The notes under the pieces: model-generated
Told to the model about the DNA's origin: nothing
What the model saw: the letters and a program-made list of their open reading frames with translations, nothing else
The model's database searches: none
In this document: positions 1-5,092 of the stretch, in pieces
How the letters are laid out: each line of letters opens with the position of its first letter
How positions within the stretch are numbered: the first letter of the stretch is position 1
Virus record (IMG/VR): IMGVR_UViG_3300018477_000019
Coordinates: 1-5,092 of that record
DNA length: 5,092 nucleotides
Reading direction: 5' to 3' (one strand)
Source of the DNA: a virus
Lineage: Duplodnaviria; Heunggongvirae; Uroviricota; Caudoviricetes
Made by a program: the position numbers and the translations under genes

Positions 1-50
1 CATACGAGATACATCGGTGACTGGAGTTCAGACGTGTGCTCTTCCGATCT
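1..50. other. Illumina TruSeq indexed adapter (synthetic, non-biological) at contig terminus
   Basis: Positions 1-50 read CATACGAGAT-ACATCG-GTGACTGGAGTTCAGACGTGTGCTCTTCCGATCT, i.e. the 3' part of the TruSeq index adapter (…GGCATACGAGAT[index]GTGACTGGAGTTCAGACGTGTGCTCTTCCGATCT) with a 6-nt index ACATCG (reverse complement CGATGT). Recognised from memory of the adapter sequence; exact contiguous match over the whole fixed part. Confidence 0.93.
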
Positions 51-1026
51 CTTTCAGAACCGTCAGAACGGACCATTCAGCCTCGACACTATCGACCGAG
101 TTCAAAACGCTATCGCAAATCACGTAGTCGTAACGCCCTCGCGTTTTTAAGTCGTCCACCAGCGTATCAATCATTCGGTTTGTTGCAGCCCTATCCAGAG
201 TGTTTCCAGCGCCCTTACGGCGGAAAAGCTCGAGATCATGCAGGTTATATCCCTTTGCCCTGAGCATTCGCGCGTAGTCTCCCTGCCCCGAACCAAAATC
301 AATTCCTCTTGGCGTCTTGGCAATGATCGGGAGGATCAACGACTCATACAGATTTGATTTCAGGCTGCCACCATTACGCAACCGCATAAGCTGCGCATAC
401 GTCTGGATGTATGTTGTTTTCTCCAGATGAGAATACTCAAATACACCATAAGTTTTATTCAGATAACTTTGGTATTTTTCCTTCTCAACATCAGGGATCA
501 CAAACACCGTTAGCGGTGTGCGCGTCATTTTCGCTGCTAATGCATACTGAGCACAGTGAATAACCTCACCAGACTGAGTAGCAACACAACCACCCCACGG
601 ACCATACTTGATAACCAGTTCCGCTATGTTCTTTCGAACATATGCCATTTTCGCGCGCATATTGCCTGAGATCTGGCTTGCCGATACCTGAACAAAACCA
701 TGCTTATCTTCCAGACCGGACACCCTGCAACGCTCATCTCCGCTATCAAAATCCGTTCCGTTATGCAGTTGGTTAAACCGTACTTCGTCGTATACCGTCG
801 TTTCACAGGGCAACACATACACCGCAGCACGCGTTATTCCCAATTTACGTAGCGCCTTCGTCCTTTGGTGTCCCGCCACCAGCAAATCGCCGCGCACTAT
901 CAATGGCTTCACAAGCCCCAGCTCCCTGACGCTTTCCGCCAGCCTCGCAAGATCATCCTCACCGATAAAACGCGGGTTATATTCCGCGCCGCGTAGGTGC
1001 GTTATGTCGTAATTGAGGTGAAGCAT
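28..1026 (-). CDS. ParB/Srx-like N-terminal domain fused to a class I SAM-dependent methyltransferase-like domain; 3' end truncated/chimeric with adapter
   Basis: Minus-strand ORF (track 28..1032). N-terminal ParB-type motif (…LIVRGDLLVAGHQRTKALRKLGI…); C-terminal region has a Rossmann SAM-binding motif I (IDFGSGQGDY) and a downstream YDYVICDSVL segment. No (D/N)PP(Y/F/W) motif in the retained part. Likely start is ATG at 1026-1024, preceded by GGAGG about 8 nt upstream and overlapping the upstream stop (TGATG); an in-frame GTG at 1032 is the alternative. The last ~7 codons and the stop at 28-30 lie inside adapter sequence, so the true C-terminus is unknown. Confidence 0.8.
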   Translation of the reverse strand: MLHLNYDITHLRGAEYNPRFIGEDDLARLAESVRELGLVKPLIVRGDLLVAGHQRTKALRKLGITRAAVYVLPCETTVYDEVRFNQLHNGTDFDSGDERCRVSGLEDKHGFVQVSASQISGNMRAKMAYVRKNIAELVIKYGPWGGCVATQSGEVIHCAQYALAAKMTRTPLTVFVIPDVEKEKYQSYLNKTYGVFEYSHLEKTTYIQTYAQLMRLRNGGSLKSNLYESLILPIIAKTPRGIDFGSGQGDYARMLRAKGYNLHDLELFRRKGAGNTLDRAATNRMIDTLVDDLKTRGRYDYVICDSVLNSVDSVEAEWSVLTVLKEIGRAHV

Positions 1027-1649
1027 CAGCACACCTCCCCAGCCAGCAATGCGGATACAAATCCGATATAGCTGCCATTATCATCAACATAACGAGACAC
1101 CGCGCAGTCAAAACGATCCGCTTCCTCATCCGTTGCCGGGATTTTATGACCTCCAAATGACAGGTACTGAACTTTTACGCCTGATTTGGCCTCATCCTTC
1201 TCAAATGGGATATCCATACCTTCTGTGTCATCGTAGACCGCCACACTCAATAAGTTATCCAGTTCGCGCTGAGTAAAACCAATTGAGTCCAGAGCAAAAT
1301 CATCGGCCGCAAGATCTGCAAGCTCCGCGCTTAACAACTCTTCATCCCAACCAGCATTCAGCGGAATACGGTTGTCGGCCAGACGATATGCCTTCTTCTG
1401 ATTCTCCGTTAGCCCAGCCAGAACAATGCAGGGAACATCATCCATCCCCAACTGAGTGGCCGCAGCAATTCGACCATGACCAGCAATTACAACGTTGTTC
1501 TCGTCTATCAGGATCGGATTAGTCCATCCGTACTCCTGTATGCTGGCAACAATCTGATCTACCTGCTCCACGGAGTGTGTGCGAGCGTTCTTTTCATAAC
1601 CAATCAACACAGAAAGTGGTAAAGAAACCACATTAAGTTGTTTTGTCAT
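1026..1649 (-). CDS. ParB-like nuclease (ParB N-terminal/Srx) domain protein, 207 aa
   Basis: Minus-strand ORF with ATG at 1649-1647 and TGA at 1028-1026. Contains a ParB N-terminal domain signature (…NPILIDENNVVIAGHGRIAAATQLGMDDVPCIVL…) and an acidic C-terminal half. Its stop overlaps the start of the downstream ParB-methyltransferase gene (TGATG), indicating translational coupling. Confidence 0.8.
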   Translation of the reverse strand: MTKQLNVVSLPLSVLIGYEKNARTHSVEQVDQIVASIQEYGWTNPILIDENNVVIAGHGRIAAATQLGMDDVPCIVLAGLTENQKKAYRLADNRIPLNAGWDEELLSAELADLAADDFALDSIGFTQRELDNLLSVAVYDDTEGMDIPFEKDEAKSGVKVQYLSFGGHKIPATDEEADRFDCAVSRYVDDNGSYIGFVSALLAGEVC

Positions 1650-1792
1650 GCCGTTTATCCGCTAAAATCCCCTCGCTTGTGCAAGCAAGTGGGCCTCGGT
1701 TTGTATCCACGGCACCCTGTGGGTATGAATGACTGTCGTCAGGTCGCAACTGACGGCGGTCGCCCACCTTCCAGTAATAAAAAAGCCACCAG

Positions 1793-1822
1793 CATTAACT
1801 CCACAATGAGCTGGAGTTAATG
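1793..1822 (-). repeat. Perfect 11-bp inverted repeat with 8-nt spacer in the intergenic region downstream of the Tfa-like gene; candidate terminator hairpin or operator
   Basis: CATTAACTCCA (1793-1803) / TGGAGTTAATG (1812-1822) are exact reverse complements with spacer caatgagc. On the minus-strand transcript the hairpin is followed about 8 nt later by UUUUUUAUUA. It lies about 60 nt after the Tfa-like stop (1884) and about 145 nt before the ParB start (1649). Confidence 0.35.
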
Positions 1823-1883
1823 AGGCAGCTTTGGTTTGCGCATTATCGCAGCCCCTGATAAGCACAAGAGCTGCTGTAATGCG

Positions 1884-2597
1884 TTACTCTGGTATCAAAC
1901 AGATGTGGCCGTTATTTACCTCAATGCGAGAGTATCTCGGCTTACCATCCACGATTCCGGTAATGACAAGTTCGCCATCAGGCGACCATTCTTCTTTGTC
2001 GTCTTCAAGTACCGCGCCTTCTGGCAGATCAATACAGGCAAAAACAGGACAGCCAGGATGACGTTTATCCTCCATCGCAATCAGCATCGACTCACCGAAC
2101 CACTCTGTAGTAGCACGGCCATCAGCCGCCTGATAGTGAATCAGATACTGGTTTTCGCCATTTGCATACTGAGCACGGGCTTGAACTTCTCCCCATTCGT
2201 CACTGATACGCATTGTTACCAGTTGGGATAATTCAAACTTAAACGGAACAGACTCTGCACCAATAGATATCGGTGAGTTTTCTCGCTGCTCTGGACCTTC
2301 ACGCTTCACAATTTGAACATCTTTGACGAGCCAATCACCTGTGTTATCTACTTTTCGATACTCATCGGTATCAGGTAACTCAATAACACTCATCCCATCC
2401 GGGCAAAGCAACGATACATCTTTCGAAACACTGCGGATAATGCCGTTATTGTCATACATCATCTTTAAAGTGTGAGGCTGAAATTTCTTCTGCTCCTCAT
2501 ACCAATTTCTTCCGTCTTCAGTAAAAAGCGGTAGCACATCTGGATGTTTGCCGCGGGGATCAATAAGCGGCGCACTGATATTTTTTAAATGCATCAT
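1884..2597 (-). CDS. Tail fibre assembly (Tfa/gpG-like) N-terminal domain protein with a divergent, non-canonical C-terminal region (237 aa)
   Basis: Minus-strand ORF with tandem ATG at 2597/2594 and TAA at 1886-1884. The N-terminal ~105 aa (MMHLKNI…EDGRNWYEEQKKFQPHTLKMMYDNNGII…DTDEYRKVDNTGDWLVKDVQIVKR) matches, from memory, the conserved N-terminal region of enterobacterial prophage tail fibre assembly proteins. The C-terminal ~130 aa lacks the usual Tfa C-terminal W..Y..L..RVD-type motif. No tail fibre gene lies upstream. Confidence 0.78.
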   Translation of the reverse strand: MMHLKNISAPLIDPRGKHPDVLPLFTEDGRNWYEEQKKFQPHTLKMMYDNNGIIRSVSKDVSLLCPDGMSVIELPDTDEYRKVDNTGDWLVKDVQIVKREGPEQRENSPISIGAESVPFKFELSQLVTMRISDEWGEVQARAQYANGENQYLIHYQAADGRATTEWFGESMLIAMEDKRHPGCPVFACIDLPEGAVLEDDKEEWSPDGELVITGIVDGKPRYSRIEVNNGHICLIPE

Positions 2598-2613
2598 ATA
2601 AATAACCCTACAT

Positions 2614-2778
2614 CTATCTCATTGACTTGAATGAAACGCACCCTGACCGCAATTGCTCCCGCTTACGCCGAAAAGCTCTCTGCGCCACTAAGATGCGCCA
2701 CAGGACACCAGCAATAACCACCAGCGAGATACAAAAACACACGGCCACAACCATCAGAAAAATGCCAACACCATTCAT
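2614..2778 (-). CDS. Small membrane peptide, 54 aa (one predicted TM helix plus basic C-terminal tail); not in the supplied ORF track
   Basis: Manual translation of the minus strand from ATG 2778-2776 to TAG 2616-2614 gives MNGVGIFLMVVAVCFCISLVVIAGVLWRILVAQRAFRRKREQLRSGCVSFKSMR. The ATG overlaps the TGA of the upstream 68-aa ORF (ATGA), and the stop lies 16 nt before the Tfa-like start. An alternative in-frame ATG at 2790 would add MDSF. Weak Shine-Dalgarno only. Confidence 0.4.
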   Translation of the reverse strand: MNGVGIFLMVVAVCFCISLVVIAGVLWRILVAQRAFRRKREQLRSGCVSFKSMR

Positions 2779-2981
2779 GAAACTATCCATTCTTCAATGA
2801 ATATCTCCAGTAATGTCAAGAGATACGCCGTCCCCAGCGCGGTTCCTACCGATATAGCTAAAACAAACCTCAAAGATAACGAGGTGTCTTTCGCTTTTCT
2901 CCAGACGTAAGCGCCAGCCAGAAATACCAACAAATCTCTTATTGGAAGCGGAAACCAGAACAAATCACTCGGCAAGTCCAC
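2775..2981 (-). CDS. Small hydrophobic protein, 68 aa, two predicted TM segments; GTG start
   Basis: Minus-strand ORF starting at GTG (2981-2979), 2 nt after the TAA of the 151-aa gene, with a purine-rich GGAAGGA about 7 nt upstream; stop TGA at 2777-2775. Product MDLPSDLFWFPLPIRDLLVFLAGAYVWRKAKDTSLSLRFVLAISVGTALGTAYLLTLLEIFIEEWIVS has two hydrophobic stretches and no internal Met. Tight packing with flanking genes supports it, but the non-ATG start lowers confidence. Confidence 0.4.
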   Translation of the reverse strand: MDLPSDLFWFPLPIRDLLVFLAGAYVWRKAKDTSLSLRFVLAISVGTALGTAYLLTLLEIFIEEWIVS

Positions 2982-2983
2982 GG

Positions 2984-3439
2984 TTATATCCTTCCATTCA
3001 TTTTTATCGGATGACCAGATAGCCTTACGCAGTTGAGCTGTAAAGCTCCGGTATCAACTAAATAATCAACTAACATGATTAGAGATTCATATTCAGCCAG
3101 ATAGCTAACCTGACGCATTCGACCGCCGTTGTTCTCCAGAATGTCGGCCACCTTTGCAGCCAACTCGCTTAGACAGGAGAACTTATTCCCATATATCGTT
3201 TTATACTCGCGCTTCTGGCATTCTTCGGCTTGCGGCTGGTTATCGAGAGCTATCAGCGACCGATAACTATCAAGGAAGTCCACAATCTCATTCAGGCACT
3301 CTTTGGCTGCCTCATCGTGACTTTTTCCGTATGCTTCATGGAGGACTTTCATCCTCATCATTGCTCCGTCACACATAATCGAAAGCGCGTAAAGCACATC
3401 ACTAATCGCCATTTCTTTTTTGGTGCTTGTCGAAGGCAT
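2984..3439 (-). CDS. Hypothetical protein, 151 aa, probably cytoplasmic and helical; no recognised family
   Basis: Minus-strand ORF with ATG at 3439-3437 preceded by a strong Shine-Dalgarno (AAAGGAGAAC-ATG); stop TAA at 2986-2984. It sits immediately downstream of an intrinsic terminator, so it opens a transcription unit or is reached by read-through. No motif I could assign. Confidence 0.7.
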   Translation of the reverse strand: MPSTSTKKEMAISDVLYALSIMCDGAMMRMKVLHEAYGKSHDEAAKECLNEIVDFLDSYRSLIALDNQPQAEECQKREYKTIYGNKFSCLSELAAKVADILENNGGRMRQVSYLAEYESLIMLVDYLVDTGALQLNCVRLSGHPIKMNGRI

Positions 3440-3464
3440 CCCATGTTCTCCTTTGTCTGGATGT

Positions 3465-3490
3465 AAAAAAGCCCCGGCAATTGCCGAGGC
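3465..3490 (-). terminator. Rho-independent terminator after the 89/65-aa gene pair
   Basis: Minus-strand RNA GCCUCGGC-AAUU-GCCGGGGC followed by UUUUUU: an 8-bp GC-rich stem (7 Watson-Crick pairs plus one G-U), 4-nt loop and 6-U tract, beginning 24 nt after the TAA (3516-3514) of the 65-aa gene. Confidence 0.65.
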
Positions 3491-3513
3491 TCGTTGTTCG
3501 TTATCGTTACGGT

Positions 3514-3711
3514 TTAATGCTCGCGTCGTCCGGCGACAACTTCGGATTTGTATTTCAGGTCGCCCAGCAAGAATTGCAGTTTAAGCATCTTTGCCGCCGT
3601 GTAGTTCCCTGATTCCACAACCTCTTTCATGAGGTCATAAACGGCCGCTACATCATCAGCCAGGAACTCTTTGCGTTGCTGCTCAGTCGCACGTTTGAAG
3701 GAAATACGCAT
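3514..3711 (-). CDS. Hypothetical small protein, 65 aa (66 aa if started at GTG 3714)
   Basis: Minus-strand ORF with ATG at 3711-3709 overlapping the TGA of the upstream 89-aa gene by 1 nt (TGATG); stop TAA at 3516-3514, followed by the intrinsic terminator. Product MRISFKRATEQQRKEFLADDVAAVYDLMKEVVESGNYTAAKMLKLQFLLGDLKYKSEVVAGRREH looks helical and charged; no family assigned. Confidence 0.62.
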   Translation of the reverse strand: MRISFKRATEQQRKEFLADDVAAVYDLMKEVVESGNYTAAKMLKLQFLLGDLKYKSEVVAGRREH

Positions 3712-3980
3712 CACTCATCATCTCCTGCCGCACATACAACCTCACAAAAAACATCAGCGGAATGTTTCTCCTTGAACGAATGACGCTCAAAACCGCACTC
3801 AATATCAGGCGCAAAAACATCCACCACATACGGTCTTTCAGAATGTTTGTTTTCCCAACGATAAACCGTAGTGACGTTGAAATGTTTTAACGCTTCACGG
3901 AACTCAACGCTGCCAGTCAGGTTTTTTGAGGTCAGGTATTGCAGGAGGTTTTTTACTACTTCACGGTCTTGTACTTTCAT
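3711..3980 (-). CDS. Hypothetical small protein, 89 aa, acidic C-terminus
   Basis: Minus-strand ORF with ATG at 3980-3978 preceded by GGAGA about 8 nt upstream; stop TGA at 3713-3711. Product MKVQDREVVKNLLQYLTSKNLTGSVEFREALKHFNV…CAAGDDE. First gene of a two-gene unit with the 65-aa ORF. Confidence 0.7.
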   Translation of the reverse strand: MKVQDREVVKNLLQYLTSKNLTGSVEFREALKHFNVTTVYRWENKHSERPYVVDVFAPDIECGFERHSFKEKHSADVFCEVVCAAGDDE

Positions 3981-4024
3981 CGGGTTATCTCCGGTTTAAC
4001 CAGGGCGGGTATCGCTCGGTTTCG

Positions 4025-4062
4025 GTTATAACCTTAGGAAATTTTTTCCCACCTGTAAAGCA
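4025..4062 (-). promoter_or_regulatory. Candidate sigma70-type promoter for the 89/65-aa operon
   Basis: On the minus strand, TTTACA (plus 4059-4054), a 17-nt spacer, then TAAGGT (plus 4036-4031), about 50 nt upstream of the ATG at 3980 in a 112-bp AT-rich intergenic region. The -10 is a weak match; a consensus TATAAT also occurs within the palindrome at 4081-4092 without a good -35. Sequence inspection only. Confidence 0.25.
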
Positions 4063-4092
4063 CTTTTTATATAAATCTATAATTATATAATT

Positions 4093-4680
4093 CTATGACA
4101 CTTGCCAGAGAGCATCATGCAACTGGATACCTCCGTTGCACTGGTTGCCCCAGCCATGCCAGCCATCAGGTAAATCACCGCGAGCAAACAGCTCAATACG
4201 AGGAACATCACCTAACAGTCTTACCAGCTTGTCACGAACCACATCAGGCTTCCGTGAATGTTCCAGACGAGGCGATGTAAACGACTGAATGATCCCCGCA
4301 TCAAGGCGAGTCGGCAGTTTGCCTTTTACCGCAAACAAGCAATCTTCACTGTTCGCACGAGTCATATGCCCCATCCCCATCACCAGCTTATCTGGCTGTC
4401 GGCTACCACATTTGTTCCATGTGAAGCCCTTCATGGTCATCAGCCTGAATCCCCATGCTTTCACCACCAGCAACGCTTCTTCTGGCTGAGTCGGAACCCA
4501 CCACATGGCCAACAAACACGATTCAGGATTAGCAAGCTGCCAGACAGGAATACGAGCAATCTCCTCAGCTTTCATCGTTGGATACTTAAAACCAGCTCCA
4601 CGATTCCCATCCTTACACTTGTCTTTGTATTCCCAGGGGGGATCTGCATAAATCAGATTAAACAATGCAATTGCCTCCAT
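4093..4680 (-). CDS. MT-A70-family N6-adenine DNA methyltransferase (phage-type orphan Dam-like methylase), 195 aa
   Basis: Minus-strand ORF with ATG at 4680-4678 (GGAGG about 10 nt upstream) and TAG at 4095-4093. N-terminal catalytic DPPW motif (LIYADPPWEY) and downstream EHSRKP and ELFAR segments typical of MT-A70-type adenine methyltransferases. No adjacent restriction endonuclease gene. Confidence 0.88.
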   Translation of the reverse strand: MEAIALFNLIYADPPWEYKDKCKDGNRGAGFKYPTMKAEEIARIPVWQLANPESCLLAMWWVPTQPEEALLVVKAWGFRLMTMKGFTWNKCGSRQPDKLVMGMGHMTRANSEDCLFAVKGKLPTRLDAGIIQSFTSPRLEHSRKPDVVRDKLVRLLGDVPRIELFARGDLPDGWHGWGNQCNGGIQLHDALWQVS

Positions 4681-4988
4681 GTTAGTTGTGCCTCCGGCGC
4701 TTATCTCCGGCAGTCATAACGCTGGCCAGCTCTACAGCAAACACAACGAAAAGGGCACTAACCAGACTGATTAATGCCCTTGCCTGTTGTGTGCCGGATA
4801 TCGCCAGACAACGCTGTTTTGGTAACACGGCTACAGTTCCGCGCCGCTCCAGCTTTTACCCCTTTGCGGATAACAGGCCCTGCCTGTAACTTAGCCCCAC
4901 GTTCGCCCGAAATGCGCACCAGGCACGCATAAAGATGAGCACGAAGGAAGTAACTCCACCGCGCTTATCTTTATGTGTGAGAGTGAAT

Positions 4989-5064
4989 TGGTGGCCCCTA
5001 CCGGATTTGAACCGATGACCGTGCGATTATGAGTCGCCTGCTCTAACCACTGAGCTAAGGGGCC
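4989..5064 (-). tRNA. tRNA with CAU anticodon; acceptor stem and D-arm resemble tRNA-Ile2 (lysidine, ileX-like) rather than tRNA-Met
   Basis: Reverse complement of 4989-5064 is GGCCCCTTAGCTCAGTGGTTAGAGCAGGCGACTCATAATCGCACGGTCATCGGTTCAAATCCGGTAGGGGCCACCA (76 nt). It folds as a cloverleaf: 7-bp acceptor stem, 4-bp D stem, anticodon loop CTCATAA, T stem ATCGG/CCGGT, T loop TTCAAAT, encoded CCA. The 5' ~43 nt match my memory of enterobacterial ileX; the variable loop and T stem differ with compensatory pairing. Confidence 0.85.
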
Positions 5065-5092
5065 ATATTTGATCTGTTTGTCTGATGTGGCG

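Follow-up and report, generated by a model that had tools for sequence, protein, structure and literature searches.

A terminal TruSeq-type index-2 adapter sequence supplies the stop codon of a truncated ParB-N/methyltransferase gene in a phage-plasmid contig

Introduction

Contamination of assemblies by Illumina adapters has been termed "well documented", with UniVec and FCS-adaptor as the standard means of detecting it (PMC13182109). The adapter-contaminated contig ends that form the class screened by UniVec/VecScreen and NCBI FCS-adaptor carry the adapter in a terminal position, pointing inward and beside unrelated inserts. One such oligonucleotide is the TruSeq Index 02 adapter (GATCGGAAGAGCACACGTCTGAACTCCAGTCAC-CGATGT-ATCTCGTATGCCGTCTTCTGCTTG), for which a reference sequence is printed as [quoted passage not shown] in PMC8362010. 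On the biological side, the closest described protein is WP_001443071.1, encoded by E. coli phage-plasmids of about 48 kb such as p48 and named "ParB N-terminal domain-containing protein" in RefSeq.

In this study, we analyzed a stretch of viral DNA of 5,092 nt, hereafter the window. Its first 50 nt reproduce the TruSeq Index 02 adapter from the T/A overhang through the stem and the index to the tenth nt of P7, and lack the outermost 14 nt of P7. Like the contaminated ends described above, this segment is terminal, points inward and adjoins an insert unrelated to those found beside it elsewhere. Unlike that class as a whole, it shares the reading frame of a truncated gene and provides that gene with a stop codon, so that the resulting protein looks complete. 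We conclude that positions 1-50 are almost certainly an untrimmed Illumina adapter of the TruSeq type, carrying index 2, which became attached to the end of a metagenome contig during assembly. No evidence against this artefact reading was found in our analysis.

Results and discussion

Identity of the terminal 50 nucleotides

The window opens with CATACGAGAT, followed directly by ACATCG, by GTGACTGGAGTTCAGACGTGTGCTCTTCCGATC and by a single T (Table 1). The reverse complement of the TruSeq index-2 (CGATGT) adapter equals the window prefix over 49 nt and, once the overhang T is included, the agreement extends to 50 of 50 nt with 0 mismatches. The matching part corresponds to the last 50 nt of the Illumina TruSeq Index-02 adapter, the window strand being the reverse complement of the oligonucleotide as it is usually listed. 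The original prediction had held that positions 1-50 are an exact TruSeq indexed adapter with the index ACATCG, and this is what the 50/50 match to the PMC8362010 sequence and the shuffling control described below bear out. It had also proposed a comparison with a TruSeq adapter list: when the 12 indexed adapters were compared with the window prefix, index 2 alone matched, and none of the 11 other classic TruSeq indices did.

The match is also unique within the window. A scan in which the index was set to N and up to three mismatches were allowed returned one site only, with 0 mismatches, and none of 200 dinucleotide-preserving shuffles of the window (0/200) matched with the same number of mismatches allowed. 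Moreover, no further adapter pieces were found outside positions 1-50 by searching for 10-mers of the TruSeq universal adapter, P7 and Nextera, or for AGATCGGAAGAGC with at most one mismatch, and the opposite end of the contig (5092) is natural, adapter-free sequence. The adapter thus occupies the extreme end of the 5,092-nt contig, with its 3' T facing the insert. Of its 64 nt, 50 are present. The P7 segment that follows the index, ATCTCGTATGCCGTCTTCTGCTTG, is represented by the first 10 of its 24 nt, which match exactly; the outermost 14 nt (CAAGCAGAAGACGG) would fall beyond window base 1, where the contig stops, and are absent for that reason. Read length or end clipping may possibly account for the retention of 50 of the 64 nt.

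Table 1. Features of the window, with strand and basis of assignment
Feature	Position	Strand	Basis
P7 flow-cell segment, inner 10 nt, CATACGAGAT (reverse complement of ATCTCGTATG)	1-10	+	exact match; adapter of PMC8362010
6-nt sample index ACATCG (reverse complement of CGATGT, TruSeq index 2)	11-16	+	alone among 12 tested indices
Adapter stem, 33 nt (reverse complement of GATCGGAAGAGCACACGTCTGAACTCCAGTCAC)	17-49	+	exact match
T of the adapter 3' T overhang; A-tail ligation junction, last synthetic base	50	+	C in eleven natural copies
Artefactual TGA stop from the adapter stem (…CAC GTC TGA ACT…)	28-30	-	codon reading
Open reading frame with the adapter-encoded end	28-1032	-	ORF list
Seven fake codons, E-I-G-R-A-H-V	31-51	-	divergence after a 325-aa common prefix
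Spurious 75-aa ORF, GTG start inside the adapter, antisense to the real gene	36-263	+	ORF list
Genuine 5' 976 nt of the ParB-N / class-I methyltransferase fusion gene	51-1026	-	100% identity to NZ_CP023368.1
Separate MT-A70 methyltransferase	4093-4680	-	83.4 bits
tRNA, anticodon CAT	4989-5064	-	tRNA-Met per ARAGORN and GenBank phage records; tRNA-Ile per RefSeq/PGAP on plasmids

The name of the oligonucleotide admits a second reading, in which the sequence would derive from the index-2 PCR primer of a TruSeq-compatible kit (CAAGCAGAAGACGGCATACGAGAT-ACATCG-GTGACTGGAGTTCAGACGTGTGCTCTTCCGATCT), whose sequence is identical once the library is finished. A primer of this kind has the same sense as the window strand, and beyond that nothing in the sequence speaks for or against it. 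These sequences are in use by several vendors, and either origin would yield the same finished library molecule. Since TruSeq-compatible index-2 PCR primers yield an identical sequence, the kit cannot be named with certainty. We regard the primer as a possible, though less likely, source, and one with equal consequences for the contig.

Natural relatives and the exact breakpoint

Window positions 1-1700 matched 72 complete E. coli records, with 74 of the 77 matching places lying on plasmids, and among the matches listed the query start was base 51. The best match was plasmid p48 of strain 1428 (NZ_CP023368.1), which is 100% identical to the window over 51-1700 and differs from it at 6 bases over 51-5092. 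Matches to the Yersinia phages vB_YpM_41, 44 and 39 and to the Escherichia phage vB_EcoM-613R2 likewise begin at 51.

Eleven independent copies could be read across the junction. One is a complete plasmid and one a cultured Yersinia phage, and a scan with window 51-89 contributed nine metagenome contigs from other projects. All eleven carry a near-identical natural stretch of 50 nt, TCCACGG…TTTACACAGGC, before base 51, and the adapter was found in none of the eleven (0/11). The natural junction reads …TTTACACAGGC followed directly by CTTTCAGAAC…. The natural upstream sequence shares 17 of 50 bases with window 1-50, a value near the approximately 12-13 of 50 that unrelated sequences would give. 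Bases 48-50 all mismatch the natural sequence, which has C in place of T at 50, and this places the breakpoint exactly between bases 50 and 51. For the same reason, microhomology that would blur the breakpoint was considered and rejected.

The same 50-mer in unrelated viral contigs

An exact scan of IMG/VR located the identical 50-mer at 52 sites on 51 unrelated viral contigs (L002-L052) from seven datasets (3300003691, 3300004460, 3300007351, 3300007352, 3300011126, 3300015155 and 3300021225). The median distance from the 50-mer to the contig end is 24 nt over the 52 sites, and 51 of these sites are terminal, as in the window. At every one of them (52/52) the outward continuation is the rest of P7, CAAGCAGAAGACGG, usually with poly-T next, while the inward flanks amount to 51 distinct, unrelated sequences. 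No contig with the inward flank of the window itself was recovered in the exact 50-mer scan of IMG/VR. This pattern of recurrence is the behaviour of a library oligonucleotide, unlike that of a mobile or conserved biological element. The feature at 1-50 is not real biology, as had been predicted: homology starts at 51, the natural copies differ, and the 50-mer adjoins unrelated sequences. The sharing of the 50-mer by seven datasets suggests a batch of assemblies made from untrimmed reads.

Two of these contigs deserve separate mention. In the 4,557-nt contig L031 (IMGVR_UViG_3300007351_000172), the index-2 adapter, P7 and poly-T are present at both ends, at 1-71 and 4484-4554. The result is an inverted terminal repeat of 71 nt, 100% complementary and wholly synthetic, of a type that could pass for genuine ITRs and hence for a complete genome. 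In contig L045 (IMGVR_UViG_3300004460_001953), poly-T and the full 64-nt adapter occupy positions 5075-5148, with 5,074 nt before them and 105 nt of other DNA after them; this contig is a chimeric join through the adapter.

The join in L045 shows that adapters do become internal in the same kind of data, and it is the ground for asking if the adapter of the window might have entered through a chimeric library molecule or an assembler mis-join instead of simple read-through of a short insert. We consider this improbable. The adapter of the window is strictly terminal, with nothing outward of it, in line with 51 of the 52 IMG/VR sites, and the combination of a 3' T directed toward the insert with the indexed arm is the product of Read-1 read-through.

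Read-1 read-through of a short insert, the route that we infer from the order of the adapter parts, would proceed as follows. A library fragment of an enterobacterial phage-plasmid of about 48 kb would have ended at window base 51, been A-tailed and then been ligated to the adapter T overhang (base 50). With a read length exceeding that of the fragment, Read 1 would have passed through the insert into AGATCGGAAGAGCACACGTCTGAACTCCAGTCAC-CGATGT-ATCTCGTATG…. Read 1 is favoured by the arm that is present: directly after AGATCGGAAGAGC stands ACACGTCTGAAC…, which belongs to the indexed arm. Had Read 2 been the source, the universal arm, GTCGTGTAGGG…, would be expected in its place. Left untrimmed, such a read would form a dead-end path that the assembler took over the true continuation, the true path probably having been lost through low coverage or graph simplification. 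Finally, a gene caller would have accepted the in-frame adapter TGA and returned a "complete" 332-aa protein instead of a partial gene open at the contig end. Within this scheme, direct observation covers the identity of the oligonucleotide, its terminal position, the exact breakpoint and the fact that its 3' T faces the insert.

Damage to the ParB-N/methyltransferase gene

The gene at the contaminated end is the first part of a longer one. Its open reading frame begins slightly upstream of the homologous RefSeq CDS, which starts at the ATG corresponding to window 1026. On the minus strand, the codons across the junction read CTG AAA GAG ATC GGA AGA GCA CAC GTC TGA. The GAG codon spans the 50/51 junction and is composed of the genuine base 51 and the adapter bases 50 and 49, and the TGA at 30-28 is entirely adapter. 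The real protein, WP_001443071.1, has 457 aa. The product of the window, with 332 aa, is identical to its residues 1-325 and then ends in EIGRAHV and the stop, where the true residue 326 is G, followed by LCKAGGS…. The C-terminal 132 residues (326-457), encoded by 398 nt, are therefore missing, and in plasmid p48 the real stop lies 398 nt past the junction.

These results agree with three further points of the original prediction, namely that the contig end is artificial, that the adapter supplies the stop at 28-30 and that the protein carries a fake C-terminal tail. The gene continues for 398 nt in complete plasmids, the stop falls wholly within the adapter, and the 325 shared residues give way to a tail that is absent from the 457-aa protein. 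The loss of 132 residues under a gene that is called complete is nevertheless the bigger annotation damage when set against the 7-residue tail. In addition, the exact 332-aa adapter-terminated product has already entered a public protein collection, where it derives from JGI/IMG and from one contig only. That contig measures exactly 5,092 nt, and the window is therefore the entire contig. On this same ground we rejected the possibility that the window had been cut out of a longer contig in which the adapter is internal.

The truncation falls within the catalytic domain as predicted by Pfam. In the full protein, Methyltransf_23 (PF13489) covers residues 232-398 and profile positions 17-160 of 164, with 32.7 bits. 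In the window product it is restricted to residues 231-316 and profile positions 16-99, with 27.3 bits for a cut-off of 27. Judged from these profile alignments, the predicted methyltransferase domain is cut at about 60% and about 40% of it is lost. At the other end of the protein, ParB_N (PF02195) aligns with residues 7-68 (E = 1.8e-5) at 25.1 bits, slightly below its gathering score of 26.3 bits. Compared with WP_001443071.1 of the phage-plasmids, the window thus has the same residues 1-325 and the same order of flanking genes, and differs in lacking residues 326-457 and in ending with seven adapter-encoded residues. The window product has neither full-length identity to the WP_001443071.1 family nor a complete Methyltransf_23 domain. 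The window gene is a truncated fragment of a member of this family, not a complete member.

A 450-aa variant of the ParB-methyltransferase is also on record. A natural truncated allele of 332 aa was rejected as an explanation, in view of the 457 aa encoded by the complete copies examined and of a tail encoded by adapter bases. More generally, the notion that the 50 nt are genuine phage-plasmid sequence, such as an insertion or recombination junction, draws on nothing but their presence in an assembled contig and on the recorded 332-aa product, and its probability is negligible against an exact match to a synthetic oligonucleotide down to a catalogue index, which no shuffle reproduced, and against a 50-mer that no natural copy examined possesses but that 51 unrelated contigs share, always with the rest of P7 outward.

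Consequences for public data

The importance of this finding is one of data hygiene only: positions 1-50 should be masked, and the gene at 51-1026 flagged as 3'-partial. Users of the 332-aa record would misjudge both the length of the ParB-methyltransferase and the integrity of its domains. In IMG/VR, at least 51 contigs are contaminated with this index-2 adapter. Whether untrimmed index-2 adapters are systematic in a batch of JGI/IMG assemblies is, in our estimate, an evenly balanced question. If they are, falsely "complete" proteins of the type of the 332-aa product would have been seeded in public resources, and synthetic inverted terminal repeats such as the 71-nt pair of L031 would be readable by completeness tools as genuine ITRs.

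Phage-plasmid context of the remaining contig

The rest of the contig is unremarkable: it is part of a widespread enterobacterial phage-plasmid of about 48 kb, for which complete, near-identical records already exist. The window contains two tandem ParB-N proteins, an MT-A70 methyltransferase (83.4 bits) and one tRNA. In p48, the region is flanked by genes for a terminase large subunit, a third ParB/Srx protein and a glycoside hydrolase family 108 protein. The phage-plasmid encodes three consecutive proteins with ParB/Srx N-terminal domains (window 51-1649, minus strand, and L001 1719-2309), one of which is fused to a class-I methyltransferase, and the MT-A70 methyltransferase is separate from them.

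The 90%-identity cluster of the 457-aa protein also holds three 207-aa members, P0009, P0012 and P0015. These correspond to the adjacent upstream ParB gene (window 1026-1649, minus strand), with 202-204 of 207 residues identical to the translation of window 1029-1649. The cluster mixes two neighbouring genes of unrelated lengths; a gene call that fused them across their ATGA overlap may have formed the bridge.

The tRNA with anticodon CAT has been annotated in two ways (Table 1). Its chromosomal homologues, of about 86-90% identity, are present in virtually all of 5,426 E. coli genomes and are annotated as tRNA-Ile. Because both the plasmid copies and these homologues carry the tRNA-Ile annotation, the phage-plasmid probably carries a tRNA-Ile2 of the lysidine type here, for which the designation Met is probably incorrect.

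Annotation also differs at window 1884-2597 on the minus strand. In the window this region is one continuous ORF of 237 aa, and Yersinia phage vB_YpM_41 likewise has one CDS of 714 nt there. On identical p48 DNA, PGAP instead calls two features, a "hypothetical protein" and a pseudogene named "incomplete tail fiber assembly protein", which looks like an annotation inconsistency and not like a real disruption. Finally, over the 5,042 nt compared with p48, four of the six differences fall within 14 nt (3770, 3771, 3777 and 3783), inside an 89-aa ORF at 3711-3980 on the minus strand. The interval 3770-3783 is a small patch of local divergence amid near-identical DNA.

Follow-up and report, generated by a model that had tools for sequence, protein, structure and literature searches.

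Organization of the ParB gene pair at the contig end

The window analysed here is a 5,092-nt stretch of a Caudoviricetes genome, the beginning of which carries two adjacent genes on the minus strand. Gene 1 (1026..1649) encodes a 207-aa small ParB protein, as defined by its phrog_620 match, an AF2 model, Foldseek and a homologue alignment, and gene 2 (51..1026) encodes residues 1-325 of a 457-residue ParB-methyltransferase fusion (phrog_5475), as defined by a profile match and an AF2 model. The pair had originally been predicted to occupy 28-1649. Both genes are present, but the real sequence ends at base 51: bases 1..50, to which no strand applies, read CATACGAGAT-ACATCG-GTGACTGGAGTTCAGACGTGTGCTCTTCCGATCT, which we take to be a TruSeq index adapter, and base 51 is the first base of every E. 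coli match to the window. Since bases 1-50 are Illumina adapter rather than biological sequence, positions 28-50 of the reported open reading frame are adapter read-through, and its tail "...EIGRAHV" stands where the native protein has "...GLCKAGG". The adapter thus cuts the contig and the methyltransferase short, as had been suspected, leaving 325 of the 457 residues of the fusion. The full 3' end of gene 2, and with it the complete 457-aa protein, came from p48, an E. coli phage-plasmid of 48.8 kb that shares 99.9% identity with the window.

The translational coupling proposed in the original prediction is borne out by the junction (1024..1038, minus strand, read from the sequence). The stop codon of gene 1 and the start codon of gene 2 have one base in common (TGATG, 1024-1028), and a GGAGG (1034-1038) precedes, with a 7-nt spacer, the ATG at 1026 that overlaps the TGA stop; an alternative GTG start lies at 1032. 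Upstream of the small ParB gene, a spacer of 234 nt contains a terminator-like hairpin followed by a U-run (1779..1832, minus strand), and the RNA fold of 1640-1890 on the minus strand (-99.1 kcal/mol, z = -4.69) was equalled by 0 of 200 shuffles. No Rfam match was found for this structured spacer, and a promoter scan near both genes yielded nothing useful.

Two ParB-fold proteins on a plasmid-borne element could represent a ParABS-type partition locus of the phage-plasmid, a reading that is effectively refuted. The earlier view that the window holds neither ParA nor a parS-like, centromere-like repeat array, and that the pair is not a partition system, was upheld, with none of these elements found in the window. 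A classical partition locus was also looked for beyond the contig end, where p48 instead encodes the remaining methyltransferase, a phrog_1924 protein, a second small ParB, TerS and TerL. The ParA of p48 lies ~14 kb from the pair, near an XRE repressor and together with a separate 82-aa partner, with repA beyond, which argues that the pair is not the partition system. In addition, the pair scores 29.6 and 16.4 bits against TIGR00180 (cut-off 58.45), Pfam searches revealed neither an HTH nor a ParB C-terminal domain in the window proteins, and the pair occurs in integrating phages and chromosomes too.

The small ParB resembles NTP-switch ParB proteins

The small ParB matches phrog_620, annotated "ParB-like", with an E-value of 7.8e-74, and scores 23.9 bits against Pfam ParB_N, slightly below the cut-off of 26.3. 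Short ParB homologues are numerous, with more than 6,700 of the tested candidates reaching E ≤ 1e-10. Foldseek searches with its AF2 model (pLDDT 74) retrieved Noc, ParB and KorB (E 3.5e-7, probability 1.0), with PadC also among the top matches and SerK and sulfiredoxin as weaker fold matches. In the protein, a ParB-CTPase-fold domain (residues ~1-95) is followed by helices (103-138), by a linker that is acidic and disordered (137-159) and by a small C-terminal module of two strands and two helices (161-203). No Pfam match was obtained for nine such modules at E-values up to 10. A ribbon-helix-helix identity was considered for this module and rejected, as nothing beyond a strand-helix-helix likeness supports it.

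The boxes that form the nucleotide pocket of canonical ParBs are all recognizable in the small ParB, including N21/R23/T24/H25, AGHGR at residues 56-60 and ADN at 91-93. AGHGR corresponds to box II (P motif; 1470..1484, minus strand, read from the sequence), in which G57, H58, G59 and R60 are invariant in an alignment of 33 homologues. Considering both window ParB domains together, the pocket-box residues are mostly invariant and the remainder are at least 90% conserved. In both proteins a histidine takes the place of the glutamate of the canonical box II (GERR), which makes NTP hydrolysis uncertain. We propose that the 207-aa protein is an NTP-switch or adaptor protein, in which the conserved pocket would bind NTP. 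The nuclease-type ParB of the original prediction did not stand, because the protein resembles the NTP-switch proteins Noc, ParB and KorB and conserves all three boxes. No nuclease-specific features were found in it, and the "nuclease" label that several database records give to homologues stems from an old domain name.

The fusion carries a generic class I methyltransferase

The full-length fusion from p48 aligns with positions 1-457 of the 458 in phrog_5475 (E 1.6e-265), a family annotated in PHROG as "unknown function", and its AF2 model is of high confidence (pLDDT 93.8, pTM 0.90). Residues 1-98 (733..1026, minus strand) form a ParB-CTPase-fold domain, as defined by the family alignment and profile matches, with box I YNPR (16-19), box II AGHQR (51-55; window 862-876) and box III FNQLHNGTD (84-92), almost all residues of which are invariant throughout the family. 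This domain scores 25.1 bits against Pfam ParB_N (cut-off 26.3), the family profile matches Spo0J (6sdk) with an E-value of 2e-8, and hhalign aligns the domain with the small ParB at a probability of 97.9 (E 5.7e-13). The original assignment of a ParB fold and a GHxR motif to each of the two proteins is therefore well founded.

The middle domain (residues 99-200; 427..732, minus strand), delimited by the strand/helix order in the AF2 model and a weak hhalign match, probably represents a second, degenerate ParB-like repeat, as judged from its secondary-structure order. In the AF2 model it repeats the strand/helix order of residues 1-90, and it aligns in register, although weakly, with the small ParB (hhalign E 0.021), while a direct hhalign comparison of residues 1-98 with 99-200 gave no significant internal duplication (E 0.3). 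Where GHxR would be expected it has HCAQY, without the box II arginine.

As originally described, the protein runs on into a methyltransferase, whose N-terminal part is present in the window (residues 232-325; 51..333, minus strand). Methyltransf_23 (PF13489, cut-off 27) matches the truncated form with 27.2 bits and the full-length protein with 32.7 bits. Across the fusion family, motif I (DFGSGQG; window 280-300), E266 and the DSVLNSVD stretch of motif IV (residues 305-312) are invariant, and the active site is intact. The domain also has a Rossmann-like fold and an acidic residue behind strand 2, which together with the Pfam match and motif I make it a generic class I enzyme of the Methyltransf_23 type.

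With respect to the class of this methyltransferase, which the original prediction had left to profile searches, neither a DNA amino-methylase nor a C5 methylase emerged. Motif IV of the fusion contains no (D/N/S)PP(Y/F/W), and no Pfam N6_N4_Mtase, MT-A70 or N6_Mtase match was obtained. Likewise, there was no PF00145 match, no C5 motif and no C5 cytosine methylase among the top structural neighbours. A classical DNA methylase identity was therefore rejected, given that motifs, profiles and structural neighbours lend it no support. The PADLOC MTase_II match of the fusion is confined to its ParB part (residues 11-73). Structurally, the enzyme comes closest to toxoflavin N-methyltransferase, UbiG, Trm9, METTL6 and others of this kind. 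Because the motifs of DNA methylases are missing and small-molecule and tRNA methyltransferases are the nearest folds, a DNA substrate for the enzyme is inferred from genomic context.

These features also fit a different substrate, such as a nucleotide, signalling or other small molecule, RNA or protein, with the ParB/Srx folds serving as ATP/NTP-binding substrate or regulatory modules, for example in counter-defence. ParB/Srx folds act on small substrates as well, as the weaker SerK and sulfiredoxin matches recall, and bacterial SAM-methyltransferase ParB fusions have been reported to bind ATP, not CTP (PMC12704722). We consider a non-DNA substrate possible but unlikely. The likeness to small-molecule enzymes is at the fold level, with 8-20% identity, a solo homologue in a Brochothrix phage lies amid replication and recombination genes, and elsewhere the small-ParB module accompanies DNA-modifying enzymes almost exclusively.

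The pair is conserved and lies next to the terminase genes

The fusion family is widespread and already catalogued, comprising ~308 clusters at 50% identity, with lengths that nearly always fall at 450-490 aa, in phages of Proteobacteria and Bacteroidota. Its pairing with the small ParB is obligate: in 59 of 60 distinct loci the fusion gene is preceded by a co-oriented small ParB gene, and the two overlap or abut (gap ≤5 nt) in 51 of these 59. Moreover, two diverged proteins that are 42% identical to each other (P0381 and P0382) are natural single-chain fusions of the small ParB with the ParB-methyltransferase, and for P0381 the gene was verified on the contig that carries it. The pair is found in integrating phages, such as a Bacteroides phage, and in a chromosomal prophage remnant of Bradyrhizobium that has no terminase. 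What is new here is the small-ParB partner, the three-module fusions, the terminase-adjacent position and the sharing of the module with DNA modifiers.

In 44 of 58 distinct loci, the next large gene downstream encodes the terminase large subunit. The cassette thus adjoins terS/terL across four unrelated TerL families, which raises the possibility that it is a packaging or late-gene accessory, in which methylation would be secondary and the main task of the ParBs would be to control late transcription or to mark or organize the DNA on which the terminase acts. A paralogous small ParB directly upstream of TerS, both in p48 and in enzyme-less relatives, fits such a role, as does the terminator-like hairpin upstream of the pair, which suggests the start of a regulated unit. 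However, the pair is retained where no terminase follows, and since cassettes with Mom and TAGT are found at the lysis/terminase junction too, late expression alone may account for the position. Furthermore, the invariant SAM-binding and motif IV residues argue for selected catalysis. An accessory role with secondary methylation is improbable, and a DNA-modifying role remains the preferred reading.

The small-ParB module accompanies diverse DNA-modifying enzymes

Roles for ParB proteins in DNA modification were reportedly first proposed by Iyer et al. in 2013. The N-terminal 135-150 residues of the small ParB are a module that is also fused to DNA amino-methylases with DPPY and FGGSGTT motifs, and the protein accordingly matches phrog_498 (E 4e-50) and PADLOC MTase_II (E 5.8e-37), in the latter case through the ParB module alone, which PADLOC recognizes as the N-terminus of its Type II methylase model. 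In a viral sample, 52 distinct open reading frames carry the module fused to a methylase with both DPPY and FGGSGTT. Among 25 distinct translationally coupled neighbours of small ParBs are Mom (7), TAGT glycosyltransferase (7), N6_N4 methylase (3), PAPS reductase (2) and C5 DNA methylase (1), and the Mom and TAGT cassettes with ParB relatives are likewise found at the junction of lysis and terminase genes. By analogy, the small-ParB relatives point to a ParB-assisted DNA-modification module.

These partners also bear on a restriction-modification-like arrangement, in which a nuclease activity of the small ParB would be directed at unmarked DNA, with the element's own DNA shielded by the fusion. 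Some ParB-fold proteins do nick or degrade DNA (Bce_0392 ParB-methylase, Osa; PMC5512222), and the "nuclease" labels of database homologues are in line with this idea. Nevertheless, the fold and motifs fit NTP-switch ParBs, the fusion of the module directly to methylases and its coupling to the non-methylating Mom and TAGT enzymes do not suit a nuclease/antidote logic, and one-chain natural fusions would be unusual for a toxin and its protector. This arrangement is therefore very improbable. Of the anti-restriction module put forward in the original prediction, the nuclease-type ParB is thus lost, while a DNA-modification or anti-restriction role is the one best supported by the partners of the module.

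Comparison with known systems sets the pair apart in several respects. The methylases of phrog_498, MTase_II PDLC03229 and the B. cereus "ParB-methylase" Bce_0392 share an N-terminal ParB module homologous to the 207-aa protein over ~150 residues. In contrast to such ParB-N6_N4 fusions, the window has a separate ParB with its own C-terminal module and a methyltransferase of a non-DPPY class. The ParBs coupled to late genes of the phage Mu Mom type and the TAGT type are related to the small ParB, but they share its N-terminal ~140 residues only and lack its C-terminal module, and the chemistry of their enzymes differs. The canonical CTP-dependent proteins ParB, Noc and KorB have the nucleotide-binding fold, the following helices and boxes I-III in common with the window ParBs, whereas the latter have no ParA partner, parS or canonical C-terminal dimerization domain and carry GH(G/Q)R in place of GERR.

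ParB-CTPase/Methyltransf_23 fusions were listed as "predicted DNA methyltransferase" and found to be enriched in phages or prophages by Kaljevic et al. (PNAS 2025; PMC12704722), who cloned one phage and one bacterial fusion to assay nucleotide binding and mutated the pocket of the phage protein. Their domain architecture is the same as that of the window fusion, and the assayed proteins are likened to it by architecture, not by sequence. That survey dealt with the fusion alone, without the small-ParB partner, the three-module fusions, the second repeat or the terminase-adjacent position. The best functional analogue of the pair is the phage thymine dioxygenase 5mYOX176, which needs ParB176 to act on dsDNA (PNAS 2026; PMC13229309). 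ParB176 has a nucleotide-binding domain and a C-terminal domain, with no recognizable DNA-binding (HTH) domain (PMC13229309), and is, like the small ParB, encoded next to its enzyme. The small ParB is co-oriented and coupled with the neighbouring enzyme, and its architecture is compatible with an HTH-less ParB of the 5mYOX/ParB type. The enzymes themselves differ, 5mYOX176 being a post-replicative Fe(II)/2-oxoglutarate dioxygenase and the window enzyme a predicted SAM methyltransferase with a ParB fold of its own.

Proposed function of the ParB-methyltransferase cassette

Taken together, the pair is best explained as a cassette for DNA modification, made up of two proteins and expressed late by a temperate phage-plasmid, and not as a partition system, a reading to which we assign a probability of roughly 0.55. 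According to this model, both proteins would be produced by coupled translation and act as a complex, in which the small ParB may recruit or activate the enzyme on replicated phage DNA. The methyl mark would be added ahead of genome packaging by the terminase, which is usually encoded just downstream, and would most likely keep progeny genomes safe from restriction by the host or from other defences that target DNA. Binding of NTP by both proteins is expected from their conserved boxes. If the model holds, the cassette would represent a DNA-modifying system built on a methyltransferase class without DNA association, and the second type of enzyme, after the thymine dioxygenases, with a demonstrated reliance on a ParB activator.

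A more specific version of this model, which we regard as speculative and rather doubtful, is an NTP-gated, DNA-riding methyltransferase, in which the small ParB would load on phage DNA, ParB-ParB contact would let it and the fusion either encircle the DNA or slide along it, and a mark other than m6A, m4C or m5C would be deposited in temporal and spatial step with packaging by the terminase. In that case, a class of methyltransferases with no known action on DNA would produce a non-canonical mark.

The survey of partners suggests a general rule, namely that a single small ParB module, either fused or coupled, is used by many DNA-modifying enzymes of phages, including DPPY methylases, Mom, TAGT, PAPS-reductase-like enzymes and the ParB-methyltransferase fusion. 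The module may therefore provide a genomic handle for finding new DNA modifications, and the E. coli-borne pair, with carriers such as FDAARGOS_1337 and FDAARGOS_1280, is a tractable one in which to study how the ParB fold contributes to modifying enzymes. In addition, for elements spreading among clinical E. coli, a mark on phage-plasmid DNA could influence their host range and their evasion of restriction.

The second small ParB of p48, directly before TerS, is a 49%-identical paralogue of the first with the same C-terminal module, and two relatives (L093 and L094) have the order ParB-TerS-TerL with no ParB-methyltransferase within 3.5 kb, suggesting that the small-ParB subfamily may also have an enzyme-independent, terminase-linked role.

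The window derives from an E. coli phage-plasmid

Beyond bases 1-50, the remaining 5,042 bases of the window share 99.9% identity with p48, a circular 48.8-kb plasmid from E. coli strain 1428. The p48 annotation combines repA, a ParA gene, an XRE repressor, holins and an endolysin with a lambda-gpA-type terminase, portal and capsid genes and a contractile tail; given these plasmid functions and phage genes, p48 is a phage-plasmid. At least 80% of the window is present in 58 out of 5,426 complete E. coli genomes, the 15 best records all being replicons of 47.7-57.5 kb, and phages isolated on E. coli and Yersinia also carry near-identical DNA. Every E. coli match begins at base 51, and bases 1-50 are an Illumina TruSeq-type index adapter (…CATACGAGAT-ACATCG-GTGACTGGAGTTCAGACGTGTGCTCTTCCGATCT) at the contig end, which gives a 334-aa ORF a false C-terminus. 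All genes of the window lie on the minus strand. The original prediction of a ParB-domain pair holds, with two corrections only: the strand is minus, and positions 28-50 of the reported ORF belong to the adapter.

Architecture of the two ParB-fold proteins

Gene 1 (1026-1649, minus strand) encodes a small ParB of 207 aa that matches phrog_620 'ParB-like' (E 7.8e-74), its Pfam ParB_N score of 23.9 bits falling slightly under the cut-off of 26.3. Residues ~1-95 form the ParB nucleotide-binding domain with conserved NARTH, AGHGR (the GHxR motif, residues 56-60) and ADN, most residues of which are invariant among 33 homologues. Helices at residues 103-138 superpose on the region that follows the nucleotide-binding domain in Noc, ParB and KorB, followed by a disordered acidic linker (residues 137-159). 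At the C-terminus lies a small module with two strands and two helices (residues 161-203, pLDDT ~80-87), for which a Pfam search gave no match. The suggestion that this is a nuclease-type ParB found no backing, as nothing specific to nuclease activity was seen in its domains, motifs or fold, and the AF2 model superposes on Noc, ParB, KorB and PadC over ~145 columns (Foldseek best E 3.5e-7, probability 1.0).

Gene 2 (51-1026, minus strand) starts with an ATG at 1026 whose A doubles as the final base of the gene 1 TGA stop, with GGAGG 7 nt upstream, consistent with the predicted coupling. As anticipated, its methyltransferase domain is cut by the adapter: the native sequence ends at base 51, residue 325, and p48 supplied the missing 3' end and the complete 457-aa protein. 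This fusion scores 24.3-25.1 bits with ParB_N and, with Methyltransf_23 (cut-off 27), 27.2 bits when truncated and 32.7 at full length, in agreement with the predicted ParB-domain pair whose second member continues into a methyltransferase. It matches phrog_5475 ('unknown function') end to end (E 1.6e-265). Among the candidates tested, this family comprises 771 proteins at E ≤ 1e-5, and at E ≤ 1e-30 about 308 clusters at 50% identity, nearly all of 450-490 aa.

AlphaFold modelled the 457-aa protein with 49 homologues at pLDDT 93.8 and pTM 0.90. Residues 1-98 adopt the ParB-CTPase fold, with nearly all residues invariant in its three nucleotide-pocket boxes YNPR, AGHQR (the GHxR motif expected in this protein too, residues 51-55) and FNQLHNGTD, and the family profile matches CDP-bound B. 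subtilis ParB (6sdk, E 2e-8). Residues 99-200 repeat the strand/helix order of residues 1-98, align in register but weakly with the small ParB (E 0.021) and carry HCAQY at the GHxR position; they are probably a degenerate second ParB-like repeat. In both ParB domains, that of the small ParB and that of the fusion, histidine replaces the canonical catalytic glutamate, suggesting that both may bind NTP without hydrolysing it.

Residues ~232-415 form a class I SAM-methyltransferase with invariant motif I (DFGSGQG) and E266. Its motif IV, DSVLNSVD, matches neither the DPPY-type DNA amino-methylase motif nor the C5-methylase motif, and no DNA methylase was among the matches in structural-neighbour searches. 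Profile searching placed the domain in Methyltransf_23, with no motif or match of a DNA amino-methyltransferase. From its conserved residues the enzyme looks active, while its class leaves the substrate unrevealed; to our knowledge, this class is not one known to act on DNA.

The pair is not a partition system

ParB-fold proteins on a plasmid might belong to a partition locus, and p48 does encode a ParA (217 aa) with an 82-aa partner. These genes lie ~14 kb from the pair, beside the XRE repressor; a ParA immediately past the contig end was looked for in p48 and was absent. In addition, TIGR00180 scored far under its cut-off on the window ParBs, no repeat array is present in the window, and the same pair occurs in an integrase-carrying Bacteroides phage and a Bradyrhizobium chromosome. 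Partition is ruled out on these grounds, as the original prediction had expected.

The two genes form one unit

We examined 86 loci, 77 from IMG/VR and the others from genomes, metagenomes and cultured phages. In 60 of them the methyltransferase sequence is distinct and the DNA upstream extends for 700 nt or more. A small ParB gene lies upstream of the fusion on the same strand in 59 of these 60, overlapping it or at most 5 nt away in 51 of the 59, and the small ParB has the C-terminal module in 58. The sole exception is a solo homologue (27% identical) from a Brochothrix phage, located amid replication and recombination genes. Moreover, in two homologues with 42% mutual identity (P0381 and P0382), small ParB and ParB-methyltransferase are naturally fused into a single chain, the P0381 gene being verified on its contig. 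The two genes are one unit, and the obligate pairing and natural fusions argue strongly that the two proteins work together, probably as a complex.

The 529-aa metagenomic homologue P0288 appears, from a weak match (independent E 2e-4), to begin with the small ParB's C-terminal module alone, an arrangement which hints that this module may be the part touching the enzyme. Some phages (IMG/VR loci L062 and L076-L084) have a tandem pair of small ParB genes upstream of the ParB-methyltransferase.

Relatives of the small ParB accompany DNA-modifying enzymes

The most informative result came from relatives of the small ParB. Its N-terminal ~135-150 residues are the ParB module of known ParB-DNA-methylase fusions (phrog_498, E 4e-50), and PADLOC MTase_II matches the same module (E 5.8e-37). 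Among ORFs from 80 sampled viral loci that encode this module, 52 distinct ones are fusions, and their consensus contains the DNA amino-methylase motifs TDPPY and FGGSGTT. Another 25 distinct short ParBs are followed, usually with overlap, by a separate gene: Mom (7), TAGT glycosyltransferase (7), N6_N4 methylase (3), PAPS reductase (2) or C5 DNA methylase (1), the remainder including radical-SAM, QueC/Asn-synthase-like, histidine-phosphatase and UPF0020 proteins. Two prophages checked singly have the orders ParB (263 aa), TAGT (E 4.4e-36), terminase (Citrobacter) and ParB (169 aa), Mom (E 1e-44), terminase (Yersinia). The Mom- and TAGT-linked ParBs share only profile positions 1-140 with the window small ParB and, unlike it, lack the C-terminal module.

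The small ParB thus repeatedly keeps company with late-infection enzymes that modify DNA bases, which by association makes the phrog_5475 enzyme most likely a DNA modifier as well. The DNA-modification or anti-restriction role first proposed for the pair is therefore probable.

The general proposal that DNA-modifying machinery is guided by ParB homologues is credited to Iyer et al. (2013). A thymine dioxygenase was reported in 2026 to need a phage ParB to act on dsDNA, this ParB having a nucleotide-binding and a C-terminal domain and no DNA-binding domain (PMC13229309). In a 2025 survey of proteins with the ParB-CTPase fold, Methyltransf_23 is one of the phage-enriched fusion partners and is labelled a predicted DNA methyltransferase; the survey reports ATP binding for bacterial SAM-methyltransferase fusions, and one phage and one bacterial Methyltransf_23 fusion were cloned, with a pocket mutant made of the phage one (PMC12704722). 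Our literature search turned up no account of the cassette of two genes, of its natural fusions or of its location next to terminase genes. Because the ParB/Methyltransf_23 architecture had been catalogued before and E. coli commonly carries the sequence, the surprise is limited. With its obligate pairing, natural fusions, unusual methyltransferase class and shared-ParB-module rule, the pair is a well-defined variant of ParB-assisted DNA modification that lends itself to testing, with DNA as the presumed substrate.

The cassette recurs upstream of terminase genes

Of 58 distinct loci, 44 have a terminase large subunit gene as their first large gene downstream, with four TerL types represented (gpA 18, Terminase_6 17, Terminase_3 6 and TerL_ATPase 3). 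Because the types differ across loci, the cassette is a mobile unit recurring between the lysis and packaging genes of otherwise unrelated phages. An SNF2-type helicase gene, not terminase, takes this position in 5 of the 58.

Past the contig end, p48 continues with the methyltransferase remainder, a phrog_1924 protein, a second small ParB, TerS and TerL. This second ParB (L001, the p48 locus, 17719-18309, minus strand; 196 aa), directly upstream of TerS, is 49% identical to the first and shares its C-terminal module. Two relatives (L093 and L094) keep ParB-TerS-TerL, with TerS 88% identical and the same module in the ParB, and have no ParB-methyltransferase within 3.5 kb. The retention of ParB-TerS without the enzyme suggests that the first small ParB and the ParB-methyltransferase form an accessory insertion in the p48 lineage, which may also include the phrog_1924 gene, and that this small ParB subfamily may have its own terminase-linked role.

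Other features of the window

An MT-A70 family methylase gene (4093-4680, minus strand; E 2.4e-23) has a DPPW motif and also matches phrog_359 and PADLOC MTase_II; the phage-plasmid therefore already carries an ordinary N6-adenine-type methylase beside the unusual phrog_5475 enzyme. Upstream of the small ParB gene, a spacer of 234 nt is strongly structured (RNA fold, 1640-1890, minus strand; z = -4.69), with two long hairpins, the second of which has a U-run and resembles an intrinsic terminator (1779-1832); the spacer gave no hit in Rfam, nor did a promoter scan find a sigma-70-like match nearby. A 237-aa ORF (1884-2597, minus strand), far from the tail genes, begins with ~100 residues of a tail-fibre assembly (Caudo_TAP) domain and continues as phrog_1935 (unknown); RefSeq divides it into a pseudogene and a hypothetical protein. 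A pair of short ORFs that overlap (58 and 68 aa; 2614-2981 and 3469-3492, minus strand) encode hydrophobic, membrane-like products, and a terminator-like GC-rich hairpin with a T-run follows a 66-aa ORF at 3514-3714. Beside the lysis genes lies a tRNA gene with anticodon CAT (4989-5064, minus strand), called tRNA-Met by ARAGORN and tRNA-Ile in RefSeq, the latter call implying a lysidine-modified tRNA-Ile2.

Follow-up and report, generated by a model that had tools for sequence, protein, structure and literature searches.

Introduction

Tail fibre assembly (Tfa) proteins of the Mu type (Mu U and U', P1 U, P2 G and lambda Tfa; Pfam PF02413) are the closest described relatives of the gene analysed here. 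As set out in PMC9608196, which cites North et al. 2019, Mu Tfa uses its N-terminal domain to bind the fibre trimer at the distal tip, the C-terminal helices trimerise the fibre, and the protein remains on the mature fibre. Tfas with swapped C-terminal modules also occur, e.g. P0139 (233 aa, with a non-canonical C-terminal half), marking the Tfa N-domain as a recombining module. The other point of reference is PHROG 1935, a family of small, uncharacterised stand-alone phage proteins of 57 to 136 aa, of which L33 of phiP27 is a member. Genes of this family lie between lysis and terminase genes or beside terS, and never after tail fibre genes.

In this study, we analysed a 5,092-nucleotide stretch of a Caudoviricetes genome (IMG/VR record IMGVR_UViG_3300018477_000019, positions 1 to 5,092), which is referred to as the window. 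One open reading frame in the window combines the two families. It is homologous to Mu-type Tfas over its N-terminal ~100 residues, with which it shares the MMHLKN start and the motifs EDG.NWYEE, YD.NGII and DVS.L.P.G.SV.E. Unlike these proteins, however, it is devoid of the conserved helical C-terminal domain, its C-terminal half being a beta-barrel, and its gene does not lie 3' of a fibre gene. PHROG 1935 proteins stand alone, whereas the domain in the hybrid has lost its own start signals and gained a 107-residue Tfa-derived extension. When compared with P0139, on domain make-up alone, the hybrid differs in that its partner is a packaging-region barrel domain with no fibre gene adjacent.

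Results

Genomic context and annotation of the hybrid gene

E. coli plasmid p48, a myovirus phage-plasmid of ~48 kb, shares 99.9% identity with the window, and the hybrid ORF is 100% identical to the copies in the E. coli p48 and FDAARGOS_1337 plasmids. Within the replicon, the ORF is located between a lysis/tRNA/MT-A70 block and the genes for ParB-like and terminase proteins. The features of the locus are collected in Table 1.

Table 1. Features of the hybrid locus (window coordinates; all on the minus strand)
Feature	Position	Strand	Remarks
Hybrid ORF	1884..2597	-	237 aa plus stop, ATG start; from the ORF list
Tfa N-terminal (fibre-binding) domain, divergent subtype, aa 1-100	2298..2597	-	5YVQ_B and PHROG 136 matches
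Linker, aa 101-118 (GPEQRENSPISIGAESVP)	2244..2297	-	Holds the right recombination breakpoint 2274/2275; L002 homology starts at window 2274
Conserved core of PHROG 1935 members, an SH3/Tudor-like (YccV/HspQ-like) beta-barrel, aa 119-190	2028..2243	-	
C-terminal extension, aa 191-237	1887..2027	-	Only in 130-136-aa and hybrid versions
373-bp mosaic patch (50 bp upstream plus codons 1-107)	2275..2647	-	BLAST breakpoints against the unfused sibling L002
Likely ribosome-binding site, AGGG	2606..2609	-	8 nt 5' of ATGATG; read from sequence
Small single-pass membrane ORF, 58 aa (start probably MNGVG, 54 aa)	2614..2790	-	3' end inside the patch
Small two-helix membrane ORF, 68 aa	2775..2981	-	98% nt identity in unfused L002; not annotated by PGAP
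151-aa protein (PHROG 14707, function not annotated), itself mosaic	2984..3439	-	First gene after the terminator
Intrinsic terminator-like hairpin	3469..3492	-	5' of the 151-aa/TM/TM/hybrid run; 10-bp stem, 7 GC pairs, then T-run

An earlier note on this DNA had described the gene as an orphan with no tail fibre gene nearby. This is correct for the window but not for the replicon, as p48 encodes Mu-like invertible fibres in a full cassette (tail fibre, tfa, inverted tfa', fibre', invertase) ~22-25 kb from the hybrid ORF. A fibre gene adjoined the hybrid in none of the four contexts seen (p48, L005, L011 and an E. albertii plasmid). As to linkage with a particular fibre allele, the other fusion-bearing plasmids were not among the best matches to the p48 fibre cassette.

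In the record of the Yersinia phage vB_YpM_41, the same 714-nt CDS is annotated at full length, and its product shows 100% amino acid identity to the window hybrid over the N-domain and 96.1% over the C-domain. In p48, RefSeq PGAP divided it between a pseudogene ("tail fiber assembly protein, missing C-terminus") and a 141-aa hypothetical protein, and pOkiPb01714_2 carries the same split. GenBank entries name the product either "tail fiber assembly protein" or "hypothetical protein", most of the named entries listed being 237 aa long. The annotations thus conflict, and neither the GenBank names nor the RefSeq split describes the hybrid well. The papers that name related phages are silent on the hybrid gene.

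The ~12 nt upstream of the window hybrid and its first 27 nt are closer to the E. albertii hybrid than to canonical tfa genes, and the ~25 nt immediately 5' of the ATG look like the degraded 3' end of a tail fibre gene. Inspection of the sequence from V97 to M130 revealed no in-frame start with a ribosome-binding site ahead of it, GTG97 included. The otherwise conserved C-domain would therefore depend on the Tfa start codon.

The N-terminal domain

The proposal that the N-terminal ~105 residues form a Tfa N-domain was borne out. Residues 1-99 align with residues 1-104 of the Mu tail fibre assembly protein U (PDB 5YVQ_B; phmmer, E=9.2e-25), and residues 1-103 match positions 2-107 of the 178-position profile of PHROG 136, "tail fiber assembly protein" (E=1e-29). 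Pfam Caudo_TAP (PF02413) scored 25 bits against a gathering threshold of 22.1 bits, but over profile positions 2-53 of 131 only; the hybrid contains nothing that corresponds to the stretch of this model for the conserved C-terminal chaperone region. Together with those of the C-terminal half, these domain matches are far beyond chance.

The core motifs of Tfa (LKN, EDGRNWYEE, YD.NGIIR, KDVS.L.PDG.SVIELP and G.W) are kept. When compared to canonical Tfas, however, the hybrid N-domain lacks 7 residues, aa 9-24 are rewritten into a Pro-rich segment, and the segment at aa 76-88 is rewritten as well. The Pro-rich segment may correspond to a fibre-contacting helix of Mu Tfa, in which case fibre binding may have been lost. 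BLASTP gave ~52% identity for the nearest full-length Tfa, and canonical Tfas reach at most 56% in an alignment of the N-domains. Among the matches listed from 5.8 billion sequence clusters (word-indexed search) and from 1.84 billion cluster representatives (exhaustive HMMER scan), no canonical Tfa was more than 56% identical. An 11-stretch match to P0141 (1167 aa) was discarded as spurious, this protein being highly repetitive.

Several derived characters are common to the hybrid N-domains and absent from canonical Tfas, namely the 7-residue deletion, LPLFTEDGR and D-x-YR-x-(V/I)D, and the hybrid genes are also similar to one another in their upstream and 5' nucleotides. By these sequence characters, the hybrid N-domains look like a lineage of their own. 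As a neighbour-joining tree gave just 55% bootstrap support for their monophyly, the argument rests on the shared indel and motif characters.

The C-terminal barrel

The claim that the C-terminal part is devoid of the Tfa C-terminal signature also held. Residues 103-222 match PHROG 1935, whose function is not annotated (E=2e-63), and residues 204-232 match PHROG 8025. The C-terminal half contains the core motif of the family (~55 residues; FKFxLxQxVxIxxSxExGxVxARAxYxxxENQYLxHYxAADGRAxxxWFxESxL), with the invariant residues E134, G136 and Y151 and the near-invariant residues F119, R141, Y155, A162 and W166 all retained. For comparison with the hybrid linker, the stand-alone gene has the N-terminus MEKKEDKPIAIGAESVPFKF.

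The fold of the C-domain was predicted by AF2 on an alignment of diverse homologues. In the model and the fold comparison, the C-terminal half is an all-beta barrel and not the helical Tfa chaperone domain; the predicted fold is a kinked five-stranded beta-barrel, as in the YccV/HspQ-like family (PF08755). The C-terminal extension, missing in homologues of 94-98 aa, is predicted as beta-hairpins with low confidence (pLDDT 55-60). HspQ is known as a specificity-enhancing factor for Lon and as a hemimethylated-DNA-binding protein. However, E. coli HspQ (PDB 5YCQ) and the barrel are only 18-20% identical in sequence, the Pfam YccV-like model gave no match, and the scores of many Tudor, KOW, chromo, PWWP and SH3-like barrels come close to that of HspQ. 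In the structural models, the relationship to HspQ/YccV is one of fold resemblance, not of family membership. Searches of Pfam, NCBIfam and PADLOC with the hybrid C-terminal part and with distant relatives of the C-domain yielded no match (for Pfam, at E<=0.1 with the C-terminal half and at E<=1 with diverse family members), and the family profile gave only a chance-level match to PDB sequences.

The homologues of this domain have lysis and packaging genes as neighbours. The C-terminal part of the hybrid is thus not a canonical Tfa chaperone domain whose homologues follow fibre genes, the finding that the earlier note had named as decisive against it.

The recombination patch and the neighbouring genes

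Most sibling plasmids carry the C-domain in the corresponding position as a gene of its own, of 136 aa, and the window C-domain is 96-99% identical in nucleotide sequence to this stand-alone allele. Among the E. coli genome records with a match, 57 of 63 cover the C-terminal part only. Alignment with the unfused sibling L002 placed the breakpoints of a 373-bp patch at 2274/2275 and 2647/2648. The patch stands in for 91 bp of the unfused siblings. Those 91 bp contain a terminator hairpin, the ribosome-binding site AGGTGA and the stand-alone ATG, all three missing in the window; the patch supplies a complete Tfa N-domain that reads in frame into the resident barrel gene. On this comparison of sequences, the hybrid was demonstrably generated by recombination, the patch having swapped the start region of a resident stand-alone gene.

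At an identity of at least 98.9%, the patch was found in this phage-plasmid lineage only. A donor tfa was not found for it, canonical tfa genes matching at no more than ~80% over 93 nt, and the resident tfa genes were ruled out as its source by sequence comparison. The locus is mosaic beyond this patch, as window positions 2975-3266 are replaced in L002 and in the fusion-bearing L011, both of which carry a 99-aa allele of the 151-aa protein. The two patches, 2275-2647 and 2975-3266, are independent, and L011 carries just one of them.

The tightly packed run that the hybrid forms with the 151-aa protein and two small membrane proteins does exist, but without being specific to the hybrid. Both transmembrane ORFs occur with or without the fusion, and the one at 2614..2790 is annotated in an unfused sibling as a 50-aa protein (WP_001523048.1). 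A recurrent partnership with the small membrane proteins, which the earlier note had raised as one possible outcome, is consequently not conserved, since the membrane ORFs occur in unfused siblings and the 151-aa protein is replaced in L011; an operon partnership with these genes was rejected on the same grounds. A role as effector, exclusion, defence or anti-defence component found no support either, as neither the hybrid nor the 151-aa protein nor either membrane ORF gave a PADLOC match. Only the methyltransferases and the ParB-like proteins matched, in both cases MTase models, and in an Rfam scan the gathering score was reached by the tRNA only.

Recurrence and selection

The 237-aa hybrid type is represented by 63 distinct sequences on well over 100 contigs of ~48-49 kb. 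A 222-aa type is represented by 11 distinct sequences, its C-domain being 74% and its N-domain 91% identical to those of the 237-aa type. Three different C-domain alleles share one N-subtype. Most of the 74 distinct sequences listed for the two fusion clusters have an intact full-length ORF, a few variants being truncated (P0290, P0284 and P0288/P0289). A 123-aa variant that appeared to be a stand-alone Tfa N-domain turned out to be the fusion gene interrupted by an IS3-family insertion.

A third, diverged hybrid of 191 aa is encoded on the E. albertii conjugative IncF plasmid pEA5_1, where it forms a monocistronic unit in an AT-rich region, no phage gene being annotated within ~5 kb. It is a singleton in the collections searched, and a search seeded with its protein yielded no further diverged hybrids. 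The hybrid family is thus small and lineage-restricted. Between the window and the E. albertii copy, dN is 0.32 for the N-domain and 0.39 for the C-domain, while dS is saturated (>2) and unreliable at the 30% GC of the E. albertii copy. By these dN values the N-domain is conserved to the same degree as the C-domain, and all fold-core motifs are kept in this copy. Within the phage-plasmid lineage, omega for the N-domain is 0.37-0.54, estimated from 3-9 amino-acid changes and compatible with neutrality.

Discussion

With moderate confidence, we regard the hybrid as a real and maintained accessory late protein with two domains, encoded by a myovirus phage-plasmid of ~48 kb, and not as a chaperone. 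As it has no conserved helical C-terminal domain, the published role of which is fibre trimerisation, it should not act as a tail fibre assembly chaperone. The locus was ancestrally occupied by a stand-alone member of PHROG 1935, a small beta-barrel protein. The 373-bp patch then removed the terminator, ribosome-binding site and ATG belonging to this gene and placed the complete Tfa N-domain in frame ahead of it, so that the barrel would be translatable only as part of the hybrid. By analogy with Mu Tfa, the Tfa-derived beta-sandwich would most likely be a protein-binding or targeting module, which would tether the barrel to a partner, either the fibre tip or, given the rewritten segments at aa 9-24 and 76-88, an altered target. 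A recombination-generated remnant and the reuse of a Tfa module had been put forward as alternatives. They are not exclusive: the patch attests to recombination, and the diverged recurrence of the hybrid, including the E. albertii IncF copy, favours module reuse over a dead remnant.

The same recombination event could, however, have left a mere in-frame passenger, a reading that we consider a serious competitor, if clearly the less probable of the two. A tail-fibre/tfa junction would have recombined with the variable late region, and only the barrel would be functional, tolerating the 107-residue extension; the frame would be kept solely because the barrel needs the Tfa start codon. This is consistent with the locus being a mosaic hot spot with two independent patches, with what looks like the remains of a tail fibre 3' end before the ATG, with the near-identity (96-99%) of the C-domain to stand-alone alleles, with lineage omega values for the N-domain that are not distinguishable from neutral, with the absence of the N-domain from most siblings and with the treatment of the ORF as a fragment by PGAP. 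Nevertheless, the fold motifs of a passenger should be gone at saturated dS, and yet the E. albertii copy keeps them, with an N-domain dN below that of the C-domain. Also at odds with a passenger are the same N-subtype on three C-domain alleles and the lack of a donor-like canonical Tfa among the database matches listed, the best of which reach 52-56%. If PGAP is taken at its word, the gene is dead, consisting of a tfa pseudogene and a hypothetical protein initiated at the GTG of V97, with neither the hybrid nor its N-part being made. The annotations of p48 and pOkiPb01714_2, the IS3-family insertion in one copy and the few truncated variants point in this direction. We nevertheless judge it very improbable, as the ORF is intact in most of the listed distinct sequences and in viable phages, GTG97 has no ribosome-binding site whereas AGGG precedes ATGATG, the Yersinia phage record has a full-length CDS, and most of the listed named GenBank entries are 237 aa long.

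If the N-domain still binds Mu/P1-type fibre tips, the hybrid might be a non-canonical chaperone or a decoration or decoy at the fibre tip, in which the barrel replaces the helical oligomerisation module, rides on the fibre or blocks the assembly of a competitor's fibres. The N-domain is indeed the fibre-binding part of Mu Tfa, a protein that, according to PMC9608196, is retained on the mature fibre; invertible fibres of the Mu type are encoded on the replicon; and Tfa N-domains are naturally shuffled onto other C-termini, as in P0139. We still find this unlikely, because there is no link to any fibre allele, the fibre gene is not adjacent in any of the four contexts, the segments diverging most from canonical Tfas may be the fibre-contacting ones, stand-alone barrels associate with lysis and packaging genes and not with tail genes, and PADLOC gave no match for the hybrid. 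A related proposal, to which we likewise give little credence, is that the hybrid is a factor in inter-phage competition or fibre modulation. The Tfa-derived domain would dock on its own or a rival's Mu/P1/P2-type fibre tips and, without the trimerising helices, would either poison assembly as a dominant-negative chaperone or bring the HspQ-like barrel to the fibre, where it might act like a protease adaptor or decorate the surface. In that case, a structural-chaperone domain would have become a targeting device with a non-structural purpose.

Should the hybrid be functional, the half of a Tfa chaperone that binds fibres could be separated from fibre assembly and reused as a docking module, which would widen what "tail fiber assembly protein" annotations may hide. 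The hybrid is also a handle on an uncharacterised family of small barrels that is widespread, missing from Pfam and repeatedly found next to the lysis and packaging genes of phages. As the hybrid family is small and lineage-restricted, its immediate impact is modest. A natural test system is at hand in closely related phages, as the plaque-forming vB_YpM_41 and vB_YpM_44 carry the patch and an intact hybrid, and vB_YpM_39 is without the patch.

Domain composition of the hybrid ORF

Residues 1-99 of the 237-aa protein aligned with residues 1-104 of the tail fibre assembly protein (Tfa) U of phage Mu (PDB 5YVQ_B; E=9.2e-25), and residues 1-103 with positions 2-107 of the 178 in PHROG 136 (E=1e-29). 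The protein passed the Pfam Caudo_TAP threshold, but only profile positions 2-53 of 131 were covered, and the part of this model for the conserved C-terminal chaperone region has no counterpart in the hybrid. Residues 103-222 matched PHROG 1935 (E=2e-63), annotated as of unknown function, and residues 204-232 matched PHROG 8025; the C-terminal half had no match in Pfam, NCBIfam or PADLOC. The matches are far beyond chance, and the match pattern of both halves confirms the description, in the earlier note, of a Tfa N-domain followed by a non-Tfa C-terminus.

An exhaustive search gave a ~55-residue C-domain core, FKFxLxQxVxIxxSxExGxVxARAxYxxxENQYLxHYxAADGRAxxxWFxESxL, which is widespread as stand-alone proteins of 57-136 aa and also occurs in tandem or after other N-terminal regions. 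The AF2 model of the C-domain, based on a diverse alignment, has a mean pLDDT of 81.6 (ten-residue block means of 86-98 for aa 111-190 and ~55-60 for the C-terminal extension). The predicted fold is a small five-stranded barrel and clearly not that of the Tfa C-terminal domain, which is alpha-helical. E. coli HspQ (YccV-like; 5YCQ) ranked top in a Foldseek search of the PDB with this model (E=1.1e-3), and the BFVD matches were small uncharacterised phage proteins only. Neither Pfam nor a family-profile search of PDB sequences gave a sequence-level link to YccV or any solved structure; the relation to YccV is a resemblance of fold, not family membership.

Genes for C-domain homologues lie between the holin/endolysin block and the small (DUF1441) and large terminase subunits in lambdoid prophages (98 aa), directly upstream of the cos site and terminase in Stx2e phage phiP27 (L33), between terS and the head adaptor gene in P2-like ESSI2 phages, and amid small genes of unknown function in Bcep176 (gp32). 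In none of these contexts does the homologue follow a tail fibre gene. The contrary picture outlined in the earlier note, a canonical Tfa C-domain with homologues downstream of fibre genes, is therefore not what was found.

Replicon context and origin of the fusion gene

From position 51 to 5092, the window shares 99.9% identity with p48, a plasmid of E. coli strain 1428 (NZ_CP023368.1), and 98.4% with two plaque-forming Yersinia phages, vB_YpM_41 and vB_YpM_44. p48 is a circular phage-plasmid of 48.8 kb with plasmid functions (RepA, ParA, a RelE/ParE toxin-antitoxin pair), a lysis cassette, genes for terminase, portal, capsid, sheath, tube and baseplate, and a Mu-like invertible cassette (tail fibre, tfa, inverted tfa', inverted fibre C-terminus, recombinase). 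The window is part of the late region, with the lysis/tRNA/MT-A70 block on one side and ParB-like genes preceding the terminase gene on the other, and every substantial ORF is on the minus strand.

Features of the window and of related records
Feature	Position	Strand	Remarks
Illumina TruSeq index adapter	1-50		CATACGAGAT-index-GTGACTGGAGTTCAGACGTGTGCTCTTCCGATCT; plasmid homology from base 51
334-aa ORF	28..1032	-	truncated copy of 457-aa ParB_N + methyltransferase gene
DNA-modification-type genes	28-1649; 4093-4680	-	on both sides of the hybrid gene
Hybrid ORF	2597..1884	-	237 aa
Tfa patch	2275-2647		373 bp; breakpoints 2274/2275 and 2647/2648 (BLAST)
Small membrane ORFs	2790..2614; 2981..2775	-	
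Patch in 151-aa ORF	2975-3266		
151-aa ORF	2984..3439	-	PHROG 14707
Terminator-like hairpin	3469-3492	-	10-bp stem, 7 GC pairs, T-run; strong
Segment absent from vB_YpM_41	3716-3956		241 bp, most of the 89-aa ORF
89-aa ORF	start at 3980		PHROG 6143
~120-bp repeat	3976-4101	-	other copies at 2012-2137 and 11486-11604 of phage-plasmid record L001
tRNA	4989-5064	-	CAT anticodon
E. albertii pEA5_1 locus	2254-4729 of L010		hybrid gene 30% GC, very AT-rich island; radical SAM protein 459 aa
Interrupted hybrid, E. coli plasmid contig JBQREL010000003.1	2948-4176 of L012		IS3-family transposase just past codon ~120; the resulting 123-aa protein is named 'tail fiber assembly protein' in its deposited record

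Sixty-three E. coli genome records, nearly all plasmids, matched the gene, only 6 of them with at least 80% coverage; among the matches listed, the records below this coverage align only from nucleotide 324 (~aa 108). In siblings lacking the fusion, e.g., NZ_CP032259, this position is occupied by a 136-aa gene (MEKKEDKPIAIGAESVPFKF...) for the C-domain alone. The patch (50 bp upstream plus codons 1-107) has replaced 91 bp of the sibling sequence, in which the small membrane ORF ends with a terminator-like hairpin and the stand-alone gene has its ribosome-binding site (AGGTGA) and ATG. Hairpin, ribosome-binding site and ATG are all absent from the window, where the barrel is in frame with the Tfa N-domain. 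On inspection of the sequence, no in-frame start codon with a ribosome-binding site ahead of it was seen from V97 (GTG), which PGAP picked as the start of a 141-aa 'hypothetical protein', to M130, while AGGG is present 8 nt upstream of the ATGATG at 2597; most plausibly, the barrel domain is thus produced only within the hybrid. In the ~25 nt before the hybrid ATG there is a loose resemblance to the 3' ends of the resident fibre genes, consistent with a fibre/tfa junction as the place of origin. The resident tfa genes were ruled out as the patch donor (~80% identity over 61-93 nt only; protein identity 52-54%).

Recurrence and divergence of the hybrid

Three hybrid forms were found. The 237-aa type includes 63 distinct sequences in a 90%-identity cluster, carried by contigs of ~48-49 kb that number well over 100, and the 222-aa type (11 distinct sequences in its cluster) has the same phage-plasmid context, its N-domain being 91% identical to that of the window but its C-domain only 74%. 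The 191-aa type, recovered by blastn with the patch, is WP_273821944.1, encoded by the Escherichia albertii plasmid pEA5_1 (conjugative, IncF). Its architecture is that of the window hybrid (Tfa N-domain, 15-residue linker, barrel core), with identities of 56-57% in the N-domain and 51% in the C-domain. The gene is a solitary one in an AT-rich stretch; a radical SAM gene lies ~520 bp upstream of it, and phage genes are not annotated within ~5 kb. The architecture has been deposited many times, in GenBank as 'tail fiber assembly protein' or 'hypothetical protein', and no characterisation was found in the literature naming the related phages. What is new is the pairing of a known Tfa module with a phage domain that is widespread yet uncharacterised.

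Canonical Tfas were collected from 5.8 billion sequence clusters by a word-indexed search and from 1.84 billion cluster representatives by an exhaustive HMMER scan. Among the matches listed, the best is ~52% identical to the hybrid N-domain by BLASTP, and identities in the N-domain alignment stay at or below 56%. Between the two resident canonical N-domains, identity is 74%, though the fibre tips served differ. The hybrid N-domains keep all fold-core motifs and have characters absent from canonical Tfas: the aa 9-24 segment has a deletion of 7 residues, W-L-(Y/W/F)-S-E-D-G-K is replaced by LPLFTEDGR, and ITANRRAD by D-x-YR-x-(V/I)D. Nucleotide identity among hybrids is 13/25 upstream and 25/27 at the 5' end, versus 7-9/25 and 21-22/27 with canonical genes.

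Possible function

In the passages of PMC9608196 that cite North et al. 2019, the N-domain of Mu Tfa is described as binding the fibre in its distal part and the conserved C-terminal helices as driving trimerisation; Tfa is said to remain on the mature fibre. Mu Tfa has binding and assembly modules, whereas the hybrid retains only the former and should therefore not be a chaperone. In addition, no co-inheritance with a particular fibre allele was found among the best matches to the p48 fibre cassette, which speaks against tight pairing with the resident fibre. A protein still directed at the fibre, as chaperone or decoy, is unlikely. In our leading reading, to which we give about an even chance, the hybrid is a maintained accessory late protein whose Tfa-derived beta-sandwich would serve as a docking module for the barrel domain. 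Divergence within the N-domain is greatest in aa 9-24 (shortened, Pro-rich) and aa 76-88, segments that may correspond to the helices contributing to fibre binding in the PMC9608196 passages on this interaction; if so, the docking target may have changed.

The main rival, less probable but to be taken seriously, is that the N-domain is an in-frame passenger, retained only since the barrel now requires its start codon. Within the phage-plasmid lineage, the N-domain omega of 0.37-0.54, derived from only 3-9 amino-acid changes, is indistinguishable from neutrality, as a passenger would be. Between the window and E. albertii copies, N-domain dN is 0.32 with dS >2 and C-domain dN is 0.39, pointing to N-domain constraint comparable to that on the C-domain, with dS saturated and distorted by the low GC content of the E. 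albertii gene, a singleton in the collections searched. Constraint presumes a common fused ancestor, which neighbour joining recovers with a bootstrap of only 55%. A dead gene would fit the RefSeq annotation (pseudogene plus hypothetical protein), the one copy disrupted by an IS3-family insertion and a few truncated variants, but appears unlikely given the recurrence of intact forms. As for the defence role suggested earlier, PADLOC gave no pointer to any known defence system. The hybrid is lineage-restricted.

Neighbouring genes and other features

The two small membrane ORFs are 98% conserved in fusion-less siblings, and plasmid pOkiPb01714_2 carries the fusion with a 99-aa allele substituting for the 151-aa protein. 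As the membrane ORFs occur without the fusion and the fusion without the 151-aa allele, these neighbours are not specific partners, and the locus is not a dedicated operon. It is a hot spot of mosaicism, where two patches or more have been exchanged independently of each other. The 151-aa protein is itself mosaic, its patch being swapped independently of the Tfa patch, and it shares only the N-terminal ~58-65 residues with the sibling 99-aa protein (PHROG 8319). With the hairpin located between the 66-aa and 151-aa ORFs, expression downstream would require read-through or an unrecognised promoter.

The flanking DNA-modification-type genes encode an MT-A70 methyltransferase, a ParB/Srx-domain protein and a ParB_N + methyltransferase fusion, and window proteins of this type match PADLOC 'MTase_II' models. 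HspQ is a reported hemimethylated-DNA-binding protein; an HspQ-like barrel beside such genes may be a coincidence.

With the adapter at base 1, the contig end there is an assembly artefact. The tRNA is tRNA-Met according to ARAGORN, Rfam and phage records and tRNA-Ile according to RefSeq, the latter call being read as the lysidine-modified type. The 89-aa ORF, mostly absent from vB_YpM_41, is dispensable for plaque formation. Each of the three copies of the ~120-bp repeat (95-97% identity) runs up to the ATG of a gene, and this gene differs from copy to copy (the 89-aa ORF, a hypothetical gene, a DUF3560 gene); with TTTACA-17 nt-TAAGGT and a GGAGA ribosome-binding site, the repeat looks like a portable promoter and 5'UTR cassette, or a shared regulatory region.

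Follow-up and report, generated by a model that had tools for sequence, protein, structure and literature searches.

Three small genes lie on the minus strand of the window (the whole stretch of 5,092 nt that was analysed). p151 (3439-2984; ATG at 3439 and TAA at 2986-2984) is followed after a gap of 2 nt (2983-2982) by p68 (2981-2775; GTG at 2981 and TGA at 2777-2775), and the ATG of p54 (2778-2614; ATG at 2778-2776 and TAG at 2616-2614) overlaps the stop codon of p68 as ATGA. The p54 stop codon is separated by 16 nt from the ATG (2597) of a Tfa-like ORF. All the coordinates given for this tight layout in the initial annotation were exact. The ATGA start is also the one called for p54 by PGAP in relatives; an alternative in-frame ATG at 2790 would yield 58 aa. 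The p151 ATG is preceded at 8 nt by the Shine-Dalgarno sequence AAGGAG (3453-3448, minus strand), of which AGGAG and its spacing to the ATG are the same in all lineages, and the p68 GTG is preceded at 7 nt by GGAAGGA. The coupling signals and ribosome-binding sites were retained in every lineage. With high confidence, all three ORFs are real coding genes, linked by translational coupling into an accessory cassette of the Escherichia/Salmonella ~48-kb phage-plasmid.

Host element and expression signals

The window is part of a ~48-kb phage-plasmid and matches E. coli 1428 p48 at 99.9%. Among the relatives of this phage-plasmid are the plasmid of ATCC 25922 and the Yersinia phages vB_YpM_39, vB_YpM_41, and vB_YpM_44, and the element carrying the cassette is a very common 48-kb phage-plasmid of E. 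coli and Salmonella. Membership in the pSLy3 phage-plasmid group was ruled out, as pSLy3 was assigned to the SSU5 supergroup (10.1101/2025.09.12.675607). Word-indexed searches with all three proteins retrieved only relatives of at least 69% identity, all representing the same element. No relatives were found in a scan of genome contigs, tblastn with ParB207 for more distant syntenic relatives returned unrelated ParB-like genes only, and a literature search on the protein accessions found nothing.

An intrinsic terminator, T2 (3463-3492, minus strand), with a 10-bp stem, a 4-nt loop, and U6, is located directly upstream of the cassette; its hairpin spans 3492-3469. Its folding energy was -23.7 kcal/mol (z = -3.6), which none of the shuffled sequences equaled, and nearly every base of the terminator is conserved in the Salmonella lineages. 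Both the terminator ahead of the cassette and the strong Shine-Dalgarno sequence, which had been noticed earlier, were thus substantiated. In most relatives, T2 closes a highly conserved non-coding element of ~270 nt, which could be a regulatory RNA; neither the terminator region nor this upstream element matched an Rfam family. A second terminator, T3, is located directly 3' of p54 in ATCC 25922 and in the relatives L023 and L031, and relatives have an intrinsic terminator at either end of the cassette.

The cassette lies within a co-directional string of late-type genes, behind a strong terminator, and no sigma-70-like promoter was detected in the interval separating p151 from the gene ahead of it, either in the window or in L023, L031, or L004. 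As a promoter was not found, expression of the cassette is probably lytic, and read-through of the conserved T2 may control it.

The window lacks T3, which was lost to an inserted segment of 373 bp (2275-2647, minus strand) carrying a tail-fibre-assembly N-domain. The insertion replaced ~90 bp of ancestral sequence, including T3 and the native C-terminal codons of p54, and the last 11 codons of p54 (2614-2647) are a recombination-derived neo-C-terminus. Recombination junctions at this locus lie within the final codons of a small gene. The Tfa-like ORF (1884-2597, minus strand; 237 aa) is a chimera of a Caudo_TAP N-domain (residues 1-103) and a PHROG 1935 domain (residues 103-222), which PGAP annotated as two features, a pseudogene and a separate ORF. 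Three different genes occur downstream of the cassette among relatives, and the insertion that gave rise to the Tfa-like neighbor was found in only six of the 69 matching E. coli records. The Tfa-like gene is a neighbor resulting from a rare recombination scar and lies outside the cassette; a system tied to this gene was not supported.

Properties and conservation of the three proteins

p151 is a soluble, all-helical protein with no transmembrane (TM) segment. Its N-domain (residues 1-65; phrog_8319, E 2.4e-38 over 1-65) is conserved in every lineage. Its C-domain (residues 66-151; PHROG 14707) is replaceable, and these C-terminal 86 residues are swapped out in most E. coli relatives; the match of p151 to phrog_14707 extended over 1-151 (E 8.5e-103). 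The protein is shorter than its Salmonella homologues of 246-323 aa. AlphaFold2 models were of low confidence (pLDDT 47 from the single sequence and 57 from a 9-sequence alignment), their usable part was the N-terminal helical hairpin, and Foldseek with the p151 model against BFVD and PDB returned nothing below E 0.2. An exhaustive HMMER run retrieved three true remote homologues (P0042, P0044, and P0048); P0043, P0045, and P0047 were discarded as spurious eukaryotic repeat proteins, TPR and ankyrin proteins among them.

p68 has one clear hydrophobic segment at residues ~39-62 (Kyte-Doolittle 19-residue maximum 1.9), a basic loop (RKAKDTSLSLR), and a short acidic C-terminus of six residues (EEWIVS). 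Because the first hydrophobic segment is weaker and broken up by R15/D16 and by prolines, the previously proposed two-TM arrangement is plausible but not secure, while the description of both p68 and p54 as small hydrophobic membrane proteins stood. The Salmonella 67-aa homologue of p68 was aligned ungapped at 42% identity (BLASTP, E 3e-20), with a Nei-Gojobori pS of 0.98 versus a pN of 0.38. The gene is cleanly missing from a second Salmonella lineage (L023/L031), a 30-nt in-frame deletion is tolerated in the relative L005, and forms of 68-70 aa are annotated in GenBank records. Of the two small membrane proteins, p68 is the optional one, with its gene inserted between those of the p151 and p54 families.

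The N-terminal segment of p54 is very hydrophobic (Kyte-Doolittle 19-residue maximum 3.13) and the p54 tail has a net charge of +7/+8, which bears out the N-terminal TM helix and basic tail described earlier. The conserved basic motif RILVAQRAFRRKREQ comes after the single TM segment. Members of the p54 family comprise 50-55 residues with an acidic or neutral N-flank, one TM segment, and a conserved basic tail (RRI[LF]V.Q+.F.RKREQ); in all four lineages, the net charge was 0 to -2 for the N-flank and +4 to +8 for the tail. A single-pass, N-out/C-in topology is predicted from these sequence features. 

The nearest RefSeq record, annotated by PGAP, contains neither p68 nor the 54-aa p54 variant of the window with its neo-C-terminus. 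The earlier statement that p54 was unannotated held for this record; it did not hold for its homologues, as the 50-aa form is annotated as WP_001014663.1 / WP_001013684.1 in RefSeq clusters of hypothetical proteins. The cassette is a clean example of small overlapping genes missed by annotation. The 50-aa peptide occurs on Escherichia, Shigella, and Salmonella contigs and in ATCC 25922, a strain used for quality control, and cluster counts gave roughly 5,000 contigs with the intact 50-aa form and ~33 with frameshifted forms.

Comparison across lineages revealed two arrangements in Salmonella. Salmonella Weltevreden and L026 carry a p151 homologue of 246/323 aa, a 67-aa ORF with the ATGA overlap, and a 50-aa ORF, and S. 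salamae and L023 carry a 251-aa p151 homologue followed directly by a 55-aa ORF. The Salmonella 67-aa and 50/55-aa homologues retained 42-44% identity, ungapped, despite saturated synonymous sites; the 50-aa and 55-aa forms of p54 were 44% identical by BLASTP (E 4e-13). Between lineages, the Nei-Gojobori omega of the p54 core was about 0.2-0.6, and substitutions in the TM segment were conservative, replacing hydrophobic with hydrophobic residues. The p54 frame was stop-free in the E. coli-lineage loci spanning it (n = 22), except L002. Conservation of the small frames in homologous loci had been proposed as a check on the cassette, and it was observed for p54 in these loci and, within one Salmonella lineage, also for p68. 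Both the p151 N-domain and p54 were found in all the relatives compared, and the invariant core consists of the p151 N-terminal helical domain and the single-pass p54-family peptide. An obligate system of the three genes was not supported, given the absence of p68 from one Salmonella lineage and the replacement of the p151 C-terminus in most E. coli relatives.

Within E. coli, the (nonsyn/N)/(syn/S) ratios were 0.73-0.85 for the p151 C-domain, p68, and p54 and 0.10-0.37 for MT-A70, p66, the p151 N-domain, PHROG 1935, and ParB. The p54 core differed between the window and the relative L006 by nine nonsynonymous and zero synonymous changes. This near-neutral evolution of the small genes within E. 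coli fits both weak constraint and an arms race. Four independent frameshift forms of p54 were seen. In vB_YpM_41 and vB_YpM_44, a 1-nt deletion removes the p54 tail; these phages form plaques, and lytic growth therefore does not require the tail.

Candidate functions of the cassette

No family of known function was retrieved for p151, p68, or p54 from Pfam, PHROGs, NCBIfam, PADLOC, PDB sequences, or fold searches, in agreement with the initial annotation, and PADLOC-DB v2 yielded zero matches at E <= 1 for the three proteins and their neighbors. The cassette probably has a membrane-acting accessory role of some kind. The overall best explanation, which we put forward tentatively, is a fast-evolving accessory membrane cassette protecting the carrier or the infected cell. 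A function specifically of the exclusion type (superinfection exclusion or related), rather than lysis, is the likeliest single candidate but is itself doubtful.

Transcription would enter by T2 read-through from the co-directional upstream genes, probably in the lytic or late stage, and ribosomes would proceed from p151 to p68 and p54 across the 2-nt gap and then the ATGA overlap. p54 would be inserted in the inner membrane with the N-terminus out and the basic tail in the cytoplasm, and it may act on a membrane process, with the p151 N-domain possibly serving as its cytoplasmic partner. Exclusion usually requires expression in the lysogen, yet the cassette is located behind a strong terminator and its own promoter was not found. 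Further points against exclusion are the lack of homology to exclusion, defence, holin, or toxin families, the near-neutral ratios of the small genes within E. coli, which fit weak constraint equally well, the tolerance of plaque-forming vB_YpM_41/44 to the loss of the p54 tail, and the low confidence of the p151 models. It is conceivable, though unlikely, that the p151 N-domain and p54, with p68 as an option, constitute a previously undescribed membrane-acting system; if so, a new exclusion or abortive-infection module or addiction toxin would reside on one of the commonest E. coli phage-plasmids, including that of ATCC 25922. As this phage-plasmid family is very common, a defined function of the p54 family would apply to many clinical and laboratory strains, and a cassette that excludes phages or stabilises the plasmid would bear on the host range in phage therapy and on the persistence of such elements.

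An unlikely alternative to a protective cassette is that p54, with or without p68, is a toxin that depolarises the membrane and that p151 is its antitoxin or sensor, the pair acting in post-segregational killing of cells from which the phage-plasmid is lost or in abortive infection similar to that of RexA/RexB. p54 has the shape of small membrane toxins (~50 aa with a very hydrophobic TM segment and a charged tail), the gene for a soluble protein is translationally coupled upstream of p68/p54, the element is a plasmid and would profit from addiction modules, all three genes evolve fast, and independent frameshifts removing the p54 tail exist. Against this, nothing was found in PADLOC or in the Pfam toxin families, and p54 matched no described type I toxin family in Pfam or NCBIfam, with sub-threshold CcmD and DUF matches only, even though its size of 54 aa (50 aa in relatives) and hydrophobicity fall within the type I toxin range of <60 aa. 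The opposite (plus) strand showed no promoter- or terminator-like site for an antisense antitoxin RNA at 2614-2990, although this consensus scan is weak evidence. A RelE/ParE toxin-antitoxin pair is already present on the phage-plasmid, the C-domain of the putative partner is freely swapped, and p68 is dispensable. Frameshifted p54 is rare relative to the intact form, and there is therefore no sign of counter-selection; the proposal that p54 is counter-selected as toxic was rejected.

A lysis accessory role, in which late-expressed p68 and/or p54 would act as a holin, a pinholin, or an antiholin-type timing modulator, is less likely still. The small phage membrane proteins in late-gene orientation, the length and two hydrophobic segments of p68, and the TM segment and highly charged tail of p54 are consistent with such a role. 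A complete lysis cassette comprising Phage_holin_8, Phage_holin_3_7, a GH108 endolysin, an i-spanin, and an embedded o-spanin lipoprotein is, however, already present ~2.3 kb upstream, separated from the p151 cassette by a tRNA, three genes, and a terminator; p68 and p54 are not beside the endolysin, and the holin-like reading of the initial annotation lost ground accordingly. No holin family was matched by p68 or p54 in Pfam and PHROGs scans at E <= 0.1, p68 lacks the highly charged C-terminal domain that typically accompanies the TM segments of holins and that p54 possesses, and truncation of p54 is tolerated by plaque-forming phages. A spanin role for the cassette was rejected, as the i-spanin and embedded o-spanin already follow the endolysin.

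The cassette could also be decaying baggage in the window, with real genes in the family under relaxed selection and no role in this particular element. The near-neutral ratios within E. coli and the excess of nonsynonymous changes in the p54 core versus L006, the truncation of p151 relative to its Salmonella homologues, the overwritten p54 C-terminus with the loss of T3, and the deletion in p68 of L005 point in this direction, but thousands of contigs carry the small frames intact, the p54 frame is stop-free in the spanning E. coli-lineage loci except L002, TM substitutions are conservative, and the coupling signals and ribosome-binding sites persist in every lineage, which makes decay improbable.

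The idea that the p151 family is a helix-turn-helix DNA-binding regulator, with the small membrane protein(s) governing its activity or anchoring it, has a similarly low probability: residues 267-300 of P0042, within the end segment of full-length Salmonella homologues (...VKKVDGISLSHLQQLF), resemble the IscR/Rrf2 helix-turn-helix (E 0.012) and residues 95-112 of p151 weakly match DUF7343 (E 0.045, best 0.012), but all these matches (E 0.012-0.045) fall below curated thresholds, a profile search with the p151 C-domain against PDB sequences gave no match, the quality of the p151 model is insufficient to assign a fold, and, as p151 of the window ends ahead of the putative recognition helix and most E. 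coli relatives lack the domain, DNA binding cannot be the conserved function.

Comparison with known systems

The protective accessory cassette that we tentatively favor may be compared with superinfection-exclusion membrane proteins such as T4 Imm, P22 SieA, HK97 gp15, and lactococcal Sie2009. These are small, phage-encoded inner-membrane proteins that are lineage-restricted and fast-evolving and are often set as 'moron' units with terminators. The cassette is similar to them in protein size, predicted membrane location, lineage restriction, and fast evolution; it shows no sequence or profile similarity to them, no lysogenic promoter was detected, and its membrane peptide is the last cistron of an operon coupled with a soluble protein. 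As for moron units, the gene content varies among syntenic relatives, and the downstream terminator is present in relatives (T3) and absent from the window after the insertion; an own promoter was not observed.

Class II holins and pinholins, such as S21-68 of phage 21, share with p68 the length of 68 aa and two hydrophobic segments and with p54 the TM segment and charged tail, and p68 and p54 are co-oriented with late genes. p68 differs from them in its short acidic C-terminus, with no charged cytoplasmic domain. Type I toxins (Hok/Gef, TisB, Ldr, Ibs, and ShoB) are similar to p54 in having ~50 aa and one strongly hydrophobic helix and in residing on a plasmid-like element, whereas p54 is a translationally coupled third cistron rather than a stand-alone gene, and the orientation of Hok is opposite to the predicted N-out/C-in orientation of p54.

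The groupings in PHROG 14707 and PHROG 8319 contain p151 but provide no functional information. CcmD (TIGR03141) showed a sub-threshold resemblance to p54, at 18.9 bits against a cut-off of 25.95; in both, a basic, arginine-rich juxtamembrane helix comes after a single TM segment and the C-terminus is predicted to be cytoplasmic, although the similarity is compositional and the cassette has no heme-export context. In lambda RexA/RexB, the gene for a soluble protein is likewise located directly upstream of the membrane gene(s) on a temperate element; RexA/RexB has no homology to the cassette (PADLOC), and RexB has four TM segments. Expression of rexAB in the lysogen comes from the immunity region; the cassette, by contrast, is located among late-oriented genes.

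Source element and cassette layout

Positions 51-5092 of the window matched plasmid p48 of E. coli strain 1428 in the databases at 99.9% identity. As this 48.8-kb circular record encodes RepA and ParA together with terminase, portal, capsid, a P2-type tail, and a lysis cassette, the element is a phage-plasmid. The 48.5-kb plasmid carried by E. coli ATCC 25922 is closely related to it, and so, among others, are vB_YpM_39, 41, and 44, plaque-forming phages of Yersinia. Positions 1-50 correspond to an Illumina index-primer/adapter (...CATACGAGAT-ACATCG-GTGACTGGAGTTCAGACGTGTGCTCTTCCGATCT). No database match reached into them and all matches began at base 51; these positions are thus adapter contamination at the contig end, which makes the 334-aa ORF at 28-1032 a truncated copy of the 457-aa ParB-methyltransferase gene.

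Every gene of the window lies on the minus strand, in the order tRNA (4989-5064), MT-A70 methyltransferase gene (4680-4093), an 89-aa ORF, a 66-aa ORF, a terminator, the cassette ORFs p151, p68, and p54 (named by their length in amino acids), a 237-aa Tfa-like ORF, and two ParB-domain genes. The phage-borne tRNA has a CAT anticodon and was called tRNA-Met by ARAGORN and, in E. coli records, tRNA-Ile by PGAP.

ORF translation placed p151 from ATG 3439 to TAA 2984, p68 from GTG 2981, 2 bases after the p151 stop, to TGA 2775, and p54 from ATG 2778, overlapping the p68 stop as ATGA, to 2614; the Tfa-like ORF starts at ATG 2597, 16 nt after p54. The spacings and overlap described in the initial annotation were thus reproduced exactly, as were the intrinsic terminator T2 upstream of p151 (hairpin 3492-3469 followed by a U6 tract, -23.7 kcal/mol, z = -3.6) and the strong Shine-Dalgarno sequence (AAGGAG, 8 nt before the p151 start). 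The GTG of p68 is preceded by GGAAGGA at 7 nt. The T2 hairpin, AGGAG, and their spacing to the start codon were near-invariant between lineages, whereas the p151 proteins were only about 35% identical. No lineage showed a sigma-70-like promoter in front of the cassette. Transcripts from the upstream genes, which run in the same direction, would reach the cassette by reading through T2, most likely during lytic transcription.

In most relatives, a non-coding spacer of ~335 nt separates a 64-66-aa gene from the p151 homologue (L006 of the E. coli lineage, 3293-3625, minus strand; the Salmonella loci L023, 4664-5000, and L031, 2164-2500, both plus strand; and the homologous locus L027, 735-1075, minus strand). 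It consists of a terminator (T1), ~270 nt, and T2; in the window it was deleted, leaving 3463-3513 alone. The ~270-nt part was near-identical between the E. coli and Salmonella lineages, with conservation far above that of the flanking genes, and had no Rfam match; it looks like a candidate for an undescribed non-coding RNA or leader.

Coding status and membrane character of p68 and p54

Judged from sequence comparison, p68 and p54 are both real genes. DNA of the E. coli lineage was 90-100% identical, and comparison within it has little power. An exhaustive HMMER search with p151 recovered distant homologues, 251 and 323 aa long, whose contigs were syntenic Salmonella phage-plasmids. Downstream of the p151 homologue, S. 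Weltevreden NZ_LN890526.1 and L026 have a 67-aa ORF (ATGA overlap) and then a 50-aa ORF (13-nt overlap). In S. salamae CP053324.1 and L023, the stop of the p151 homologue abuts the ATG of a 55-aa ORF, and a p68 homologue is absent. p68 was 42% identical to the 67-aa protein over 66 gap-free residues (E 3e-20), and the 50-aa and 55-aa peptides were 44% identical to each other (E 4e-13). The frame conservation that had been proposed as a check was found in these Salmonella loci even though synonymous sites are saturated at this distance (p68 pS 0.98 versus pN 0.38; omega about 0.2-0.6 for the p54 core). The ORFs also kept their lengths, the position of the TM segment, the RRI[LF]V.Q+.F.RKREQ motif, and the way in which they are coupled. 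Public assemblies gave at least roughly 5,000 contig observations of the intact 50-aa peptide and about 600 of the 68-70-aa protein.

p151 has no TM segment. Of the two TM segments initially assigned to p68, one was firm (~39-62); the first is weaker, interrupted by charges and prolines. At ~2870 of L005, a plasmid of E. coli 23AR1217, a 30-nt in-frame deletion drops FWFPLPIRDL from this first segment, which argues against its being an essential membrane span. The N-terminal TM segment and basic tail of p54 were borne out (Kyte-Doolittle maximum 3.13; tail net charge +8), and the charge distribution predicts an outside N-terminus and a cytoplasmic tail in all four lineages. In vB_YpM_41 (L002, ~3930), and likewise in vB_YpM_44, a 1-nt deletion past the TM segment shortens p54 to about 29 aa, whereas vB_YpM_39 has the full peptide. 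Further frameshift forms of independent origin (P0039, P0040, P0041, and P0017) occurred in about 33 contigs. All of these may be either real mutations or sequencing errors. Frameshifts removing the tail were rare overall, the two cultured Yersinia phages included.

Constant and variable parts

On gene content across lineages, the three-gene module first described is not an obligate set: one Salmonella lineage lacks p68, and in ATCC 25922 and most other E. coli relatives residues 66-151 of p151 are swapped for an unrelated 34-residue tail, giving a 99-aa protein (PHROG 8319). The unchanging parts are the p151 N-domain and p54 residues 1-43. At the p151 end (window 2984-3100), the longer Salmonella homologues P0042, P0044, and P0048 go on with a helix-turn-helix-like segment (VKKVDGISLSHLQQLF) and then a tail, 'ITVNSPAITV'. 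This tail motif is retained in the 99-aa E. coli variant, which lacks the middle; as p151 itself ends short, the family is a mosaic of deletion derivatives. Structure models of p151 (pLDDT 47 and 57) were confident for a helical hairpin at residues 12-58 only and thus too weak for fold assignment.

The supposed link to the Tfa-like gene was not upheld, as the insertion behind it is carried by only 6 of 69 matching E. coli complete-genome records. The Tfa-like ORF (1884-2597) is a chimera of a Caudo_TAP tail-fibre-assembly N-domain and a PHROG 1935 domain that arose from this 373-bp insertion; in PGAP annotation it appears as a pseudogene and, separately, an ORF of 141 aa. Window 2275-2647 is absent from relatives, where about 90 bp stand instead. 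Since the left edge of the insertion lies inside p54, the last 11 codons (RSGCVSFKSMR) are a neo-C-terminus replacing ...RLDFYRK. A terminator (T3) stands directly 3' of p54 in ATCC 25922, L023, and L031, at the same position with a sequence differing between E. coli and Salmonella; in the window it was lost through the insertion. In a third arrangement, a 147-aa, weakly DUF2513-like gene follows p54, which then ends in FIDKFRQ. The p54-to-ParB stretch is a variable slot (window ~2614-2650; L012 3330-3851; L004 2431-2500) holding a 136-aa PHROG 1935 gene, the Tfa fusion, or the 147-aa gene, with a recombination junction repeatedly within the last 7-11 codons of p54 and at least three C-termini.

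Candidate functions

As initially stated, the cassette matched no recognised family: Pfam, NCBIfam, and PADLOC gave none, PHROGs only groups of unknown function, and the PDB no sequence relatives of its proteins. Within E. coli, (nonsyn/N)/(syn/S) was higher in the p151 C-domain, p68, and p54 (0.73-0.85) than in the p151 N-domain and neighbouring genes (0.10-0.37). The higher ratios indicate relaxed or diversifying evolution, which is common in accessory membrane proteins. Our best guess, a tentative one, is an accessory membrane function of the exclusion type that shields the carrier or infected cell.

A toxin and its partner would be a less likely reading. A modulator of lysis is more doubtful again, because the element already carries two holin-family genes, a GH108 endolysin, an i-spanin, and an embedded o-spanin lipoprotein upstream; the holin-like form suggested initially is disfavoured on the same grounds. 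In locus L001, a 69-aa lipoprotein ORF with lipobox LIASC (25184-25393, minus strand) runs from within the 3' end of a 92-aa i-spanin-like gene (25308-25586) to beyond it and is an o-spanin missing from the RefSeq annotation. A membrane-linked regulator and decaying baggage are both improbable.

The cassette may be an undescribed system, as proposed initially; of that proposal, the layout and the reality of the small genes stood, and an obligate set of three genes, the Tfa link, and the holin-like form were not supported. The cassette is a lineage-restricted, accessory set in a very common phage-plasmid and is unexceptional among phage ORFans.

Follow-up and report, generated by a model that had tools for sequence, protein, structure and literature searches.

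A translationally coupled gene pair of an Enterobacterales phage-plasmid: more probably an establishment or counter-defence unit than a toxin-antitoxin system

Phage morons, as described by Hendrix and colleagues, are reportedly autonomous insertions of a promoter, an open reading frame and a terminator between phage genes. Regulons with dispersed operators include the C1-controlled operators of P1, the korA/korB regulon of IncP plasmids and that of omega of pSM19035. Anti-defence islands in the leading regions of plasmids are enriched in orphan methylases and in many uncharacterised families (PMC11541004). On plasmids, DUF3560 is among the targets of CRISPR spacers, together with parM, hok-sok and a SAM methyltransferase (PMC6965323). 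Here we describe two small overlapping genes, which we call A and B, from a 5,092-nt stretch of viral DNA (the window).

Positions 51-5092 of the window are 99.9% identical to the E. coli plasmid p48. By this identity and by the gene content of p48, the window is part of a myovirus-type (P2-tail-type) Enterobacterales phage-plasmid of ~48 kb. The genes of p48 include repA, parA, a CI-like repressor, lysis genes, a terminase, capsid genes and a contractile tail; a RelE/HTH pair is also encoded, and there is neither an oriT nor a relaxase. The phage-plasmid enters cells as dsDNA. Of 5426 complete E. coli genomes, 74 (about 1.4%) have a match, and 214 of the 217 matching places are on plasmids. 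These ~48-kb phage-plasmids are also known from Salmonella, Klebsiella, Hafnia and Yokenella, and in the form of Yersinia phages. Membership of the pSLy3 group, which was considered for this element, proved wrong, pSLy3 being a member of the SSU5 supergroup. An 82-aa gene after parA resembled a ParG/omega-type RHH protein by eye, a guess that gained no support from Pfam or NCBIfam. An Rfam scan of the window matched only a tRNA, and literature searches with accessions, PHROG ids, phage names and the combination of phage-plasmid and MT-A70 returned no characterisation. The sequence-only reading had described A and B as a self-contained unit. Its anatomy of promoter, genes and terminator stands, but the phage-plasmid nature of the element and the triplication of the promoter cassette had escaped it.

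The features of the unit are collected in Table 1. At the junction of the two genes the minus strand reads ...GAT GAT GAG TGA TG C..., so that the stop codon of A (3713-3711) and the start codon of B (3711-3709) have one base in common. The ORF list also offers a GTG start for B (3514-3714, minus strand, 66 aa), and the RefSeq annotation of p48 lists both A and B as CDS. The overlap is 1 nt (TAATG) or 4 nt (ATGA) in relatives from a metagenome contig, Hafnia MAGs and a Salmonella plasmid, and the SD of B is kept as GGGAG or GGAG in the homologous loci L004 and L005. Comparison with two diverged homologous loci gave dN/dS values of 0.17-0.43 for A and 0.05-0.23 for B. Since pN is far below pS and the short overlap is kept in relatives, A and B are, by their pattern of substitutions, real genes under purifying selection. 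They are translationally coupled and co-conserved, and the pair is kept in all relatives examined apart from Yersinia phages with a deletion in A. The ORF list, the junction, the RefSeq CDS and the signs of selection thus agree with the earlier claim of a TGATG-coupled pair of 89 and 65 aa. The GC content of A (43%) and B (50%) brackets that of the plasmid (44.5%), and base composition is not distinctive relative to the flanks. The pair lies immediately 3' of an orphan MT-A70 DNA methyltransferase gene, an order that is invariable within the phage-plasmid lineage, and the cassette, A-B and the terminator together occupy the interval between this gene and a 151-aa gene in a unidirectional gene block.

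Table 1. Features of the A-B unit in the window, listed in the direction of transcription
Feature	Position	Strand	Remarks
AT-rich array	4064-4096	-	about four 8-bp units (ATAGAATT ATATAATT ATAGATTT ATATAAAA)
Putative promoter core	4031-4059	-	-35 TTTACA 4054-4059; 17-bp spacer; -10 TAAGGT 4031-4036
17-bp palindrome TGGGAAAAAATTTCCTA	4035-4051	-	fills spacer and overlaps -10; operator-like placement
5' leader	3981-4030	-	small stem-loop about 3998-4021; SD GGAG for gene A 3989-3992
Gene A	3711-3980	-	89 aa (ORF list); predicted alpha-alpha-beta3-alpha; PHROG 6143; pI 5.5
SD (AGGAG) of gene B	3722-3726	-	inside A codons for G-D-D-E; 10 nt 5' of B ATG; read from sequence
Gene B	3514-3711	-	65 aa from ATG at 3711; predicted two-helix hairpin; PHROG 6621; pI 9.1
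Intrinsic terminator GAGCCUCGGCAAUUGCCGGGGCUU with U-run	3463-3492	-	

The region up to the start codon of A is a block of ~112-121 bp with three copies in the plasmid, 5' of A, of a DUF3560 operon and of a 126-aa ORF. The cassette is found at the same three positions in the Salmonella plasmid pAR-0407-1 with ~90% nucleotide identity, and A and B of that plasmid are only ~42% and ~35% identical. The promoter core is identical in all three plasmid copies and its geometry is retained in relatives, where the -10 is TATGGT and the palindrome is TAGGAAAATATTTCCTA. Exactly four sites of the form TAGGAAA-N3-TTTCCTA occur in each of two divergent plasmids, compared with 0.2 expected; the fourth, a perfect one, lies 5' of a 95-aa HTH-like ORF at p48 positions 1481-1768, adjoining repA. 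The AT-rich array is directly 5' of the -35 and starts within the stop codon of the MT-A70 gene. An UP element and a binding array are both conceivable roles for it. The unit TATAATTATAGATTTATATAA occurs 13 times in p48 when up to three mismatches are allowed (0 expected). All of these sites are intergenic, the parA promoter being among them, and within the window the unit is found only in the array. A consensus sigma-70 scan of the minus strand found no promoter, TTTACA-17 bp-TAAGGT being below the scan threshold. Thus, the AT-rich promoter region proposed earlier corresponds to a conserved cassette with putative promoter activity, but one that is not private to the unit and has no consensus sigma-70 match. 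In eight copies from four lineages the leader is invariant except for loop bases and a few positions. Alifold predicted a small stem without covariation in the leader, and a structured regulatory RNA beyond the 5' hairpin is therefore unsupported. A tblastn search with the 126-aa ORF matched only this plasmid lineage, bar one weak match on a Vibrio plasmid, and so gave no functional lead.

The terminator consists of a 10-bp stem with seven G-C pairs, a 4-nt loop and a T6 run. Its folding energy is -18.8 kcal/mol (z = -5.4), and none of 200 shuffled sequences folded as well. Each of the four lineages examined has a hairpin and T-run 3' of B, although in three of them the hairpin differs in sequence; in L004 a homologous hairpin is directly 5' of the equivalent downstream gene. 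With its conserved position, this structure bears out the description of a textbook rho-independent terminator. The RBS and start codon (ATG at 3439) of the 151-aa gene are within about 25 nt of the T-run and a search for a promoter between them found none, suggesting that the downstream genes probably rely on read-through of the A-B terminator. The unit is therefore self-contained in having its own cassette and terminator, but probably not in leaving its neighbors independent. Small membrane-protein genes lie just downstream of the unit.

We searched Pfam, NCBIfam, PADLOC and PDB sequences with A and B, both singly and as profiles, and obtained nothing significant, in agreement with the first impression that neither protein fits a named family. 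Matches in PHROGs were to families of unknown function only. Comparison of 27 members of the A family with Pfam and NCBIfam likewise gave no significant match, known anti-restriction families (ArdA, KlcA/ArdB, ArdC, Ocr) included, and neither protein could be linked by homology or fold to an anti-defence protein that is already known. A is predicted to form an alpha2-beta3-alpha domain and B a helical hairpin. Set beside the strongly acidic DNA-mimic surfaces of ArdA and Ocr, the A family is uniformly but mildly acidic (pI 4.5-5.7, net charge -3 to -9). It has a conserved Asp in the middle strand and a highly conserved two-helix N-terminus; B is basic and has invariant termini. A has evolved faster than B or the cassette, and B is confined to this phage-plasmid lineage. 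The idea that B is a split-off C-terminal domain of long A relatives ('Rosetta stone') was rejected by hhalign (probability 0.7%) and by blastp, which found no matches. By eye, a 'TTVYRW' motif had suggested an HTH_17/AlpA-like protein, but the Trp varies in the family and a beta strand is predicted for this segment.

Could the two proteins be a small pair of transcription factors, in which A, assisted by B as a co-factor, uses an AP2-like or integrase-arm-like beta3-alpha domain to bind DNA and controls genes of the phage-plasmid or host, possibly including its own cassette? Foldseek hits were to small phage proteins of integrase-like type (E about 0.02 and above), Pfam Arm-DNA-bind_4 matched two of the 27 family members at E = 0.03, and the family motif R-x-x-F-x-T-x-x-E-A-x-x-F-A is, by eye, reminiscent of AP2 and arm-binding domains. 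However, every one of these scores is below significance. The consistent acidity of the A family weakens this explanation, as does the conserved Asp in mid-strand. A is also dispensable for plaques, which argues against an essential late or early activator, and the HTH-like ORF behind the fourth palindrome is a better candidate for a protein that binds the operator. We consider it unlikely that A and B are such regulators.

The contexts of A relatives were examined with 42 representatives. On the Serratia plasmid pKM0260a, a 94-aa homologue of A is in the leading region adjoining the oriT and relaxase. The gene order on one strand is relaxase/mobA, DUF932, antirestriction, hok, psiA, DGQHR, DUF1281, A and N6 methylase, the orphan N6 methylase being directly upstream of the A homologue. 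This homologue is preceded by a possibly Frpo-like element of ~220 nt that forms a long hairpin (ssDNA fold z = -7.2). There are six copies of the element in the region, 5' of the antirestriction gene, DGQHR-PsiA, DUF932, the methylase and A. Another Serratia plasmid, pR28_180, contains the same methylase-A module. Pavtokvirus phages and viral contigs have the A domain at the head of their first gene, adjoining a divergent terminase/HTH region. Outside phage-plasmids, A is found beside unrelated proteins of ~250 aa or fused to other C-terminal domains. A scan of genome contigs for relatives of the A domain found none, and viral and metagenome scans found one Pavtokvirus-like contig each.

These contexts bear on two further explanations. 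A moron of lysogenic conversion could protect the host, its expression from the resident element excluding or aborting other phages or plasmids by superinfection exclusion or a new type of defence. The layout of promoter, genes and terminator inside a phage gene block would suit such a role, as would the variable accessory content of the flanks among relatives and the membrane-protein genes nearby. Against it, there is no PADLOC match, and the leading regions of plasmids and the cluster head of lytic Erwinia phages, where relatives of A are found, are places of entry or offence and not of host defence. The operator inside the promoter would, in addition, suggest repression when the element is established. 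Protection of the host is thus improbable in our judgment. Alternatively, A and B could be accessory factors of the neighboring MT-A70, such as modulators of its activity or specificity. In favor are the fixed place of A-B right after MT-A70 and, on two Serratia plasmids, the place of the A homologue directly after an N6 methylase that is unrelated to MT-A70. However, the two enzymes are of different families, making a specific protein-protein partnership unlikely. The A-B cassette is separate from the methylase, A is found without any methylase in pRSE40 and the Pavtokvirus (Erwinia) phages, and the methylase is retained in phages that lack A. We give this explanation little credence.

Natural variants of the pair are common. 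In the plaque-forming Yersinia phages vB_YpM_41 and vB_YpM_44, codons 9-89 of A are deleted and B is intact and placed for expression from the start of A; in vB_YpM_39, A is present. In the index of an assembly collection, 39 blocks contain a frameshifted A together with an intact B, and 26 blocks an intact A together with a truncated B of 51 aa, so that each partner is seen damaged beside an intact other. Common frameshifts of A arise at a T6 run (3746-3751) and the adjacent G. Because either gene is so often lost or frameshifted, selection on the pair appears to be weak or conditional, and the forms with an altered C-terminus may still be active. A toxin-antitoxin or addiction module, in which one small protein poisons, the other neutralises and the plasmid prophage is thereby stabilised, would fit a low-copy plasmid with two tightly coupled small genes between a putative promoter and a terminator of their own, and would fit one acidic and one basic product, but is very unlikely given the A deletion in plaque-forming phages and the single-gene frameshifts and truncations, and there is also no toxin or antitoxin family match in Pfam, NCBIfam or PADLOC, a RelE/HTH pair is already on the plasmid and relatives of A are fused to or beside unrelated partners.

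Among the functions offered by the sequence-only reading, a toxin-antitoxin pair is therefore disfavoured and a small regulator pair weakened, and anti-defence is supported circumstantially by the places in which relatives of A are found. On this circumstantial evidence, we tentatively favor A-B as a dispensable, operator-controlled establishment or counter-defence moron of the phage-plasmid. The cassette would comprise a weak sigma-70 promoter with the palindrome as an operator in its spacer, and the HTH-like protein encoded behind the fourth operator would be a candidate autoregulated repressor. On this view a single regulon would comprise the three units behind cassettes (the 126-aa ORF, the DUF3560 operon and A-B), with derepression on entry of the DNA into a repressor-free cell and damping once the plasmid is established. 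With less certainty, acidic A and basic B might form a small complex that aids establishment of the incoming element. Such a complex might most likely counter a host defence that targets nucleic acids, for example restriction, alongside the neighboring methylase, and might do so by binding a host protein and not by catalysis. That the complex is obligate is an assumption, since B is confined to the lineage and A pairs with other proteins or domains elsewhere. Against the counter-defence reading, the association of A with methylases amounts to two independent modules only (MT-A70 in phage-plasmids and N6_Mtase in Serratia plasmids) and is absent in pRSE40 and the Erwinia phages.

A broader version, which we regard as possible but rather doubtful, is that the A domain (about 90 aa) is a previously unrecognised counter-defence or establishment module common to phage-plasmids, the leading regions of conjugative plasmids and lytic Pavtokvirus phages. 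Its role would be that of a conserved target-binding head with interchangeable partners, namely the B hairpin, the ~250-aa proteins or the fused C-terminal domains. The phage-plasmid version would be part of a three-operon 'entry regulon' on duplicated promoter-operator-leader cassettes, a dsDNA counterpart of the repeated Frpo promoters in plasmid leading regions. If the cassette regulon is real, it is a compact handle on the entry genes of a phage-plasmid, in which three target operons share one operator and one candidate repressor. Should the A domain counter host defence, it would be a new family that links the counter-defence repertoires of phages, phage-plasmids and conjugative plasmids, and one of the many leading-region families that are still uncharacterised would gain a function. 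Failing both, A-B is one more conserved hypothetical moron.

Compared with known systems, A differs from AP2 and integrase arm-type folds in the acidity of its family and in an extra conserved two-helix N-terminus that those domains lack. A-B is like type II toxin-antitoxin systems, such as the plasmid's RelE/HTH pair, in having two small plasmid-borne genes with overlapping stop and start codons, but differs in that each gene is found disrupted beside an intact partner, that A is deleted in plaque-forming phages and that no family match is found. The likeness to morons is closer. A-B has its own putative promoter, small ORFs and an intrinsic terminator just 5' of the next phage gene, is dispensable and has variable accessory content around it among relatives; it differs in its undistinctive GC content and in a promoter that is one of three conserved, operator-sharing copies. 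As for dispersed regulons, the operators and regulators of those systems have no sequence similarity to the ones here, and the phage-plasmid duplicates the whole ~112-bp block of promoter, leader and RBS and not the operator alone. The likeness is in one operator at several promoters, including that of a putative repressor gene by the replicon, and in the AT-rich short-repeat arrays of the cassette, which are also in the parA promoter. Finally, the anti-defence islands described by Samuel et al. 2024 (PMC11541004) have repeated Frpo ssDNA promoters, and the pKM0260a homologue of A is inside a leading-region island of this kind, with its own copy of the repeated, possibly Frpo-like hairpin. Only this homologue, and not the window's element, has a leading-region location; the phage-plasmid, with its dsDNA entry and without oriT or relaxase, has a putative conventional dsDNA promoter with an operator in place of a long hairpin. 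As in such islands, however, the repeated cassette of the phage-plasmid would drive several small establishment-type units, DUF3560 included.

The two small ORFs, A (89 aa) and B (65 aa), and the TGATG junction between them are as the sequence-only reading described and are annotated identically in RefSeq. Two homologous loci served for comparison, one on a metagenome contig (L004) and one in a Hafnia MAG (L005): non-synonymous differences were far fewer than synonymous ones, with dN/dS at 0.17-0.43 in A and 0.05-0.23 in B. The genes overlap by 1 nt (TAATG) in both of these loci and by 4 nt (ATGA) in Salmonella pAR-0407-1, whose 64-aa B-like ORF lacks annotation. A Shine-Dalgarno sequence for B (AGGAG) is embedded in the final codons of A. 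Judged from these sequences, A and B are genuine genes, and the observation of an A-B unit is confirmed well beyond chance.

The terminator said to close the unit is indeed strong (-18.8 kcal/mol, z = -5.4). A hairpin and T-run lie 3' of B in all four lineages and the hairpin sequence differs in three, which argues for function rather than chance. The ribosome-binding site of the next gene begins ~25 nt past the T-run, with no promoter detected between the terminator and this gene, so the downstream genes probably need read-through. In the metagenome contig, a GC-rich, non-coding-looking segment of ~300 bp separates B's own terminator from a second one that is homologous to that of the window. 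The window lacks this segment, which had no match in Rfam.

Window 51-5092 is 99.9% identical to p48 (NZ_CP023368.1), a 48.8-kb circular element of E. coli strain 1428. Alongside repA, parA, a RelE/HTH pair, and a CI-like repressor (HTH plus S24 peptidase), p48 encodes the complete gene complement of a myovirus (holins, endolysin, terminase, portal, capsid, sheath, tube, baseplate, and invertible tail fibres), and it is therefore a phage-plasmid. Of 5426 complete E. coli genomes, 74 contain a close match to the window (214 of the 217 matching places are plasmid-borne), and three plaque-isolated Yersinia phages (vB_YpM_39, 41 and 44) match as well. Window 1-50, CATACGAGAT-ACATCG-GTGACTGGAGTTCAGACGTGTGCTCTTCCGATCT, is Illumina adapter. 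Since p48 homology starts only at base 51, after the adapter, the ParB-methyltransferase ORF is artificially truncated and ends in adapter-encoded residues; its full length in p48 is 457 aa.

Every gene in the window is on the minus strand, in the order tRNA, MT-A70 methyltransferase, A, B and, after the terminator, a 151-aa ORF, two small membrane ORFs, a Tfa-like ORF, and two ParB-like ORFs. The tRNA lies between lysis genes and the methylase and is followed by a terminator-like hairpin. Its anticodon is CAT; it is tRNA-Met according to ARAGORN and the Yersinia phage records but tRNA-Ile in RefSeq, presumably as the lysidine-modified Ile2 type. The overlapping 68- and 58-aa ORFs have hydrophobic segments and are missing from the RefSeq annotation of p48. 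When the Hafnia locus was translated by eye, homologues were seen with their own terminator, sharing the motifs FLAGAYVW.KAKD..LSLRFVL and W.RI.V.QR.F.RKREQL, and both ORFs probably encode real small membrane proteins. The 237-aa ORF, far from the tail genes, has an N-terminal tail-fibre-assembly domain (Caudo_TAP / phrog_136) and, at its C-terminus, a domain of unknown function (phrog_1935); RefSeq renders this region as a Tfa pseudogene and a separate ORF.

Coordinates of features in the window and in related loci (L003, p48; L031, pAR-0407-1; L034, Serratia pKM0260a)
Feature	Sequence	Position	Strand
ParB-methyltransferase ORF	window	28-1032	-
237-aa ORF	window	1884-2597	-
58-aa ORF	window	2614-2790	-
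68-aa ORF	window	2775-2981	-
B	window	3514-3711	-
A	window	3711-3980	-
Deletion in vB_YpM_41 and 44	window	3712-3956	
MT-A70 methyltransferase	window	4093-4680	-
Terminator-like hairpin	window	4751-4781	-
tRNA(CAT)	window	4989-5064	-
GC-rich segment	L004	~1260-1545	
Fourth palindrome; ORF behind it (95-98 aa)	L003	1434-1450; 1481-1768	
Fourth palindrome; ORF behind it (95-98 aa)	L031	16340-16356; 16387-16683	
Further AT-rich 8-bp-unit arrays	L003	7924-7952, 8632-8733, 13679-13699, 18340-18376	
DGQHR gene	L031	28000-29058	
DGQHR gene	L034	35257-36561	
Six hairpin-element copies	L034	29641-42324	one strand
Hypothetical gene behind hairpin copy	L034	30884-31306	
~250-aa family	L011	5276-6043, 6606-7388	
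~250-aa family	L014	5281-6009, 6331-7119	
~250-aa family	L013	5306-5641	

The promoter-like region proposed upstream of A held in part: a consensus scan found no sigma-70 site on the minus strand, but the region is a repeated, conserved cassette containing TTTACA-17 bp-TAAGGT. The ~112 bp from the MT-A70 stop codon to the A ATG has two further near-unchanged copies in p48, directly upstream of a 126-aa ORF and of a DUF3560 gene, each reaching the ATG. The divergent Salmonella relative also has three copies, at the same three positions and with ~90% identity to the window copy; its A and B proteins are ~42% and ~35% identical to those of the window. Each cassette runs from an AT-rich array of 8-bp units through the TTTACA-TAAGGT pair (TATGGT in relatives) and a short leader hairpin, with variable bases confined to the loop, to GGAG and the ATG.

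A palindrome, TAGGAAA-N3-TTTCCTA, sits inside the cassette spacer; the E. coli copies differ from it by one mismatch. Each of the two plasmids has exactly four such sites, where 0.2 would be expected. The fourth copy is perfect and lies just before a 95-aa ORF adjoining repA; by eye this ORF contains an HTH-like segment, and it has a weak, below-cut-off match to NCBIfam 'mobile mystery protein A' (E = 1e-4). We infer a putative small regulon in which a single operator would serve three target operons and the 95-98-aa protein is a candidate autoregulated repressor. The array motif is also present in p48 at the promoter of parA, ahead of the 82-aa gene that follows parA, and at two further intergenic locations. 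These arrays flank the parA promoter on both sides and precede the 82-aa gene, an operon at 13721, and the tRNA; the parA promoter has the cassette layout (array, TTTTCA, 17 bp, TATGCT). Candidate roles for the array are an UP element or a binding array, and the arrays common to the cassette and parA region might bind a partition or regulatory protein.

In agreement with the first impression that neither protein belongs to a named family, A and B had no match in Pfam, NCBIfam, PADLOC, or PDB sequences; they fall in PHROGs 6143 and 6621, both of unknown function. B is basic (pI 9.1) and is predicted to form a two-helix hairpin (pLDDT 91) with only generic structural neighbours. It turned up nowhere but in this phage-plasmid lineage, from E. 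coli, Salmonella, Klebsiella, Yokenella and Hafnia and as the Yersinia phages. A is predicted to fold as helix-helix-beta3-helix (pLDDT 84), and its relatives, collected by an exhaustive profile search, number 42 representatives. Many are 160-256-aa proteins that begin with the A domain and continue into a C-terminal extension of one of several unrelated kinds; one relative has a tandem pair of A domains. None of these C-termini matched Pfam, and no homology was found between them and B.

Both genes are present in vB_YpM_39. In vB_YpM_41 and 44, a 245-bp deletion removes A codons 9-89 and joins the first eight in frame to the entire B; A is thus dispensable for plaque formation. The best-supported reading is that A-B is a dispensable accessory operon (moron), transcribed from one of three duplicated, operator-bearing cassettes as its putative promoter and ending at the strong terminator. 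The acidic alpha/beta module A and the basic helical hairpin B would probably work jointly while the element becomes established in a new host. Biochemical activity cannot be read from sequence or fold; genomic context suggests counter-defence alongside the adjacent orphan methylase as the likeliest role, a tentative assignment. That A and B are a small regulator pair, one of the options first raised, is unlikely, and a host-protective lysogenic-conversion function is equally so; a role as accessory to the methylase encoded just upstream is somewhat less likely still.

Either gene is found damaged beside an intact partner. One-base deletions at GATGTTTTTTG produce a 98-aa form of A next to an intact B, indexed in 39 blocks of the assembly collection; a truncated 51-aa B, indexed in 26, accompanies an intact A. 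The toxin-antitoxin reading, another option first raised, is hard to square with these variants and with the dispensability of A for plaque formation and, although a C-terminally altered A or B might still work, a toxin-antitoxin pair is the most improbable of the alternatives.

The accessory-operon reading can be set beside the places where A relatives and sister-cassette genes occur. In Erwinia phages PEp14, Stean, and Pavtok and two Pavtokvirus-like contigs, an A-domain protein is the first gene of a cluster adjoining the terminase/HTH divergent region. DUF3560, encoded behind a sister cassette in p48, is listed as a plasmid target of CRISPR spacers, along with parM, hok-sok, and a SAM methyltransferase (PMC6965323). 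DGQHR (DndB-like) proteins occur in both contexts, after the putatively cassette-driven DUF3560 in pAR-0407-1 and in the Serratia leading region. Salmonella pRSE40 has an IS element, A, and then a 242-aa paralogue of the Serratia partner; this ~250-aa family, which follows A homologues in conjugative plasmids, has no Pfam match or significant NCBIfam match. Serratia pKM0260a encodes a 94-aa A homologue in its leading region, beside the relaxase, in the one-strand order DUF932, antirestriction protein, Hok, PsiA, DGQHR protein, DUF1281, two ~255-aa paralogues, A, orphan N6 methylase, and ParM; pR28_180 has the methylase-A module as well. The ~220 nt upstream of the pKM0260a A homologue folds as ssDNA into a long hairpin (z = -7.2) and is present in six copies in that region, before DUF932, a hypothetical gene, antirestriction, DGQHR-PsiA, N6 methylase, and A genes; 89 plasmids have related copies. 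Such behaviour is described for the Frpo promoters of leading-region anti-defence islands (PMC11541004), and the pKM0260a element probably represents an Frpo-type ssDNA promoter family.

Follow-up and report, generated by a model that had tools for sequence, protein, structure and literature searches.

Does the variant tRNA(CAU) gene at the edge of this stretch of viral DNA mark the place where an element entered a host chromosome, or is it a gene of the phage itself? The window, meaning the whole stretch of 5,092 nucleotides that was analyzed, contains a single tRNA gene, 76 nt long and with anticodon CAU (ARAGORN). The Rfam tRNA model RF00005 covers it completely and scores 67 bits, where the gathering score is 29 (E = 1.7e-13); both methods give a canonical cloverleaf, and the CCA end is encoded. 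The identical 76-nt sequence is annotated as tRNA-Ile on RefSeq plasmids, which is also the PGAP label of the gene. An earlier note, made from the letters alone, had proposed two origins: the boundary of an integrative element that replaced the 3' part of a host tRNA gene or, alternatively, a phage-borne tRNA like those of the ileZ type.

The position at the edge is probably explained by the two ends of the window. Its first 50 bases are an Illumina TruSeq indexed adapter, CATACGAGAT-ACATCG-GTGACTGGAGTTCAGACGTGTGCTCTTCCGATCT. They have no counterpart in the plasmid family described below, and every database match begins at base 51; the contig carries adapter contamination at this end. The opposite end, base 5092, falls inside the proximal arm of a 34-nt inverted repeat (I1), which probably caused the assembly to break there. 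With an adapter at its start and an inverted repeat at its end, the window is most likely a complete short-read contig, whose edge has no biological meaning; hence, the tRNA would lie beside an assembly break and not at an element boundary, as had been supposed.

Bases 51-5092 of the window are 99.9% identical to the Escherichia coli plasmid p48 (NZ_CP023368.1), a circular record of 48,774 bp with 71 annotated features. It encodes plasmid functions (an IncFII-type RepA, Pfam PF02387; ParA; a RelE/ParE toxin pair), the regulators XRE and Rha, two holins with a GH108 endolysin, and a complete myovirus set: terminase, portal, protease, capsid, sheath, tube, tape measure, baseplate and tail fibers. 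Furthermore, the Yersinia phages vB_YpM_39, 41 and 44 have near-identical genomes of 49 kb with an identical tRNA. Because of this gene content and of these deposited phage genomes, the element is a phage-plasmid, i.e., a temperate myovirus of ~48 kb kept as a circular plasmid.

Within this genome, the tRNA is located in the middle, 293 bp past the last gene of the lysis cassette (holin/endolysin) and 308 bp ahead of an MT-A70 methylase gene; small ORFs, ParB-like genes and the terminase come after the latter. Phage genes thus lie on either side of it. All of them, lysis cassette included, are on the strand of the tRNA; the genes of the window, described before as transcribed away from the tRNA, are in fact on its strand and downstream of it. 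A truncated tail-fiber-assembly pseudogene (RefSeq) is found between the methylase and ParB-like genes, at ~2310-2594 (-) of the window (L005 20980-21264), and the alignment to related plasmids breaks into two or three pieces near it, indicating a variable spot.

Copies of the tRNA without any difference over the 76 nt are present in 43 PLSDB plasmids and in 52 records of an E. coli genome collection that overlaps with the PLSDB set. E. coli ATCC 25922 carries a member of the family with 48.5 kb. Among the matches listed, nearly all records with the identical tRNA measure 46-52 kb, and the hosts include E. albertii, E. fergusonii and Klebsiella aerogenes. The flanks of this invariant sequence differ by 1-5% among relatives. 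One E. coli plasmid with a 100%-identical tRNA, NZ_AP027678.1, has approximately twice the usual size of the family (87,954 bp), possibly as a cointegrate or through a dimer-like assembly. In the phage-plasmid typing papers, tRNAs are not mentioned and the 48-kb family is not named; the ETEC and Y. pestis HQ103 papers deal with elements other than this phage-plasmid.

An integrative element would be expected to carry an integrase and to leave a repeat of the tRNA segment. The earlier note had remarked that no integrase lies beside the tRNA, which is correct, and had placed a possible one at the far end or outside the window; none is present among the 71 annotated features of the 48.8-kb replicon. 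The only recombinase is a 184-amino-acid Resolvase+HTH_7 protein beside oppositely oriented tail-fiber genes. This serine recombinase lies outside the window, at L005 46269-48447, where it adjoins tail-fiber and tail-fiber-assembly genes, one of them truncated. The locus looks like a host-range inversion switch of the Cin/Gin type, an arrangement that matches the tail-fiber invertases of P1 and Mu.

The window tRNA is also the only tRNA of the whole replicon. A second copy of its 37-nt 3' part does not occur in the 48.8 kb at up to three mismatches, and the longest other match to the tRNA is 11 nt (blastn-short); the predicted direct repeat of the 3' segment is therefore missing from the complete replicon. 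In addition, the 1.3 kb beside the tRNA, with the tRNA itself excluded, was compared with 5,426 complete E. coli genomes. All flank matches with a coverage of at least 79%, among the matches listed, are plasmid records of 46-52 kb, and the chromosomal ones are merely MT-A70 homologues (37% coverage, 76% identity). The att-site reading was dropped, as integrase, direct repeat and chromosomal location were each looked for and not found. On an E. coli K-12-lineage chromosome (L243 8494-11197), the host gene ileY has a recombinase fragment and prophage-like genes such as ypjA and yfjZ/ypjF as neighbors; an island edge is thus a possible location for a chromosomal tRNA-Ile2 gene, in contrast to the tRNA of the window.

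The tRNA itself is indeed a variant. Compared with ileX and ileY, both drawn from an E. coli K-12-lineage chromosome, nucleotides 1-42 are exactly those of ileX, and eight differences follow, at positions 43, 44, 49, 50, 51, 59, 63 and 65. The T stem reads A49-U65, U50.G64, C51-G63, G52-C62 and G53-C61, and a C is present at position 44. Two of the changes are compensatory: pair 49-65 is G-C in ileX and A-U here, and pair 51-63 is U-A in ileX and C-G here. Pair 50-64 changes from C-G to U-G. At the top of the anticodon stem, ileX has G27.U43 where the window tRNA has a G27.A43 mismatch, flagged as non-canonical in the NC line of the Rfam match. ileY differs from the window tRNA at ten positions, with the 6-67 pair in addition to the differences from ileX. 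The description in the earlier note, an ileX-like 5' part followed by a differing 3' part with compensatory pairs, is borne out by these alignments, the 3' part of ileX that it used for comparison was right for the K-12-lineage gene, and the host ileX is not identical over the 76 nt. Its assignment of the differences to the variable loop and T stem needs a correction: the T stem does differ, but position 43 belongs to the anticodon stem, and position 59 of the T loop differs as well.

If the differences were spread evenly, the chance that all eight fall in the last 34 of the 76 positions would be ~0.001. Among the viral contigs that carry the exact 42-nt 5' part of ileX, at least six other 3' halves were found, and in nearly all of them the changes relative to ileX are restricted to the T arm, again with compensatory pairs; this sample, picked for the identical 5' part, reveals free variation of the T arm and not invariance of the 5' part. 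Positions 6 and 26, indeed, vary among the tRNAs in P1 context. The 5' part of the gene carries the elements that fix its identity. We infer that constraint accounts for the clustering better than recombination at an att junction: the 42 nt are probably shared with ileX because the parts with identity elements are constrained.

An anticodon CAU occurs in tRNA-Met as well as in tRNA-Ile2. TilS positively recognizes C4-G69 and C5-G68 of tRNA-Ile2, and TmcA, which acetylates tRNA-Met, needs C27-G43, C30-G40 and G44 (PMC2500205). Both TilS determinants are present in the acceptor stem of the window tRNA, and those of TmcA are all absent (G27.A43, G30-C40, C44). Hence, the tRNA should be lysidinylated at C34, not acetylated, and should read AUA. 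Initiator tRNAs are marked by an unpaired 1-72 and by three G-C pairs at 29-31/39-41; here, G1-C72 is paired, and A31-U39 breaks the run. A73, A37, A38, C29-G41 and U12-A23 are also present, which we take to be further identity elements for IleRS.

The next-best matches, with 72 of the 76 positions identical, are the trnI genes of phages P1, P7, D6, SJ46 and RCS47 and of hundreds of P1-like plasmids. In the P1 record, the gene is annotated as "tRNA-ile2 (CAT) gene; 89 pct identical to ileX". P1 trnI and the window tRNA have A43, C44, A49, C51, G63 and U65 in common, and they differ at positions 6, 26, 50 and 59. Other phage tRNAs match with at most 89.5% identity, vs. 94.7% for P1 trnI. The 3' half was then used as an exact pattern, with Y50 and R59 allowed. 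Among 185,579 species-representative genomes, this signature has one match, a contig 99% identical to P1; a chromosomal donor ileX with this 3' half was not found in that scan. In IMG/VR, the signature occurs in more than 110 contigs, and in all but one of them, the flanks are of P1 type or of the 48-kb family; the flank of the sole exception matches neither.

As far as these sequences tell, the window tRNA belongs to a lineage confined to the P1-like and 48-kb plasmid-prophage families, and none of the species sampled has it as its chromosomal ileX. The tRNA has both marks of the P1 trnI lineage, a 3' half derived relative to enterobacterial ileX and a place on an extrachromosomal plasmid prophage. 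The second origin that had been considered, a phage-borne tRNA encoded by the element, is thereby upheld. Its suggested likeness to ileZ is right as regards the phage origin, yet the closest relative found is P1 trnI, with the same 3' signature, ileZ having been compared by description only. No flank homology to P1 was detected as would indicate a transferred module: p48 and the P1 trnI region are alike over exactly the 76 nt.

In more than 100 P1-like contigs, the tRNA varies mainly at four sites, and the cloverleaf is kept. Sites 6, 26, 50 and 59 are each polymorphic in P1-context contigs of IMG/VR, and one IMG/VR contig of the 48-kb family has the P1-like T26. Behind this polymorphism is either recurrent mutation or an exchange of sequence, by gene conversion, among phage-plasmids in one cell.

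The features around the tRNA are collected in Table 1. A scan of the 600 nt upstream revealed no sigma-70-type promoter, and the terminator scan found no terminator-like site between the lysis genes and the tRNA; as no promoter was found, the extent of the transcription unit is inferred. The terminator-like hairpin, ~208 nt downstream of the tRNA and ~70 nt before the MT-A70 gene, is likely where transcription through the tRNA ends.

Table 1. Features at the tRNA locus, in window coordinates; positions in L005 convert as window x = 23574 - L005 x.
Feature	Window position	Strand	L005 position	Evidence and remarks
MT-A70 family DNA methyltransferase gene	4093..4680	(-)		Pfam PF05063, E = 2.4e-23; RefSeq; first gene downstream of the tRNA
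Terminator-like hairpin, 14 pairs then TTCGTTGTGT	4751..4781	(-)	18793-18823	Terminator scan; seen in the trailer fold
Stable hairpin I2, 25-nt arms	4924..4979	(-)	18595-18650	In the 3' trailer; starts 10 nt after the encoded CCA
tRNA-Ile2 gene, P1 trnI type	4989..5064	(-)		ARAGORN; Rfam; alignments with ileX, ileY and P1 trnI
Inverted repeat I1, 34-nt arms: distal 18 nt of the tRNA-proximal arm	5075..5092	(-)	18417-18450 / 18466-18499	Leader + tRNA fold; L005 positions are those of the two complete arms

Two further, strong hairpins flank the tRNA. The arms of I1 are 85% complementary; the repeat ends 10 nt before G1 of the tRNA, and its remainder lies beyond the window end. It is a possible processing or regulatory hairpin of the tRNA leader. 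Together with I2, it could plausibly provide processing sites on both sides of the tRNA. The trailer (window 4740-4988, minus strand) is strongly structured, with a folding energy of -99.8 kcal/mol (z = -4.6); it may represent a structured RNA that is transcribed together with the tRNA, or may hold only processing and termination signals. Relatives are 95-100% identical at these hairpins, too alike for covariation. No Rfam family exceeds its threshold in leader or trailer: the matches below it are chance ones to miRNA hairpin models, to rydB (27 bits vs. 50) and to a plastid model antisense to the tRNA. An AT-rich palindromic stretch is present just upstream of I1 (L005 18336-18370). The trailer also contains an unannotated 53-codon ORF with a GTG start (window 4758-4919, minus strand), which ends within the terminator hairpin; its product would be rich in Gly, Arg and Lys, and it is probably spurious.

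What such a tRNA might contribute can be read from the codons of the phage-plasmid. AUA makes up 15.5 per 1000 codons in the 66 complete coding sequences of the plasmid (25% of the Ile codons), vs. 2.7 per 1000 (4.5% of the Ile codons) in the 47 coding sequences of a 50-kb E. coli region: ~6 times commoner (Fisher p = 5e-31), relative to a host sample rich in highly expressed genes. Genome-wide, the E. coli value is nearer to 4-5 per 1000. The head and tail genes reach 20.8 per 1000, and the remaining genes of the plasmid 10.3 (p = 1e-6). The G+C content is 44.5% in the plasmid vs. 51.3% in the host sample. The arginine codons AGA and AGG are likewise more frequent, with 9.2 and 6.0 per 1000 vs. 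1.2 and 0.7 in the host sample, and the plasmid encodes no tRNA-Arg that would match them; hence, any compensation of codon usage would be no more than partial. The major capsid gene, moreover, contains no AUA codon at all.

The gene lies inside the genome of a ~48-kb phage-plasmid and belongs to the P1 trnI lineage; from sequence comparison and codon usage, we consider it likely that it is a functional, element-encoded tRNA-Ile2 that raises AUA decoding for the late genes. A supply of AUA-decoding tRNA for late-gene translation, a classic case of codon compensation, appears to be the best-supported function. Transcription of the tRNA would accompany that of the lysis genes or follow it directly, and would stop at the hairpin at 4751-4781. 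The leader would be cut by RNase P, and the encoded CCA end would be trimmed free. Through the acceptor determinants C4-G69 and C5-G68, the host TilS would turn C34 into lysidine; the host IleRS would then charge the tRNA with isoleucine, so that AUA is read. Given that the AUA-reading tRNA of E. coli is scarce and that AUA weighs heaviest in the head and tail genes, an extra gene copy, amplified during phage replication, would raise the decoding capacity while virions are produced.

Other explanations of the gene have to be weighed against this codon supply. The tRNA could serve counter-defense, replacing or outlasting a host tRNA-Ile2 depleted by a tRNA-targeting nuclease of the host or of a competitor, or by host shut-off; in this version, the altered T arm and the 27-43 pair would make it a poor nuclease substrate. 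Phage tRNAs that escape anticodon nucleases are documented (PMC10264068), and the changes at 43, 44 and in the T arm are conserved in two unrelated phage-plasmid families. The documented escape variants, however, change the anticodon loop, whereas the loop (CUCAUAA) and the lower anticodon stem of the window tRNA are those of host ileX. We know of no nuclease that targets tRNA-Ile2, and the high AUA usage is already a sufficient reason for the gene; counter-defense is therefore an unlikely explanation.

That the gene is a neutral passenger, captured once and kept without benefit, or even non-functional from the G27.A43 mismatch, also appears quite unlikely. It is true that no promoter is recognizable within 600 nt upstream, that the top pair of the anticodon stem is non-canonical, and that the plasmid would be present in few copies during lysogeny. 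Against this stand the invariance of the 76 nt in the 43 PLSDB plasmids, in the 52 overlapping E. coli records and in the three phage isolates, next to flanks that differ by 1-5%, and the kept cloverleaf of the P1-like contigs, variable mainly at four sites. The homology between P1 and the 48-kb family, moreover, is confined to exactly the tRNA, which indicates selection on the gene itself.

The same confinement, together with the polymorphism of the four sites in both contexts, leads to another reading, to which we give about as little credence: the P1-type 3' half would be a specific adaptation to phage-plasmids and not drift, or the 76-nt gene would move by gene conversion between co-resident phage-plasmids. 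Such a 3' half might, for example, alter the competition for TilS and TmcA, or resist a tRNA-targeting activity of the host or of a rival.

Very unlikely, in turn, is an elongator tRNA-Met. ARAGORN calls tRNA-Met from the anticodon CAU, and the GenBank records of the Yersinia phages bear this label, but nothing besides the anticodon underlies such labels. In the acceptor stem, C4-G69 and C5-G68 take the place of the U4-A69 and A5-U68 of tRNA-Met, the three determinants that TmcA requires are missing (PMC2500205), nucleotides 1-42 are those of ileX, and PGAP and the P1 annotation both give tRNA-Ile. Least probable of all is that the tRNA is an att junction at an island end, left by an element in host ileX or ileY whose attP-derived copy replaced the 3' part: the eight differences do all come after position 42, some of them as compensatory changes in the T stem, and they cluster with p ~0.001 relative to an even spread, a pattern that tRNA-targeting integrases produce, but the replicon as a whole is a circular plasmid that encodes RepA and ParA but no tyrosine integrase, the tRNA is single-copy (second matches of at most 11 nt) and flanked by phage genes on both sides, no chromosomal copy is among the matches listed for the 5,426 complete E. 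coli genomes, and P1, another plasmid prophage, has the same 3' half.

Dozens of public records already annotate the gene, and its homologue in P1 has been described. Beyond correct annotation, the importance of the locus is small. A phage-plasmid contig will not be mistaken for the border of an island in a chromosome, and the "tRNA-Met" label of the Yersinia phage records is corrected to tRNA-Ile2. The element is one more temperate phage with AT-richer, AUA-rich late genes and a matching rare tRNA. Moreover, two unrelated plasmid-prophage families, the P1-like one and the 48-kb one, carry a single tRNA-Ile2 lineage that is absent from the bacterial chromosomes among 185,579 species genomes.

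Among known tRNAs, host ileX resembles the window tRNA throughout positions 1-42, which comprise the 5' strand of the acceptor stem, the D arm, the anticodon loop and most of the anticodon stem, and both ileX and ileY share the discriminator A73 and the CCA end. They differ from it at 43, 44, in the T stem and at position 59 of the T loop, and they are chromosomal and not plasmid-borne. The tRNA genes that serve as attB of prophages and islands have only a pattern in common with it, in that the 5' part resembles the host gene and the 3' part diverges from it with compensatory pairs; unlike them, the window tRNA comes without integrase, duplicated segment or chromosomal location. Phage-borne tRNAs(CAU) of the Ile2 type are also known from temperate coliphages: lambdoid and Stx prophages carry ileZ together with argN and argO, usually explained by the supply of rare codons. 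The window tRNA, in contrast, has no tRNA-Arg beside it, and a cluster of the ileZ-argN-argO type was rejected, as neither window nor plasmid contains a neighboring tRNA; the other 3' variants in viral contigs are likewise solitary within 600 nt. The nearest system is that of P1. There, trnI lies between tciC and ban, with trnA and trnT 1.5 kb upstream, whereas in the 48-kb element the tRNA is solitary, between lysis cassette and MT-A70 methylase. Both tRNAs have the G27.A43 mismatch, and both reside on a temperate, plasmid-maintained myovirus of Enterobacterales.
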